The translations under genes and the position numbers were made by a program. Positions 1 through 64,000 of a DNA stretch of 64,000 nt are shown here, piece after piece. Every line of letters starts with the position of its first letter. Positions within the stretch are counted from its first letter, which is position 1. The DNA is from a virus (lineage: Duplodnaviria > Caudoviricetes): the IMG/VR virus record IMGVR_UViG_3300021124_000003, positions 8,783 to 72,782 of that record; one strand, 5' to 3'. The notes below the pieces were generated by a model. It made no database searches, was not told the DNA's origin, and worked only from the letters and a program-made list of their open reading frames with translations.

Positions 1-7585: not shown

Positions 7586-8782
7586 CTAGCTCGCGGTTAC
7601 CAGGGCTGCTGTTGTCCTGATCGTAGACCCAATCGCTGGAACAACATCTGCGGCGGGTGCCACGATTGTTGGGGTGGCAGTGCTCCCTGCGGCTGGGTAG
7701 TTAAGGATGAGGCCATCCTGAACGAAGGTGGAGAGGACCGTACCAATCCCAAGGTATGAAAGCACCCCGTTCACCGGCAGGCTGTTCACATAGGACAGCA
7801 CAGCGGCAAGGATCGTAGCGGTTAAGCCCACCGTGTCAACACCAGCCTGGAATTGCAGGTCCAGCGTCACCGGCTCAAGCTGGGGAATGCTCGTGTTGAT
7901 CAGAACAGCAATGCCTGCTGCTCGGTAATCGTCAAGTTGCGTGGCGACGAGGTTAGCCAGCGCCTTGTTGGCGTTCCCATCCGAGTCGGCGATGTAAAGC
8001 TGTACGACTCGTTGGGACACCGCCGCAGAGAAGTACACGCTTGCCTCCTGGGGGGTGAGGCCGGATCCAGTTGTGTAGATCACAACACCGCTCGGGGTAT
8101 ACGCGGCGATCACTTCTTCTGCAATCGCGCTGGTCACACCAGGGACTTGCAGCGCCCCATACGCGATGGCAGCGAGGATACCGCGACGAGCGGTGTTCCA
8201 GTACCCACGGATACGCTCGCGGAAGGTATCGTCTGTCTCTCTGTTTGTGCCCCCGGCGCTGTTTTCGGGGTTTACAGCAGTAATGGATTGATCGAACAGC
8301 CCACTAGTTGAGAGTTGGTTAAGCTGTCCCCGCGTTACGGAGGATGCCGACCCGGCGGAGTTGGCTCGCGCAAACCCAACCGAGTTGACGAGCTGCGTGG
8401 GGCCAAAGCTCACCTGCACCGCAAGCGCGTACTGGATCCCCGCTTGTGATGTGATACCTTGCCCAATCTGGATCGTACCGGGACCACCAGCCGAGCTAGG
8501 CCGGGAGAAGGTGACGTCCACGACAGCAGCATTCGCGTCCTTGCGGGTTACTCGGTATCGATCCCAAGCATACCGGTCAAGGTCATCCCCTGTCGCCGAG
8601 TCGAGAAGCAGGGAGGCGACCGCGTAAAGGAGCTGCGCGTTTACAGCATCAGCCACAAACGACGTAGACCCTACGAACAGATTCGCGTCGCTACCGCTGA
8701 CAAACACGGCCTGCGGGTCAATCTTAGTTGCCCGCTGGTTAAGGTAGTTTGCCCCGATCGTAAAAAGATCCAGCCTACTCAA
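7586..8782 (-). CDS. Baseplate J-like protein
   Basis: ATGDDLD...RK.A..A and RETDDTFRERI motifs. Confidence 0.85.
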   Translation of the reverse strand: MSRLDLFTIGANYLNQRATKIDPQAVFVSGSDANLFVGSTSFVADAVNAQLLYAVASLLLDSATGDDLDRYAWDRYRVTRKDANAAVVDVTFSRPSSAGGPGTIQIGQGITSQAGIQYALAVQVSFGPTQLVNSVGFARANSAGSASSVTRGQLNQLSTSGLFDQSITAVNPENSAGGTNRETDDTFRERIRGYWNTARRGILAAIAYGALQVPGVTSAIAEEVIAAYTPSGVVIYTTGSGLTPQEASVYFSAAVSQRVVQLYIADSDGNANKALANLVATQLDDYRAAGIAVLINTSIPQLEPVTLDLQFQAGVDTVGLTATILAAVLSYVNSLPVNGVLSYLGIGTVLSTFVQDGLILNYPAAGSTATPTIVAPAADVVPAIGSTIRTTAALVTAS

Positions 8783-8861
8783 AAGATCGATGGCTTCACC
8801 CTCCTTCCAGTCTTGACGTCCAACAAGCCACGACGTGTTCTACATGTAGCAAATCCATAGG

Positions 8862-9764
8862 TCACAGACCCCCGGTGAACGCCGCGCTGAACTTCTTGCC
8901 CTGTCCGTCTTTGGTTCGGATGTAGATCATCACCTGGCACAGACCGTTATTCTGCGCGCCAATGACTACCTTTACAGCGCTTACTTCCGGTTCCTGCTGG
9001 ATCTGAGCTTCAGCAAGATTTGTGAGAGACACGACAACGTGGTCTTGGTTTAGCTTCTTCAAGTACGAAGAGATCCCAATGCCATAACCAGGTAAATGAG
9101 CGAATGCGTTGGGCCGCGTGATGAATCGCCTGTAGATTCGCTTCTTTAGGTCGACCTCTCCGCTATCAATCGCGTAGTCACCCGTACCGTCAATCGCGAA
9201 AGTACCCAGATACGCCGGATCGTTAGGAACGCCAGCTTGGGCTAGCGAAGCGCCAGAATACGGGTTTGCGAAGTCCCTGCGAATAGGCCGTGGAATGGTC
9301 TGCGCTTGTGGGAGCGCCGAAGAAACACCGAAGAATGGCAGCGTTCCTACCGGGGATGCCCCCTGGGGACCGACCAGCCCGACCGTTGTCACTGTGTACT
9401 GCGCGGGCCATGCCGACACTGCGCGATCTAGTGTGACGTCTACGATTGACCCGGCCTCTTGTGGGGAGACCCCTTCCGGGTAGGACGCCCCCGTGGGAGC
9501 TACAGGGCGGGCTAGGACGCCGTTCTGGTCCACCGACCCAGCCACAGTGGCAAGGATGTAGTGGGACGGCTGAGCGGCGTCCCAGACGTCCCCAAGGTTG
9601 GTCAAGAAGACCGGGGAAGCAAACGTCAGCCGAAGGGTCTGCTCACCTACACAAATTGCGCTGATGAGGTTGGGAGGAACCTGCGCGGTAGACGTAGCTC
9701 CCCACGCGGCGTCACCCCACGAGATCGCACCCCAACCGGAACTGGTATCGTACGGCTGAACCAT
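8862..9764 (-). CDS. Baseplate gp25/GpW-like protein with N-terminal extra domain
   Basis: C-terminal KRIYRRFITRPNAFAHLPGYGIG...AQIQQEPEV. Confidence 0.75.
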   Translation of the reverse strand: MVQPYDTSSGWGAISWGDAAWGATSTAQVPPNLISAICVGEQTLRLTFASPVFLTNLGDVWDAAQPSHYILATVAGSVDQNGVLARPVAPTGASYPEGVSPQEAGSIVDVTLDRAVSAWPAQYTVTTVGLVGPQGASPVGTLPFFGVSSALPQAQTIPRPIRRDFANPYSGASLAQAGVPNDPAYLGTFAIDGTGDYAIDSGEVDLKKRIYRRFITRPNAFAHLPGYGIGISSYLKKLNQDHVVVSLTNLAEAQIQQEPEVSAVKVVIGAQNNGLCQVMIYIRTKDGQGKKFSAAFTGGL

Positions 9765-9789
9765 GACTCCTGGGAGTCTATCACGCCGG

Positions 9790-10545
9790 CTAGTCGACCA
9801 ACGTCTTAGAGCTGGTTGTGGTTGTAATCACCACAGGCGCACCAATCCCATTGAGTGCTTTAGCGATAGCGTTCAGATCCGTTACAACTGCTTCACCGTG
9901 CGGAACGGTGTGGGACGCGGACGCAGACCCACACCGAAGGTTCCCTCCAGGGACGAGCGCGATGTCTCCACCGCTTTGGGTTGTGAGCGTCAGCTTAGCG
10001 ACCAGCATCGTAAGCGATCCAACAAGCTCAACAAGCGCATCGTATTGCGACTTGAGGAACGTGTGCGCGTTGTCGTTGCACACAACACCCGCGACCGTGG
10101 TCGGTGTTTTCGCGGAGTCGTTGTTGAGCTTCCCAACGATCACGCACCCGCTTGCCTCGTCACCGAATGGAACGGCGACAAGGACCTCATCCCCCGCGTT
10201 GAACGGAACGTAGAGTGACCCCCCACCACCTCCGAACAGGCTAGAAACACGGCATGCCACAGGCACTTGGGAAGGCCAGAGCATGACCGACACCCTTGGC
10301 GCTGACAGCAAGTCGGCTGTAGGGGATGGTGTGCCGTCAGGGCCGAATGACACACCGTTTTGCTGAACGATCGCTGGTCCACCGGCTGTTCCTGTTGGGT
10401 TGCCGTCGGGGGAGGCGGCTGGAGCTGGGAGAACCTGCCCGTATGTCAGCCATTGCCGGGTGTCTTGCCCTGCGCCAGAGAAGACCTCTCGAAGCTCGTC
10501 GAAGTCAACTGTAGCGGATGTCTGGCGTACTCGTCTGCCCGCCAT
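9790..10545 (-). CDS. Baseplate spike (GpV/gp45-like)
   Basis: OB-fold motif VPFNAGDEVLVAVPFGD...VIVG; short C-terminal beta repeats; start MAGRRV. Confidence 0.8.
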   Translation of the reverse strand: MAGRRVRQTSATVDFDELREVFSGAGQDTRQWLTYGQVLPAPAASPDGNPTGTAGGPAIVQQNGVSFGPDGTPSPTADLLSAPRVSVMLWPSQVPVACRVSSLFGGGGGSLYVPFNAGDEVLVAVPFGDEASGCVIVGKLNNDSAKTPTTVAGVVCNDNAHTFLKSQYDALVELVGSLTMLVAKLTLTTQSGGDIALVPGGNLRCGSASASHTVPHGEAVVTDLNAIAKALNGIGAPVVITTTTSSKTLVD

Positions 10546-10547
10546 GA

Positions 10548-12497
10548 CTAGACGACCCCCGACGGGACTTTCGATGCAACCGAGGCAGCGAGCATCACCG
10601 TAACCATGTTGATGCCAATGACAGTGATCTCGAATCCCTCCGGTCCATACCCGAGTTTTACTCCATGCACGCGAAAAGGCGTCACAAAGCACGCCTCGGT
10701 GCTTGGAACCTTCATCGACGCGATGTACGCCTCGCCGAAGTTGTTCCCCCTATTTGACGGGGTGTTCCATACAGGCGCGGCGTTCCCGTCCGGGCGCTCG
10801 AACGCCCTGTTGTCAAAGATCCTGCGCTGGATCTTCTGAAATTCGGAATTGTTGTTGGACTCAGAATACTGGTAGTTTTGCTCATCCGGGGTGGAGTAGA
10901 TGATGAAGTCGAAGCAGTCCCCAGGGAAGAGGTCGAGAAGATCAGGATCATCGTTGGGGTCATCGGCGCCATAGCTCGCGAGATCCTTTGTCTTGATCTC
11001 AATCGAGTATTCTTTGCGGCCCATGTGCTGGTATTCAGCCGTCGCGATGTCATTCGCAAGCTTCTGACCAGCAACGCCTGTCAAACCAGAAACAAGCTTG
11101 TTGATGACACGAACGTTCTTCTGCCCGTCACCGGATTCACCATCGCCCGCAAGCGTGTCAACGTTCAGGGGCGACCACGGACCTGCGATCGGATTTCCCT
11201 TGGCGTCTTTGTTGGTTGTGGGAAAGTACGAGACAATGGCTTTGCCGTTAGCGGCGTCCCAGCACTGAACCTTGACGGTCGTTGGTTTCTTTCGGTCAAA
11301 GTTCCTAGCCATGTGAACGGACTCAACGTTGCGTCCCCACACCATTAGCCGGTACGGTTCGTTGTAGTCCTTAAGAAGCGCCCGATTGTGGAATGACGTG
11401 CGGGCAGCAGCAACTGTCGGAGAGATCCCGGCGACATCGGACATCGGAAGATTGGACGAGTAAAACGTTTGCGGCTTGCACAGTCTAAGCGTAAGCCCGT
11501 CACCACCCGTGAAGTGCAGCATGTAGCCGCAAATCTGGGTCATGGCGTTCAAGTAATCCCAGATTTTCATCGTGTGCTTATGGTGGGACGCGCCGGATGA
11601 CTTCTTTGTTGTACTGGGAGCTTGGAGTGGTTTGCCATCCAACCCGATGTAGTTCTGCTGGAGAAGACCCTCGGACAGCTTTGGAGGGGTTACATCCAAA
11701 TTCAGATCACCGCTCTCGTCGCCGTAGTCGAAAAACACAGTGATACCAGCCATTGCCGGGAAGTTTGACAAGTAGACCGCTATGGCCTCGTCCAGCCTTC
11801 GGGAGATGTCCAAGCACATCCCCGGGGGATGCTCCTGATCGAGCAAAAGCTGGGAGATATCCCTAGCCTCGATCGAAACAGTGGCGACATCACCGGACCA
11901 TTCTGCGGTCCACTTGTCGATGAAGCCGCTAAACCGGAGGCAGAGATCCTCCCTACTCTCTAGCTCCCCCGTGTCAAGATTCTCGTCGTAAGCTGTTCCA
12001 CCCACAGGTAGTAGGTGTGCTCGATCTCCGTTGGATATCGCAGTGGAAAAGTCATCCGCTCTCACGGTGCCCATGTAGACCTTGACGCCGCAGGATCGAA
12101 CCATCCTGGGGTCAATTGGCATGTCCTCCCACTTGAAGGCAGCCGACATCTTAGCGGCCTGGACACCTTGCCGATCAACGGACACCGACTCAACATCCTC
12201 GATGCGGAATACCCAGGTCTCCGGTGCAGTTAGTACAGACTTGGACGTGGCACCGGAGACAACCCTAACCCCGGCAGGAACCGCTGTAGGGTACTGTAGG
12301 GTGTACCCTCCTGTTTTCGTGACATAGACCGCTAAAGGCTGCGGGCTGAACATCGTTTTGTTCGCGTTGAACGGAAGAACAACGCCTGTCGGCGGGAAGT
12401 ATTCCGTAGCAACGTCGTACCGCTCCAACGACACAAACAGATCGATCACTACCGCAGGGTAGTAGCTAGGTGCGGAGTTCGTCTGGATGTCAGCCAT
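10548..12497 (-). CDS. Baseplate hub protein (GpD/gp44-like)
   Basis: Position between LysM tail protein and spike; FSGFIDKW...VSIEARD motif. Confidence 0.7.
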   Translation of the reverse strand: MADIQTNSAPSYYPAVVIDLFVSLERYDVATEYFPPTGVVLPFNANKTMFSPQPLAVYVTKTGGYTLQYPTAVPAGVRVVSGATSKSVLTAPETWVFRIEDVESVSVDRQGVQAAKMSAAFKWEDMPIDPRMVRSCGVKVYMGTVRADDFSTAISNGDRAHLLPVGGTAYDENLDTGELESREDLCLRFSGFIDKWTAEWSGDVATVSIEARDISQLLLDQEHPPGMCLDISRRLDEAIAVYLSNFPAMAGITVFFDYGDESGDLNLDVTPPKLSEGLLQQNYIGLDGKPLQAPSTTKKSSGASHHKHTMKIWDYLNAMTQICGYMLHFTGGDGLTLRLCKPQTFYSSNLPMSDVAGISPTVAAARTSFHNRALLKDYNEPYRLMVWGRNVESVHMARNFDRKKPTTVKVQCWDAANGKAIVSYFPTTNKDAKGNPIAGPWSPLNVDTLAGDGESGDGQKNVRVINKLVSGLTGVAGQKLANDIATAEYQHMGRKEYSIEIKTKDLASYGADDPNDDPDLLDLFPGDCFDFIIYSTPDEQNYQYSESNNNSEFQKIQRRIFDNRAFERPDGNAAPVWNTPSNRGNNFGEAYIASMKVPSTEACFVTPFRVHGVKLGYGPEGFEITVIGINMVTVMLAASVASKVPSGVV

Positions 12498-12500
12498 GGC

Positions 12501-13883
12501 TCACAGCGGGGGGTTTGGGATAAAGAGCTGCGTACCAGGCGCGAACGCCGTAATCGTCCACGGCAAGTCGTTGAACTTGAGGATCGCAAGAGCATTGTCC
12601 GCTGTATTGTAGAACTTCATGCTCACACGGTACGGGGTATCCCCGGACACGGTAATGTACGTCGCTAGGATCTTGCTCGGAAGGACAGACCCAGCCGAAT
12701 TGGTTGGTGTGCTGAACTGCTGCCCAGCTAACCGGCCATTTATGACGTTTTGAGCTGTATTTGCCGCTTGTGCGATTGGGTCCACAGCGCCTTGTATGGT
12801 AGCTCCTGCCTTAGCGATCGCAGCCACCTGGGAACTGACGGAGTTAAACGCGCGCGGAACCTGCCCAAACTGGTCCAGAAACCCGGTGCATGTGGACACC
12901 ATCGTTACCATGGCGTTCACGAGCCCACCAGCGACTACCGCGGGAGCTGTGGCCACTGTGGATGCTACGTTGCCTAGCTGAGTGATCGTGGAGGATAGGC
13001 TGTTGATACTCTGGGTAACCTGCTGCATGATCGCGGCAGGCGTCTTCGCTAAGTTCAGCAAATTCGCTAGACTCAACCCGCTGACGTTCGTGCCAATCGA
13101 CGTTGAATTACCAACGCCGTTGATTACGGCCGTGATCGCAGCAGAAACACTCGCAGTCGCAGCCTTAACAGACGTGGCCCCTGTGGGCTGAAATGGTGGA
13201 AGTCCAACACCCCGGCTGATCCAGTCGAACGTAATGTCCCACTTGATATCGTGGATACGTTCGTAGTGCCACGCCCACGCTGACGCACGACCTCGCCGAA
13301 CGATCTTCCGCTGCTGTGTGGTGGTGATCTGGGACAGAAGCCCGAATGGAGACTGGATGCCGAAAACAGGGATCTCGTACAGAGGGGCACTGGATGAACC
13401 AGTTGTTACGATCGTGCTAATCCACGACACATCCAAGAGGGTGCCACCTCGAAAGAGCTGCTCCATGTAATCGCGGAGAGCGTCCGGGTCGACAACAAGC
13501 TCAACTGCCCCGGGGGTGAAGTTAGCAACGTAAGCGGCACGAGCGCCGGGACCACCGTATGCCTGGCTACCCAGCATTGTGCGGTGCCACTCACCGGACC
13601 ACTTAGACGGCATCTCCTGCGGTCCCATGACCTGTTGGGATCCCTGCGGGTTTCCCTGGTACCACGTTGTCTTGAGCTGGAACTTGCCTTCCCAAGAGGC
13701 GCCCATGTGGGGAAGACTTGGCCCGGACAGGACGATGTATCGGCTGGAGGCAAGATTTGAGATGCTCCCGACCTTGGACGCTGGGGTAACCTCTGCGATC
13801 AAAATGACAGAGGAGTACGGCGACTGCTTCCTTGCGGAAGCAGATCCGAGGCCGCCTAGCGATGCAGGTACAGATGGAAGCAA
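12501..13883 (-). CDS. Tail tube initiator-like protein with C-terminal LysM/GpX domain
   Basis: YITVSGDTPYRVSMKFY...AILKFNDL...GTQLFIP. Confidence 0.75.
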   Translation of the reverse strand: MLPSVPASLGGLGSASARKQSPYSSVILIAEVTPASKVGSISNLASSRYIVLSGPSLPHMGASWEGKFQLKTTWYQGNPQGSQQVMGPQEMPSKWSGEWHRTMLGSQAYGGPGARAAYVANFTPGAVELVVDPDALRDYMEQLFRGGTLLDVSWISTIVTTGSSSAPLYEIPVFGIQSPFGLLSQITTTQQRKIVRRGRASAWAWHYERIHDIKWDITFDWISRGVGLPPFQPTGATSVKAATASVSAAITAVINGVGNSTSIGTNVSGLSLANLLNLAKTPAAIMQQVTQSINSLSSTITQLGNVASTVATAPAVVAGGLVNAMVTMVSTCTGFLDQFGQVPRAFNSVSSQVAAIAKAGATIQGAVDPIAQAANTAQNVINGRLAGQQFSTPTNSAGSVLPSKILATYITVSGDTPYRVSMKFYNTADNALAILKFNDLPWTITAFAPGTQLFIPNPPL

Positions 13884-13908
13884 GCGATCTAACCCTCACG
13901 GGTACGTG

Positions 13909-14178
13909 TTAGGACGACGAGCTAGACCCGCCGCTAGCCGATCCACTACTGGACGAGCTACGATTCTTGGCCCACGCAAGCAAGGGCGTGAACTTGCCCT
14001 TCTTCGCAGGCTTCCCCTTGTCGTTCTGCGAGGCACTGGCGCTCCCCGAGCCGCTATCGGTACCAGGGGATGCGGCAGGACCGCCAGGAGAGGCCGGTGA
14101 GGCGCTGCTAGGGCTGCTGGACGATGCGCCGAACGACGGCTTCTTGCCCTTGCTGGGCTTCTTCTGGGGGAATGCCAT
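13909..14178 (-). CDS. Small low-complexity K/S/P-rich protein
   Basis: GGAG RBS upstream; 89 aa; contains LLAWAKNRS motif. Confidence 0.65.
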   Translation of the reverse strand: MAFPQKKPSKGKKPSFGASSSSPSSASPASPGGPAASPGTDSGSGSASASQNDKGKPAKKGKFTPLLAWAKNRSSSSSGSASGGSSSSS

Positions 14179-14236
14179 GGAAATCTCCTAGTGATGCAGA
14201 GTAGCATAGCCCGGTTGACGGGCAGATACAGCAGGG

Positions 14237-16075
14237 CTATCTGGGGGCACCAAGCGCTTGACCCACAGAGTTCTTCATCACGATCGCGATATTGTCGGGA
14301 TCCTGGTCACGAAAGTCCTGATGAACAACCATGTTGCCTGTCCAGGTCATGTTAAACTTGCTTTCTTTCGCGGCCGTTTTGACCTGCTCAAAAGCTTTAC
14401 TGATTGCCATCTGGAAGCCCTCCTGCTCTCCAGGAAACCTAGCGAACATGGCAGGATCTAGCTTAGACATATCCATAGTTCGGAATGTTTGAGCAAATGC
14501 CGTAAGCATCTCCTGGTTGCTGCCCGCTGCCGCAATCTGGTTTTTTAGGTCGTACACGTCATTGGCATCAAGCTCTTGGCTGAACTTCTTACGGTATTCC
14601 TCGATCCTAGCAGCACTAGCTCTAGATGCTTCGTCCTCTGGCTTATCCGACCTTTTTCTAGCGTTAAAGAGTTCTTCAGCAGATTTGGCCATCTCTTCAA
14701 TGCTCTCAGCGGCGTCAAACATCTCCTGCGCGGTGCGGAGCTGCTGTCCCACAGCGTCTTTGTAGTTCTGGTTGGCCTCGTCCCATGCCTTGATGTTGCC
14801 TTCAACGCGAGCGTGTTCCATCTCAGACTGCGCTAGATCAGCGCGTGATTTTGCGTATGGGAGCCCACCCATCGCGTCTACACCAAGGTTTTCTAGGTGC
14901 TTCTTCACATCGGACGCAAAGAACCCGGCTGCCTCTTGAAAGTCGGACGCAAGCTTGTCAGTGAAGTTGTCGGGGATAGCTGCCGAAGTACCGGGGGCAG
15001 GGGATCCCATAGTCCACTTGCGGAGTTCTTCTGGACCGTTCTTTACCGCGAAAGAAAAACCATCGGTCGCCTTCTGGATGATATCAGCGATACGTCTGGC
15101 AGAAGCCTCGATCTGGTCCCAGTGTGCGACGATATAGTCGGTGACATTCATAAAGATCCTAGCCACGTAGTCCGCAGCCCGACGGGCTGCTTCGTAAATG
15201 ACATACTGATCTTCTATGAACTTGTCCCGAATCTGGGTTAGACCTGGGATCAGCCCATCTAAGAGCGTTTTGCCTGCTTCGAGGAAAACTTGATTAGCGA
15301 TCGTGCTAAAGCTGGTCGTAAGCATTGAGAAAGTAGGCTTCATATCGAGCCCTGCTTTCATGCGATCGTAGTATTTTTCGACAGCGGCAGTAGCGATCTT
15401 AACACGAGTTTCCTCGGTCATATTCGGCATCTTCCGCATGTACATGTTGATCTCTCTGATCTGGCCAGCGAGATCCTTAGCTTTTGTTACGATCAACCCA
15501 GACTTAGCTAAGATGGGGCCTAGCTCGTCTCTACGGCCTAGCTGACCAAACTCCGCAAATCTAGCGATACTCTCTGCCAGCCGAATCCCCCCACCAGGGG
15601 CACCACGACCGACAAGTTGCAGCTTTTCCGATAATGCGGCCAACTTATCAGCAGGGACAGACGTGCGCGCTAGTGACTCTGCGATTGATTCAAACTTGTC
15701 CGCGCTGAAACCTGTTCGGATTGCAACTTGCTTGAAATGCTCGTGCAGTTCTGACGCAGTGTCGCGCATTTGCTGCATGCTACGATTCTGCCTGTCGTAC
15801 AGAGACAGTACAGATTCTAGGTGTAGAACCTGCATGGCCTCCGCGTCGGCCATAGCAACAGCTTTAACGAGTGTATTATCGACAGCGATGTACACACCCT
15901 CTGCGGCATTCTTGGCTAAGTAGAAGCTTGCAGCGATGTCTTTTACAGACGTGTTCGCTTTAGATGCCGAACCGCTTATCTTGTCGAAGCTTTTGCTAAT
16001 CGCGTCAGCAAGAGCTTTGGTAGTATCAGCTCCACTGAGAACAAGCTTTACGACTACTTCAGCCTCATCGGCCAT
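14237..16075 (-). CDS. Tape measure protein (short, about 610 aa)
   Basis: Long alpha-helical Ala-rich protein upstream of baseplate genes. Confidence 0.75.
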   Translation of the reverse strand: MADEAEVVVKLVLSGADTTKALADAISKSFDKISGSASKANTSVKDIAASFYLAKNAAEGVYIAVDNTLVKAVAMADAEAMQVLHLESVLSLYDRQNRSMQQMRDTASELHEHFKQVAIRTGFSADKFESIAESLARTSVPADKLAALSEKLQLVGRGAPGGGIRLAESIARFAEFGQLGRRDELGPILAKSGLIVTKAKDLAGQIREINMYMRKMPNMTEETRVKIATAAVEKYYDRMKAGLDMKPTFSMLTTSFSTIANQVFLEAGKTLLDGLIPGLTQIRDKFIEDQYVIYEAARRAADYVARIFMNVTDYIVAHWDQIEASARRIADIIQKATDGFSFAVKNGPEELRKWTMGSPAPGTSAAIPDNFTDKLASDFQEAAGFFASDVKKHLENLGVDAMGGLPYAKSRADLAQSEMEHARVEGNIKAWDEANQNYKDAVGQQLRTAQEMFDAAESIEEMAKSAEELFNARKRSDKPEDEASRASAARIEEYRKKFSQELDANDVYDLKNQIAAAGSNQEMLTAFAQTFRTMDMSKLDPAMFARFPGEQEGFQMAISKAFEQVKTAAKESKFNMTWTGNMVVHQDFRDQDPDNIAIVMKNSVGQALGAPR

Positions 16076-16077
16076 GG

Positions 16078-17943
16078 CTACACCGTCCAACCTAGGATCG
16101 CGATGTAATTAGCTTGCGACCCGGGTCCAGCTCCCGAGAAGAGGTTTGTTTGCAGGCCGCCGTACCCACCTGGGAGGGGATACGGTGCTGTGGCCGTTAA
16201 AATCACCTTGATCAGCGTTGGTAGCCTGGTCGTTCCAACAGGGAAGGACCCATTTACGAGTGGAACATCGATCTCGTACACAAACGGAAGAACCGCGAGA
16301 TTCACCTGCGTTGTGATGCTCTTACCAGGTTCAAGCACGAATCGTGCAACGCTGTAGTCCGCGGGGGAAGGTGTGGACGTGTGCGCTCCTGCGTACAGCA
16401 TCGCAGACATGCTCGTAAATGTCTCAGCAACAGGAACCTCGATCGAGAAGTTCACACGGAGCTTCACCGTCTTGGCTTGGATCGGGACCGTCACACCCGG
16501 AACGATGTACGACTCGTAAATGAGCGTCGAGGCAGTAACACCCTGCGCTACGTTCAGAAACGTGAGCGGAACAGCGATCGTTGTCGGTGGTGAGTTGGCC
16601 CCGTTGGGAAGGAACACACCCTCAACGTTCTGATCGTCCGTAAGAAACGTAGCTCGGTCTTCCGCGACGAGCGCGAACGCAGTTGTAGCCGTGTTGTACT
16701 CAAACGATCCAAAACACACCGCGTCGTGTGTCGCTGGGCTACACAACCACGCAGGCAAGCTGAGTGGGTTCGCTTGTGTGACACCACCAAGGCCAAGCCC
16801 AAGGTTTCCGGCTACACCGCGGATGTCAGGCACGACCGGGGAAGAGACTGGAAGGCCGCGAGGGCTGCGCGGAAGACGTGGAACACCTAAAGCATTCGCG
16901 TCTGTCTGGTTCATGTACCGGGAAAAACGCGGAAGACCTAGCGGAAAGACGTAGTAGAGATACCCAAGAGAGCTGGGCGTGCCGGCAGACTGATCCCTGT
17001 TATTGAGCGCGAACGGCTGGAATGGGGTGGGCGACCCAGTGATAAGTTCACGAGTCCCAACCACAGGCGATCCCTGGGTAAGCCACCCACCTACACGTCG
17101 ACCACGGAACAATCTTGCCGCAGTGCCAACGATCGAATTACCACCAGAAACAGAGAACTGGTTCTCCCCGATGACGGTTGGGTACTGGTTGCTGATGCCA
17201 GACAGCGAGTTATCCCGATCCGAGATGAGCGGACGAACGTCGTAGAACGTCATCTGGTCAGTCACGAGAGATCCACCAGCTAGCGCGAATGTTCCAGGCG
17301 CGTAGATCAACGCGAGAGGGAGCGCTCCCTGGGCAAGTGTTGGGAAAGCGTTCGTGAACACGCGGATCTGGTACGTGCATAGATACGCCTGAACCTTGGT
17401 AACAGGCGTCGGAGTAAACTGACCAGTGAGATCATTGAAGATGTCACTGACCCGCGTCTCTACCGCAGCGTTGAGTGCTGGGATCGCCTCAACGATGTAC
17501 CAAGCATCTGTGTTGGCGAGATTCTGTGGCACGAGTAGCTGTCCAGCGAGCGGCTGACCAGGATCGACAACGAGCTTAGTAGCCGAGGCATCGGGGTCTC
17601 CGTCGGGGACGACCGCAGTCATGACCCCCGGGTCAACCGTCATCGTCAGTGTACTGGGGACAGGCCGCACGAGGAAGCCCTCAAAGATGTCGGCCGTGAG
17701 CGGTGTGCTTGTCGTTGTGGGGTCTGCTACGGCCGCGCCAGAGCCGGCGTCAGCGTCATCGAGGACGAAGCCGGAGGCAGGGCTGTAAGACGCCGCAGCG
17801 AGCCCCTGAGTGCTCCTATGCCCTACCAAGAGCTTGAGTAGTGCGGACAGGTCACCACCAGCAAGCCGCTGAAGCCTGTTCAGATCCGAGCTAAGCGCAC
17901 GCTCAAGTGTGTTGAACTGTAGGTTTCTTCCGCCTGTGGGCAT
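16078..17943 (-). CDS. Virion fibre-like protein (paralogue of 3579-5375)
   Basis: Shared motifs GG.R.NL..N..ERA.S.D.NRLQ, PDGDPDAS, MTFYDVRPLI.DR, VPRLPRSP. Confidence 0.65.
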   Translation of the reverse strand: MPTGGRNLQFNTLERALSSDLNRLQRLAGGDLSALLKLLVGHRSTQGLAAASYSPASGFVLDDADAGSGAAVADPTTTSTPLTADIFEGFLVRPVPSTLTMTVDPGVMTAVVPDGDPDASATKLVVDPGQPLAGQLLVPQNLANTDAWYIVEAIPALNAAVETRVSDIFNDLTGQFTPTPVTKVQAYLCTYQIRVFTNAFPTLAQGALPLALIYAPGTFALAGGSLVTDQMTFYDVRPLISDRDNSLSGISNQYPTVIGENQFSVSGGNSIVGTAARLFRGRRVGGWLTQGSPVVGTRELITGSPTPFQPFALNNRDQSAGTPSSLGYLYYVFPLGLPRFSRYMNQTDANALGVPRLPRSPRGLPVSSPVVPDIRGVAGNLGLGLGGVTQANPLSLPAWLCSPATHDAVCFGSFEYNTATTAFALVAEDRATFLTDDQNVEGVFLPNGANSPPTTIAVPLTFLNVAQGVTASTLIYESYIVPGVTVPIQAKTVKLRVNFSIEVPVAETFTSMSAMLYAGAHTSTPSPADYSVARFVLEPGKSITTQVNLAVLPFVYEIDVPLVNGSFPVGTTRLPTLIKVILTATAPYPLPGGYGGLQTNLFSGAGPGSQANYIAILGWTV

Positions 17944-17954
17944 GGGTTAGATCC

Positions 17955-19157
17955 TCACACGTACTTGTAGACTTGGAACACGACGTCAGCGTTTACAGGG
18001 GCAGGAGCGGACCAAGTTCCTGACGCTGACAGCTCCCAAGTACACAGGTAGAAATCATTTGTGTACTGCGCCGCGCAGATCGCGAAACCTACATTACCTC
18101 CGGTGAAGTTCCCTTGCGCATCACCTGCTTGAATGTGTGGTAGCACTGAGTACGTGGTGTCTGGCGCGGGGGTTGTGAACGTGATCAAAAGAGACCCGGT
18201 TGAACCTGACGTTACCGACGCAACATTGATCCCATTCACCAGCGCGGGAGCGTACACACCCTCTGTGTGCGGGACGAGCTGCCAGTGGATCCGCCCCGCT
18301 GCGAATAGGTACGTTGTCCCAGCAGGACCAGGAGGTCCGGCACTTAGCGGTGAGTTCCAGCTTCCATTGAAGTAAACGTAGGTTCCTGTGTGCGCGGATG
18401 GGGTTGGAACTGTGATCCCGACCAACCTGGAGTTGGACCCGGGCGTAGCGCTGAGCACACCCGCGTTCGACACATAAACTGCGGTATTATCTGCGATAGT
18501 ACCCGGTATGTTGACAACACCCTGCCTGCGCACAACGATCGGGTCCCCGATCGCAGGAGACAGTGACCCATTAACCCCCGCCAGCACGATGTGCATGTCT
18601 AATGACATCGCAAATGCGCTTGTAGCAAGCGCAGGAACAAAGCTTGGTAACCACTCTTGTCCCGGCAATCCGAGCTTAATCGGTGACTCTGTAGAGATGT
18701 AAACAACCGAGCCAGGCACGAGCCCACTAGATCCAGCAACCCCAACGTATACGCCGGTATCAGCCAAGAGATTGTCCAGGCGTTGGAGAAGATGCTCCGT
18801 GTCGGTCTGCCATCCGCGGACAGGATCGAATTGAAGCGTCTCACCGAACGCAGCAATCCGCTCGTAGCTCTTGACCTGTTTAACAGCCACAGCCGCGGTC
18901 GCAACCGTCTGCGTAGGCTGCCCAGCGTTCGTAACGAGGAGAACGAGGTACGTTCCCTCCTTACGCGCTGTGAACGTTGGGTTCTGGATCGTATCGTTTG
19001 ACAGGTTGTCTACAACGTTGGCGACGTTGAAGACATTGGGCTGATCGATAAACGACCAGGTATAAGGTCCGGCAGCAGTGGTGCTGAGCTGGACCAAAGA
19101 CCCGATCGTTACCGTTTGCGGCCCTGGGCTGCTGTTGATGAGGATAGACGTGCTCAT
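17955..19157 (-). CDS. Virion structural/fibre protein (PKD-like N-terminus, short collagen-like stretch)
   Basis: YTWSF..QP...L.N.T..NPTFT.....GTY.V.L pattern; GPPGPAG. Confidence 0.6.
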   Translation of the reverse strand: MSTSILINSSPGPQTVTIGSLVQLSTTAAGPYTWSFIDQPNVFNVANVVDNLSNDTIQNPTFTARKEGTYLVLLVTNAGQPTQTVATAAVAVKQVKSYERIAAFGETLQFDPVRGWQTDTEHLLQRLDNLLADTGVYVGVAGSSGLVPGSVVYISTESPIKLGLPGQEWLPSFVPALATSAFAMSLDMHIVLAGVNGSLSPAIGDPIVVRRQGVVNIPGTIADNTAVYVSNAGVLSATPGSNSRLVGITVPTPSAHTGTYVYFNGSWNSPLSAGPPGPAGTTYLFAAGRIHWQLVPHTEGVYAPALVNGINVASVTSGSTGSLLITFTTPAPDTTYSVLPHIQAGDAQGNFTGGNVGFAICAAQYTNDFYLCTWELSASGTWSAPAPVNADVVFQVYKYV

Positions 19158-19163
19158 GTAGAA

Positions 19164-19475
19164 CTACCGATCCTCGCTGCCAGCCTTGCCTTGCTCGGCG
19201 TTGAGCAGTTCCATGAGGGAGTTAAAGTGGTCGCGAATCTCCAGCACGGACACATCCTCCCACTGTAGCAGCGATTGCCTGCCGTACCGGGCCAGTGCCA
19301 TCTTCTGTCGCTGCCGATGCTTCAGTAGAAGCCCTGGCTCGATATTAACGAAGTGTCTCCAAGCCCCCTCTAACCCAGAGGCGAATGGGAAGGACAATGT
19401 ATCAAGCAGTTGCTCTGCTTCGAGGGTTAGGAGATCACCTCGGCTGTTGTGACAGCAATACAATTCTCGAAAAAA
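19164..19475 (-). CDS. Tail assembly chaperone T portion, reached by -1 frameshift
   Basis: ORF overlapping the end of G in the -1 frame, open from the slippery site. Confidence 0.75.
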   Translation of the reverse strand, partial: FFRELYCCHNSRGDLLTLEAEQLLDTLSFPFASGLEGAWRHFVNIEPGLLLKHRQRQKMALARYGRQSLLQWEDVSVLEIRDHFNSLMELLNAEQGKAGSEDR

Positions 19476-19987
19476 TCGAGTTGATCCTCCTGCGTGAGCG
19501 AGTGCGTCTTCATGTAGTAGTTCTGGAGCATCATTCGACCCTTGGGTCCGATCTCGTCCCAGAAGCGCTCAGGAGACGCTGACGGGTCACGTTGGGACCA
19601 GTCGGTGCGCTTGCCGTCGATACCACGAACTGTCTGCTTCGTCAGCTCCGCGATGGAGCGCGCAGACTCACCGCGGGCACGCTGAATAGCCAGCTTCTCG
19701 TCCGCGTCGGAGAGAGCCCACACGATGCACTGACGATCTTGTCCCTTGGGCTTAGCCGTCCAACGGGCACGGAAACGCAGGAACGTAACCTCCCTGCCGG
19801 GGGGGATCTTCAGGTCTGCCGGCCACACCGCCCACTCGGGGAGGGACTCGGTGTCCTTCGGTTCCTCCCTCGTAGCGGCAGGGGGCGGGGAGTTCTTCTC
19901 CGCCACCTCGTACGAGGTGGCCTCCATTGCGGCGGCCTCCTCGGGGGTCATGGAATGCGTTTTGAGCAAATCGTGGATCATTGTCAT
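19427..19987 (-). CDS. Tail assembly chaperone G
   Basis: Follows tail tube; start MTMIHD; carries slippery heptamer near its 3' end. Confidence 0.75.
   Translation of the reverse strand: MTMIHDLLKTHSMTPEEAAAMEATSYEVAEKNSPPPAATREEPKDTESLPEWAVWPADLKIPPGREVTFLRFRARWTAKPKGQDRQCIVWALSDADEKLAIQRARGESARSIAELTKQTVRGIDGKRTDWSQRDPSASPERFWDEIGPKGRMMLQNYYMKTHSLTQEDQLDFFENCIAVTTAEVIS
19469..19475 (-). promoter_or_regulatory. -1 programmed frameshift site T TTT TTC
   Basis: GAT TTT TTC GAG; -1 reading gives DFFRELYCCHNSRG, joining the downstream ORF. Confidence 0.8.
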
Positions 19988-20110
19988 GTGCGCCTCGGAG
20001 TAGGTGGGGCGCCTCGACTTCGGATCTCTTGGTGCTACGCTAGCATCAAAAGTGGGCTCGCGATGTTTTCGGCATCCGAGCCCCGGCCACACTCGGGAGG
20101 CGCTCCTCGC

Positions 20111-20593
20111 ATGACACCAGAGAGTCTAGCAAGATTTCTAGCCAAAGTAGGTAAGCCTACAACAGGATGCACCGAATGGTTGGGACAACGGCGTGACGAC
20201 GGATTCGGTACGAAGCTAGGGTACGGAAGAGTCCGTATTGACCGAGTAGAGTATCTTACGCACCGTGTGGCATGGGCAATAGCGAACCCGGGTAAGCCAC
20301 TTCCACCTGTCGTGCGGCACACATGCGACAATCCGATCTGTGTCGCACCAAACCATTTAGTTGGCGGGACACAAGCGGATAACGTTCAAGATACGCACGC
20401 CCGAGGCAGGGCTAGAAAACGCGGAGTTAGGGGCGAACAGCGGACTACGACAGGGCTGACAGACACGATTGTTTTGGATATACGATCGCGTGTAGCAAGC
20501 GGGCAAAAGCCCGTACAAGTGGGGCGGTTATACGGGCAGTCGTCCAAGAACGTGTGGGTGATCATCCACAGGCGGACGTGGACGCACATCTAA
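20111..20593 (+). CDS. Free-standing HNH homing endonuclease
   Basis: GCTEW.G...GYG...THRVAW...VRHTCDNPICVAPNHL..GTQADNVQD; antisense to operon. Confidence 0.9.
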   Translation: MTPESLARFLAKVGKPTTGCTEWLGQRRDDGFGTKLGYGRVRIDRVEYLTHRVAWAIANPGKPLPPVVRHTCDNPICVAPNHLVGGTQADNVQDTHARGRARKRGVRGEQRTTTGLTDTIVLDIRSRVASGQKPVQVGRLYGQSSKNVWVIIHRRTWTHI

Positions 20594-20608
20594 AAGCGCG
20601 TAGGCAGC

Positions 20609-21061
20609 CTAGACACCATCAAGAACTATGTCTTCCGCCTCACCCGACAGCTTCACCGACACGTAGTCGTCTCGGCTCGGGATGTTGAGCGGGATAGGGC
20701 CGAAGTGGGCGTCAGGGATGATGAAGTTAACGGTGTCCCCGTTGGGGAAGACGAACGAACCCGTGATCGTAATCACTGTATCCGGTGTGAACCGCTGCGA
20801 ACGGGTCTTCACAGCGTTGGCAAATATGAACCACTGATTCGAGTGGATGTGCAAGCTCATGTCGAACTTGACCCCGTTGAAGACGTCATCCTTGAGATCC
20901 GTCTTCATCCCGAGGTATCCGACGCTTTTCGTCTGGAGCATCAACTCCGCGTCGAAGCTTTGGATGTCAGTGAGCGTAGCCTGAAGTGCGTTATCGACTG
21001 TGATCGTAACGGCCACTTCCTGGCCCTTGATCCTCTGCCCCTCGGTTCGCGTGATAGTCAT
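20609..21061 (-). CDS. Tail tube protein
   Basis: 150 aa beta-rich gene right after sheath. Confidence 0.8.
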   Translation of the reverse strand: MTITRTEGQRIKGQEVAVTITVDNALQATLTDIQSFDAELMLQTKSVGYLGMKTDLKDDVFNGVKFDMSLHIHSNQWFIFANAVKTRSQRFTPDTVITITGSFVFPNGDTVNFIIPDAHFGPIPLNIPSRDDYVSVKLSGEAEDIVLDGV

Positions 21062-21089
21062 TGACTTTTACCTTATCTGTGTGGACGTA

Positions 21090-23996
21090 TCAGCTAGCGA
21101 CCGTGGCAGCAACCTCGGTGACTGTGACCTGATCACCAACCGTTGACTCCAGAACGATGCTATCGAACGAGGAGAGCGTTTGAACCTTGACGGTGAGCCG
21201 GAACAACCCCTGCGAGGCGAGGGCCGTAGCGTTTGCGGGAGCAGACAGTGTATAGCCAGCGATGCGCTGACTGGAAGGGTTGCCTCGCGAGAGCAGCCCA
21301 TCGAGAAAGCTCACAAGAGAGACACGAACGGCCGTCTGCCGCTGTGCTGTCTGGAGCTTCTTGCCGTACTGCTTACAGATGATCGACATCGTGTCTTCGA
21401 TGTAGTCAGCCATTCGGCGGCGGCTGATTCGCACCAGGCTCGGGTAGAGGCTGGGGTTAACCGAGGTCACACCAGACTGGAAGATCGCAACACCGCCATC
21501 CATCCGAAGACCAACGATACCGTTGGTCTTAAGGTTGATGTAGTCTTGGATAACAAGACCCTGTGCATTCGAGCTGGACTCCAGGCCGAGCGTGTAGGTC
21601 GTGAACGACGTCTCCTGCCCGGGGTTTTCCTCGGGCGGGAGCTGTGAACAGACCGAAGCGAGCAGGAAGTCCGCCCCGGTATCGACAACACCAGTAGCCG
21701 TGAACGGCGTGGGAGGCACGCCCTGGGTAGAGGCTAGGAACTGCGTATTACCGGCGAGGCCAACCGCTTGGATCGCAGGGACCTGCGTGCGTTGCTGCGG
21801 CCAGCAGTAGAAGACTCGCTGCGAGGAGTACGCCCCAACACCCGGTTCGGCGCTAGGGCTTGTGGCGACGAGTTCAGTCGTGCCGAGCGGGGGCCGGATA
21901 CAAGCGACCCGGCCGAGCATTCCGTTGGCGGACGCGAATAGAACGTTGGCAAGAAGTGCTCGGCGAATCGCGTTGGACTGGCGGGCACTAACGATTACAT
22001 TGGTTTGCGACGCGACACTCGACAGATCGAGCGTGCTGGTGAGCGCGTTCTCGTACGCGACGTCGATCTGGTTCTCTGTAGGAGCAGCCGAGATCGCTTG
22101 CGTGTTCTGCACCTGGAACGAGAACACCGTCGGTGGGAGGAGGATCGTATCGACGGCCCCCGCGTTGATCCCAATACCAGACCCGTCGTCGAGTGCGTGT
22201 CGCACCGGAACCGTGTACGGACCGGTTGCCGGTTGTGTTACGTTCGTTCCGTACGGATCAACGATGACGCCTGTGGACGTGAAGTTGATGTCCTGGGCTG
22301 TGACCACGTACTGGAGGGTGCTACCGCCTGACGGGTGTACGAGCGTACCTGCCGGGATCTTACCCTGGGTGGGTAGCGTGCCGGGTGTGGTCAAGTTCGT
22401 GAGGGCGTACGGGCTCGCGGTGGTTCCAGCCCCAAACCCAAGAATAGGGCAAAGGTCCTGGCCGCCGACCGGAGCAACAGCCTGGATCAGCCCCGTGCTA
22501 GGGGTTGCTGTGTTCGAGATGCGGAGAGCGTTGTTCTGGTCAAGCACCAGCTTGAACCCAGGCTCAGCGTTGACGACCGCAGCAAGCTCGCTGAATTGCG
22601 CGTTACGCCACGTTGCGACGCTGTTACCAGGGCTACCAACCGAGGAGTTAACGAGTGAGGCGCTAGCCGTATTGACCAGGCTCGAAAGGACTGTGCCTTG
22701 CGGCAGGATCCCAAGAAGGAAGAGCGCGCCACCAGCCACAACCGTTTGTGCCGCAACTGCGACCACAACGCTTGTCGTGAGCGTTACAGCAGTACCGGAG
22801 ATCGTCCACGGTCCGAGATCGACACCGTTGACGACCATGTGCGCTCCACCGGCCGGGTTAAGCCCGGTCGCGGACGTGACAGAGAACGTGCCGGCGGCAG
22901 GGGCAGGCGACGCAGCGACGGTGGTAGACCCACCGTAAATCGTAGCCGTCTGTGTGGCGGTCGGGTTCGCCGTGCTGACGTCATCCGCCAGAAACGTGAT
23001 CGTCGAGTTGTTTCCGAGGGTATACGCGGTCCACACCAGTTTGGTGCCGGCGTAGTTGACCGCAGTGATCGGGAACCCAGCGGCGGAGTTGATCACGTTT
23101 GATGCAGAGAGCAGCGCTTGTGCCAGCGTGCCGGTGAGCCCAGCCTGAAAGTACGCCGTGGCCGGCGTCGTCATGTTGTCCGTCTGGAAGGTGAGGAACT
23201 GACCACGCTGCACAGCATCCGCTTCAGCAACCGTATCCACAGCGGATGGCGTGTACGTGGCGGGGATTGCCGTGAAGGAGGCGTACGCCGGGGAAGAGGC
23301 GTCATTCTTGAGACCAAGAATCCATGGGCCTCCTGCGTAGGAGATCGTCTGCCCAGCTACTAGTGTCTGTGCCGCCCCGTAAGAGCCGACTGCGAACGTG
23401 AACACGTTCGCAGATCGGGTCCAGGTCCCGCTAGCTTGGGTGAACCCTGTGACAGACAGCGACGACCCAGAAAGCGGGAAGGTCGCACCGTTAGCCACAG
23501 TGAACGTTCCGGTTCCACCAGCAGTGATCGTGGCCACGATAGGCGCCGCAGCCGAGAAGTTGTAGGAGAACTGCGAGTACCCGGTAAGGTACGCGAGCGG
23601 GTAGAACTGCACGCTCCCAGGAGATGTGTTGACTCGTGTGATGAACAGCCGGGCAAACTGAAGCCCATTGAGCTGCACAGCGCCATTCCCGTTCCAAGGC
23701 TCACCCTTGCCGAGCAGGCCGTCTGCCTTGCGCGCGGGGGAACAAGGCCAGTTGGCGGTCGTCTGACCATAGGTGAAACCGACACCGCCGAACGTTGTGA
23801 AGAAGTCGCTTGACCCGATCACTTCTGTTGGTGTGTTGTAAGGGCCGTTCTCGAACTCACCGACGACGAGCACTGCACCAGAGCCAACCCCAACGGTTTC
23901 CGCAGGAGGGGTTAGATCGAGGATGTTCACGCTCTCGATGTTGAGAAGCACATCGACGCCGGGATCGTATGTGAAGCGTCGCGCAAAGACAGACAT
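21090..23996 (-). CDS. Tail sheath protein with large internal insertion
   Basis: VGEFENGPYNTPTEV..SSDF.TTFGG N-terminus; RISRRRMADYIED and VKVQTLSSFDSI C-terminus. Confidence 0.9.
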   Translation of the reverse strand: MSVFARRFTYDPGVDVLLNIESVNILDLTPPAETVGVGSGAVLVVGEFENGPYNTPTEVIGSSDFFTTFGGVGFTYGQTTANWPCSPARKADGLLGKGEPWNGNGAVQLNGLQFARLFITRVNTSPGSVQFYPLAYLTGYSQFSYNFSAAAPIVATITAGGTGTFTVANGATFPLSGSSLSVTGFTQASGTWTRSANVFTFAVGSYGAAQTLVAGQTISYAGGPWILGLKNDASSPAYASFTAIPATYTPSAVDTVAEADAVQRGQFLTFQTDNMTTPATAYFQAGLTGTLAQALLSASNVINSAAGFPITAVNYAGTKLVWTAYTLGNNSTITFLADDVSTANPTATQTATIYGGSTTVAASPAPAAGTFSVTSATGLNPAGGAHMVVNGVDLGPWTISGTAVTLTTSVVVAVAAQTVVAGGALFLLGILPQGTVLSSLVNTASASLVNSSVGSPGNSVATWRNAQFSELAAVVNAEPGFKLVLDQNNALRISNTATPSTGLIQAVAPVGGQDLCPILGFGAGTTASPYALTNLTTPGTLPTQGKIPAGTLVHPSGGSTLQYVVTAQDINFTSTGVIVDPYGTNVTQPATGPYTVPVRHALDDGSGIGINAGAVDTILLPPTVFSFQVQNTQAISAAPTENQIDVAYENALTSTLDLSSVASQTNVIVSARQSNAIRRALLANVLFASANGMLGRVACIRPPLGTTELVATSPSAEPGVGAYSSQRVFYCWPQQRTQVPAIQAVGLAGNTQFLASTQGVPPTPFTATGVVDTGADFLLASVCSQLPPEENPGQETSFTTYTLGLESSSNAQGLVIQDYINLKTNGIVGLRMDGGVAIFQSGVTSVNPSLYPSLVRISRRRMADYIEDTMSIICKQYGKKLQTAQRQTAVRVSLVSFLDGLLSRGNPSSQRIAGYTLSAPANATALASQGLFRLTVKVQTLSSFDSIVLESTVGDQVTVTEVAATVAS

Positions 23997-24062
23997 CGGG
24001 TTTAACCTCTCTCGAAACAGTCCTGGGATGAGGGTAGCACAGAGCTACTTGCTCTTGCTGAA

Positions 24063-24836
24063 TCAGGCTTTTGTTGCTGGGTCTGGATAGTCGTACGGAG
24101 GAGGCCACAGGCCAGTGTTGGTGAGGGAACCGTCAGGGTCCTGCACATCGTAAAGGTTTGAGTGGTCCATCTGAACGATAGCTTGGGGCTTCATCGTAAC
24201 CGTGTTTATCAAGGCAACGACGTTGAACTCCATTCTGATCTCGATACTGGCTCGGCGACGATTCTGCCCAGATCCAGTTTCTACGATGGTTCTACCCAGC
24301 ATGGTAAACCTAACAGTCTGATCGTAGAAATCACGCATGACAAGGCGAACGCCTGACATCTGCTCTGTCGGGTTGAACGCAACGTCAAAGGTGGAAAGGA
24401 TGCCGCGAAGCTCTGGCAGTTTGGAGCACCAGAGGTCTAGCTGGAACACCTCAACGTACTCTTCCATCCGCATGAGGACGGTGTTCTTCCCACGGATTCC
24501 GGCTGTCTCCTCGATGATTGCTGGTACGAATGAGCACGCTTTGGTTGTCCCAGCCCCGGGAAGCACCGCGATAGCGGGGAACTCTACGTCCTGCTCGTAG
24601 TCCGGCCAGTTAACGTAGAAGTTACCCGGCGGGATCCGAAACGGGATGCTGGGTCCGTTTGTGTCACCTGGGATCGCGTAGACAAAACTCGTCAGGTACG
24701 CCCCAAGCAGGCGCAAAGCGGACGTCCTACCGTCCACAGCAGGAACCGGAGGATTCGGTTTGGACGGGTAGACATCACCCGCGGGGCGAAGACCTGGGCC
24801 GAGAATTGCTTTGACAAGGCTGCTTAGGGTAATCAC
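24063..24836 (-). CDS. Tail terminator/neck protein
   Basis: Position upstream of sheath; FPAIAV motif. Confidence 0.55.
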   Translation of the reverse strand: MITLSSLVKAILGPGLRPAGDVYPSKPNPPVPAVDGRTSALRLLGAYLTSFVYAIPGDTNGPSIPFRIPPGNFYVNWPDYEQDVEFPAIAVLPGAGTTKACSFVPAIIEETAGIRGKNTVLMRMEEYVEVFQLDLWCSKLPELRGILSTFDVAFNPTEQMSGVRLVMRDFYDQTVRFTMLGRTIVETGSGQNRRRASIEIRMEFNVVALINTVTMKPQAIVQMDHSNLYDVQDPDGSLTNTGLWPPPYDYPDPATKA

Positions 24837-25363
24837 TTCCTACTCCCAAAAGCAGACGTGAGTGCGGCTGCAATCTCGTCTCTAACGATCTTATACGCAC
24901 GTATCTGGGCTTGCATCTTGATTCGCATCCCAGACCCATTCCCGAACCCTGACGCGATGCCGGACTCCATGAAGATTCCGCGTTTCTGAAGACCCTTCAG
25001 AATCGCCCATGGGGAAGCTGGGATGCCTTTCTCTGCCGCCCATTCCGCGAGGGCTTCGATGATTGGCCCGCCCTTCGGAACGTTACTCCCTTGGACTCCC
25101 TTTTCGATGAAGACCGCATGTGGGACCGTATTGACGACCCACACAGAATCCTTGTTGTCGACAATACGCCAACCGTCGATGTAGTCGCGCCGCCAGATGG
25201 GTGCTCTAGGCTGCGCACTAGGGATCAGCTCATCTCGTACGAGCTTGATCACCCTGTCAGCAGCGCGAAGCATCCCTACCCGTGTGGCAGTATTGATCTG
25301 TCCCTGCGTGTAAGCAGAGAACTTTGCCATCGATCCTGGCGATAGAAGCTGGAAAGACGGCAT
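24833..25363 (-). CDS. HK97 gp10-like neck/tail completion protein
   Basis: VVNTVPHAVFIEKG...WA..KG pattern. Confidence 0.65.
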   Translation of the reverse strand: MPSFQLLSPGSMAKFSAYTQGQINTATRVGMLRAADRVIKLVRDELIPSAQPRAPIWRRDYIDGWRIVDNKDSVWVVNTVPHAVFIEKGVQGSNVPKGGPIIEALAEWAAEKGIPASPWAILKGLQKRGIFMESGIASGFGNGSGMRIKMQAQIRAYKIVRDEIAAALTSAFGSRK

Positions 25364-25371
25364 GACGGGTA

Positions 25372-25671
25372 TCAGTCGAAGTGGCCGTGAAACCCGCGGG
25401 ATTGCGCAGCGTTGTGATTGATCGCGCTTACGTCATGGTCAGACGCTATCTGAAGCATGATCTTACGAGCAGCAGGGCTAGGTTCACCAGCAGACGCGGT
25501 GCGAAGTGCAGACGCCGCGTGCGTGTGTGCTGTAGCCGCTGCTGCGTGGTCAACGTCACGCTTCTTGGACATAGCATTCGCCTTCTTGCTCAGGCTCCTT
25601 GCCGTGTCAGAAGCATTAGCCCCCATGCTAGATCGGTGCTGCGCCCATGTAGTAAGACTTGAGCTTGCCAT
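25372..25671 (-). CDS. Small Ala/His-rich protein
   Basis: Start MASSSLTTWAQHRS, 1 nt after upstream stop. Confidence 0.6.
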   Translation of the reverse strand: MASSSLTTWAQHRSSMGANASDTARSLSKKANAMSKKRDVDHAAAATAHTHAASALRTASAGEPSPAARKIMLQIASDHDVSAINHNAAQSRGFHGHFD

Positions 25672-25672
25672 G

Positions 25673-25924
25673 TTACTTCTTTCGACTCCTACGCTTTGTC
25701 CACGCGGCAAGACCAGCTTGCTTAGCTAGGTCAAGTCTAGCATTCACTTCCGCAAGCTTCTCTTTGGAGACACCGGCAGCGTGCTCATTCGCCTCGTGCG
25801 CGTACCCTGCCGCGTCAACGAGCCACTTTGGATCTTCGGTTAGCCTAGCCTGCTTATACGCAGCGATGGCTCTGGCGCACCACTTGTCGGCGGCCTCTTC
25901 GTCGTACTGCCTAGGGGTCTTCAC
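25673..25924 (-). CDS. Small helical protein
   Basis: GTG start overlapping upstream stop; ends LAAWTKRRSRKK. Confidence 0.6.
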   Translation of the reverse strand: MKTPRQYDEEAADKWCARAIAAYKQARLTEDPKWLVDAAGYAHEANEHAAGVSKEKLAEVNARLDLAKQAGLAAWTKRRSRKK

Positions 25925-26097
25925 TTGGACCTCCGCTTGGCCCACGTAGATAGGCTTTTCTTCCTCGCGTCCTGTGATTTGAAGTGCTCTACGACTGCGA
26001 GTCGCTTGTGCGACTCAGCTTTCGTGAGATCCGGCGCGGACAGGTTCTTACCAGACTCGCTCACTACTTTGAAACCGCTTCCTGTCTTCTTGATCAT
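25921..26097 (-). CDS. 58-aa basic protein (below ORF-track cutoff)
   Basis: MIKKTGSGFKVVSESGKNLSAPDLTKAESHKRLAVVEHFKSQDARKKSLSTWAKRRSK; TAATG coupling; resembles small 'GK.LG...TK.EA.KRL..IE.FK' phage head-module proteins. Confidence 0.7.
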   Translation of the reverse strand: MIKKTGSGFKVVSESGKNLSAPDLTKAESHKRLAVVEHFKSQDARKKSLSTWAKRRSK

Positions 26098-26735
26098 TAC
26101 TCAGTCCCGCTTAGGTACTTTGATTTTCCGTCGCGCCCCAAGTCCTCGGAGATTCTCTCCAAAGTGATCAGCCACTTAACACCACCAGCGTCTCGATGCG
26201 GGGTGGAGAGGAGCCGAAACTTCTTCTGCGAGGGAAGAGGGTCTCCCCGGCCGTCCTCCACAATCAAGTAGAAGAACTCGATCTTACCGGGGATATGATT
26301 CTCGTGCTGGACAGGCTGCCACTTACCCACGAGAATATCCTCGGAGAACTGCGCAACGCTCACAAAATCCAGGCGAACGCTTCCAATCGGGATCACACCG
26401 GCAGACACAGGACTTTTACGAACCATGTCTAGGCTTGTGACCTTCGGTGTTGGGAGCATCTCGATACGCTGTAGCTCGCGCTCGTGCCCCTCACCGCGTT
26501 CACTCCCGCCCCACTGGCTCCACACAAGAAAGACCCTATACGGACGAATCCCGAAATTGGTGGCGATCTGCCGCAGTCTATCTGCTGTAGTCGCGAACCT
26601 CTGCGCGAAAGACCCCAACGCGCTGGAAGGCGTCAGCGGACGAGCGCTAGGTGAAGGTGTGCCGTTAGCGTTAGGACCCGGGGGTCTACACGCTTGGGGG
26701 GAGGAGCACGGAGTCTGCCCACAGGCACACGGCAT
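26097..26735 (-). CDS. Putative head-closure/head-tail joining protein
   Basis: Position in neck module; beta-rich C-terminal half. Confidence 0.5.
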   Translation of the reverse strand: MPCACGQTPCSSPQACRPPGPNANGTPSPSARPLTPSSALGSFAQRFATTADRLRQIATNFGIRPYRVFLVWSQWGGSERGEGHERELQRIEMLPTPKVTSLDMVRKSPVSAGVIPIGSVRLDFVSVAQFSEDILVGKWQPVQHENHIPGKIEFFYLIVEDGRGDPLPSQKKFRLLSTPHRDAGGVKWLITLERISEDLGRDGKSKYLSGTE

Positions 26736-26759
26736 AACCCAAGGTTAGCACCTCGGAGC

Positions 26760-27041
26760 ATGGTAGACTTGTCGATGCCAACCAGCGACAGCTTCGAGAT
26801 CGAGGGGCTTAACCCACACAAGAAAGCTACTAGGGAAGAGTTCGAGAAGGCCGCCGCCGCGGGGCTGCACCTGACCCTGGAGGAGTTCAGAAAGGAAGGA
26901 TGGCGTGCTTCGCCGTGCGCTACCGCGTGCGACTACGCAAGGTGCTCGGGATGGACCCTAGAGCTTGTGAGCGGGCCTATGCGGTACGCGCCAAGAGCAA
27001 ATTGGGCAGCGGACGCCCCGGATCCGGCAGACCGTAAGTGA
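26760..27041 (+). CDS. Small antisense hypothetical protein (moron-like)
   Basis: Plus-strand ORF with CATACDYARC; stop lies 2 nt from tRNA CCA end. Confidence 0.5.
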   Translation: MVDLSMPTSDSFEIEGLNPHKKATREEFEKAAAAGLHLTLEEFRKEGWRASPCATACDYARCSGWTLELVSGPMRYAPRANWAADAPDPADRK

Positions 27042-27043
27042 CT

Positions 27044-27119
27044 TGGAGCTGACACTGGGACTTGAACCCAGAACCTCCCGATTACAAGTCGGGTGCTCGA
27101 CCAGTTGAGCTACGCCAGC
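27044..27119 (-). tRNA. tRNA-Thr(UGU)
   Basis: 76-nt canonical cloverleaf, CCCGA-CTTGTAA-TCGGG anticodon arm, encoded CCA. Confidence 0.97.
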
Positions 27120-27466
27120 GTTACTCTGAGAGGGTGCGCCAAAGCGTGTAAGCGGCGGACTACCGGGCTTGCTTCTCCTTGAGAGGGAGCGCGTCCCAGC
27201 CGGACGAAGCGTGTGGTCTACCGAGGGCTCGCATGAACTCTTTGAAGTTCAGCTCACCGGCAGTTCGGTCATCCCGTACAAACCAAAACTCTGTCATTTG
27301 CGAAGTTTACGGAGATTCGTCTTGTGCGACTCAACGCGCAGCATGACGATCAAGAACAAGAGGCACGCAATGACGACTTTCCCATCCGCGACAGACAAGC
27401 AGTGCGACCCACCGAAAACGTAGTCTGACTCTGCTGCCAGGTCGCGGACGGGAACGACGTCTATAA

Positions 27467-27673
27467 TCACTGCGCTGCGCGCTTTTTTGCAGCTTCGACG
27501 TGGATGATCTTCCCGGCAGCCGCACGGCGTTGCTTCTCTGCGAGCACCTCCACTGGGATACGCTCCCCAGCTCGGGCGGCGAGGCGGGAAAGAGCGCGCA
27601 TCGCGTGCCTGTTCCAGTGCCGATTGAGCTGGGCGAGTGCAGAGAGTGCCTTGTCTTGTGCCTTAGTGGTCAT
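27467..27673 (-). CDS. Small basic hypothetical protein
   Basis: GGAGG RBS, in operon. Confidence 0.6.
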   Translation of the reverse strand: MTTKAQDKALSALAQLNRHWNRHAMRALSRLAARAGERIPVEVLAEKQRRAAAGKIIHVEAAKKRAAQ

Positions 27674-27682
27674 GGGTGCCTC

Positions 27683-28063
27683 CTACGGTGTTGGCGCCGT
27701 AGCGCAGTGATGATTTTGGAAAGCTTGCGTCAGTACCGCGCCTAGAACAGCGAGGGCTCCGCCCAACCCCGCCAAGGCTCCTGTGGAAATACCAAGAGCT
27801 TCTTCAGCAGGAGCATTGTTCCTGGTGGACGCAACGATTGTACCCATAGCAACGGCTCCGCTACCTAGGGTCAAACCGCCGCCTACAAACGTGAGCACGT
27901 TCTTGTACGTGTTGAACTTGGTACACGTCACGTTTTGCTCCAGGGTACGATCTGGGTCAAACGAGACGCTTGTTTTCGCAGAATTGATCGCTTGTTGGTT
28001 GGGTCCAATTGCGGACCCGCAACCAACAAGCGATAGGCACAAAGCTAGCTTGATCGGACTCAT
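27683..28063 (-). CDS. Lipoprotein with C-terminal hydrophobic/glycine-zipper hairpin
   Basis: MSPIKLALCLSLVG-C lipobox. Confidence 0.65.
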   Translation of the reverse strand: MSPIKLALCLSLVGCGSAIGPNQQAINSAKTSVSFDPDRTLEQNVTCTKFNTYKNVLTFVGGGLTLGSGAVAMGTIVASTRNNAPAEEALGISTGALAGLGGALAVLGAVLTQAFQNHHCATAPTP

Positions 28064-28206
28064 TAAATCCGATCCAAGACCCGCATGCACTGCTGCCGAA
28101 GCCGCCTACCACCTTCCTCAGCGCAGCAGCCAAGGATAAAGGCGAGTAGGAAGGGCGCGGCTAGCGCGACCTTCCCAACCCGACCAAGGAAGCGCAGCGC
28201 TTTCAC
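28063..28206 (-). CDS. 47-aa putative lipoprotein (not in ORF track)
   Basis: VKALRFLGRVGKVALAAPFLLAFILG-CCAEE...; GTGA and TAATG overlaps with both neighbours. Confidence 0.55.
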   Translation of the reverse strand: MKALRFLGRVGKVALAAPFLLAFILGCCAEEGGRRLRQQCMRVLDRI

Positions 28207-28592
28207 TTGCTGTGCTTAGACGCAGCCGCCGCGGCTTGAGCCGCAAGCTGCGTGTTGTAGGACTGTACGAACGCCAGTACCGCCGGGGTGAGCGCGACGT
28301 CGATCTTGCACGCTGTGACGAGTGCTGCCGGCTCCTGCACACCCGCATTCACCTGCAAGGCCAAGCACGCCGCGTCGGCAGCCTTCAGAACAGCCGTGGT
28401 GGTCGTCCAGAACGCTGGGCACCCGGTGAGAACGAAAGTAGCGAGGGCGAACGCCGGGAAGACGGCCCGCGTACGGTGCAGAACGACACCCTTGGCCGAC
28501 ACGAGGAGATTGAGAATCTTGGTAAGGATCGCAAGCATTGTCACCCAGCACGCGCTGGTGACCACGTTGGAGAGCCGCCGAGTCTTCGTCAT
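28203..28592 (-). CDS. Putative lipoprotein
   Basis: FALATFVLTG-C lipobox; start uncertain. Confidence 0.6.
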   Translation of the reverse strand: MTKTRRLSNVVTSACWVTMLAILTKILNLLVSAKGVVLHRTRAVFPAFALATFVLTGCPAFWTTTTAVLKAADAACLALQVNAGVQEPAALVTACKIDVALTPAVLAFVQSYNTQLAAQAAAAASKHSK

Positions 28593-28652
28593 AGAGAGCA
28601 CCTGTGTCTTTCGGTTGCAGAGCTTAGCTCTTGGTTCAGCAAGTCTTTTGCG

Positions 28653-29069
28653 TCACTCGTTGACGCGAGCGTTGATCACGCTGCCAGCCCCGTAGCCTTG
28701 ACCAAGACCGGGACGCTGGTCGAACGGATTCGGGGGGCATGCGAGCATATTTGCGAGAGTAGTTTGAAAGTACAAGTAATGTTCTCGCAGATAACGAAAT
28801 TCCTTGAGGTTGATACCAATCTCATCAACATGGGTAGCCGCGAGATTTGGGCGATCTGTGATCATCTGGCACTCGATCATATCTAGCTGATCTAACACCC
28901 ACACGAACTTCTGCTCAGCTTGTGGGAGCACATTGTTCAGTGCTCCTTCGATCATAAACTGAGTTTGGATAGCGGCTGGCACACCGAGATTGAATGTGTA
29001 GGCCGAAGCAATCTGCACGTACCCGAGATGATACCTGGCCCTAACCTTGTCAGACTCAGCTATGGTCAC
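28653..29069 (-). CDS. Head-tail adaptor candidate
   Basis: 'KVRARYHLGY' helical protein downstream of capsid. Confidence 0.55.
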   Translation of the reverse strand: MTIAESDKVRARYHLGYVQIASAYTFNLGVPAAIQTQFMIEGALNNVLPQAEQKFVWVLDQLDMIECQMITDRPNLAATHVDEIGINLKEFRYLREHYLYFQTTLANMLACPPNPFDQRPGLGQGYGAGSVINARVNE

Positions 29070-29081
29070 GGTACACCCTCT

Positions 29082-29387
29082 TTACGACCGACCGGATCTC
29101 CGCGACAAGGACACAAAATCCCCGTTGGTGGACCCGTGAAGAGAGTTTACCACGTTCCCTGGGGAAACCTCAGAGCAGTGTGGACAAGACTTTGGGCAGG
29201 CGCCCATCATCTCGACAGGACGCTTTGTGTCCAGGCGTCGTAGTTGACCCTCGCGGATCGAGAACTCGTCCTCACACGAGGACAGCAGCTCGCAGTATTG
29301 ACGCCGCCATGTTCCCCCCGGTCGCTGCGCCTCCAGCGCCGGGGGAACAGGGAGCAGATACGTCGTACCTGCCCCCGGCGGAGTCAT
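29082..29387 (-). CDS. Hypothetical protein with CxxxCxxC
   Basis: ATGA overlap with upstream gene. Confidence 0.5.
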   Translation of the reverse strand: MTPPGAGTTYLLPVPPALEAQRPGGTWRRQYCELLSSCEDEFSIREGQLRRLDTKRPVEMMGACPKSCPHCSEVSPGNVVNSLHGSTNGDFVSLSRRSGRS

Positions 29388-29722
29388 ACGATCTCTTCCA
29401 GATTAACGCCGTTACGGCGGAGATACTCGATGTCAGCCGCGCCCTCGACGATCTCTTTACCGGCGGAGATGACTTGGATCCCTCCGTCGTAGACGATGCT
29501 GGCTTGCTTCAGCACCCTAAACCGCCTGGGGGCGACGTAAGGGGAATGCACCAGAGGGTCTCGCCTAGACGTCACACCGCCGGCTGGGCCGATACCGGGG
29601 GGACTGCCGCTCGCCCCACCCTTGGGGAGAGCCGACGTCGTGGGTGTGGCGGCGGGGGTGGGGGCTGCGTCAGGCAGCGTTGCGGGCGACGCCGCTGCGT
29701 TCTGTAGGCCAGGGCGTGCCAT
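29384..29722 (-). CDS. Small capsid-associated protein candidate
   Basis: Disordered A/P N-terminus plus short beta domain. Confidence 0.6.
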   Translation of the reverse strand: MARPGLQNAAASPATLPDAAPTPAATPTTSALPKGGASGSPPGIGPAGGVTSRRDPLVHSPYVAPRRFRVLKQASIVYDGGIQVISAGKEIVEGAADIEYLRRNGVNLEEIV

Positions 29723-29725
29723 GGC

Positions 29726-30082
29726 CTAGTTTGCCTCGGGGGCCTGCGAGGCGGCTTCGGAGGCAGCTTGGGCTGCCGAGGCAGCCTTGTCCGCGGCGCG
29801 TGTGATTTTGCCAGTGGCGATGTCGACGTCATCGTCCGGCGCTAGATCGTATACTCGCCTAACGTGCGCCTGCTCCGCACGGATCTCATTCTGCGTCGTG
29901 ATGAAGTCCGAGTTGATCTGCTTCGCTTGCATGCTGACGGTCATGCCCTGAGCGATAAGCCTGTTGGCCTTCTCCTCCAGAAACATGAGCTTGAACCGCT
30001 CGATGTCGGTAATGTACGTGGATCGGGTATCTGCCTTGTTGGCATTCTTCAGCTCGACCACGTTGCTCTTCTCTTCGTTCAT
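29726..30082 (-). CDS. Coiled-coil hypothetical protein
   Basis: GGAG RBS; in operon. Confidence 0.65.
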   Translation of the reverse strand: MNEEKSNVVELKNANKADTRSTYITDIERFKLMFLEEKANRLIAQGMTVSMQAKQINSDFITTQNEIRAEQAHVRRVYDLAPDDDVDIATGKITRAADKAASAAQAASEAASQAPEAN

Positions 30083-30139
30083 TCGTGTCTCCCAAGTGTT
30101 GTTGGACCCATCCCCAGATGTGCCCTGTTACAGAGCTGC

Positions 30140-30502
30140 TCACGTTGATCCCGACGCCTCACCGGGGAGCATCTGCTCATCCAGCGCAGAGATAAACTTC
30201 ACTGCGCCAGGTTCAGACGGGAGCCCAAACCTATCCGCAACAAAGAGTACCAGGGACCGGAGATCCTGCAAGTTCAGTTTGTCCTTCTTAGCCATCGCCT
30301 GAAACGTCTCCAGGCGCAGCCCACAAGCGTCAGCGATGTCCTGCTCGCTGAATACAGCGACGGGATTGATCCCATCTACTCGACGCTCCCACCACTTCCC
30401 TGTCTTGACGTCCTGGCGTATAACAGAGTCCTCGCGGATCTGTAGCGGCTTACCCGGACGGGTTTGCCTGAACAACGCGCTGGCCGTCTTCTTCGGAGGC
30501 AT
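30140..30502 (-). CDS. Hypothetical protein (possible HTH)
   Basis: In operon; 'SEQDIADACGLRLETF'. Confidence 0.6.
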   Translation of the reverse strand: MPPKKTASALFRQTRPGKPLQIREDSVIRQDVKTGKWWERRVDGINPVAVFSEQDIADACGLRLETFQAMAKKDKLNLQDLRSLVLFVADRFGLPSEPGAVKFISALDEQMLPGEASGST

Positions 30503-30504
30503 CG

Positions 30505-30885
30505 TTAGCCGGCGTCAATGTCTCGGCGGAGTTTGCCGGTCTTGAAGCTGACGCCGACAGCGCCGTATCGGTAGAGCACAGCGGTCAGCACACCATCAAA
30601 AGTGTCCTTGGTGTTCTTGATTTCTTGCTTGGTCACGGCAAGATCCTTCTCTGCACGCTCCAGAAGCAACTCCGCGATGATTTTGGCCCTCTCTGCGGAG
30701 TTCGATGCTGTCACGGCATGCGCCCGACGCTCTTGGCAGAGCTGAAGCTCCAGCACCTCGGCAACAGCCGCGTACTTGGTCACAGACGGGTTCGCAGGTG
30801 CGCGGGAGCAGTGCGAACCATCACATCCGCTGGGCTTGTTCGCTTCACCGTCCAAAATGCCGTGTCTAGGTTTGTGATCTTCCAT
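30505..30885 (-). CDS. Coiled-coil hypothetical protein
   Basis: GGAGAGG RBS; C-terminal TGK motif similar to 29726-30082. Confidence 0.6.
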   Translation of the reverse strand: MEDHKPRHGILDGEANKPSGCDGSHCSRAPANPSVTKYAAVAEVLELQLCQERRAHAVTASNSAERAKIIAELLLERAEKDLAVTKQEIKNTKDTFDGVLTAVLYRYGAVGVSFKTGKLRRDIDAG

Positions 30886-30930
30886 GCGCCTCTCCTTCGG
30901 TCAGGGAGACTACCACCATGCGACACGATG

Positions 30931-31668
30931 TCAAGCGCTGTCGTTGGTCCAGATGGCCTCAGTCGACCGGGTGAGCGTCTTACCCGCCACGAGGGCAGCA
31001 CCACCCTTGAGCCTCCCTGGGCGAGTCTCCGCTGACAGTGGGGTGAATGGGAGCCACTTTGCCGTCTGCGACTCGCACACGGTCACTTGACCTCTACGGG
31101 ACTTGCACCATGCGGCAAGATGAGTGAAGTCGATCGAGTTAGAGTTGTGCTTGTAGAAGCGACCGATAGGTCCCTCGTACGGAGGATCGATAAACCAACA
31201 CGCTTCTACATTTGGAGCGGAATCGTACCCTCCCTCGACGATCTTCCAGTGCCGTATCCGAGCCATGTCCCGTGCGGTGCGAACACGCTTGTTATTGTCC
31301 CAGCCGGCTACGCCGTCGATCTTCATCTCGCATGGGTGCTCAATGCCTGTGTTCATGCAAAACCCAATGACGACGAGAGCGCCTTCAGGGACCCATGCAG
31401 GTAGCTCGTCAATGTGGTGCTTGATGATCGGGATGCGTAGCGCCTCGGACGGCGGGGCTTGTGTGAGCCACCGCCATGCCTCGCAGATCAGTTCGTTCTT
31501 CTCCACGAGGGTCACGTCGAGGTGTGGGTAGTTACAAGAGAACCCAGCAGCGCCAGCAAACGGCTCGATGATGTGTGAAAAACGAGGCTTCGGGTAGGAC
31601 CCGGCTAACCGCCACTTGGCCCCAAAGTACCTCCAAAACGGGTTGATCTTGGGAAGCTGCGTTGCCAT
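30931..31668 (-). CDS. Dam-like (D12 class) N6-adenine DNA methyltransferase
   Basis: YFGAKW, EPFAGAA motif I, IDPPY motif IV. Confidence 0.85.
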   Translation of the reverse strand: MATQLPKINPFWRYFGAKWRLAGSYPKPRFSHIIEPFAGAAGFSCNYPHLDVTLVEKNELICEAWRWLTQAPPSEALRIPIIKHHIDELPAWVPEGALVVIGFCMNTGIEHPCEMKIDGVAGWDNNKRVRTARDMARIRHWKIVEGGYDSAPNVEACWFIDPPYEGPIGRFYKHNSNSIDFTHLAAWCKSRRGQVTVCESQTAKWLPFTPLSAETRPGRLKGGAALVAGKTLTRSTEAIWTNDSA

Positions 31669-31669
31669 G

Positions 31670-32404
31670 TCATCCTCGGACGAACAATCGTTCCACACGC
31701 AGAGATCGTTTAGCCGTCGCGTGCTTTTCTGCAAGCTGTAACCGAGCGTGGCTACTTCGTTCAGCTAGGACTCGCCACCCTTTTGGGGCAGAGACCTCCG
31801 AGACGACGACAGTGGCTCCGCGCTCTGACCACTTCGTGGCGGTCTCCCAAAACTCGTCCGAGTTGAAGGGGGCTACACCCTTGTACGTCTCTGTGCCTGC
31901 GTAGGGTGGATCGCAGTAGACGAACGTACGCTTGTCGGGGCTGTGGTCCCGGTAGTCTGCTTGCCTAAGATCGTTAACATCGGCGAGGTACGGGCGCAGT
32001 GAAGCTACTGACCGCTGGGCTTCACTGATATGATCGCGCACACTTCCGTCGCTTTTACCGTGGTTAATTGGGTGGGTGTACCCGCCGAACCACTTACCGC
32101 CAAAGCTGCAAGCAAAACCAGCAAACCCACGCAAAGCACTTGGGATAGGATCGGCTTTAAGCGCGTTGTACTGCGCTAGGCTCACGAACGGGGGTTTCCA
32201 CCCACCACGCACAGCCTGCCACATTAGGATGAGATCCGGGTTGGCGTCTGTTGCAGTCAGGTGTGCGAAGTGCTGGGAAAGACTCCTGAACACAGCGCAT
32301 GAGCCTAGAAACGGCTCAAGGTAGCGGCTACGGGAGTCAGCTACGGACATCGCGTAGGTCGTTACCCACTTCGCGATCGTAGCTTTGCCGCCTAAGTAGT
32401 GCAT
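31670..32404 (-). CDS. Dam-like (D12 class) N6-adenine DNA methyltransferase
   Basis: YLGGK, EPFLGSC motif I, FGGKWFGGY, YCDPPY motif IV. Confidence 0.9.
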   Translation of the reverse strand: MHYLGGKATIAKWVTTYAMSVADSRSRYLEPFLGSCAVFRSLSQHFAHLTATDANPDLILMWQAVRGGWKPPFVSLAQYNALKADPIPSALRGFAGFACSFGGKWFGGYTHPINHGKSDGSVRDHISEAQRSVASLRPYLADVNDLRQADYRDHSPDKRTFVYCDPPYAGTETYKGVAPFNSDEFWETATKWSERGATVVVSEVSAPKGWRVLAERSSHARLQLAEKHATAKRSLRVERLFVRG

Positions 32405-32481
32405 AGAAAAAGACTCGCGTCCTAGCTATCTTGCCGATAGATGAGACGCGAGGGCATGGGTGGGTCCATACTGAAGAGAGG

Positions 32482-32892
32482 TTACTCCGTTCGACACGAG
32501 CGCGCAAGGGTCTGCGCGCCACCCAGTGATATGCTTCCAGAGAGGATCTTACCTAGGTGCAGCCGGAGATTGGGGTTGTACTGCTTCCAGTTGTCCCCGT
32601 GGCCGATCAGCAGATGGCAGCGATTGCTGTCCATGCACAAAGTGACGAGGTTCGCGTCGTCCAGCTCAAGCTCTGGGTGTAAGTGGAATGGGGATACGTG
32701 ATGCACCTGTAGGTGCATGTGTGCGCCGCAAGCGTCGCAGGCAGGGTGTGCGGCAAGGTGCGCCTTTTCTACCTTCGGCCAGTGGGGGGAGCGCTTGTGT
32801 GCGTCGTGCGGCTTACTCGCCCGGGAAAGGGCTGCGTGAAGTGCTAGCGGTGCGGCGGCTAGGACTTGGAGGAACGTTCGACGAGCCATCAT
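32482..32892 (-). CDS. HNH endonuclease with N-terminal twin-arginine-like signal
   Basis: CDACG...QVHH...ELELDDANLVTLC...CH; N-terminus ARRTFLQ plus hydrophobic stretch plus SRA. Confidence 0.85.
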   Translation of the reverse strand: MMARRTFLQVLAAAPLALHAALSRASKPHDAHKRSPHWPKVEKAHLAAHPACDACGAHMHLQVHHVSPFHLHPELELDDANLVTLCMDSNRCHLLIGHGDNWKQYNPNLRLHLGKILSGSISLGGAQTLARSCRTE

Positions 32893-32898
32893 GCGAGC

Positions 32899-33165
32899 TT
32901 ACCACCTCTCGTGCGACGACGGATGCCGGCTTTGTGGATACGTGGCGGCACGGATGACACGGAGGATTTGAGGCAGCGTCGCGGTTTCCGGGGCAGCGGG
33001 GCCTTTCAAGGCAAAGCCGCGGCGCTTCTTTTCGTTGCGTGTACGATCGTTTTCACACACGTCACACAACGAGCAAAGCCGGTCAGAGCCCTTCTTTGGG
33101 AAGGACTCGACCGGCTTCTCTTGTTTGCAGCGCGTGCAGACTTTGCTGCGAATCTCTTCAGGCAT
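32899..33165 (-). CDS. Zinc-finger protein
   Basis: CTRCKQEKPVESF...CDVC. Confidence 0.6.
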   Translation of the reverse strand: MPEEIRSKVCTRCKQEKPVESFPKKGSDRLCSLCDVCENDRTRNEKKRRGFALKGPAAPETATLPQILRVIRAATYPQSRHPSSHERW

Positions 33166-33229
33166 TCCACGACGGTACCACCGTTAAGCGGTACCGTCAG
33201 GTGTTAGCTTCACGCCTAAAGAATTACGC

Positions 33230-34621
33230 CTAAGTTGCAAATTCAACCACACACGCCCTTCGGAACCGTTGTGAACCGCCGGGGGCTGTGATGTCGCTCG
33301 GGACCGGGAAGCTCGTGCTGATCGACCACGAGCTGGAGACCGTCTGCTGGAGGCGGTCGAGCGGGGCGCGCATGATGAGGCGGATTCGCTCGGTGAGGAT
33401 GTTGATGCCGTTGTTCACGACATCGAACTCGCCGATCTTGCCCGTCGTGCCGGCCTCGGTCACGTACTGCGACTCGTCAATGTACCGCTCGTAGATCGAG
33501 CCCTTGCCAGTGACGATCATACGACCGATGTTGACACCGTTACCGTTGACAACCTCGGCACCAAGCTCCGGGGAGTAGTAGCCGCCGCCCGAGGTCGGGA
33601 CGAGCGTGCCGGTGTTCGTGGTATCGGGAGCTTCCGTGTTCATGAAGAACATGATCCCCGAGATGGTGCCGATGAAGCCTTCCTTGTAGATGACGTGCTC
33701 GGGGAGGCTCTGGTTGAGCCGCTGGAACACGGGATCGGCGAAGAACTGGCTGTTACCGAGCGGCGAAACGTGCGCGTGGTAGAACCCGTCGTCGTGCGGC
33801 TGCACGTTGGACCGACGGAGGAACGCAACAGCGTTGATCGCAGCCTGGAGTGTGAGCGTGTCGGACGGGCCGATCGCATCGATCGACGAGCCGAGCGCGG
33901 TACGAACCACGCGAGGAGCGTAGATGCTGAGCACAACCGAGCGCGCCGCGAACGCGGTGCCGATGGCGCCAGAGAGCGTGAGCGTGCCGACACCGAGCGG
34001 GTCCGCCGGGTTGTCCGGCTGAGCACCGATGACCGATGCCGTAACCGCACCCGAACCGACCCCGAGGGTGATGGGCAGCGGGTAGCTGGGGGAGACGTTC
34101 TGCGGGGCGACGTTGGACCCCGGGATCACGACGTCCGTGAAGCCGTTGATCGCGGAGACGCGGAGCGTGGTATCCGAGGTGAGGCACGCCGAGAGGAGCA
34201 CCGTCTGACCGGAAAGGTACGCCTGGAACATCGCGTTACGAGCGATGCGGTTGATCGACTGGCCAGCCTGGAGACCGAGCTGATGCAGGTTGCGGAGGAA
34301 CAGGTTCGCCATCGCCGTTGTCGACGTGGGCATGTTGGTATCGATCGTTCCGCTGAACTGGCCTAGCGTAGCGACCCACTGCTCGAAGGGGATGACCTGC
34401 GGGATGGGGTCCTGACCGGGGACGAGCGGGGTAGTGATCACGCCGAGGAGACCCGGGCGCGACATCGTGATGCTTTGCCCTGTATTCGCAGGCCATTCTT
34501 CCGCAAGAGCCTCGGCGCGGTACGCCAGGTTCGGGTAGAGACCGTCGTGGAACGCCCTTTCAAGCAATCCGGCTTGATTGAGGCTCAAGACCGATGCCGG
34601 GACACCAAGAATGATCGACAT
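33230..34621 (-). CDS. Major capsid protein
   Basis: 463 aa, strongly biased C/G-ending codons, downstream of scaffold; layout resembles N4-gp56-like capsids with an internal insertion. Confidence 0.8.
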   Translation of the reverse strand: MSIILGVPASVLSLNQAGLLERAFHDGLYPNLAYRAEALAEEWPANTGQSITMSRPGLLGVITTPLVPGQDPIPQVIPFEQWVATLGQFSGTIDTNMPTSTTAMANLFLRNLHQLGLQAGQSINRIARNAMFQAYLSGQTVLLSACLTSDTTLRVSAINGFTDVVIPGSNVAPQNVSPSYPLPITLGVGSGAVTASVIGAQPDNPADPLGVGTLTLSGAIGTAFAARSVVLSIYAPRVVRTALGSSIDAIGPSDTLTLQAAINAVAFLRRSNVQPHDDGFYHAHVSPLGNSQFFADPVFQRLNQSLPEHVIYKEGFIGTISGIMFFMNTEAPDTTNTGTLVPTSGGGYYSPELGAEVVNGNGVNIGRMIVTGKGSIYERYIDESQYVTEAGTTGKIGEFDVVNNGINILTERIRLIMRAPLDRLQQTVSSSWSISTSFPVPSDITAPGGSQRFRRACVVEFAT

Positions 34622-34810
34622 TTTACACCTGTCTTTTCAGACTGAAAACGGAGGTTGGAGTCAACCTTCTACGTTTCGCTCGGTGCCACCCTGATTTACC
34701 GCCGGGTGTGTCCGCGTGATGAGCTACTTCGATGAAGACCTAGCTACCTTAGCACATCTTTTTGCCTCTTATCGCTTTAGAGCAAGATCCATCAGCTTAG
34801 CTCGTGTCAC

Positions 34811-35032
34811 ATGGTACACTTAGCGATGCCAAGCACGACGCGCGAGCAGCCAGCGGTCCAGTCTGTAGCCCTAGACGAACTGCAAACATGGACGGACCGC
34901 CCGCCCCCAACAACGGCGTGGGAACGCCCGCACGTTGTTGTTGAAGGCGTCGTGTCGTGGTGGGCGGCGTCGATCGTAAACGTGCTGCTCGGTGCTGCCG
35001 CTTACGTGATCCTCGCCCGCTGGGTCTTCTGA
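34811..35032 (+). CDS. Small antisense membrane protein
   Basis: C-terminal TM 'VVSWWAASIVNVLLGAAAYVILARWVF'. Confidence 0.5.
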   Translation: MVHLAMPSTTREQPAVQSVALDELQTWTDRPPPTTAWERPHVVVEGVVSWWAASIVNVLLGAAAYVILARWVF

Positions 35033-35090
35033 AAGCACAGCGTGTGGACCAGCCCGAAAGGGAGCCAGCCCACACTGCCGGGGATTGGCG

Positions 35091-35657
35091 CTAGTACGCC
35101 TTGGAATGACTCTTCGGGAAGGCCCCGAACGGGTACCACTTGCTCACACCATCCGTGCAGTAGGACCGCACGTCGTTGAGCGTCATCGTGGTTGTGAGTG
35201 CGTTAGCGATCGTGTCGGACCCGGCAGGGTTCACAGTAACCACGTACGGGTACGGGGTGATGTTGCTTAGCCAAAGCCGCGTGCCCGCTGCCGCGCTCGA
35301 AGCTGCCGGCAGTGTCACGGTGACGTTGGCGGTGCCGAGGATGTTGTAGGCGTTTCCTAGTGCCGCTGTGAAGGAGGCAACCTCGGACACCTGGGGAGGA
35401 AGCTGGTAGATGGAGAGCGGGTTGAAGTCGGAGACACCAGGGATGCCACCGGACTGCCCCGCTGCGTCGTACCTCGCCATCCTGTTCGCGATGATCGCAG
35501 AGAGCGTGTTGGTCGTGTAAGCGACCAGGACACCCCCCGCCGCGAGGATCGGGCCGAGGGGTGTCACGGTATCTTGGATCAGCTCGCCAGCCTGGAGAAC
35601 CTCCGCACCGTTGATTCCCAGAATTGTGATCTGACTGAGTAGTACCCAAGTCGCCAT
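35091..35657 (-). CDS. Virion decoration/fibre protein
   Basis: C-terminal 'VTLPAAS...G...VTVNPAGSDTI...TDGVSKW' fibre-type domain. Confidence 0.6.
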   Translation of the reverse strand: MATWVLLSQITILGINGAEVLQAGELIQDTVTPLGPILAAGGVLVAYTTNTLSAIIANRMARYDAAGQSGGIPGVSDFNPLSIYQLPPQVSEVASFTAALGNAYNILGTANVTVTLPAASSAAAGTRLWLSNITPYPYVVTVNPAGSDTIANALTTTMTLNDVRSYCTDGVSKWYPFGAFPKSHSKAY

Positions 35658-35695
35658 GGTCGTGTTCCTTATGTGGTGTAGGGCAGGATACTATC

Positions 35696-36535
35696 CTACC
35701 ACGAGTACCCTAGCCTGCGCGCGGCAGCCCTGGCGTCCTGCGGACTCATGCTGTTTTGCCCGCCAGGCTTGAAACTCTTCTGTTCTTCGACACCCGTAGA
35801 GGGTGACTTCTCGGGAGCTTTGGCGCCGTTCGTGAGAGGCGCCTTGGCCGGAGCTTTCTCGGCTGCCTTGGCCGTGTCGTAGTCCTTGGACAGCTTCGGC
35901 TTGGCCTTAGCAAGATCCTCGAAGAACTTCTCGATGTCAGAGTCCTTGAGCTTTTCGAGCTGGGCTTCGGTGAAGTTCTCTTGGAGATGCCGAGCGAGCT
36001 TGGGGAGGGTATCCTCTACATAATCCGCGTCGATGTACTTACCGGCGATCTTGGAGATGCGCGCGTCTTCCTTCTCGACGATGTGCTGCTCCTGCATCGC
36101 CTTGTACGACCGCTTAGCTTCGTCACGCTCGGATCGAAGCCGCGCCGTGTCAGCCTTGTGCTTCTCTAGCTCGGTCATCTCCGCGCGTTTACGGGTCTCC
36201 TCGTCCGCCTCGAACTTGGCGAGACGGTCAAGTTTGCCCTTGATGTCGTCGAAGTCCTCCGTACCGAACTTCTCACGGAGCTGCTTCTTGGTGTAACGAT
36301 CGAGCCTGGCGGTAAGGGCACGGGGGCTAAGCTCCAAAAGCTCTGCCCCCTCGGGGATTTCATCCCCAGCCTCAAGCCGGGTCTTGATGGACGCGGCATT
36401 GGACGGCTTAGCCGTATCAGACGGATCCGGTGCCTTGGTCTGTACCGCGGAAGTAGCGGCCATGGGGGCGGAAGCAGCGGATTTATCCCCGCCGGCAGCC
36501 TCCCCCGTGGTGGTTGTTGTTTGCGCCTCAGTCAT
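35696..36535 (-). CDS. Capsid scaffolding protein
   Basis: Charged coiled coil, flexible termini, upstream of capsid. Confidence 0.75.
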   Translation of the reverse strand: MTEAQTTTTTGEAAGGDKSAASAPMAATSAVQTKAPDPSDTAKPSNAASIKTRLEAGDEIPEGAELLELSPRALTARLDRYTKKQLREKFGTEDFDDIKGKLDRLAKFEADEETRKRAEMTELEKHKADTARLRSERDEAKRSYKAMQEQHIVEKEDARISKIAGKYIDADYVEDTLPKLARHLQENFTEAQLEKLKDSDIEKFFEDLAKAKPKLSKDYDTAKAAEKAPAKAPLTNGAKAPEKSPSTGVEEQKSFKPGGQNSMSPQDARAAARRLGYSW

Positions 36536-36578
36536 GTGTTTCGCCTCGTAGTGGTGCGCTATCTACCGTAGTGGTAGA

Positions 36579-37382
36579 TCAGCCGAAGTTGCTGGTAGCG
36601 GTGAGCAGCGCATTGACGTCAATCGCCGACACGATACCGAGCTTGAGCGTCACCTGCGAGACCGCATCGGCGACGAGGAACTGCACGGCCGTCTTCGCGA
36701 AGTTGAGCGCGCAGTGGCCCGACACGATGTTTGCGAGGATCGTGCCGACAGGATCGATCTTGGCGGCACCAGTGACCGTACCAAGCGTTACGTTGCACTC
36801 CATGAGCGAGACCGCGCCGGAAGCGAGAAGCTGGCCAGCAGCCGTGGGCAGCGTGAGGATGCCAGTTCCGGGGACGACCGGGAACGTTCCGACGAAGACG
36901 TCCTGCTTCTCGGGGAGGTACATCACGTCGACAGCAGTCCAAGCGTCCGCCGAAGCGAAGGCGAGGTCGCCGTTGGGGGCGATGGCGACATGGCCCGCAG
37001 CCGGAGCGACGAAGGCGACGCCTGTCGCGAGCGCAGCCGTGACCGAGAGCGGGCCGACCGTGCCGGATCCAGCACGAGCGTAGGCAGCGAGGATACCGCC
37101 AGGGGCCACCGGGAAGGACGCGGTGCCGCCCGGGGTTGCCATGCACTTCGCATCATCAGGGAGAACGATGGTCTGCGTCGATGAAACCTGCGGGCAAAGC
37201 TGCCCAAGGCTGTTCGGAACCGTCGCCGAAGGGGTCGTAGGCACGCCGTTGCGAACCCAGGTCGGAAGGGCGCGAATGACGTCACCGAAGCCCATGGCTC
37301 GGAGAGCGTCCATCATGGTGTTGAGGTCAGCGCGATCGAGCGCAACCTTCAGTGAGTTCGGCTGGATCGAACTGATCGTCAT
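36579..37382 (-). CDS. Head structural/decoration protein
   Basis: A/G/T/V-rich with strong codon bias, in head module. Confidence 0.6.
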   Translation of the reverse strand: MTISSIQPNSLKVALDRADLNTMMDALRAMGFGDVIRALPTWVRNGVPTTPSATVPNSLGQLCPQVSSTQTIVLPDDAKCMATPGGTASFPVAPGGILAAYARAGSGTVGPLSVTAALATGVAFVAPAAGHVAIAPNGDLAFASADAWTAVDVMYLPEKQDVFVGTFPVVPGTGILTLPTAAGQLLASGAVSLMECNVTLGTVTGAAKIDPVGTILANIVSGHCALNFAKTAVQFLVADAVSQVTLKLGIVSAIDVNALLTATSNFG

Positions 37383-37419
37383 TGTCTGGATCTCCTACGT
37401 GTCTCTGTTGAACCTGAAG

Positions 37420-37851
37420 TTAGCTGTTGCCGTAGGCGGAGTATTCCACCTGACCGGCGCCCTGACATTCTAGCAGCGTGAGCGGAAGTGCCGGCTGGAA
37501 CTCTAGCACCAACATCCCCTGCACCGGAATTGTTGACGTGTAGATCACTGTTGTTGTTGCAACTGTGGTGAACGTCAACCGAAACAGCATCGGTACGAGG
37601 GTGTGCAGTACAAGCGTGTGTGCCTGTGTGACCTGCCCAATACCCGTTGGGTTTGTGATCCCAGGGAGCGTCACAAACGCCGACGGGGAATTGACGTTGA
37701 TCGAGGCGTCCCCGGTCGTTACCGCGAAAGGCTTATTCTCTGGGAGAAGCGTAATCGGAACGTTGCTCGTGCCGGTCGGCAAACCCCCAGCGTCTCCCGC
37801 GTTGCACGGGCCAGCGAGTAGCGCGCCGGTAAGGTTTACAGAGATAGGCAC
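37420..37851 (-). CDS. Head-module structural protein
   Basis: Beta-rich, in head module. Confidence 0.6.
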   Translation of the reverse strand: MPISVNLTGALLAGPCNAGDAGGLPTGTSNVPITLLPENKPFAVTTGDASINVNSPSAFVTLPGITNPTGIGQVTQAHTLVLHTLVPMLFRLTFTTVATTTVIYTSTIPVQGMLVLEFQPALPLTLLECQGAGQVEYSAYGNS

Positions 37852-37858
37852 GATCAGC

Positions 37859-38197
37859 TCAGCGCATGCCCTTGAAGGGGGCCTTAACGCTGCCTACACG
37901 CATGGCGGGGCCGGCGATCTTGGCGCTGACGGGAGTGGGGTCAGCTTTGAGAACCTTACCGCCCATGGTCTTGGGGATCTCCTGGGGGTTCGCGCCGTTG
38001 TCGCCGGACTTCTGCGGGCGGTTCTCCTTGGTGAAGTCACGCGGGGGAGTCCCGTCCTCGCCGCTGTGCGGCTCTGTCAAGAAGTCGTGCCCGCCGCTTA
38101 CGTTCGATCCGCCCATGGTGTTACCTCGATGGTTTCCGAAAGGGGAAACCTTGCCGGCTTCACCCGAGCCCAGAACAGTGCCCTCTTTGTTGCTCAT
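37859..38197 (-). CDS. Small disordered G/K/P-rich protein
   Basis: GGAGG RBS; ends KAPFKGMR. Confidence 0.65.
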   Translation of the reverse strand: MSNKEGTVLGSGEAGKVSPFGNHRGNTMGGSNVSGGHDFLTEPHSGEDGTPPRDFTKENRPQKSGDNGANPQEIPKTMGGKVLKADPTPVSAKIAGPAMRVGSVKAPFKGMR

Positions 38198-38230
38198 CGT
38201 ATCCTCCATGCAATCCTAGCACGACTTCCG

Positions 38231-38467
38231 TCAGTGCAGACCCTTGAAAGGGAGGCATGCCGGAGGAGATTCCGCAGTTTTCTGGTCCGGCTTCGGCCAA
38301 GGCAGGGGTGGAGACTGCGGCTTTGTCTCGTGCGTGGGTAGAGGTAGCGGATCCCCTGTGCGGTCGGACCGGAGTACAACCTTGCCGTGCGGCTCGGCTG
38401 CGGGGCCGTCAGCACTCGACACGTTCATCTTTGAGGGGACGCCCGGTTTCATGTTCTTGGCGCACAT
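38231..38467 (-). CDS. Small disordered P/K-rich protein
   Basis: Ends CLPFKGLH. Confidence 0.6.
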   Translation of the reverse strand: MCAKNMKPGVPSKMNVSSADGPAAEPHGKVVLRSDRTGDPLPLPTHETKPQSPPLPWPKPDQKTAESPPACLPFKGLH

Positions 38468-38494
38468 CTTGGTAGACCTAGCGTAGCACAGCGG

Positions 38495-40321
38495 TTACAG
38501 CGACCCCTTCGGGGTGTCCCTCGGGAGCGTTGGTGGCTTGATCGGAAACCCAGCTTCGGGTTGCTTCGCCCCAGGGGGTGCCTCTCCACCGGGAGGTCTA
38601 TTGGGGCCTGACGCCTTTGGGTCGTCGGTAACTGGTGGTGGTGCGGCGGCAGCAGCAACAGCTTGTAGGTCTTTCGTCTTCTGCGCCTGCTTGTCCTTCG
38701 ACTCCTTGGTAATCCGGTTCGTCTCGTCAGATAGGCGTTCGTCACGACCGAAATACTGCATTGTCAGCTCAGTAGCAGTCTGCGTAGACATGATCTGAGC
38801 ACCACAAGTCGCTGCAACTAGTGTCGTAACAGCGAGTTGCTGGTCTTGCGCCGTTGGCGCAAAATACGGTGGCCATTGCGGCTCGATGTCATGGCCGAGT
38901 CCAGGTGTCCTTGGTACAAGCGTTTGGGTAGGCTCCGGTTGTGTACCGTCCTCCCCTCGCTCGCCCAGATCAGTCTCAACCCTGGGAGGGAGATTGATCT
39001 CTAGGTACACCTCTGTAACACCACCGTCGTCCGAGACAACTTCCATGGGCGTTTGAGCAGCTTTCTGCGCAACCTTCACCATGTTCGTGATCATGCGCGT
39101 GATCGATGTACCGTACTGCTCGCGGAGTAGATCGCACTTACCTAGCATCGGCGCGTAGAGCGACTTCATTGCAACGCTGCTTGTGCCGCTAGCCGTGACT
39201 TGTGCCGGGTCGATCTGGGTGCACTGCGCAACTTCGAGGATGTACTTCCTCTCCGCGTCCATGAGTGCAATACCAGCTACGATCGACGTACCAGCAAGCT
39301 CCATGTACTTCGCGTCACCTTCTACTCCGACGGTCAGCGCGTTGTCGGACCCCTTCTTCACACTCATACGTGACACGAAGTCCATGTCCATCTTGAGGAC
39401 AAGGGTAGGATCTAAGTTGAGTGTTGCACCACGCACCACGACAGATGAAATCAGGTCAAGCGTATCGAACGATTCGTACAGGCCGTCGTAGTCGGGAAGA
39501 CCATCAATGTCCTTGGAAGGAACGTTCTGGATCCACTCCAAGTGGACCACGCCGTCGTTGTGCTGCACACTGGCGTCAACGTCGGGAAACCAGTTAGGCT
39601 CCTTATCAGGCTCAACGCGAACGGGGAGGAAGACAACATCGGCATCCTCGTACCAGTCTCGCCTGTACCAGTACAAAACCCTGACAAGCTTACTTGTCTT
39701 AGGATCCCACTCATCCTCGGGAAACTGGTAGCATTCCGTGACGTGCTTTGGGATCAGATTCTCCCGGTCTCTCCAAGCGTGAACGTAGAGGTACTTTGCG
39801 TTGTGGACGCACCAATACGGTTTCCCATCGAGGAAACACCAAGAGATCACGGCAGTTCCGGTAGCACCGCCAAGCTGGCGAGCCAGCATCATCTTGTTGG
39901 GGAGCTGCCCAACACGGATCATGGTATCGATGAAATCTTGTGTCTCGTCGTCTCCGGCGACCTTCAACCTAGGGAATCGGTTTTCGCCGAAGAGCATCGC
40001 AGTAAAGGCGTTAACGATGACACGGCTCAGCCGGTACGGAGCTGAGGGTCGCCGGCTGCGCAAAGGGACGTAGAACGGGGCAGACTCAGCCCCCATAAGC
40101 GGCTGTGTTTGCGCTATACCGGCGCCAGACTGGATAGCCCTTCCCTCGAAGTCCCAACGCTTGTGATCGTGCTGGGTGGAATCGTAGTACGTTTGCTTTC
40201 GGTCCAGGTCCCGGTATCTCGGTGAGTCAAGGATCCATCGGCCTGCTTTAGCGTTCGCCGTTTGATCCCCAAAAGAGGACCTACCAACGGACTGCAAGCG
40301 GTGCGGGTCGAATACAGCCAT
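38495..40321 (-). CDS. Portal protein
   Basis: 608 aa; SPP1-like portal layout (RVIVNAFTAMLFGE...; SGVAMK-like 'SSVAMKSLY'), P-rich tail. Confidence 0.8.
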   Translation of the reverse strand: MAVFDPHRLQSVGRSSFGDQTANAKAGRWILDSPRYRDLDRKQTYYDSTQHDHKRWDFEGRAIQSGAGIAQTQPLMGAESAPFYVPLRSRRPSAPYRLSRVIVNAFTAMLFGENRFPRLKVAGDDETQDFIDTMIRVGQLPNKMMLARQLGGATGTAVISWCFLDGKPYWCVHNAKYLYVHAWRDRENLIPKHVTECYQFPEDEWDPKTSKLVRVLYWYRRDWYEDADVVFLPVRVEPDKEPNWFPDVDASVQHNDGVVHLEWIQNVPSKDIDGLPDYDGLYESFDTLDLISSVVVRGATLNLDPTLVLKMDMDFVSRMSVKKGSDNALTVGVEGDAKYMELAGTSIVAGIALMDAERKYILEVAQCTQIDPAQVTASGTSSVAMKSLYAPMLGKCDLLREQYGTSITRMITNMVKVAQKAAQTPMEVVSDDGGVTEVYLEINLPPRVETDLGERGEDGTQPEPTQTLVPRTPGLGHDIEPQWPPYFAPTAQDQQLAVTTLVAATCGAQIMSTQTATELTMQYFGRDERLSDETNRITKESKDKQAQKTKDLQAVAAAAAPPPVTDDPKASGPNRPPGGEAPPGAKQPEAGFPIKPPTLPRDTPKGSL

Positions 40322-40327
40322 CGGGTA

Positions 40328-40627
40328 CTACCTCTGCGATCCGAACCGGGATTGAGCACTTCCGCGCAGCGGACCAGACCTTACGCCTGTATGCAGGAAT
40401 GGATTCGCTGCTTGAGTCGGCTGGGATAGGATCTCATGCGTTTTAGCCGTTCTGCCGGACATGTCATGCCTGGGTATCGTGTCACGCGGATTGGGCTGAT
40501 CTGGGTAAGGGCCGTCCGTAAGGGAAATAAGCTCTGACCCGATCCCGCGCAAAATCCGCGCCACAGACATTAAACGGTTACCTACTGCTCCGACTAGCGA
40601 GTTAGCTGCACGCCGTAGAAAACCCAT
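40328..40627 (-). CDS. Hypothetical protein
   Basis: Immediately upstream of portal. Confidence 0.55.
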   Translation of the reverse strand: MGFLRRAANSLVGAVGNRLMSVARILRGIGSELISLTDGPYPDQPNPRDTIPRHDMSGRTAKTHEILSQPTQAANPFLHTGVRSGPLRGSAQSRFGSQR

Positions 40628-40663
40628 ACAGCACAGTAGCACGGTGTCGCTAGGGTTGAACAG

Positions 40664-40864
40664 CTACCGTACTTCCCTGAAGGTCACGTTGCAGTACATC
40701 GCGGACGAACCACACAACCCCGTGGCCAGAATGGTCAGCGTGCCGTTGGCCCGCACGGCACCCGAACGGTCGAGCGTGGTGGGGTAGAACTGTACGGGAA
40801 CCAACGATGCTGTATCGACCGTCGAGCTACCACCTGACGTGCAGTTGCGTACGCTAGTGCCCAT
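40664..40864 (-). CDS. Small Cys-containing beta protein
   Basis: ATG 4 nt after fibre stop; MGTSVRNCTSGG... Confidence 0.4.
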   Translation of the reverse strand: MGTSVRNCTSGGSSTVDTASLVPVQFYPTTLDRSGAVRANGTLTILATGLCGSSAMYCNVTFREVR

Positions 40865-40868
40865 CGCG

Positions 40869-43800
40869 CTACCGCATCCGTTGGAGCATCGCACCCCGCG
40901 CGTTGTCGTTCGCCGGCTGCCCGTGCTCAAGTAGGGCCTCCAACCGGGCCACGCGCCTCTCCAGCGAGTCGTTGGCCGCCCGAAGGGTCAGCACCTCGGC
41001 CTGCAACCCAGACATCTCGGCACGCTCGCGCGCTAACTCGTCGGAGAGGTCGGACACGTCGGCTCGACAATCGAGCACCTGTTGCTCGACCTCTTGCACG
41101 GCACTCACGGTCGCGGCCACGAGTGGCATGGTCACGACCTGGTAGAGACCGTTGCCGCCCATGTGAACCGCTTGCGGGATGATGGGTAGCACCTCTTGTG
41201 CGATGAATCCTTCTTGCTGCTCAATGGGGTCAAACCCACTGCTAGGCTTGAAGCGCCAAAGCTTGGGGCTGAGCTGCATGAGTTCATCTATTCCAGTCTG
41301 TACCGGACCCTCAATGTTCTTTACCCGCGCGTCAGACACGGCGCACGAAATCACACCTGAAGAGTCGGTCTTAATGCCCGCCGCACAACTTATGGAGGGG
41401 ACGGACATCGACGATGCACCTAGCATGTTGACGTCGCCCGCAGCGATATAGATCGCGTGATTGGTGGTCGCACCTGACGCGGAAAAGTAACCCGCATAAT
41501 TCGTTCCGCCCGAGTTCGTGGCCCGCGCACGGGCGAATAGGCTGTACTCGGCACCGCTAGACGAGTCGGTGCCGATGTTGTCAAGATAAAGCAACCGAGA
41601 ACCACCAGTGAGCGCTGAACTGTTGGTTGTGATCGTCAACCCGAACCCGCTCGTTAGCGCGTTCGGGTTAATATCCATCCCATCACCACTGGTCGCCGCG
41701 GTGTTGACCGTCACTCCCGTTCCAGATGTCGTGTTAGGCGTGAGCGTGAGGTTCTGAGTCGTATCCCAATCGGCCGCCACCACGTTGGGGTTGGCCGTGC
41801 CCGTAAGGATACGCGCGTGACCGCCGTACGTCGTCGCAGTCGGCCCGTAGGCGTCAAACTCGCCACCCGCGGCCCCTCCACCAAAGGGTGTCGCATAGGC
41901 GCCCGTGATAGCGATCTTCGATGACGCTCCCTGCCCCTGGATTGCTTGAGCGTTCTGGTCAAAGTAGAGATTATTGCTGATCATCGTGCGGAGCTGAGTC
42001 GTTCCGCTGTACGACGATACGTTCAAATAAGACCCGCCGTTCAGTTGCACGTCGAGGGCTTTGGACGACGCAGACTGTGCGGTCGTGGTCGCGTTGACGA
42101 GCAATCCAGTAAACGTGTTCGAGGCGTTGTTGAAGGTCGGGTGAATGGACACCCCCGCTTCTCCGACGCCAGTCAACGTGCTGGCCATCGACCAGTCGCC
42201 CGCCGTACTGTTGATCGCCTTGTTCGAGCCACCGCCCGAGGCAGTAAGTGTCAAGGCATTGTTCACGCTCGTCCCGCCCCCGTGGTCCGCGTTCGTGTTG
42301 CTGATCGTCGCCGCCGTGTTGGTCACGCCGTCCGCCGCCATCGTGCCAGAGAGTGAGACGTACAGCCCCTTATCGCCCGATTGAGCGGTCGAAGTCGTGG
42401 AGAAACTGGCGAGTGTACCGGATGTCAGCGCGTTGGCCGCTATCGAATGTCCAGTTCCAGAGGTCAATCCTGCCAACGTCTGAGAGAGCGCGGTGCCCGC
42501 TGTCTGGTATGCATCCGTCTGAGACCAGTCGCCCGCCGTACTGTTGATCGCCGTATTCATTGTGGCGCCGCTCGCAGTCAGCGTTAGGGCCACGTCGGTC
42601 GTTCCCGTATCGGTGACGGAAGATGTGATCCCCGTGGTGGTTACCTGATTGATGTGCGCGCCGGACATCGACACGTATAGACCCGTCGGAGACGTGTGTG
42701 CGACTGACGTGTCCGTGATACTTACAACCTTGCCTCCGGTCAGATCGTTCACCTGTGGGGTAATCGTCAGTCCGGTGCCAGCGCCCGTTGCAGGAGCGAA
42801 CGTGCATTGCTGAGACGTGTCGCACGACAGCGACGACACCGCGCCAGCGCCGCTTTGAAGTGCAATCGCGGAGGCGGCTTTCAGAGTGAGGTTGCCCGTG
42901 GTGGTCTGCCACGTCGCAGCCGCTCCCTCGCTGATGTTGCCCGCCGCAATGCTGATCGCATTGTTGGTCGTGGCGCCGCTCGCACTGAGCTTGATCGCGT
43001 CGTTTTCCGTACCCGCGTTCGAGAGCGTCGAGTACACGCCGACGGATGTGCCCGCGCTCGTCCCACCGGACTGAGTAACGTAAAGCCCCCATGGGCTGGT
43101 TTGCTGCGTACCCGTGAATGTGATCGACTCACCGATGCCATTGGTAATCGAAGACGATGCGATGCTGTTCCCCGTGCCGCTCGTCAGACTATTGGCCGTT
43201 TGGGCGAGGCATGTCGTGGTCGTGGCCGCGCACGCCTCGGTGACGGCGCCCGTTGACAGAGCAAATGCGCCGCTCGACTGCGACATGTCAAACGACGCAT
43301 TCCCGCCGGGGAGTGCGTACACGCGACCGTGGTTGAGTTGAATGCAGTCGTTGACCGTAGTGCCGTTCGCGGCATTGCACGACAGCGCGACGTTCGAGTA
43401 CCCACCGTTGACGATTACGTTCGCGTATTCGCCGTACGTGTACGGGTTGCCCGTTCCCGCATCGCCATCCCAGGTGGATTCGATTGCGATGTTGCCAGCG
43501 CCCCCCGTCGGACCCACGTACATGTGAACACGCAGACCCTCGCCAGAGTTCACGCCAGTTGAGTGCGACGTGATGCTCTGACAATGCCCCGAGGTGAGGC
43601 CATCGCACGAAAGGCCAATGCCATCACCGCTCGTGGGAAGTGCACCACCGTCGAATACGATGGGGGGCTCGATCTGCGGACCGGCGGGCCCCGTTGCCCC
43701 AGCGGTTCCGGTAGCACCCGTTGCCCCAGCGGTTCCGGTAGCACCCGTTGCTCCAGCGGGAAACCCGCCGTCGACCGTAAGCGACCCAGCGTAGAGCGGC

Positions 43801-44117
43801 CCGCTCACCGTGAACGCCAGCGCGTTCACGGTGGAGTGCAGGAGATCCACACCAAGGACTTGCGTCCCGCTCGCGGTCTGGACCGATAGCGCTTGCGTGG
43901 AGCCGCCGCTCGCGCCCGAAGCTCCGATGAGAAGCAGTTGGGGAGTAACGGTTAGGCCCGCATCGGGCACCGAGCCCGTGGGGCCAACGAGCAGTACCGG
44001 CGTTTGGAGCGGGAAGGGGTTGCCCGCGATGGCGGCACCGAAGATTAGCGTGGGGATCGCGACCCAGGGGAGCGTGTAGACGAGCTTACGGAGAGCATTT
44101 CGAGTAGAGGTTCTCAT
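40869..44117 (-). CDS. Trimeric fibre protein with collagen-like repeat, C-terminal peptidase S74 intramolecular chaperone and N-terminal signal-peptide-like segment
   Basis: SDARVKNI...GFIAQEV...LVAATVSAVQEV plus coiled coil; (GAT)n repeats; internal AINSTAGDWS repeats. Confidence 0.85.
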   Translation of the reverse strand: MRTSTRNALRKLVYTLPWVAIPTLIFGAAIAGNPFPLQTPVLLVGPTGSVPDAGLTVTPQLLLIGASGASGGSTQALSVQTASGTQVLGVDLLHSTVNALAFTVSGPLYAGSLTVDGGFPAGATGATGTAGATGATGTAGATGPAGPQIEPPIVFDGGALPTSGDGIGLSCDGLTSGHCQSITSHSTGVNSGEGLRVHMYVGPTGGAGNIAIESTWDGDAGTGNPYTYGEYANVIVNGGYSNVALSCNAANGTTVNDCIQLNHGRVYALPGGNASFDMSQSSGAFALSTGAVTEACAATTTTCLAQTANSLTSGTGNSIASSSITNGIGESITFTGTQQTSPWGLYVTQSGGTSAGTSVGVYSTLSNAGTENDAIKLSASGATTNNAISIAAGNISEGAAATWQTTTGNLTLKAASAIALQSGAGAVSSLSCDTSQQCTFAPATGAGTGLTITPQVNDLTGGKVVSITDTSVAHTSPTGLYVSMSGAHINQVTTTGITSSVTDTGTTDVALTLTASGATMNTAINSTAGDWSQTDAYQTAGTALSQTLAGLTSGTGHSIAANALTSGTLASFSTTSTAQSGDKGLYVSLSGTMAADGVTNTAATISNTNADHGGGTSVNNALTLTASGGGSNKAINSTAGDWSMASTLTGVGEAGVSIHPTFNNASNTFTGLLVNATTTAQSASSKALDVQLNGGSYLNVSSYSGTTQLRTMISNNLYFDQNAQAIQGQGASSKIAITGAYATPFGGGAAGGEFDAYGPTATTYGGHARILTGTANPNVVAADWDTTQNLTLTPNTTSGTGVTVNTAATSGDGMDINPNALTSGFGLTITTNSSALTGGSRLLYLDNIGTDSSSGAEYSLFARARATNSGGTNYAGYFSASGATTNHAIYIAAGDVNMLGASSMSVPSISCAAGIKTDSSGVISCAVSDARVKNIEGPVQTGIDELMQLSPKLWRFKPSSGFDPIEQQEGFIAQEVLPIIPQAVHMGGNGLYQVVTMPLVAATVSAVQEVEQQVLDCRADVSDLSDELARERAEMSGLQAEVLTLRAANDSLERRVARLEALLEHGQPANDNARGAMLQRMR

Positions 44118-44127
44118 GTGTTTGCTC

Positions 44128-45030
44128 TCAGGCGACCGGGTTGGTGTCGTAACCGATCCCGACCAACGGGAAGTCGGAGATCGGCGTGTACGCGGTAAAC
44201 TTCTGTGGGGTGGAAGAGATCCCGTACGCGAGCCCGAGCGTGACCGGGATGCTCGTCACACCCTTGTCCCGGTTCCCCAGCCCATAACCGAGCGGGATCA
44301 CCCACTTGGGTACGTCGTTCGTCGCCATCGCGGTCGCCTTGTCCATGACCAACAAGTACGCGGGTGCGGTGGACGGAACCGCAACGTTCGCACAGTTGCA
44401 CTCCATCGCGCGGAAGTGCCCGGCACCCGTGAACGCGGGCGTGGGATTCGCGACCGCACCCCCGACCGCGCCGAAGATAAAAGCACTCTGAACCGGGTAA
44501 TCGGCCGCCGTGGTGACCTTGCCGCTGACAAGCCACGGGCTGGCCCCACCCGCGCCTTGCGCCACGGTGCCGATGTTCCCGCCCGTGCCCGTCCCTTCAG
44601 CAGTCAAATCGGCTGCTACAGCGAAGACATGCGCGCCGCTGGGAGCTGCCCCGGGGTCGGTAACGACGAGGCAAAGCGCCAAGCTGCCGCCGCCGGATAG
44701 CACGTTACCGTTCGGAGCTACCGTAGCAGGGAGCTGCGACACCACGTCGAAGAACGTGGCAACACCGGCAGCGATCGGGGTAGACGCTCCGATCTGGATC
44801 CAACCTGTGTGGTACTCCCAGAAGTAGAGGGCGCCTGTCAGCGAGTACGACCCACTAGGAGGTAGGTACGTGACTGCGATCCGCTGCGCCGGCCACCCAT
44901 TCGTGTCAGTGATACGTGAAAACAGGATATTATCCTGCGACGATAGCGGAGGAATAGAGGGGATCGTGTCTGACCCAAGCGCCGTTCCGCCGCCGCCCTT
45001 GTACCTGGTGAAGCTACACGGAAATTGCAT
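44128..45030 (-). CDS. Virion accessory/structural protein
   Basis: Beta-rich two-domain protein in late operon. Confidence 0.55.
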   Translation of the reverse strand: MQFPCSFTRYKGGGGTALGSDTIPSIPPLSSQDNILFSRITDTNGWPAQRIAVTYLPPSGSYSLTGALYFWEYHTGWIQIGASTPIAAGVATFFDVVSQLPATVAPNGNVLSGGGSLALCLVVTDPGAAPSGAHVFAVAADLTAEGTGTGGNIGTVAQGAGGASPWLVSGKVTTAADYPVQSAFIFGAVGGAVANPTPAFTGAGHFRAMECNCANVAVPSTAPAYLLVMDKATAMATNDVPKWVIPLGYGLGNRDKGVTSIPVTLGLAYGISSTPQKFTAYTPISDFPLVGIGYDTNPVA

Positions 45031-45044
45031 TACGATCCTCTTGG

Positions 45045-45608
45045 TTACCTAGAGACAGAGAGAGCGGCCCACTGCACCCGGAGTCCTGCCCCTTGTCCGT
45101 AGAGAGCAAACGGGTAGATACCCTCGGATCCCATTGTGATCCTACCGGACCCGGTTACGGTCCAGCCACCGGCCTTGTCAGGAGCCCGAAGTGCCCTGAA
45201 CGTCACCATAGGATCATCCGAGACTAGCCCGGCTCGGTACACGGTGGCCTGATTGCCGTCAGGCACTACCCGGAGGAACCCATCAAAACCGAGATCGGGA
45301 TTCTCTACGATACGGGAAAGAAGCTCTGGGTCCGCAGTGAGACGGATCGCCCAATGCAGCCGTGTAAGGTCCGATCGTGAGTAAATGCACATCGGGCAGA
45401 TCATGCTGGTTACCGGGGAAGGTAGCTCCCAACCGGATCCCCAGGAGCGAAAGTGATACCCACCAACACCGGACAAGCGGAACAAGTCCGGCTCGACAGG
45501 GAGAGAAACTACGCCTGTAGCGGCGAGTTGACGCGCTTTTCCCTCTTCGATCACTGCCCCTGGCCAGTACGTACCGGACGGGTCACTTACGACAACGTGC
45601 TGCTGCAT
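45045..45608 (-). CDS. Hypothetical protein (first gene of late operon)
   Basis: GGAGG RBS before MQQHVV. Confidence 0.6.
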   Translation of the reverse strand: MQQHVVVSDPSGTYWPGAVIEEGKARQLAATGVVSLPVEPDLFRLSGVGGYHFRSWGSGWELPSPVTSMICPMCIYSRSDLTRLHWAIRLTADPELLSRIVENPDLGFDGFLRVVPDGNQATVYRAGLVSDDPMVTFRALRAPDKAGGWTVTGSGRITMGSEGIYPFALYGQGAGLRVQWAALSVSR

Positions 45609-45770
45609 GGTGGTTTCGCCTCCCGTAAAGCGTAGCATAGGCGGCTGTGGGCCCGGGTGTACTGAACAGGGGTACAGCAGAAAGAAAACTAGAAAAGGCT
45701 GGATCTGGGTGGACTACCGTGCGACACTAATGTCCTGGGCGTTCCTCGGGGCAGCTAAAGGAACGACAGC

Positions 45771-46019
45771 ATGCCTGAAGTCAAGTACGACGCCGAGTAC
45801 ACCCCCGATTTCACAAAGTATCCGAAGGTGAGCCTTGCCCGGCAATACTCTGGGTCGGCCTTGGACAAGGAGCTAGTGAGCATGCTCCGTGATGCACGCG
45901 CAGACGCGGTGAGAGCTGTTCGTGCTGAGTATGCGGCGGAGCTTAGGTCACGTTACGGACGCGGGTTGCAAGCAGACGCCGTTCTGGTTGAACCAGTAGA
46001 AAGGACTTTTAGTGAGTAA
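45771..46019 (+). CDS. Hypothetical protein
   Basis: AAGGA RBS; first gene of divergent block. Confidence 0.65.
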   Translation: MPEVKYDAEYTPDFTKYPKVSLARQYSGSALDKELVSMLRDARADAVRAVRAEYAAELRSRYGRGLQADAVLVEPVERTFSE

Positions 46020-46182
46020 ACGCACACAGAGTCTTCGCACATGGCCGATATTCTTCTTCTGCGAAGAGGTCGAGCGTGAGCGGGAGATGCGCGACGCGCC
46101 AAGAGGCGGGCAGCACGTAGCGGGGTGGCTTTGCCCAATGATTCTCGCTAGCCCCCGAATTGCTGGGCAGCTTGCGGAATCA

Positions 46183-46467
46183 TTAGGCAGCCGCGTCAAT
46201 CTCCTTCCTGTGCCCGCAGTGGGGGCACGTCCCGGCGGCTGGGTACTTGCCGGCCAGCAGCTCGTCGACACCGACCTCGGCCAGACGTGCGACACGGAAC
46301 GCCATGCTGGCGCTCGGCGCTCGCTCCGTACCGATCTTTGCCAGGTACGTCGCCTTGAAGCGGAGCGCTCGTGCTAGTGGCGCCCAGCCACCGCAGCGCA
46401 TCCGAAGGAAGCGAAGGGCGGCACGCACGTTCGCCTGCTCGGCCGTGGTCAAGTCGGAGGCGTTCAC
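46183..46467 (-). CDS. HTH protein with C-terminal CPHC
   Basis: XRE-like 'LARAL...YLAKI...PSASMAFRVARLAEVGVDELL'; coupled to transposase stop. Confidence 0.75.
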   Translation of the reverse strand: MNASDLTTAEQANVRAALRFLRMRCGGWAPLARALRFKATYLAKIGTERAPSASMAFRVARLAEVGVDELLAGKYPAAGTCPHCGHRKEIDAAA

Positions 46468-47717
46468 GCGGCCCCCTGGAACATCGGCTCGTCGATCCCG
46501 AGTTCATACATGGCGTGCACCAGGACCGTGAGGTTGTAGCAGAGCATCTTGCACAGCACTTCGTTGACCTGGGCGACCGGGCACTTGCTGCGCACCGACC
46601 CGCCGAGCAGGCGCTTGATCGCGGAGAACGCCGTCTCGACGTTCGACCGTCGGTGGTAGTGCGCGAGGAACTCGTCGTGGCGGTAGAGGAACAAGCCCCA
46701 CAGGCGCCGCCAAGCGGCGGGACCGGCGGCCTTGCTATTCGACTTGAACGGGATGTATGGGATGGCGCCGACCGCTTCGATCGCCGTCAGGTTGGCGCGG
46801 CTCAGGTACGCCTTGTCGGCCGACACCTCGGCGAGCGCGAAGCGCTGGGCCGTACTCGACACGAGCGCGGGCAGCTCCGGGCAGTCGTTCGACGTGCTGT
46901 CCGTCACGCGGACCGCCGTAACGATGTTGGTAGTGACGCCCACGCAGGCGTGCGCCTTGACCCAGCCGTGCTCCTTCATCTCGCGCCCGTACTTGTGGTC
47001 GTACCAGCGGTGGTACGTGGCGGTGCCGAAGCCCGTGGAGTCAACGGCGAACGCCGTCTCGATGGCGGCCAACGGGGAGGCGCTCTCCTCGATGAGCGCG
47101 GTCAGGAGCGGCGTCATGTCGGCCCGCTCCATGTAGTTGAAGAGGCTGTTGTAGTGGGGCGCCCGCTCAATCTGCCCCCTGGCGGCACACTCGCGGATGT
47201 CCGTGGTAGCTCGGCGACCCGAGACGGTCGTGTAGACCTTCATCGCCATCCCGAATACGGCGTCCGACAACGCGATCGGCTTCGGGCCGCGTCCGGGGTG
47301 CGGCGGGTTCACGATGCCGTCGCAGAGGTTGCGCAAGAGCGCCTGCACGATGGCCTTCTCGTTACACTGCGCGGCGTTGTAGTTCGGCCAGTCCTGCACG
47401 TACGTCTTGCGCGTGACCTTCACGGACTGCGTGACCACGGTCGTCCCGTCGGGCGCCGTCTCGGTGGTCTGCGAGAACTCGACGGCCCACAGGTGCTTGC
47501 ACTTCGTCCGGCGCAGTTCGTGGTCCGGGCACGTGCACGTCGCGGCCAGCGTGTTGACGATGTAGCCGCCAGCGTTCGCTTGCGAGGGCACCGTCCAGGT
47601 CGACCCTGAGATGCGCTTGATCCGCCGGTCGTTGGCGAGCGCACGGCCGCGCTCCTGCCGCACCACGTGCCCCTCGGCCGTCACTTCCAAGGGAGCGGTC
47701 GTCTCTCCGTTGTTCAT
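46464..47717 (-). CDS. DDE transposase with N-terminal SWIM zinc finger
   Basis: CTCPD...CKHLWAV (SWIM); DWPNYN, AVDSTG, KAH, ADKAY, YHRRSNVETAF motifs. Confidence 0.93.
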   Translation of the reverse strand: MNNGETTAPLEVTAEGHVVRQERGRALANDRRIKRISGSTWTVPSQANAGGYIVNTLAATCTCPDHELRRTKCKHLWAVEFSQTTETAPDGTTVVTQSVKVTRKTYVQDWPNYNAAQCNEKAIVQALLRNLCDGIVNPPHPGRGPKPIALSDAVFGMAMKVYTTVSGRRATTDIRECAARGQIERAPHYNSLFNYMERADMTPLLTALIEESASPLAAIETAFAVDSTGFGTATYHRWYDHKYGREMKEHGWVKAHACVGVTTNIVTAVRVTDSTSNDCPELPALVSSTAQRFALAEVSADKAYLSRANLTAIEAVGAIPYIPFKSNSKAAGPAAWRRLWGLFLYRHDEFLAHYHRRSNVETAFSAIKRLLGGSVRSKCPVAQVNEVLCKMLCYNLTVLVHAMYELGIDEPMFQGAA

Positions 47718-47724
47718 GATGAGT

Positions 47725-47815
47725 ATATTACTACTAGGTATACCCTTCGTCAAGGTCCGGGCGCGGATATACTCTCGCTAACTGACTTGACAGGACATCT
47801 GAACAGTCATACCGT
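47725..47815. promoter_or_regulatory. Divergent sigma70-like promoters, both apparently giving leaderless mRNAs
   Basis: Minus: TTGACG-17-TAATAT ending 7 nt before transposase ATG; plus: TTGACA-17-TACCGT ending 8 nt before ATG at 47824. Confidence 0.65.
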
Positions 47816-47823
47816 AGTGGACC

Positions 47824-48015
47824 ATGGGGATGGTTAAGCTAGACGGATACGAGTGCGAGAGGTGCGGGCACACGTGGCTCCCGCGAGACCACGCGGCTGC
47901 CGAGCAGGAGACGCCGACGGTCTGTCCGAAGTGCAAGAGCCCGTACTGGAACAAGCCGAGACAGCAGGTCCCGGTGCCCGTAGCGAAGCGGAAGAAGAGG
48001 GTGGCGGCTAGATGA
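47824..48015 (+). CDS. Small zinc-ribbon protein
   Basis: CERCGHTWLPR...CPKCKSPYWNKPR. Confidence 0.8.
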   Translation: MGMVKLDGYECERCGHTWLPRDHAAAEQETPTVCPKCKSPYWNKPRQQVPVPVAKRKKRVAAR

Positions 48016-48099
48016 GCAACAGAACAGCAGGCTTCTTGTGGGGGAGTCCTGTGGAGAACGTTGTTGGTTCAGGTGTGGGGATGATGGGGAGAGATCGAC

Positions 48100-49275
48100 A
48101 TGGGAACCGCTGAGAAAACGTGCGAGGCGCTCTCGCCACCTGGTCAGCTCCACCTGATCGTCAACGAGCCGGTGACGCCCAACGCCGACACATGGGTCGT
48201 TGACGAGCGCGTTGACGTCAGCCGTGGTCGCGGTCTCACAGCGATTGGCAGGGGGCTCGCAGGCGCGACGACTCTCGTCACGGACAGGGCCATCGTCGCG
48301 CGCGGCGACTCACTCCAACTACTCAAGTTGGTCCCAAGCGCCTCGGTGTCGCTGATCCTGACCGACCCCCCGTACCACTCCACGAAGAAGGCCAACATTT
48401 ACGGGGACAAGTCATTCGCAGAAGACCGCGAGTACATCTCGTGGATGCGCGGATTCGGTGCAGAGTGGCAGCGTATTCTCAAGCCCAACGGCGCCCTGTA
48501 CGTCTTCTGCGCCACTGCTATGTCAGCTCAACTTGAGGTAATGCTGAGCGAGTTCCTCAAGCCGCTGAACCACATCACGTGGACGAAGCCGAACGAGCCC
48601 GGGTTCGACGGCTGGAAGGGAAAGATGTCGAAGGAGTCGCTTCGACGCTGGTACCCGCATTCTGAGCGTGTGCTCTTCCTGGAGCAAGCGACAGGGGGCG
48701 ATGGGCGAAGGTCGACGCTCGGGCAGTTCCTCCGCGAGAGACGCCTCGTCTCCAAGCTGTCTGGTCACCGCGTAACAGAGTTGACCGGCGAGTACGGCGC
48801 CGTGAATCACGGCGGCGCGATCTCGAATTGGGAGACTGGTCGCAACATCCCAAGCCGCGAGCAATATCGAAAGTTCGCTGAGGTCTTGGAGGCCACGGGG
48901 AAGGTAAAGACCATGCCTGCCTACGAGGACGTCGTGCGGCCGTTCAACATGTCGGGCGACCTTGAGTACACGGATGTATGGACGTTCCCGTCGGTGCGTC
49001 CGTACGAGGGCAAGCACCCGGCAGAGAAGCCGATCGATATGCTCTGTCACGCGATTGAAGCGTCGACTTATCCAGGTGACATTGTACTCGACTGCTTCGC
49101 CGGTTCTGGCGCGACGGCCGTCGCTGCGCTGGCATCTAACCGGCGGACCGTCGCCATCGAGATCGAGGAGGTGTGGGCTCGTAGAGTGACTGAGCGCGTG
49201 TCCTCTTCCGAGGACGCCGCGCCGGAGAAGAGGTCACGGCGTAAGCCAGCGCGGACTCAGGGGCGCCTGTTCTAA
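48100..49275 (+). CDS. N4/N6 DNA methyltransferase (beta order) with embedded XRE HTH
   Basis: TDPPY motif IV, HPAEKP, DCFAGSG motif I; HTH 'LRERR...ISNWETGRNIPS' in between. Confidence 0.9.
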   Translation: MGTAEKTCEALSPPGQLHLIVNEPVTPNADTWVVDERVDVSRGRGLTAIGRGLAGATTLVTDRAIVARGDSLQLLKLVPSASVSLILTDPPYHSTKKANIYGDKSFAEDREYISWMRGFGAEWQRILKPNGALYVFCATAMSAQLEVMLSEFLKPLNHITWTKPNEPGFDGWKGKMSKESLRRWYPHSERVLFLEQATGGDGRRSTLGQFLRERRLVSKLSGHRVTELTGEYGAVNHGGAISNWETGRNIPSREQYRKFAEVLEATGKVKTMPAYEDVVRPFNMSGDLEYTDVWTFPSVRPYEGKHPAEKPIDMLCHAIEASTYPGDIVLDCFAGSGATAVAALASNRRTVAIEIEEVWARRVTERVSSSEDAAPEKRSRRKPARTQGRLF

Positions 49276-50237
49276 TCGACGATCTTGTTGCGTCTGAGGA
49301 CTTTGTGCATCCACTCAAGCGTCTCAGTGATCCCGGAGTCTTTGACCACCACGTTGCAGTGGTGGTGCCCCCACCCGAGGTTGTGCGGCTTGTGGTTCGA
49401 CTTGCCCACCCGAAGCTCCTGCAAGTGGAACAGGCTGGCCTCCGTAACGGCTTGGTCAAGAGTCGCGCGTCCAGCCGCCTGCGTGATCCGCGTGAGAAGC
49501 GCCGTGGCGGACATCTCTTCGAGGCAGAGCGGGCACGTCGTCACCCCCTGCGCATCCACCACGCGGAGGTCGGCCAGTCGCGCGAGATCCAAGAGCTTGC
49601 CGATACGTGCCGCGTCGAGGACAGCGTCGCGGCGAAGTTTCGCGTCACGAGCCGTCATCCCAGACGCCACGGCCGTGTCTATCGCGTTCTTGCACAGCCA
49701 GAACAGGGCCTCCAACTGCGTGCGGCAAGCGTTGACGTTCGCGGTCGAAGCGTACTCGTACACGCGGATCCCAGCGCCCTTCGAGCTAGTCGTCGTGAAG
49801 CCCGCGAGCACCTTCTCACGCCCTTCCGCCGTAGTGCCGGAGATCCGCGCGATGTAGGACCCGCCAAGCGGAGGGCGCCGCCTCGTGGCGACCTCCCACC
49901 CTCGCAGAGTCGGGTCGTTTGCCTCCCATTGGTCGCGCGTCTCGTAGAAGACCAGCGCATTCTGACCGAGCGTAAGCCCTCGCTGCGCAAGTTCATTGTC
50001 AGGGTTGACGGTGCCGAAGTACCACGCGGGCTCTACGAGGACGATGTACCCGTTTTCGTACGCGGCCGATCCGTCGTCTGGGATGGTGCAGCCCTCCCAC
50101 TGCCCGAGTGGAATCAGCACCGTACTGTAGCGAGCCACCCGATTCTGGAACACCTCATCGTCGTCGGCACCGCGCGTCTGTCCCGTCTTGTAAATTTTGG
50201 TTTTGAGGAGTTTGGGAAGGTTCGGAAGTCTGGCCAC
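49272..50237 (-). CDS. Type II restriction endonuclease (HNH-type, BstXI-family-like)
   Basis: Convergent with MTase; CPLC...H..ELR...H...NL.WGHHHCN beta-beta-alpha motif; KIYKTGQTRGADDD N-terminus recalled for BstXI-like enzymes (not searched). Confidence 0.7.
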   Translation of the reverse strand: MARLPNLPKLLKTKIYKTGQTRGADDDEVFQNRVARYSTVLIPLGQWEGCTIPDDGSAAYENGYIVLVEPAWYFGTVNPDNELAQRGLTLGQNALVFYETRDQWEANDPTLRGWEVATRRRPPLGGSYIARISGTTAEGREKVLAGFTTTSSKGAGIRVYEYASTANVNACRTQLEALFWLCKNAIDTAVASGMTARDAKLRRDAVLDAARIGKLLDLARLADLRVVDAQGVTTCPLCLEEMSATALLTRITQAAGRATLDQAVTEASLFHLQELRVGKSNHKPHNLGWGHHHCNVVVKDSGITETLEWMHKVLRRNKIVD

Positions 50238-50460
50238 GCCGCGAAGCGTGCCGATGTGGGATACGGTAGGCCAAGTTCATTGGTCTACGCACCGCGCAAT
50301 TATTGGGCAGCGAGGCGAATTGCTGGGCAGGCGGGAATCATTGGGCAAAGCCTAGCGGGGTCACATTCATACTTCTCTGGTGTGCCGCCGCACGCTTTCA
50401 CGCGGCTTGAGTGGTGGGCGCGTGAGTTCCGCAGTATTCTCGGCGAAAAGGAGTAGGTGC

Positions 50461-50625
50461 ATGGGGTTCCACGAGAAGAAGCTACGCGAAGTCATCGAGA
50501 TCACGGTCGAGGGGAAGGAGGCGGTCGACTCACTCAAGGGAGAAAACGTGCGTGAGGTCATCGCGAAGGCAGCGCTGGAGCATATCAAGCAACTTGTAGC
50601 GCCTCGCGATCAGTTCGACCGATGA
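50461..50625 (+). CDS. 54-aa hypothetical protein
   Basis: AGGT RBS; ATGA coupling to next gene. Confidence 0.55.
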   Translation: MGFHEKKLREVIEITVEGKEAVDSLKGENVREVIAKAALEHIKQLVAPRDQFDR

Positions 50626-50924
50626 GCCACGGGCCATGTGCTGCGCACAGATGGTCGCCATGCCCTGGCTTTGGGGTCAAGGACACGTACCGATGCACCC
50701 GCTGCAAAGCTTTCGGTCGATCCGTAGCGGGCAGGGTGCGTGTATTCACATGCACCCACGAAAGCGGGTGCAAGGCCGATGCGAATGGGCGCGTAGGCAA
50801 TCAGGTGCTTTGTTGGAAACACATGGAAGGGGGAAGGTGCGTGACATGGCTGTACGGGCTGAAACTGATGCAGAGCGAGCGGTGGTTGACGCGCGGATTC
50901 TTGCCGTCGTTAAGAGTGGCGTAA
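50622..50924 (+). CDS. Cys/His-rich hypothetical protein
   Basis: Multiple CxxC/CxH motifs. Confidence 0.55.
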   Translation: MSHGPCAAHRWSPCPGFGVKDTYRCTRCKAFGRSVAGRVRVFTCTHESGCKADANGRVGNQVLCWKHMEGGRCVTWLYGLKLMQSERWLTRGFLPSLRVA

Positions 50925-51067
50925 CCCGCAGTGAAACGATCCGAGAAACCGCGCAGATGTACGAAGCGGAGGTCGAGCGAGCGCTTCGTCGTATGCGAAT
51001 CGCGAAGAAGATCATGTTCACTCCCGGCGTTGGCTGGGAGGTTTTTTCCCGAAGGAGGCTAGCGTGA
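50846..51067 (+). CDS. Small winged-helix-like protein
   Basis: 'ILAVVKSGVTRSETIRE...VERALRRMR...I...PG.GW'. Confidence 0.5.
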   Translation: MAVRAETDAERAVVDARILAVVKSGVTRSETIRETAQMYEAEVERALRRMRIAKKIMFTPGVGWEVFSRRRLA

Positions 51068-51297
51068 ACTCTGAGAAAAGAGTCCCTAAGTACACCCCAC
51101 CGTCTACGCCAGAGCGGCGGTCTGAGCACGCCCCCCAAAACACTAGCGACACTGTGAAGATTACGCCGACGGGTGAACCGACGGCGGTCCGCACTGTCAT
51201 GGAGCGCGAGCTTCGCGAGGCCATGGGCGGCAGCGACGACAACGCGGCGACGTGGGGCCAGATGCTTGGCGTCGTGCGCGCGCTGGAGGTGGCGTGA
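51064..51297 (+). CDS. Hypothetical protein
   Basis: GGAGG RBS, coupled. Confidence 0.55.
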   Translation: MNSEKRVPKYTPPSTPERRSEHAPQNTSDTVKITPTGEPTAVRTVMERELREAMGGSDDNAATWGQMLGVVRALEVA

Positions 51298-51533
51298 TGG
51301 TCGCCGAGGTGCCGACCGAGTACGTGGAGGGCGAGTGGCGCTGGCCCACCGACGACTCCAACCCGGCTGCGGTGGTGACGTACTCGGAGGAGCCTTCTCC
51401 CGAGACCGGGCACGTTGGCTGGATGTGGTGGGCGCTCGGCGCGATGGGTGACGCGCCCACGTACGAGGCGGCGTGCACCGCTGCCGTCGCCGAGATTCAG
51501 CGACGCATGGACGACCGGATGGCAATCCTATGA
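51297..51533 (+). CDS. Hypothetical protein
   Basis: TGATG coupling. Confidence 0.55.
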   Translation: MVAEVPTEYVEGEWRWPTDDSNPAAVVTYSEEPSPETGHVGWMWWALGAMGDAPTYEAACTAAVAEIQRRMDDRMAIL

Positions 51534-52390
51534 ATGACGATGATCTGCGGCTTGCCCCGGCCGGTGCGTCCTACGCCGCGTGCGCGGTCTGCCTGCGTAT
51601 GACGTTCAATCGCATCGCAATTGGAGACGGGCATGTACCGTTGTGCTCCGGTTTCTGCCTACAGGCGTGGCCAGGCGCGCGCGCCATGGAAGCGAAGCAG
51701 CCAATCGACGAATGGGCCGGCAACGCGCTCAGGCAGGCCGTCATCAACACAAGCCTCGGAGCTTTCTGTTTCCCGCCCGGCCGGTGTCCGACCCGATGTG
51801 ACCACGACTCGCAGTGCACGCTGCCCCCTGGCCACGGAGACCGTCACGAGACTGAGCACGGGTGTATCTGCTACGACCCGCGCGACAAGGCGCTGAACGA
51901 CGCTCTTTCGGGCGAAGCCGACGCGGTTCGTCGCGCGGAGTCTGCTGAGCTTGGCTGCGAAATCGCCTACAAGCGCGAGCCGACGCAGGCCGAGGGAGAT
52001 GCGCACGAGTACCGGCACGATCAGAGCATGGGGGCGTCGGAATGTATCCGTGAGTGCCATGTGCCGATGGGCAATCACCACGGCCACCGCTGTCCGTGTG
52101 GCCGTTGGGTGTGGGGCGGGCCGACTGTCTGTCAGCGGTGCGTGGACGCCGAGGCGGTCAAAGCCGCTCTCCTGCGCGCCGACGCGGACGCCAAAGCCGA
52201 AGCCGCATGGGAAGGGCTCTACAACGAGCGGAACCGGCTTTGGCGGGAAGAGGCGGATCGCGTTGGCGCGGTGACGCTGTTGCTCGAACAAAACGGGTGT
52301 GACTGTGACTGCGATCACGACGCCGAGAGTCACGATTCCGACTGTGAGCGGTGCCTGGCCTGCCGCATTTCCTGGGCGATAGAAACATGA
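51530..52390 (+). CDS. Mosaic Cys/His-rich protein
   Basis: Several zinc-finger-like clusters; ATGA coupling. Confidence 0.55.
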   Translation: MNDDDLRLAPAGASYAACAVCLRMTFNRIAIGDGHVPLCSGFCLQAWPGARAMEAKQPIDEWAGNALRQAVINTSLGAFCFPPGRCPTRCDHDSQCTLPPGHGDRHETEHGCICYDPRDKALNDALSGEADAVRRAESAELGCEIAYKREPTQAEGDAHEYRHDQSMGASECIRECHVPMGNHHGHRCPCGRWVWGGPTVCQRCVDAEAVKAALLRADADAKAEAAWEGLYNERNRLWREEADRVGAVTLLLEQNGCDCDCDHDAESHDSDCERCLACRISWAIET

Positions 52391-52611
52391 GTTCGTGCGC
52401 CGCAACAAATGCGAACGCGGCGGACGGGCGGACCGCGGAAGTTACGCGCGTCGCCACCGATGGCGCAGCGAACGCATGCAGCATGCTCTACGGCGCTTGA
52501 TGGCGGGCCGCTCGCGCGATGGGATATCGCCGCTGCATCACCTACACGCTCGCCGAAGAGCGTGGCGATAGCGTGCGCGCCAGCAATGGTGCGCCGGCCG
52601 CAATCGTGTAA
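52387..52611 (+). pseudogene. Remnant of XF1762-family phage protein with internal TGA
   Basis: AEVTRVATDGAANACSMLYGA*WRAARAMGYRRCITYTL..E.G.S.RA matches the family motif as recalled; TGA at 52498-52500. Confidence 0.6.
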
Positions 52612-52631
52612 GGGTGGAAGCAACCGAAAGG

Positions 52632-52919
52632 ATGGAAGCCATGAACACACTAGCGTTCATCTTGATCGCGCTCGCCGTGCAGTCATGGGACCGAGACCGG
52701 CGCGAGCCCGTGTTCGACGTCGCGCCATACGTGAACGTGATCTGTCCTTTGATCAGCCCGGTGGAGATCAATTGGGGGCAGCACGTCGACTACATGCCGG
52801 ACGGCAAGAAACAGACATGCACGGCCGTACGGGTTACGTGCAACTACGGGGGCGACGGGCCACCAGTTGTACTCAGCTTCGCACCCGCGCGTGACTGTTC
52901 GTTCTTGGAGGACCTATGA
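52632..52919 (+). CDS. Secreted/membrane hypothetical protein
   Basis: N-terminal hydrophobic segment. Confidence 0.55.
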   Translation: MEAMNTLAFILIALAVQSWDRDRREPVFDVAPYVNVICPLISPVEINWGQHVDYMPDGKKQTCTAVRVTCNYGGDGPPVVLSFAPARDCSFLEDL

Positions 52920-53248
52920 AGACCACCATGACTAAGAAGGAGTGGATACCTATCGCGCTCGCGTGCATGGTTCCACTATTCCTCGCGTTTGAGCAAGGGC
53001 GCGCCTTTGGCGTGCGTGAGACCGAGCGCGAATATCAAGCGATTGTCGCGGCCCACAGCGATCAATCGGACCCGCGCCCAACTCCCGTCAACTGGAAGAA
53101 CGACGGAGAGTGGACGGATCTAGAGGCACCCTGCGGCAATAATAGCTGGTACTGCTTGGAGCGAATATGCCGGTTTCACCATGGCGGCCCGTGGGACCCG
53201 GACTGGTGCGATCGCCAAGTCGTACGTGGAATAACAGTCTCATGGTAA
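52916..53248 (+). CDS. Single-TM hypothetical protein
   Basis: GGAGG RBS; WIPIALACMVPLFLAF. Confidence 0.6.
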   Translation: MKTTMTKKEWIPIALACMVPLFLAFEQGRAFGVRETEREYQAIVAAHSDQSDPRPTPVNWKNDGEWTDLEAPCGNNSWYCLERICRFHHGGPWDPDWCDRQVVRGITVSW

Positions 53249-53457
53249 GGCGACTAACGATCGTCATCGAGTCGGGCGAGACGACGTGCGAGATTGTACC
53301 TGGGGTGTGGTGCGAGCACGTAGGCGCGGTGATGATGGGGACCATACCCGTGTGCCTACTGTTCCCGTCGAATGGTGGTTCTCACACGATTCTCAAGGAA
53401 GACAAGTCTGGTTGGATTCAGAGGTGCGATGCGTGCTTGATAGCCGGAGGGGAGTAG
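53242..53457 (+). CDS. Cys-rich hypothetical protein
   Basis: Coupled ORF MVRRLTIV...RCDAC. Confidence 0.5.
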   Translation: MVRRLTIVIESGETTCEIVPGVWCEHVGAVMMGTIPVCLLFPSNGGSHTILKEDKSGWIQRCDACLIAGGE

Positions 53458-53558
53458 GACTGTGACGAGCATTCTTGACGTCTTCCTTGTGACCGCGGTC
53501 GGGGTTCTGATCGCGTTCGTGCTGGAATGGTGCTTGCCTAGAGGCCGGCGTAGCTGAG

Positions 53559-53882
53559 ATGGAGAAAGCAATGAAAGACGAGAACACAAAGCCTAAACAC
53601 CAGCAGGCCGAGCTGAGCAAGCTATGGCCAGGCGATCCAAACCCAACCCACTCTGGAGATACCGCCGGTAGTGGTGCAATGTTCTGGGCAAGGGAAGCTA
53701 CGCCGCGAGCCGAGATGTCTCACCAGGCATTCTGGGACAAGAGCTTCTTCGAGATGCTTCGTATCGTGTCTAGTCGGGTAGAGAGCGAGAACTACACGGG
53801 TCTGAGCTTGGTGGAGTCTGCCGCGAGGCTTGCAGACCAAGCCTGTGTGCTTCGGGACGAGGCGCGAGATGGCAAGCGCTAG
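53559..53882 (+). CDS. Hypothetical protein
   Basis: ORF with phage-like composition. Confidence 0.6.
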   Translation: MEKAMKDENTKPKHQQAELSKLWPGDPNPTHSGDTAGSGAMFWAREATPRAEMSHQAFWDKSFFEMLRIVSSRVESENYTGLSLVESAARLADQACVLRDEARDGKR

Positions 53883-54078
53883 AACCGCGCGAGATGCCGA
53901 GAGAGCAGCAGCTCGGGCAAGTACCAAAGTTAAGATCCTTACCCCGGAGGTGCTGGAGCGATGCCGTAGAAGGCACGCAGAGGGAGTGACGATCGCCGCG
54001 ATGGCAGCGGCTCTAGGTGTGTCAAAGGGGCAACTGTCGCTGCGGATGCGAGACATGGAGAAAGACGGAGACCTGTGA
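53869..54078 (+). CDS. HTH DNA-binding protein
   Basis: 'GVTIAAMAAALGVSKGQLS'. Confidence 0.7.
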   Translation: MASARTARDAERAAARASTKVKILTPEVLERCRRRHAEGVTIAAMAAALGVSKGQLSLRMRDMEKDGDL

Positions 54079-54371
54079 CTTTCGCGGACAGGGAGAAAGC
54101 CGCCGCGTCCTTTGGAATGATCCGAGGTCGCTGCGGCGAGCCGTTCGCGCAGAAGGTGTCCGACGCGACTGCGGGAAAGCCGGACGGAGCGATAGTAGTC
54201 GACGCGATCTGTACGGCTTTGCTGATGTTGGAAAGTGGTGCTGAGAGCAGCCCGTACGGTTGGATGAGTTGGCGCCCTACAGCAGCCCAGTACAGGTGGG
54301 CAGCCTACTGCGTGGTCAAAACTGCGTACCCAGACGTACCGTTCCTGATAACAACCATGGAGACAGCATGA
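54075..54371 (+). CDS. Hypothetical protein
   Basis: Coupled on both sides. Confidence 0.6.
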   Translation: MTFADREKAAASFGMIRGRCGEPFAQKVSDATAGKPDGAIVVDAICTALLMLESGAESSPYGWMSWRPTAAQYRWAAYCVVKTAYPDVPFLITTMETA

Positions 54372-54775
54372 CGGACAAGACATTCGGTAGCGTAGTGGAC
54401 CACGGTGGGGCACGAGAGACTGCGACCCCTGGTGGTGGAGAGCGTGAGTCGGCGGCAGGGAGGGGACGCTTCGACTTGGTACCACCCTACCCGATACTTC
54501 GCCTAGCCCAGCACTACGAGCTAGGAGCCATGAAGTACCAGGATCGCAACTGGCAGAAAGGGCTTAAGCTATCCCGGCTGCTGGACTCGGCTGAACGACA
54601 CCTGAACACGTTCAAAGACGGGGATAGGTCTGAAGACCACCTCGCAGCAGTTCTGTGGAACATCGCTGGGTACATGCACACAGAACGGGAGATCCGTGAA
54701 GGACGGCTGCCAGCAGTTCTGAGAGACGTGCCTTGGGAAGACTCGATAGCCGTGAAACCGAAGCCTGCGAAGTAG
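54368..54775 (+). CDS. dATP/dGTP diphosphohydrolase domain protein (DUF5664)
   Basis: GRFDLVP...LAQHYELGAMKYQDRNWQKG...SAERH...GD..EDHLAAVLWN. Confidence 0.85.
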   Translation: MTDKTFGSVVDHGGARETATPGGGERESAAGRGRFDLVPPYPILRLAQHYELGAMKYQDRNWQKGLKLSRLLDSAERHLNTFKDGDRSEDHLAAVLWNIAGYMHTEREIREGRLPAVLRDVPWEDSIAVKPKPAK

Positions 54776-54793
54776 GAAATCGGGGAGCCTCGT

Positions 54794-54864
54794 ACCTTTC
54801 CCTACACAGGTGCCGAAACTGCGAAATCAGGAAACTGCGCACCTTTCCCTACACAGGTGCCGAA
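54794..54864. repeat. 24-bp direct repeat x2
   Basis: ACCTTTCCCTACACAGGTGCCGAA at 54794-54817 and 54841-54864, followed by GAAATTGAAATTGAAAAATT. Confidence 0.9.
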
Positions 54865-55076
54865 TCCGAAATTGAAATTGAAAAATTAGTAGGTTTTGAC
54901 TACCCTCCCGAATCAGCACACCCGCACCTACACTTGCTCACCCCCTGCCATATCGGCCACTCGCCCACACGCTTGCCTACATGAACAAGCGATCAGCCTG
55001 GCATGAACAGATGTTCAGTGTAGGCAAAGGTCGCAGGCCAGCCCTGATCGCTTGTTCAGTGCAAGCGGTCCTACTT

Positions 55077-55112
55077 GTGTTCAGTATGTTTCACGTGAAA
55101 CATACTGAACAC
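55077..55112. promoter_or_regulatory. Perfect 36-bp palindrome containing consensus parS
   Basis: GTGTTCAGTA-TGTTTCACGTGAAACA-TACTGAACAC; core at 55087-55102. Confidence 0.75.
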
Positions 55113-55310
55113 GCGAGCAGCAGGCCCCTCCCTACCGATTGGTAGGGAGGGTTTGGCATGCCTTATGCCTTGCCACGATGCGCGAGAAGCCTGCTAGGTG
55201 GCAAGGATTCGATCTAGGGATGGGAGGCAGCCTGGGATAAGCGAGATCTTGCGGAATAGCCGTACATGTATGGCAATGACTATACGTTGCACTATGTGAC
55301 AAGGCATATA

Positions 55311-55931
55311 GCGTCACGTATGGCCACATAGTGCAACGCAAGGCAACATACGTCATCTAACCCGGTCATGCGGAGGTATATGCGGAGGTATATGCGTCCA
55401 TGCGAATGAACGCATAAAAGATCAAGCTGGCACGCTCTCCTCGAGGTGGGGCGTCACGTATGGCCAGGGATGGGAGCCAGGCCAGGGGGGGTAAGAAAGC
55501 TTCCAAAGTACGATTTATTCCCTTTGGATCTCGCACACTTACGATCGTAGCACGATTACGACGTAGACAAGCTAGGTGGCTGGCGGCATAGTCCTCTTAC
55601 CGCTACGGAGCGGGGCGGAGGAGCAGGTAGCCGAAGGGTGAGCCTGGCCAGGACATCCTCTGCGCCGCGCGCCGCTCGCATGTCGCGAGCTGCTCTGAAC
55701 GAGCACAGCCCCCGACCGGGGCACCCTAGTGGCCCTTTTAAGGCGACTAGGACAGGCGGGGTAGCCAAAAAAAAGCACCTCGCCTGTCCTAGTCCCTGCC
55801 CTACTACGCGATACAGGGACACGGCGTCACCCAAATCGGCGGAATCTCTTTAGATTCCGCTGGTTTGGATGCCTCCGTGTTACGGGAGCAGATTTGAGGA
55901 CGGTAGTGATCCACGTATTGTCACGTATGGC
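55311..55931. repeat. Dispersed GTCACGTATGGC repeats
   Basis: GCGTCACGTATGGCCA at 55311 and 55451; GTCACGTATGGC at 55920, shortly before the first early ORF. Confidence 0.8.
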
Positions 55932-55986
55932 AACGTAGGGTCACTCCAAACATACGTGTAGGTGAGTAACCTACAGGAGAACCAAC

Positions 55987-56748
55987 ATGGCAAAGCAAGC
56001 AAAGCAAGCAAAGCAAGCAAGCAAAGCAAAGCAAGCAAAGCAAGCAGAGGAGGCAAAGCAAGCAAAGCAAGAGGCACAAGGAGCAACAGCTCTTGTGCCT
56101 CTTGCTTTGACTGAACAAGCGGAAGAGGAACTATCCTCCGACGATCTAGTGGAGGAAGAGGATCCATGTCCGCCGACCGACGCCCAAGGGGAGGTGATCG
56201 CGCACGCGCCCGCGAGCCCCGCATACGTGCGAGACGCTACGGGCGCATACCCCGTGGCCGTAGCGCCGAATTTCGGTGGCACGGGCGCGACGAGGGAGGA
56301 ACGGCTCGAATACAACAAGCGAAACCAAGCTTGGCGAAAGGGGCTACCCTTTCCTATGTTGGTAAACCTCCGGATGGCTTCAGCCCTAGAAGCGCTGGCT
56401 TCAGTATCCGGTGACGTTACTGCGTCGCTTGGGGCGGGCGACGCATTCGCGGAGGGGTTTCGTGGCTGGTTGGCCGCTGGGCAGCGGCAAGCCAGCGACG
56501 CACTGTCGCTCCCTGATGCAAAGGTTCGGGCGACCACACGGGTCGCCCGCAAGGGCTTCGCTCCGATGGTAGGAGTGTGGTGCCGACTGAGTGTGACGGC
56601 CCTCGATCGGATCGAGGAGGAGACAGCGGACCGGCCGGCGGACGAGCGGCTGGAGATCGTAGCGGAGGACGGGAAGGCTAGGTTCCGTTGCCGCACTAAT
56701 ACCGGAAAGTTTCGGCGCGTATGGATCAAGGACATGATCGCAGCCTGA
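55987..56748 (+). CDS. Hypothetical protein with N-terminal AKQ repeats and acidic linker
   Basis: AGGAG RBS; GCAAAGCAA tandem repeats. Confidence 0.75.
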   Translation: MAKQAKQAKQASKAKQAKQAEEAKQAKQEAQGATALVPLALTEQAEEELSSDDLVEEEDPCPPTDAQGEVIAHAPASPAYVRDATGAYPVAVAPNFGGTGATREERLEYNKRNQAWRKGLPFPMLVNLRMASALEALASVSGDVTASLGAGDAFAEGFRGWLAAGQRQASDALSLPDAKVRATTRVARKGFAPMVGVWCRLSVTALDRIEEETADRPADERLEIVAEDGKARFRCRTNTGKFRRVWIKDMIAA

Positions 56749-56788
56749 GACTTCCTGATACTTCGTTCAGTGCGAGCCTAATCCGCTA

Positions 56789-56820
56789 CCGCTACCGTGA
56801 CAACAAGGTCACGGTAGCGG
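56789..56820. repeat. 13-bp intergenic inverted repeat
   Basis: CCGCTACCGTGAC-AACAAG-GTCACGGTAGCGG. Confidence 0.8.
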
Positions 56821-56857
56821 CTTAAACGTGCTCTGAACACTTACATTGGAGGATATT

Positions 56858-57037
56858 GTGGACGAAAACCAGATGCGAGACTACGCGGAGCGAAATGAAA
56901 CACTCCGTGGGATGGGGGAGGTCCTGGCGAGCGAGACACGGAGGGGAGCACGCTACCTCTCACGGCGCCAGCGAGAGGTGAGAGCGCGGGAATCGGAATC
57001 GGAATCGGAAGCGGAGGTGGATTTTGACCTCCTGTAA
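56858..57037 (+). CDS. Hypothetical protein
   Basis: GGAGG RBS before GTG. Confidence 0.6.
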   Translation: MDENQMRDYAERNETLRGMGEVLASETRRGARYLSRRQREVRARESESESEAEVDFDLL

Positions 57038-57065
57038 ACAGACGGCGGTTGAGGACTATCCGGCC

Positions 57066-57326
57066 ATGCCGAACCTTCCTACGACCGACATCGTGGAAGG
57101 TGGATGGTCCGCCGCATGGCGGACAAGGGCGGCGGTCTGGGCTCTCTGGTCCGACAGTGACCGGCGGGCAGGCAACCTCGCTGCCCGTGACATCGCGCTG
57201 GACGGGTGGGTCTCCTGCCTCCGTAACGCTAGGGAGGCTGAAGACCTTGAACGGGCGGCTTTGGCAGCGGATGAGGCTTTGGAAGCCTACCGCGCAAAGC
57301 ACGGGGGCGGCTTTGACGGCGGATGA
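57066..57326 (+). CDS. Hypothetical protein
   Basis: GAGG RBS. Confidence 0.55.
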   Translation: MPNLPTTDIVEGGWSAAWRTRAAVWALWSDSDRRAGNLAARDIALDGWVSCLRNAREAEDLERAALAADEALEAYRAKHGGGFDGG

Positions 57327-57509
57327 GGCTTTGGAAGCTGCCGCCGCCGCTCTGCTCCTGGTAGTTGGGGCCTGGGGGGCGTGGCTCATGCTCTCCCTAC
57401 CGTTCGGGCACTAGGGGATAGGACGGATCCACGGAGCGAAGCTGGGAACGGTTTCGCTCCGTGAGTCTTTGCTGTAACCTACGGTAAACACTAGATAAAG
57501 AGGATAGCT

Positions 57510-57695
57510 ATGAGAAAAGGTCATGCACGGCGAGTCCGCGACCAGTACGATTTCACCGTGGTTTCGAGCCCGAGCGGCCCCCGGTCCGAAACCTATCGAC
57601 TGGACGCGGAGCTTCGCCGCAAGCCGGTTAAGACCGGGAGACATCCCAAGATCAAGGAGGATAGCAACTACCGCGCGAGCGGTCCTACTCCCTGA
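57510..57695 (+). CDS. Small basic hypothetical protein
   Basis: AGAGG RBS. Confidence 0.55.
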   Translation: MRKGHARRVRDQYDFTVVSSPSGPRSETYRLDAELRRKPVKTGRHPKIKEDSNYRASGPTP

Positions 57696-57777
57696 ACGGT
57701 AGCAGCTGAACGTAGAGGGACCGACCTGTCGGCGTAGGTCGGTCCCTCCGGTTTGTCTGCAACCAACGGAGGAAGAT

Positions 57778-58047
57778 ATGATCGAAAAAGAAGAGATTCG
57801 CGGGAAAGCTCGTAAAATCATGCCGGAGTTCTATGACGACGCTCTTGGCGTTAAGCCGATCTCCGCTAGGAGGGTCCACGTCGACCGTCAGGGATACGTG
57901 GACCGAGGTCGACGGTACTTTGGCACGGGCGCTCCGCTTTACCGCGTCGAGTGCTCAGAAGGCGAGATCGTTTGGGTTCGCGCCGAGAGTGCGAAAGAAG
58001 CGAAGATGGAGGCGGAGCGCCGCCCTTACTATTGGGGAGTCGAATGA
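57778..58047 (+). CDS. Hypothetical protein
   Basis: GGAGG RBS; recurring small phage early-protein style. Confidence 0.7.
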   Translation: MIEKEEIRGKARKIMPEFYDDALGVKPISARRVHVDRQGYVDRGRRYFGTGAPLYRVECSEGEIVWVRAESAKEAKMEAERRPYYWGVE

Positions 58048-58253
58048 ATTCCTTCGTAAAGGGAGATCCGGTTCAAGTCTACTCCGTATGGGCCAGTAAT
58101 GGCCCGGTCAAGCCTCCTAGCGCGGCTTGGTTCAGCGGGTTCGAGTTTGAGCGGTGCGACGGTGGCACGATCCTTGTCCGCGAGGTCCGTGACGGGCTGT
58201 TTCACGGGTTGCTCATCCGATACCCTGAGCACTGTGTCCGAGCGTTCCAGTAG
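58044..58253 (+). CDS. Hypothetical protein
   Basis: ATGA coupling. Confidence 0.6.
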   Translation: MNSFVKGDPVQVYSVWASNGPVKPPSAAWFSGFEFERCDGGTILVREVRDGLFHGLLIRYPEHCVRAFQ

Positions 58254-58330
58254 AGACGATCGGAAGGAACCTGGGAACGGGTTCCTTCCGGCGGTCTACG
58301 CTGCAACACAACGGGATGAAAGGATATTTT

Positions 58331-59077
58331 ATGATGATTCGCGAGACACGGGATCGGTTGGTTCTGAGCACCAACCCTCTGGTGCGAGACCGTGCGATGT
58401 ACTTGCACACCCCACCTAAGCTTCGACGTGGGCCAAACCCGCCGACCGTCGAAACAAGCTTCACAATGGCAACTCTGGAGGTTGCCCGTCACCGGCTCGC
58501 TTTCGGATGCTCCGGTGATCGGGCAGCGTACACTCTCCGGTTTCAAACCGGATCCGACAAGGTGAGGAACCGCGCTAAGCGCGTTATGCCAGAGTTTTAC
58601 CCTGGCGAGACCCACGCCACGGAGCAGAAGACCGATACGTGTGAGAACCCGTCGGTTGTCTTGCTCACGGGAGAGCACGACAGCGGGTCAAGCCGTTGGC
58701 GCCGTGCGAGAGGGTTCTGTTTCTGGTTCGGCGCTTGCTCAACGATAGAGGTCATCTGCTATGGCCGATCATTCGAGGACGCGGCAGAGTGGGCGTTCGG
58801 GTACGTTGCGGAGCAATTCCCTGGTCTGGTCGTCTCGGATGAGCAAATGGATGAGTACCGCTCCGATGCTCGCGAAGAGCTTGGGTTTCCTGCTGAGGGA
58901 GACCTGACCGACGAGCAAAACGAGCAGGTTTGGGAGCTTTCTAAGCAAGACCTGATGTCTTTTGACGGCTGCGTCTGGGTCCCCTCCCAGGAGTGGACCG
59001 GTGCAGAGATCAACCGAGACGAAATCAAGTCCAAGATCCAGAAAGCGCGTGAAGATGGGTCTTTTAGGAGGGTGTGA
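58331..59077 (+). CDS. Hypothetical protein with acidic C-terminal domain
   Basis: AAGGA RBS. Confidence 0.7.
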   Translation: MMIRETRDRLVLSTNPLVRDRAMYLHTPPKLRRGPNPPTVETSFTMATLEVARHRLAFGCSGDRAAYTLRFQTGSDKVRNRAKRVMPEFYPGETHATEQKTDTCENPSVVLLTGEHDSGSSRWRRARGFCFWFGACSTIEVICYGRSFEDAAEWAFGYVAEQFPGLVVSDEQMDEYRSDAREELGFPAEGDLTDEQNEQVWELSKQDLMSFDGCVWVPSQEWTGAEINRDEIKSKIQKAREDGSFRRV

Positions 59078-59304
59078 TGATAACCCACGGCGACGTTGCG
59101 CTCCTTAAGCTTGCGTTGGCTGCGTCGGCTGTCAGCCGTGAGCTAACGCTCATGATCGCAACGGTCACTCGCGACTGCAAGACCGACTTCGACTTTAGGG
59201 CGGAGTACGGCCGTTGGAAAAGGAGGGAGGAGGCCCTCGATCAAATGGTTTACCTCGCAAAGCTGTATCAGCTCTACTCGGGCAAGTTACACGCAATCAA
59301 GTAG
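59074..59304 (+). CDS. Hypothetical protein
   Basis: GGAGG RBS, coupled. Confidence 0.6.
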   Translation: MMITHGDVALLKLALAASAVSRELTLMIATVTRDCKTDFDFRAEYGRWKRREEALDQMVYLAKLYQLYSGKLHAIK

Positions 59305-59402
59305 ACACGGTTGGCGAGGCTACGGTCTCGCCTTTCGTGCTTTGGGGTGTTTGACCTCTTGACCAGACCACCCCAAAGCACGGCGACACAAACCAACGGG
59401 AG

Positions 59403-59672
59403 ATGAACATGCAAGCAATCGTTACCAAATTCGTTTGCCCAACAGACAAAAACCCTAACCCAATGATTTCTGCCCGGGCGCAAGCCGGTCGAGTCGTGGT
59501 CGATTGGGACCACACTACTGGTCCTGATCTTAACCACAAGCAAGCGGCGGTTGCTCTCTGCAAGAAGTTCGGTTGGGTTGGGACATTGGTCCGAGGTGCT
59601 CTCCCGAGTGGGGAGCAAGTCTTCGTCTTTCAGCCCAACGGTGACGCCGGTCTAACTGTGGAGGTGAAGTGA
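59403..59672 (+). CDS. Hypothetical protein
   Basis: MQAIVTKFVCPT...ISARAQAG...W pattern seen in phage early genes. Confidence 0.7.
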   Translation: MNMQAIVTKFVCPTDKNPNPMISARAQAGRVVVDWDHTTGPDLNHKQAAVALCKKFGWVGTLVRGALPSGEQVFVFQPNGDAGLTVEVK

Positions 59673-59968
59673 TGGACGCTTACGTCTACTGCGCAGACCT
59701 CTATTGCGAGGAATGCGCGAGCTTCATCCGAGCTAGCGTGGGTCGACTCAACGACACGGGAGATTCTGAGGACTACCCACAAGGTCCGTACGAGGACGGC
59801 GGAGGGGAGTCGGACTCCCCGCAGCACTGCTATGAGTGCGGGTAGTTCCTAGAGAACCCTTTGACGGAAGTCGGGGTCCAGTACGTGCGTGACCAAGCAG
59901 CAAAACCCAAACTTGACAGAAACCACATTATCGCGATGTGGGCTGACTTCTACGAGCTGACGCCGTAG
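59672..59968 (+). pseudogene. 98-codon Cys-containing phage gene with in-frame TAG
   Basis: MDAYVYCADLYCEEC...GGGESDSPQHCYECG*FLENPLT...WADFYELTP; TAG at 59843-59845. Confidence 0.7.
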
Positions 59969-60135
59969 CGCTGTTTCAGGCGCCGAACGGGGCGTAAGCC
60001 CTGGGCTCGCGAGAAGCACGACACAAGGCAACGTCGCGCGGGCAAGGTGGCACCTAGGGTGCCGCCCTGGCCAGGGCTTACGAACGGATAGGCCGTTCGC
60101 AGGTCCTGTCGAGGGTTTCAACAACGGGAGGCACC

Positions 60136-60408
60136 ATGACCGGAGCAGAGATTGCCGCGAAGCGTATTCGTGGCGAGCGTAACAAGATCGTGCACATACT
60201 GAACATCATGCGTGAGGCGTGGGGGGAACCCCGGGAGCCGGGAGCCGGAAAAGCCAAGTCTCATGAGGCACTTAGCCTCATGGACGATGCGGTCGAAGCT
60301 CTTACGCGAGCTGCGAACCTCACGACGGCGCTCCCGGTTCGAGTAGGGAGGGTCGAGTGGGACAAGGCTGTGCGCAAGATGTGTGTAAACCGCCGAGGTC
60401 CGCGATGA
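60136..60408 (+). CDS. Hypothetical protein
   Basis: GGAGG RBS. Confidence 0.65.
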   Translation: MTGAEIAAKRIRGERNKIVHILNIMREAWGEPREPGAGKAKSHEALSLMDDAVEALTRAANLTTALPVRVGRVEWDKAVRKMCVNRRGPR

Positions 60409-60785
60409 AAGCGGGGTTCTTGCCCGGAGTGGTCGTGCATGCCGCGGAGGCGCACTCAACCTGGCCTTGGTATCGTCTGTTGAGCATCGAGCGTGACGCG
60501 ATCGGTCGGGGCCGATGGACCATGGTCGGGACCGATGGAGTCCTGGTTACGGCACACGAGGATGACCTTACGCTCGCTGATGGTGTGTACCTTCTCAGCG
60601 ATGCTGGACCGGACGTGCTGGAGTTCGTTGAGCAGGAGTATAAGGCAGGCAGGTTCGCCAGTGCGTGCGATCGGTTCGCCAACGTTCTTTTCTTTGGGCG
60701 GTTCAGCCCAGGGACCATGACTGCAACCTACGCATGGGGGAGCAAGAGCGCTTCCAAATGCGTGTTCAAGTTCCCGGTGCCGTGA
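60405..60785 (+). CDS. Hypothetical protein
   Basis: ATGA coupling. Confidence 0.6.
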   Translation: MKAGFLPGVVVHAAEAHSTWPWYRLLSIERDAIGRGRWTMVGTDGVLVTAHEDDLTLADGVYLLSDAGPDVLEFVEQEYKAGRFASACDRFANVLFFGRFSPGTMTATYAWGSKSASKCVFKFPVP

Positions 60786-61102
60786 TGAAGTTCGATTCAA
60801 CGGAGACGTTGCTGAGGACCTTAGCTGGGGCTCGCGGGAAGAGCGTTCCGATCACGTTTGATGGGCAAAACCTAGAACCACGGCTAGTGGGTGAGCCGGC
60901 TCGGTACGAAACACCCAGCGGCAAACCCGTTTACTACCCGAATGCCTACCGCAAGGCATTCGGTCGACCCATCCGAATCGCAAGCACCTACCGCGTTGTA
61001 GTAGGACTTGGTTGGTTGCAAAAAGCGCTCCCATCCGGGGTTGTGTGCCCATCGCGGGTTCCCGATTTGTGCAGGCTTCTAGCAAGGAGCATTGGGCTAT
61101 GA
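60785..61102 (+). CDS. Hypothetical protein
   Basis: TGATG coupling. Confidence 0.6.
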   Translation: MKFDSTETLLRTLAGARGKSVPITFDGQNLEPRLVGEPARYETPSGKPVYYPNAYRKAFGRPIRIASTYRVVVGLGWLQKALPSGVVCPSRVPDLCRLLARSIGL

Positions 61103-61299
61103 GCGACCTACCTGAGTTTGATGACAATGGGGATGAAATCGATCTACAAAAGAGAGCGAAGGAGGAGCAAGCCCGGCTAGACGACGAGTGGGACCGGGAG
61201 CACAAATGGGATGCCTACTTCGCTTCATGCGAGAAGCGAGGGAAGAATCATCCGATCACTGAGTCGATACGGATGTGTGTGAGACTCGCTTACGACTGA
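61099..61299 (+). CDS. Acidic hypothetical protein
   Basis: AGGAG RBS. Confidence 0.6.
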   Translation: MSDLPEFDDNGDEIDLQKRAKEEQARLDDEWDREHKWDAYFASCEKRGKNHPITESIRMCVRLAYD

Positions 61300-61416
61300 T
61301 TCGCCCGCTCCCGTCATAAGACGGGGGTGAGCGTGTGCCGCGATCACGGTCGCGTTGCACGCTTGCCTCGAAACACGGGCCAGCTACACAAGCACAACCA
61401 ACGGGAGATCAAATCT

Positions 61417-62556
61417 ATGTCATGCCTGAACCTGCTAAAACCAATCTGCTTCTGCCCAACTGCGGACGGTTGGGGGCTGCCTGCGGCGTTCGTCGGTGAG
61501 CCAGGTACAGCGAAGACCTCGATCATCAAGGCATTCGCGGCGTCGTTCAAGGGCGCATTCGAGTGCTTGGTCCCGAGCGAGCGGGGCGCGGGAGCGTTCG
61601 GTGTCGTCCCTGTCCCTGTTGGGGGTTACCTCACCTACCCATCGCCGGACTGGTCGAAGAAGTTCGAGGTGGAGCACCCTGGAATGGTGTTCATCGATGA
61701 GATGAACACGAACGACCAGGAGATCCAGCGCGCTATCATGGGGCTGACTTTGGGACGGCGCATTGGGGGAAAGACCCTCGGCGGACACGTTCGCATCCTC
61801 TGCGCGATGAATCCACCAGAGCATAGTGGTGGGGCAGACCTTAACCCTGCGGCCTGCAACCGACTAGGTTGGTTCAAGTGGGCGCCACAGCCCCGGGAGG
61901 ACTGGTCAAACTTCATGTCCAGCGGGACGGGCGTCACGATGGAGCCGTTTGACCCTAGGGCGGAGGAAGCAATGGTCTTGGCAGCTTGGGGTCCGGCCTA
62001 CGCGAAGGCGCTCGGAGTCTGCGATGGCTTTCTCAAGGCGCGACCCAGCTACAAGAACCAAATGCTCCCGTTGGGGCAAAGCGGGCCGTGGCCAAGCGAT
62101 AGGTCGTGGTCGTACGCTGTGCGCGCAAGAGCCATCTCGGCTGTGTACGGTCTCGGTGAGATCGACACGGACACGATGACCGGCGCGTTTGTTGGGGACA
62201 AGGTGAACGGTGAGCTGCGCGTGTTTGAGCACAGTCTCGACCTACCCGACGCGGCTGCTGTGCTGGATGGAAACGCCCCGTGGGAGCACCGAAAGGAGCG
62301 TATCGACCGAACAGTGGCGTTCTTTACGGAATGCACTACTTTGGTCACAGCGCCCGGATCGCACAAGCGCAAGGAACGTTCGGTCGCACTGTGGAACCTA
62401 CTCGCGCAGCACATCGATCTCAAGAGCGCCCGCGACCTAGCCGTTGGACCAGCCATGGCCATGAGCGCTGCAAAGCTGGATGGTGATAGGGCGTGTTTGG
62501 TCGCGCTGGCGAAGCTCAGGCCACTCATGGACGCCGTGGGCTCTAGTAAGAAGTAG
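61417..62556 (+). CDS. MoxR-like AAA+ ATPase
   Basis: Walker A GEPGTAKTS, Walker B VFIDE, CAMNPP sensor, AACNR arginine finger. Confidence 0.9.
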   Translation: MSCLNLLKPICFCPTADGWGLPAAFVGEPGTAKTSIIKAFAASFKGAFECLVPSERGAGAFGVVPVPVGGYLTYPSPDWSKKFEVEHPGMVFIDEMNTNDQEIQRAIMGLTLGRRIGGKTLGGHVRILCAMNPPEHSGGADLNPAACNRLGWFKWAPQPREDWSNFMSSGTGVTMEPFDPRAEEAMVLAAWGPAYAKALGVCDGFLKARPSYKNQMLPLGQSGPWPSDRSWSYAVRARAISAVYGLGEIDTDTMTGAFVGDKVNGELRVFEHSLDLPDAAAVLDGNAPWEHRKERIDRTVAFFTECTTLVTAPGSHKRKERSVALWNLLAQHIDLKSARDLAVGPAMAMSAAKLDGDRACLVALAKLRPLMDAVGSSKK

Positions 62557-62704
62557 ATCCGCCTCGTCTCACGTCCAAACTTGGACGTGGGTCGAGGAGA
62601 GGGGACTCGTTCCGACGATCTTAGAGATGGTTCATCCCCGTGGCCATCTCGTCGCCGTTGTGTACAAGTCCCCTCCCCTCGGCCACACAACGAACGGAGG
62701 ATTT

Positions 62705-63898
62705 ATGGCATTCGACTACGATGTGATCTTGGACGCTGGGAGACGTATTGCGTCGATCAAGGCGCCGTACATGAGCAGGCTAATGTTTACCCTCACCGTG
62801 CGTGAGCAGCCTGGGCTTGGCACTACAGCAGTCAACAAGTTCGGTGTCATGTACATCGATCCCGACCATATCGCCACGTTGACACCATCCCAGATGGCGT
62901 GGGGTTGGGGGCATGAAGTGCTCCACGTCTATCTTGGGCATACCAAGTATTGGACCGACGCGACGATCGATCACAAACGAATGAACATCGCGATGGACCT
63001 GGCCATCTTTTGCATGCTGAGGGACATGGGGTTCAAGGACCCGTACGTGGGCGTGTACACACCGGAGATGTTCAAGTTCCCCACCGATCTAAGCGCGGTT
63101 GAATACTACGCGCTGTTGGAGGGAAAGACTGAGGACCGCCCCGGTGATGGGATGGGTCGAGGCAAATGCGGATCGTGCGCAGGCAATGGTGACGAGCCGC
63201 AAGACGGCGAAGACCCTGCGGCGCGCAGTGAGGCGGAGATTGACCGAGCACGTAAGATCGTTGCTGAGGAAACCATTGCGCATCAGAGTAGCGGTCGTGG
63301 AACAGTCCCCGGCTCACTTCTTCGCATTGCTGGTGAGTACACCAAACCGGCCAAGATCAGGTGGCAGGACAAACTGAGCGCTGTTACACGTAAATCGATC
63401 GCTACTCGTAAGGGGTACGACCACACTACGTTTGTACGGCCTCACCGTATGCAATCGGGGGTTGGGTATGGGATGGGATGCCCGATCTTCTCAACTTCTT
63501 ACTCAAAGACTCCAAGCGTTGGTGTTCTGATCGACACGAGCGGGTCGATGGGTACGGAGCAGTTTGGGACGGCATTGCAGGAGATAGGAGGCATCCTACG
63601 CTCGACAGGCGCCAAAATCACAGTGATGTCGTGTGACGCGCATGTTCACGCCGTCGGGCATGTCGGCAAGGTCCACGAAGTCATCCCGCTGCTTCAAGGC
63701 GGGGGTGGGTCCGACTTCAACCCGGCGTTTGATCAGCTTGAACAGATGCGCAACAGACCTGATGTTTTGATTGTGTTTACGGACGGTTACATCGGTACAC
63801 CTGACGTCGCGCCCGACTGGGCAAAGGTCGTGTGGGTCCTTGTTGGGGGTTGCTCGCGAGCACCCGCGGCATGGGGTGAGTCGATTGTGATCGACTGA
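62705..63898 (+). CDS. Metallopeptidase-like plus vWA domain protein (DUF2201-type)
   Basis: HEVLH zinc motif; IDTSGS MIDAS; GGGSDF; VFTDG. Confidence 0.9.
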   Translation: MAFDYDVILDAGRRIASIKAPYMSRLMFTLTVREQPGLGTTAVNKFGVMYIDPDHIATLTPSQMAWGWGHEVLHVYLGHTKYWTDATIDHKRMNIAMDLAIFCMLRDMGFKDPYVGVYTPEMFKFPTDLSAVEYYALLEGKTEDRPGDGMGRGKCGSCAGNGDEPQDGEDPAARSEAEIDRARKIVAEETIAHQSSGRGTVPGSLLRIAGEYTKPAKIRWQDKLSAVTRKSIATRKGYDHTTFVRPHRMQSGVGYGMGCPIFSTSYSKTPSVGVLIDTSGSMGTEQFGTALQEIGGILRSTGAKITVMSCDAHVHAVGHVGKVHEVIPLLQGGGGSDFNPAFDQLEQMRNRPDVLIVFTDGYIGTPDVAPDWAKVVWVLVGGCSRAPAAWGESIVID

Positions 63899-63906
63899 GG
63901 CGTACT

Positions 63907-64000: not shown

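What the first reader, a model, noticed from the sequence alone, without database searches (positions are those of the whole stretch)
46118..50361. IS903-like transposon with a SWIM-fused transposase delivering a complete R-M system into a phage
Seen: exact boundaries (22-bp TIR, 9-bp TSD), a target gene that rejoins in frame when the element is removed, and cargo of HTH, zinc ribbon, MTase and HNH-type REase under a single transposase (not a composite transposon). An intact TSD and ORFs imply recent insertion. Known: IS903 has GGCTTTG-starting ends and 9-bp TSDs but normally carries only a transposase. Inference: a cargo-carrying defence transposon family defined by SWIM-DDE, downstream HTH and divergent zinc ribbon, which may swap cargo and here arms a phage for inter-phage competition or addiction.
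Basis: partly seen in the sequence, partly recalled or inferred. Interest (0 to 1): 0.8.

Follow-up and report, generated by a model that had tools for sequence, protein, structure and literature searches.

The report
Restriction-gene transposon inside a phage
A complete 4.2-kb jumping gene, a distant cargo-carrying relative of the classic insertion sequence IS903, has landed in a tailed phage genome and brought a full BstXI-type restriction-modification system with it; it belongs to a large family that I could not find described in the papers I could search.

Summary
Window 46127-50352 (4226 bp) is bounded by inverted repeats (18/18 exact, 21/22, 29/35) that begin GGCTTTG. It is flanked by a perfect 9-bp duplication, TAGCGGGGT.

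It carries one transposase (SWIM finger plus DDE_Tnp_1 with the YREK motif), a translationally coupled Xre-like HTH gene, a divergent 61-63-aa zinc-ribbon gene, and a convergent BstXI-family endonuclease/methyltransferase pair. Each end also has three copies of a 13-bp subterminal repeat.

It lies between the tail-fibre module and a small-gene operon of a tailed phage.

The family reading also holds. Of 97 related loci, 44 show GGCTTTG ends with 9/9 (one 8/9) duplications and lengths of 2.5-9.3 kb. None is transposase-only. Near-identical cargo-bearing copies sit at different sites in the same genomes. Relatives with 76-78% identical transposases carry unrelated cargo. About a third carry DNA methyltransferase or restriction cargo.

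Corrections:
- The HTH gene is limited to one clade.
- Cargo is not only defence.
- "HNH-type" is unproven.
- The interrupted ORF has no homologues.
- No empty site was found.
- Activity and benefit to the phage are untested.

This scan had already met the same family on other DNA at least eight times.

The parts
46118..46126 (.). Left copy of the 9-bp target-site duplication, TAGCGGGGT
   Evidence: Direct reading and script (D16, 24)
46127..46161 (+). Terminal inverted repeat at the transposase-distal (HTH) end. It begins GGCTTTGCCCAATGATTC.
   Evidence: the repeat finder I1: 35 nt, 83% complementary, first 18 exact. 13/18 identical to the IS903B IR.
46132..46189 (.). Three copies of a 13-bp subterminal repeat (TGCCCAATGATTC-like) at 46132-46144 (+), 46157-46169 (-) and 46177-46189 (-). 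Presumed transposase-binding sites.
   Evidence: 6 of the 15 matches (<=3 mismatches) in the 64-kb window fall within 63 bp of the two ends
46183..46467 (-). 94-aa Xre/Cro-like HTH protein with a C-terminal CxxC. Its start overlaps the transposase stop by 4 nt. It is a core gene of the nearest clade, not cargo.
   Evidence: No Pfam hit above cut-off. tblastn finds homologues at 41-62% identity directly downstream of the transposase in 12 relatives with different cargo. The Atlas feature and structure neighbours are HTH_3/HTH_31 families (a lead only).
46464..47717 (-). Transposase, 417 aa from ATG 47717 (the ORF is open to TTG 47753). N-terminal SWIM zinc finger (C73, C75, C85, H87 in 429-aa numbering) plus a DDE_Tnp_1 catalytic domain (D238, D313, E373 within Y366-R369-E373-K380).
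   Evidence: Pfam. All listed residues are invariant among 22 homologues. Aligns to the IS903B transposase at 24% identity, E 2e-13, over residues 89-395 only. Gene callers on identical contigs give 417 aa.
47718..47823 (.). AT-richer divergent control region between the transposase and zinc-ribbon genes. A sigma-70-like site (TTGACG-17-TAATAT) lies on the minus strand at 47753-47725, ending 7 nt before ATG 47717.
   Evidence: Consensus scan only: 1 site found against 0.7 expected. Function is not shown.
47824..48015 (+). 61-63-aa zinc-ribbon protein (CxxC...CxxC, SPYWN motif, basic tail). It is divergent from the transposase, heads the cargo side, and is conserved across the family.
   Evidence: Zn_ribbon_8 below cut-off. 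tblastn finds 41-62% identity in about 26 of 44 relatives, always next to the transposase start. Alignment A3: four Cys invariant.
48100..49275 (+). Cargo: beta-class N6/N4 DNA methyltransferase (DPPY then FxGxG) with an HTH_31 insert.
   Evidence: PF01555 6.7e-39, HTH_31 1.8e-6. The same domain make-up occurs in partners of BstXI-family REases elsewhere.
49272..50237 (-). Cargo: BstXI-family type II restriction endonuclease, convergent with the MTase and overlapping it by 4 nt.
   Evidence: PF09552 6.9e-104, full length. 1836 homologues, the nearest at 74%. It keeps every residue that is invariant among 16 family members.
50297..50347 (.). Three copies of the 13-bp subterminal repeat at 50297-50309, 50317-50329 and 50335-50347, all on the minus strand.
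50318..50352 (-). Terminal inverted repeat at the cargo (REase) end
50353..50361 (.). Right copy of the 9-bp target-site duplication, TAGCGGGGT
46012..46126 (+). 5' part of the interrupted 69-codon phage ORF. It continues at 50362-50456.
   Evidence: Rejoined frame is open, 210 nt. It overlaps the upstream gene by 8 nt and ends 4 nt before the next ATG. No homologue.
50362..50456 (+). 3' part of the interrupted phage ORF

Best explanation
Window 46127-50352 is an intact non-composite (unit) transposon. It belongs to a large lineage distantly related to the IS903 group of the IS5 family.

Sequence-based annotation (shown here):
- It has a single DDE transposase. The IS903-type catalytic core (DDE with YREK) is preceded by about 88 extra residues that contain a SWIM zinc finger.
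- The two ends begin GGCTTTG. Each carries three copies of a 13-bp repeat.
- Insertion made a 9-bp target duplication.
- Two small genes travel with the transposase. A zinc-ribbon protein is transcribed divergently at the head of the cargo side. An Xre-like HTH protein is translationally coupled to the transposase.

Inferred: the transposase binds the two ends and moves the whole 4.2 kb by cut-and-paste. The two small proteins most likely regulate or assist transposition and expression of the divergent promoter region.

Cargo. Between the zinc-ribbon gene and one end lies a two-gene BstXI-family type II restriction-modification module. The same module occurs elsewhere without transposon ends, so it was captured.

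Site. The element landed in a tailed phage, in the second small ORF of an operon next to the tail-fibre module.

Inferred consequences. The methyltransferase protects the phage and the infected cell's DNA. The endonuclease cuts unmodified DNA of competing phages or other incoming elements. The pair may also stabilise the transposon by post-segregational killing.
For: Structure:
- Inverted repeat 18/18 exact and 29/35, with a 9/9 target duplication exactly at the tips. The chance of a 9/9 match is about 4e-6.
- A single copy in the record and no flanking IS pair.
- Six 13-bp repeats lie within 63 bp of the ends, out of 15 matches in 64 kb.

Transposase:
- PF01609 plus PF04434.
- D238, D313, Y366, R369, E373, K380 and the four SWIM ligands are invariant in 22 homologues.
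- It aligns with IS903B across all three catalytic motifs.
- IS903B fetched here is 1057 bp, and its IR shares 13/18 positions with this element's IR.

The family moves with cargo:
- 44 of 97 related loci have GGCTTTG end pairs with 9/9 (one 8/9) duplications, at lengths of 2464-9286 bp.
- L095 and L097 are 4681/4684 identical. L100 and L101 are identical apart from a 20-bp indel. Each pair comes from one genome and has different duplications.

Cargo swapping:
- Relatives with 76-78% identical transposases (L103-L105) carry unrelated genes.
- All-against-all BLAST finds only the HTH, zinc-ribbon and MTase families shared between elements.

Cargo origin: L107 has the same REase/MTase pair at 75% nucleotide identity, without transposon ends.

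R-M intactness: the RE_BstXI match is full length and all family-invariant residues are kept. The MTase has both catalytic motifs (sequence).

Phage context:
- Baseplate wedge 1.3e-29 and major head protein 2.9e-16.
- Tail fibre with Peptidase_S74.
- phrog_1297 and phrog_1314 downstream.
- The same arrangement is 100% identical on a 96.9-kb contig.

Composition: the element is 64% GC against 59% for the window.
Against: - No empty site and no second copy of this exact element was found. Mobility of this copy is therefore inferred from its intactness and from its relatives.
- The interrupted ORF has no homologue.
- R-M specificity and activity are unknown. CCAN6TGG sites are only mildly under-represented: 12 against about 20 expected.
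- No integrase was found in the 77%-complete record, so phage lifestyle is unknown, and so is how an R-M would pay off.
- The three contigs that carry the element are 100% identical. They may not be independent samples.
Confidence: 0.8

Rival explanations
1. The element is a genuine past insertion but is now immobile and domesticated. The phage keeps it only for the R-M genes, and the transposase and small genes are on their way to decay.
For: Only one copy in the record. The same insertion is fixed on all three contigs that carry it. No excision or empty-site product was found.
Against: All five ORFs are open. Every catalytic and zinc-binding residue that is invariant in the family is kept. 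The ends are 18/18 identical and the duplication is 9/9. Decay would be expected to show in the ends first.
Confidence: 0.12
2. The R-M pair acts mainly as a selfish addiction module for the transposon itself (post-segregational killing of cells or phage genomes that lose it), not as a weapon for the phage.
For: R-M or MTase cargo recurs in 16 of 45 delimited elements, in both cellular and viral contigs. This fits a benefit to the element that is independent of the host replicon. Established knowledge: type II R-M systems can behave as addiction modules (Kobayashi's work, from memory).
Against: Not exclusive with a defence or competition role. Nothing in the sequence separates the two. Many family members carry no R-M.
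Confidence: 0.3
3. The stretch is not in a phage genome proper. It lies in host DNA next to a prophage, or the contig is an assembly chimera.
For: The IMG/VR record is linear and 77% complete. Most genes downstream of the element have no PHROG match.
Against: Structural genes (head, baseplate, tail fibre) run up to 45.6 kb. The downstream 13.6 kb consists of small ORFs plus phrog_1297 and phrog_1314 (7.9e-48), with no housekeeping genes. The junctions are identical in three assemblies, including a 96.9-kb contig that extends 10 kb past both sides.
Confidence: 0.06
4. The boundaries are coincidental: a short IS sits next to the phage's own R-M genes.
For: None beyond the fact that IS5-family elements are normally about 1 kb.
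Against: There is no inner end. GGCTTTG-type ends occur only at 46127 and 50352. The duplication flanks the whole 4.2 kb. 44 relatives show the same long architecture.
Confidence: 0.02

Closest known systems
IS903 / IS903B (IS5 family, IS903 group)
   Same: DDE_Tnp_1 catalytic core with the DDE and YREK motifs aligned. Ends begin GGCTTTG, with 13/18 IR positions identical. 9-bp target duplication (the 9 bp for IS903 is from established knowledge).
   Different: IS903B is 1057 bp with one gene. Its transposase has a DDE_Tnp_1_5 N-terminal domain and no SWIM, and identity is only 24%. The element here is 4226 bp with five genes, a SWIM N-terminus, triple subterminal repeats and cargo. Its NCBIfam IS5 score is 126, below the cut-off of 140.
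Transporter IS (tIS) of the IS1595 and IS66 families
   Same: IS-like structure with one pair of ends, one transposase and passenger genes.
   Different: Different transposase families. [quoted passage not shown]
Tn7-like transposons with defence cargo (Benler et al. 2021, PMC8649781)
   Same: Transposons whose variable cargo is rich in defence systems such as R-M.
   Different: Tn7-like elements need several transposition proteins (TnsA/B/C plus a targeting protein; established knowledge). They are much larger and insert at specific attachment sites. This element has a single DDE transposase and a 9-bp duplication.
BstXI-family type II R-M systems (Pfam PF09552 plus a PF01555 methyltransferase)
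   Same: Full-length RE_BstXI match. Convergent, overlapping MTase with an HTH_31 insert, as in L107 and L109-L111.
   Different: Here the pair sits inside a transposon in a phage. The recognition sequence is not known.
Related elements already reported by this scan (e1-5721206, e1-5288653, e1-5891269, e1-5831827, e1-5327353, e1-5231602, e1-1239305)
   Same: SWIM-DDE transposase, GGCTTTG ends, 9-bp duplication (11 bp in the first-reader title of e1-5231602), and R-M or other cargo. Several are in phages.
   Different: Other genomes and other cargo. This one carries a BstXI-type two-gene system and belongs to the clade with the downstream HTH gene.

Membership tests
IS5 family, IS903 group | DDE_Tnp_1 transposase with a DDE triad and Y(2)R(3)E(6)K motif | tested here: met
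   PF01609 3.9e-22. D238, D313, Y366, R369, E373 and K380 are invariant. The motifs align with IS903B.
IS5 family, IS903 group | Terminal inverted repeats beginning GGCTTTG | tested here: met
   Window ends compared with IS903B ends fetched from NZ_CP058549.1: 13/18 identical.
IS5 family, IS903 group | 9-bp target-site duplication | tested here: met
   TAGCGGGGT on both sides. 9/9 in 43 of the 44 delimited relatives, 8/9 in the other.
IS5 family, IS903 group | About 1.05 kb, with the transposase as the only gene | tested here: not met
   4226 bp with five ORFs, against 1057 bp for IS903B.
IS5 family, IS903 group | N-terminal DDE_Tnp_1_5 domain of the transposase | tested here: not met
   IS903B has PF13737. 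The window protein has SWIM instead and no PF13737 hit.
IS5 family (NCBIfam equivalogs) | Score above the curated cut-off of an IS5 model | tested here: not met
   Best model is NF033579 at 126.3 bits, against a cut-off of 140.
Composite transposon | Two IS copies flanking the cargo | tested here: not met
   Only one transposase gene. The only internal repeats are the two 28-35-nt ends.
Transporter IS (tIS) | One pair of IRs and one transposase, with passenger genes inside | tested here: met
   The published tIS families are IS1595 and IS66 only.
BstXI-family type II R-M | RE_BstXI endonuclease with an adjacent PF01555 methyltransferase | tested here: met
BstXI-family type II R-M | Recognition of CCAN6TGG, and enzymatic activity | not testable with these tools
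   Site count only: 12 against about 20 expected. Not decisive.
   No HNH Pfam hit. Invariant CPLC and HHHCN motifs. Marginal profile hit to DraIII, E 0.033.
SWIM-DDE IS903-like cargo transposons (the scan's own grouping) | SWIM-DDE transposase homology, GGCTTTG ends, 9-bp duplication, extra genes | tested here: met
   43-78% transposase identity to 100 loci. Ends and duplications. Zinc-ribbon and HTH homologues.

The most novel reading that the evidence does not exclude
The element is one member of a very large lineage of single-transposase cargo transposons that has no published description I could find. It has more than 4000 transposase homologues across bacteria, archaea and phages. The lineage has its own accessory proteins: a family-wide zinc-ribbon protein and a clade-specific HTH protein. 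It has multi-site ends and, in part of the family, targeted insertion into the centre of palindromes. It shuttles restriction-modification and other conflict genes between cells and phages. If so, IS5-type elements would be a major overlooked vehicle for defence genes, and phages would be regular carriers.
Probability: 0.5. Interest if true: 0.75.

Novelty: new variant of a known kind. Interest (0 to 1): 0.62.

Why it matters
- IS5-family elements are textbook 'transposase-only' insertion sequences. The TnCentral description lists passenger-carrying IS only in the IS1595 and IS66 families.
- Here a distant IS903 relative carries a whole R-M system, and its relatives carry many other cargoes. 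This adds a simple, single-enzyme route by which defence genes move.
- Transposable elements are reported to be poorly tolerated in phages (abstract of PMC3429520). An intact one that also equips the phage with an R-M system is therefore a useful case for studying phage-phage competition and how defence genes spread.
- The small size (4.2 kb) makes the system easy to test in the laboratory.

Tried and rejected
Empty site. None was found by any of these routes:
- an exact junction pattern in viral contigs and in metagenome contigs;
- relatives of the neighbouring 300-aa phage protein in viral contigs and in metagenome contigs;
- megablast of the region against GenBank phages;
- tblastx of all fetched loci against the window, which found no related flanks.

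Homologues of the rejoined 69-aa ORF: none.

This is no evidence either way.

Close named relatives in 72,556 plasmids: none above 29% identity.

Solved structures for the transposase profile: none.

Literature searches for a SWIM-IS5 or IS903-like cargo family found nothing relevant. The Asgard 'aloposon' lead was unrelated.

My first ORF calls on high-GC elements were wrong, because antisense ORFs were picked up. I replaced them with GC3-filtered, homology-anchored calls.

An off-by-one in my first boundary (50353) was corrected to 50352.

Full report
**1. The observation**

Reading the sequence and the repeat finder show an inverted repeat with arms at 46127-46161 and 50318-50352. It is 35 nt long and 83% complementary. 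The first 18 nt (GGCTTTGCCCAATGATTC) are exact, and 21 of the first 22 match. Immediately outside the arms lies the same 9-mer, TAGCGGGGT, at 46118-46126 and 50353-50361. The element proper is therefore 46127-50352, 4226 bp.

A search of the whole 72.8-kb virus record finds this one copy. Apart from it, only the two ends match each other, so this is not a composite transposon.

Each end also has three copies of a 13-bp motif (TGCCCAATGATTC-like). Six of the 15 matches (up to 3 mismatches) in 64 kb fall within 63 bp of the two tips. At the cargo end all three copies point the same way. At the other end the two inner copies are inverted relative to the terminal one.

**2. The genes**

*Transposase.* It spans 46464-47717 on the minus strand, 417 aa from the ATG. 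The ORF stays open to a TTG at 47753, but gene callers on identical contigs use the ATG. It matches DDE_Tnp_1 (3.9e-22) and, just above cut-off, SWIM (22.2 against 19.6 bits).

In an alignment with 21 homologues at 67-77% identity, these residues are all invariant:
- the four SWIM ligands C73, C75, C85 and H87;
- D238 and D313;
- the Y366-R369-E373-K380 motif.

*HTH protein.* Its stop-start junction overlaps the transposase gene by 4 nt, and it encodes 94 aa. It has no Pfam hit. Its Atlas neighbours by features and by predicted structure are Xre/Cro-type HTH families (a lead only).

*Zinc ribbon.* A 61-63-aa protein is transcribed divergently from the transposase across a 106-bp spacer.

*Cargo.* Downstream of the zinc-ribbon gene, on the same strand, lies a PF01555 methyltransferase with an HTH_31 insert (6.7e-39). 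Convergent with it, overlapping by 4 nt, is a full-length BstXI-family endonuclease (PF09552, 6.9e-104).

The endonuclease keeps every position that is invariant among 16 family members, including CPLC and HHHCN motifs. A profile search of solved structures gives only a marginal hit to DraIII (E 0.033).

**3. Relation to IS903**

I fetched an annotated IS903B from a Klebsiella plasmid.
- It is 1057 bp between GGCTTTG ends.
- Its IR, GGCTTTGTTGAATAAATC, shares 13 of 18 positions with the window's IR.
- Its transposase aligns with residues 89-395 of the window protein at 24% identity (E 2e-13). The DSTG, SAD.AY and Y..RS..ET motifs are in register.
- IS903B has a DDE_Tnp_1_5 N-terminal domain and no SWIM.
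- The window protein scores below the NCBIfam IS5 cut-offs (126 against 140).

So the element works like IS903 at its ends and catalytic core. It fails the group's size, single-gene and N-terminal-domain features. It is a distant relative, not a member.

**4. The family**

The transposase has more than 4000 significant homologues in the 5.8-billion-protein set. The nearest is 78% identical.

I fetched 17 full-length viral and 80 genomic loci. The nearest genomic ones are Polyangiaceae and Myxococcales MAGs. Others come from Chloroflexota, Acidobacteriota, Gemmatimonadota, Planctomycetota, Verrucomicrobiota, Eremiobacterota and an Aenigmatarchaeota MAG.

A script paired GGCTTTG ends around each transposase gene and scored the flanking 9-mers.
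- 44 loci have an end pair with a 9/9 (one 8/9) duplication.
- Their lengths run from 2464 to 9286 bp.
- None is transposase-only.

Two pairs of copies show that the whole unit moves with its cargo:
- L095 and L097 come from one Planctomycetaceae MAG, are 4681 of 4684 positions identical, and have different duplications.
- L100 and L101 come from one Dehalococcoidia genome, are identical apart from a 20-bp indel, and have different duplications.

**5. Core and cargo**

tblastn with the window's proteins gives the following.
- The zinc-ribbon gene is found at 41-62% identity in about 26 of the 44 elements. It is always next to the transposase start, nearly always divergent, and often heads a same-strand cargo operon.
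- The HTH gene is found at 41-62% identity in 12 of 44. All 12 are in the clade nearest the window, and the gene is always directly downstream of the transposase.

L103-L105 have ORFs of the right size in both positions.

All-against-all BLAST of the remaining proteins finds only two shared families, both methyltransferases. Everything else is unique to its element.

Pfam and PADLOC scans of 102 cargo proteins, plus per-protein scans, give:
- six PF01555 MTases, some fused to Mrr-like or inactive-REase domains;
- six type IIG-like N6_Mtase fusions of 657-979 aa;
- a D12-class MTase;
- HTH-Peptidase_M78 regulators in two elements;
- an ArsR/ACR3/ArsC-like set in L098;
- P63C, ParA-like, SocA/Panacea, DUF3800 and Nmad2 domains;
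- many proteins with no match.

Counting the window, L011 (by tblastn) and L105, 16 of 45 non-redundant delimited elements carry a DNA methyltransferase.

The three nearest relatives sit on phage-like contigs and carry quite different cargo, on either side of the core:
- L103: 78% identical transposase, 5101 bp between GGCTTTG ends but no matching 9-bp duplication, so its boundaries are not confirmed.
- L104: 78%, 6616 bp, duplication GCCGGCAGG.
- L105: 76%, 5464 bp, duplication CGGCGCGGG.

Cargo therefore turns over faster than the transposase diverges.

**6. Origin of the cargo**

The endonuclease has 1836 homologues. The nearest (74%) lies on contig L107, which has the same convergent MTase. 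That contig is 75% identical in nucleotides over 1989 bp and has no GGCTTTG-type transposon ends flanking the pair. More distant pairs (L109-L111) sit next to radical-SAM genes.

The MTase with an HTH_31 insert is thus the normal partner in this R-M family. The module was captured as a unit.

**7. Phage context**

Upstream, on the minus strand:
- a major head protein (phrog_1357, 2.9e-16);
- a baseplate wedge protein (phrog_6, 1.3e-29);
- a 1082-aa tail fibre with collagen-like repeats and a Peptidase_S74 C-terminus;
- two further ORFs, ending at 45638.

At 45771 a plus-strand operon of small genes begins. The element sits in its second ORF. Rejoined, that ORF is 69 codons. It overlaps the first gene by 8 nt and ends 4 nt before the third gene's ATG, behind an AAGGAG. 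That tight packing fits a real gene, but no homologue exists in the protein collection.

Downstream there are only small ORFs, an ATPase (phrog_1297) and a phrog_1314 protein (7.9e-48) up to the record's end.

The same arrangement is 100% identical on a 96.9-kb ENA contig and an 11.4-kb Logan contig.

No tyrosine integrase is present in the 77%-complete record. The element is 64% GC against 59% for the window.

**8. How it most likely works**

Sequence-based annotation (no assay was done):
- an intact transposon with IS903-like ends and chemistry signature;
- a complete R-M pair by sequence;
- a family that moves cargo.

Inferred:
- The transposase uses the SWIM-containing N-terminus and the triple 13-bp repeats to assemble on the ends, and moves the unit by cut-and-paste.
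- The zinc-ribbon protein and the HTH protein control the divergent promoter region or assist the transposase.
- The MTase, transcribed with or after the zinc-ribbon gene, protects the carrier.
- The REase, which presumably has its own promoter in the 115 bp between its start and the right end (none was detected by the scan), attacks unmodified DNA.

Whether the pay-off goes to the phage (exclusion of competitors), to the host, or to the transposon itself (addiction) cannot be told from sequence. CCAN6TGG sites number 12 against about 20 expected in the window, which is not decisive.

**9. Novelty**

Searches of the held literature found no description of SWIM-bearing IS5/IS903-like elements with cargo. 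[quoted passage not shown] ISfinder itself could not be queried.

This scan had already reported the same family on other DNA at least eight times, including in phages. My delimitation and cargo catalogue were made independently and agree with those notes.

I class it as a new variant of a known kind: an IS5-type DDE transposon with a new N-terminal domain, accessory genes, multi-site ends and cargo. This copy is a new member of that lineage.

**10. Limits**

- No empty site or second copy of this exact element was found.
- No read-level data were available.
- The complex predictor was closed.
- Gene calls in related loci are my own heuristic.
- The host is unknown. Polyangia is suggested only by the nearest transposase relatives.

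Noticed in passing
L045, L046, L050, L057, L060, L063, L066, L071, L072, L073, L090, L098 (insertion sites listed): Many family members sit exactly in the centre of a C/T-rich palindrome of the type CCCTCTCC-N9-GGAGAGGG, in hosts from different phyla. Seven of 43 perfect-duplication sites have at least 7/10 complementary flanking bases; one of the seven (L087) is the abutted-ends junction noted separately. The figure for random positions in the same loci is 0.6%. The window's own site is not palindromic.
   Followed up: partly
L087:4994-5020 and 10279-10305: This element sits in the 9-bp spacer between the abutted ends of two other, related but different, elements (CAAAGCC-GTTGGACCG-GGCTTTG on both sides). 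An end-to-end junction seems to have served as the target.
   Followed up: partly
L098:6877-11981: A family member whose cargo looks like an arsenic-resistance set: HTH_5/ArsR, an SBF (ACR3-like) permease and an LMWPc (ArsC-like) phosphatase. Cargo is therefore not only defence. Assignment of the ArsR and ArsC hits to this element rests on the tally, not on a per-protein scan.
   Followed up: partly
window 47725-47753 (minus strand): A sigma-70-like hexamer pair, TTGACG-17-TAATAT, ends 7 nt before the transposase ATG at 47717. That would make the transposase mRNA leaderless or nearly so. It is a consensus match only.
   Followed up: no
window 47822-47833: The only CCAN6TGG site inside the element overlaps the zinc-ribbon start codon. 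The window has 12 such sites against about 20 expected. This is meaningful only if the enzyme really has BstXI specificity.
   Followed up: no
window 55717-55743: The otherwise identical 96.9-kb contig (L113) differs from the window here by a short length difference, with overlapping BLAST segments. It is probably a repeat copy-number difference.
   Followed up: no
window 40869-44117 (minus strand): A 1082-aa tail fibre with collagen-like Gly-X-Y runs and a C-terminal Peptidase_S74 (intramolecular chaperone) domain lies 2 kb from the insertion.
   Followed up: no
L020, L046, L057 (gene just upstream of the transposase): In some elements the slot of the zinc-ribbon gene is filled by a different small protein of 75-80 aa. 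L046 and L057 share one. An earlier scan note calls the one in the element matching L020 an RHH protein.
   Followed up: no
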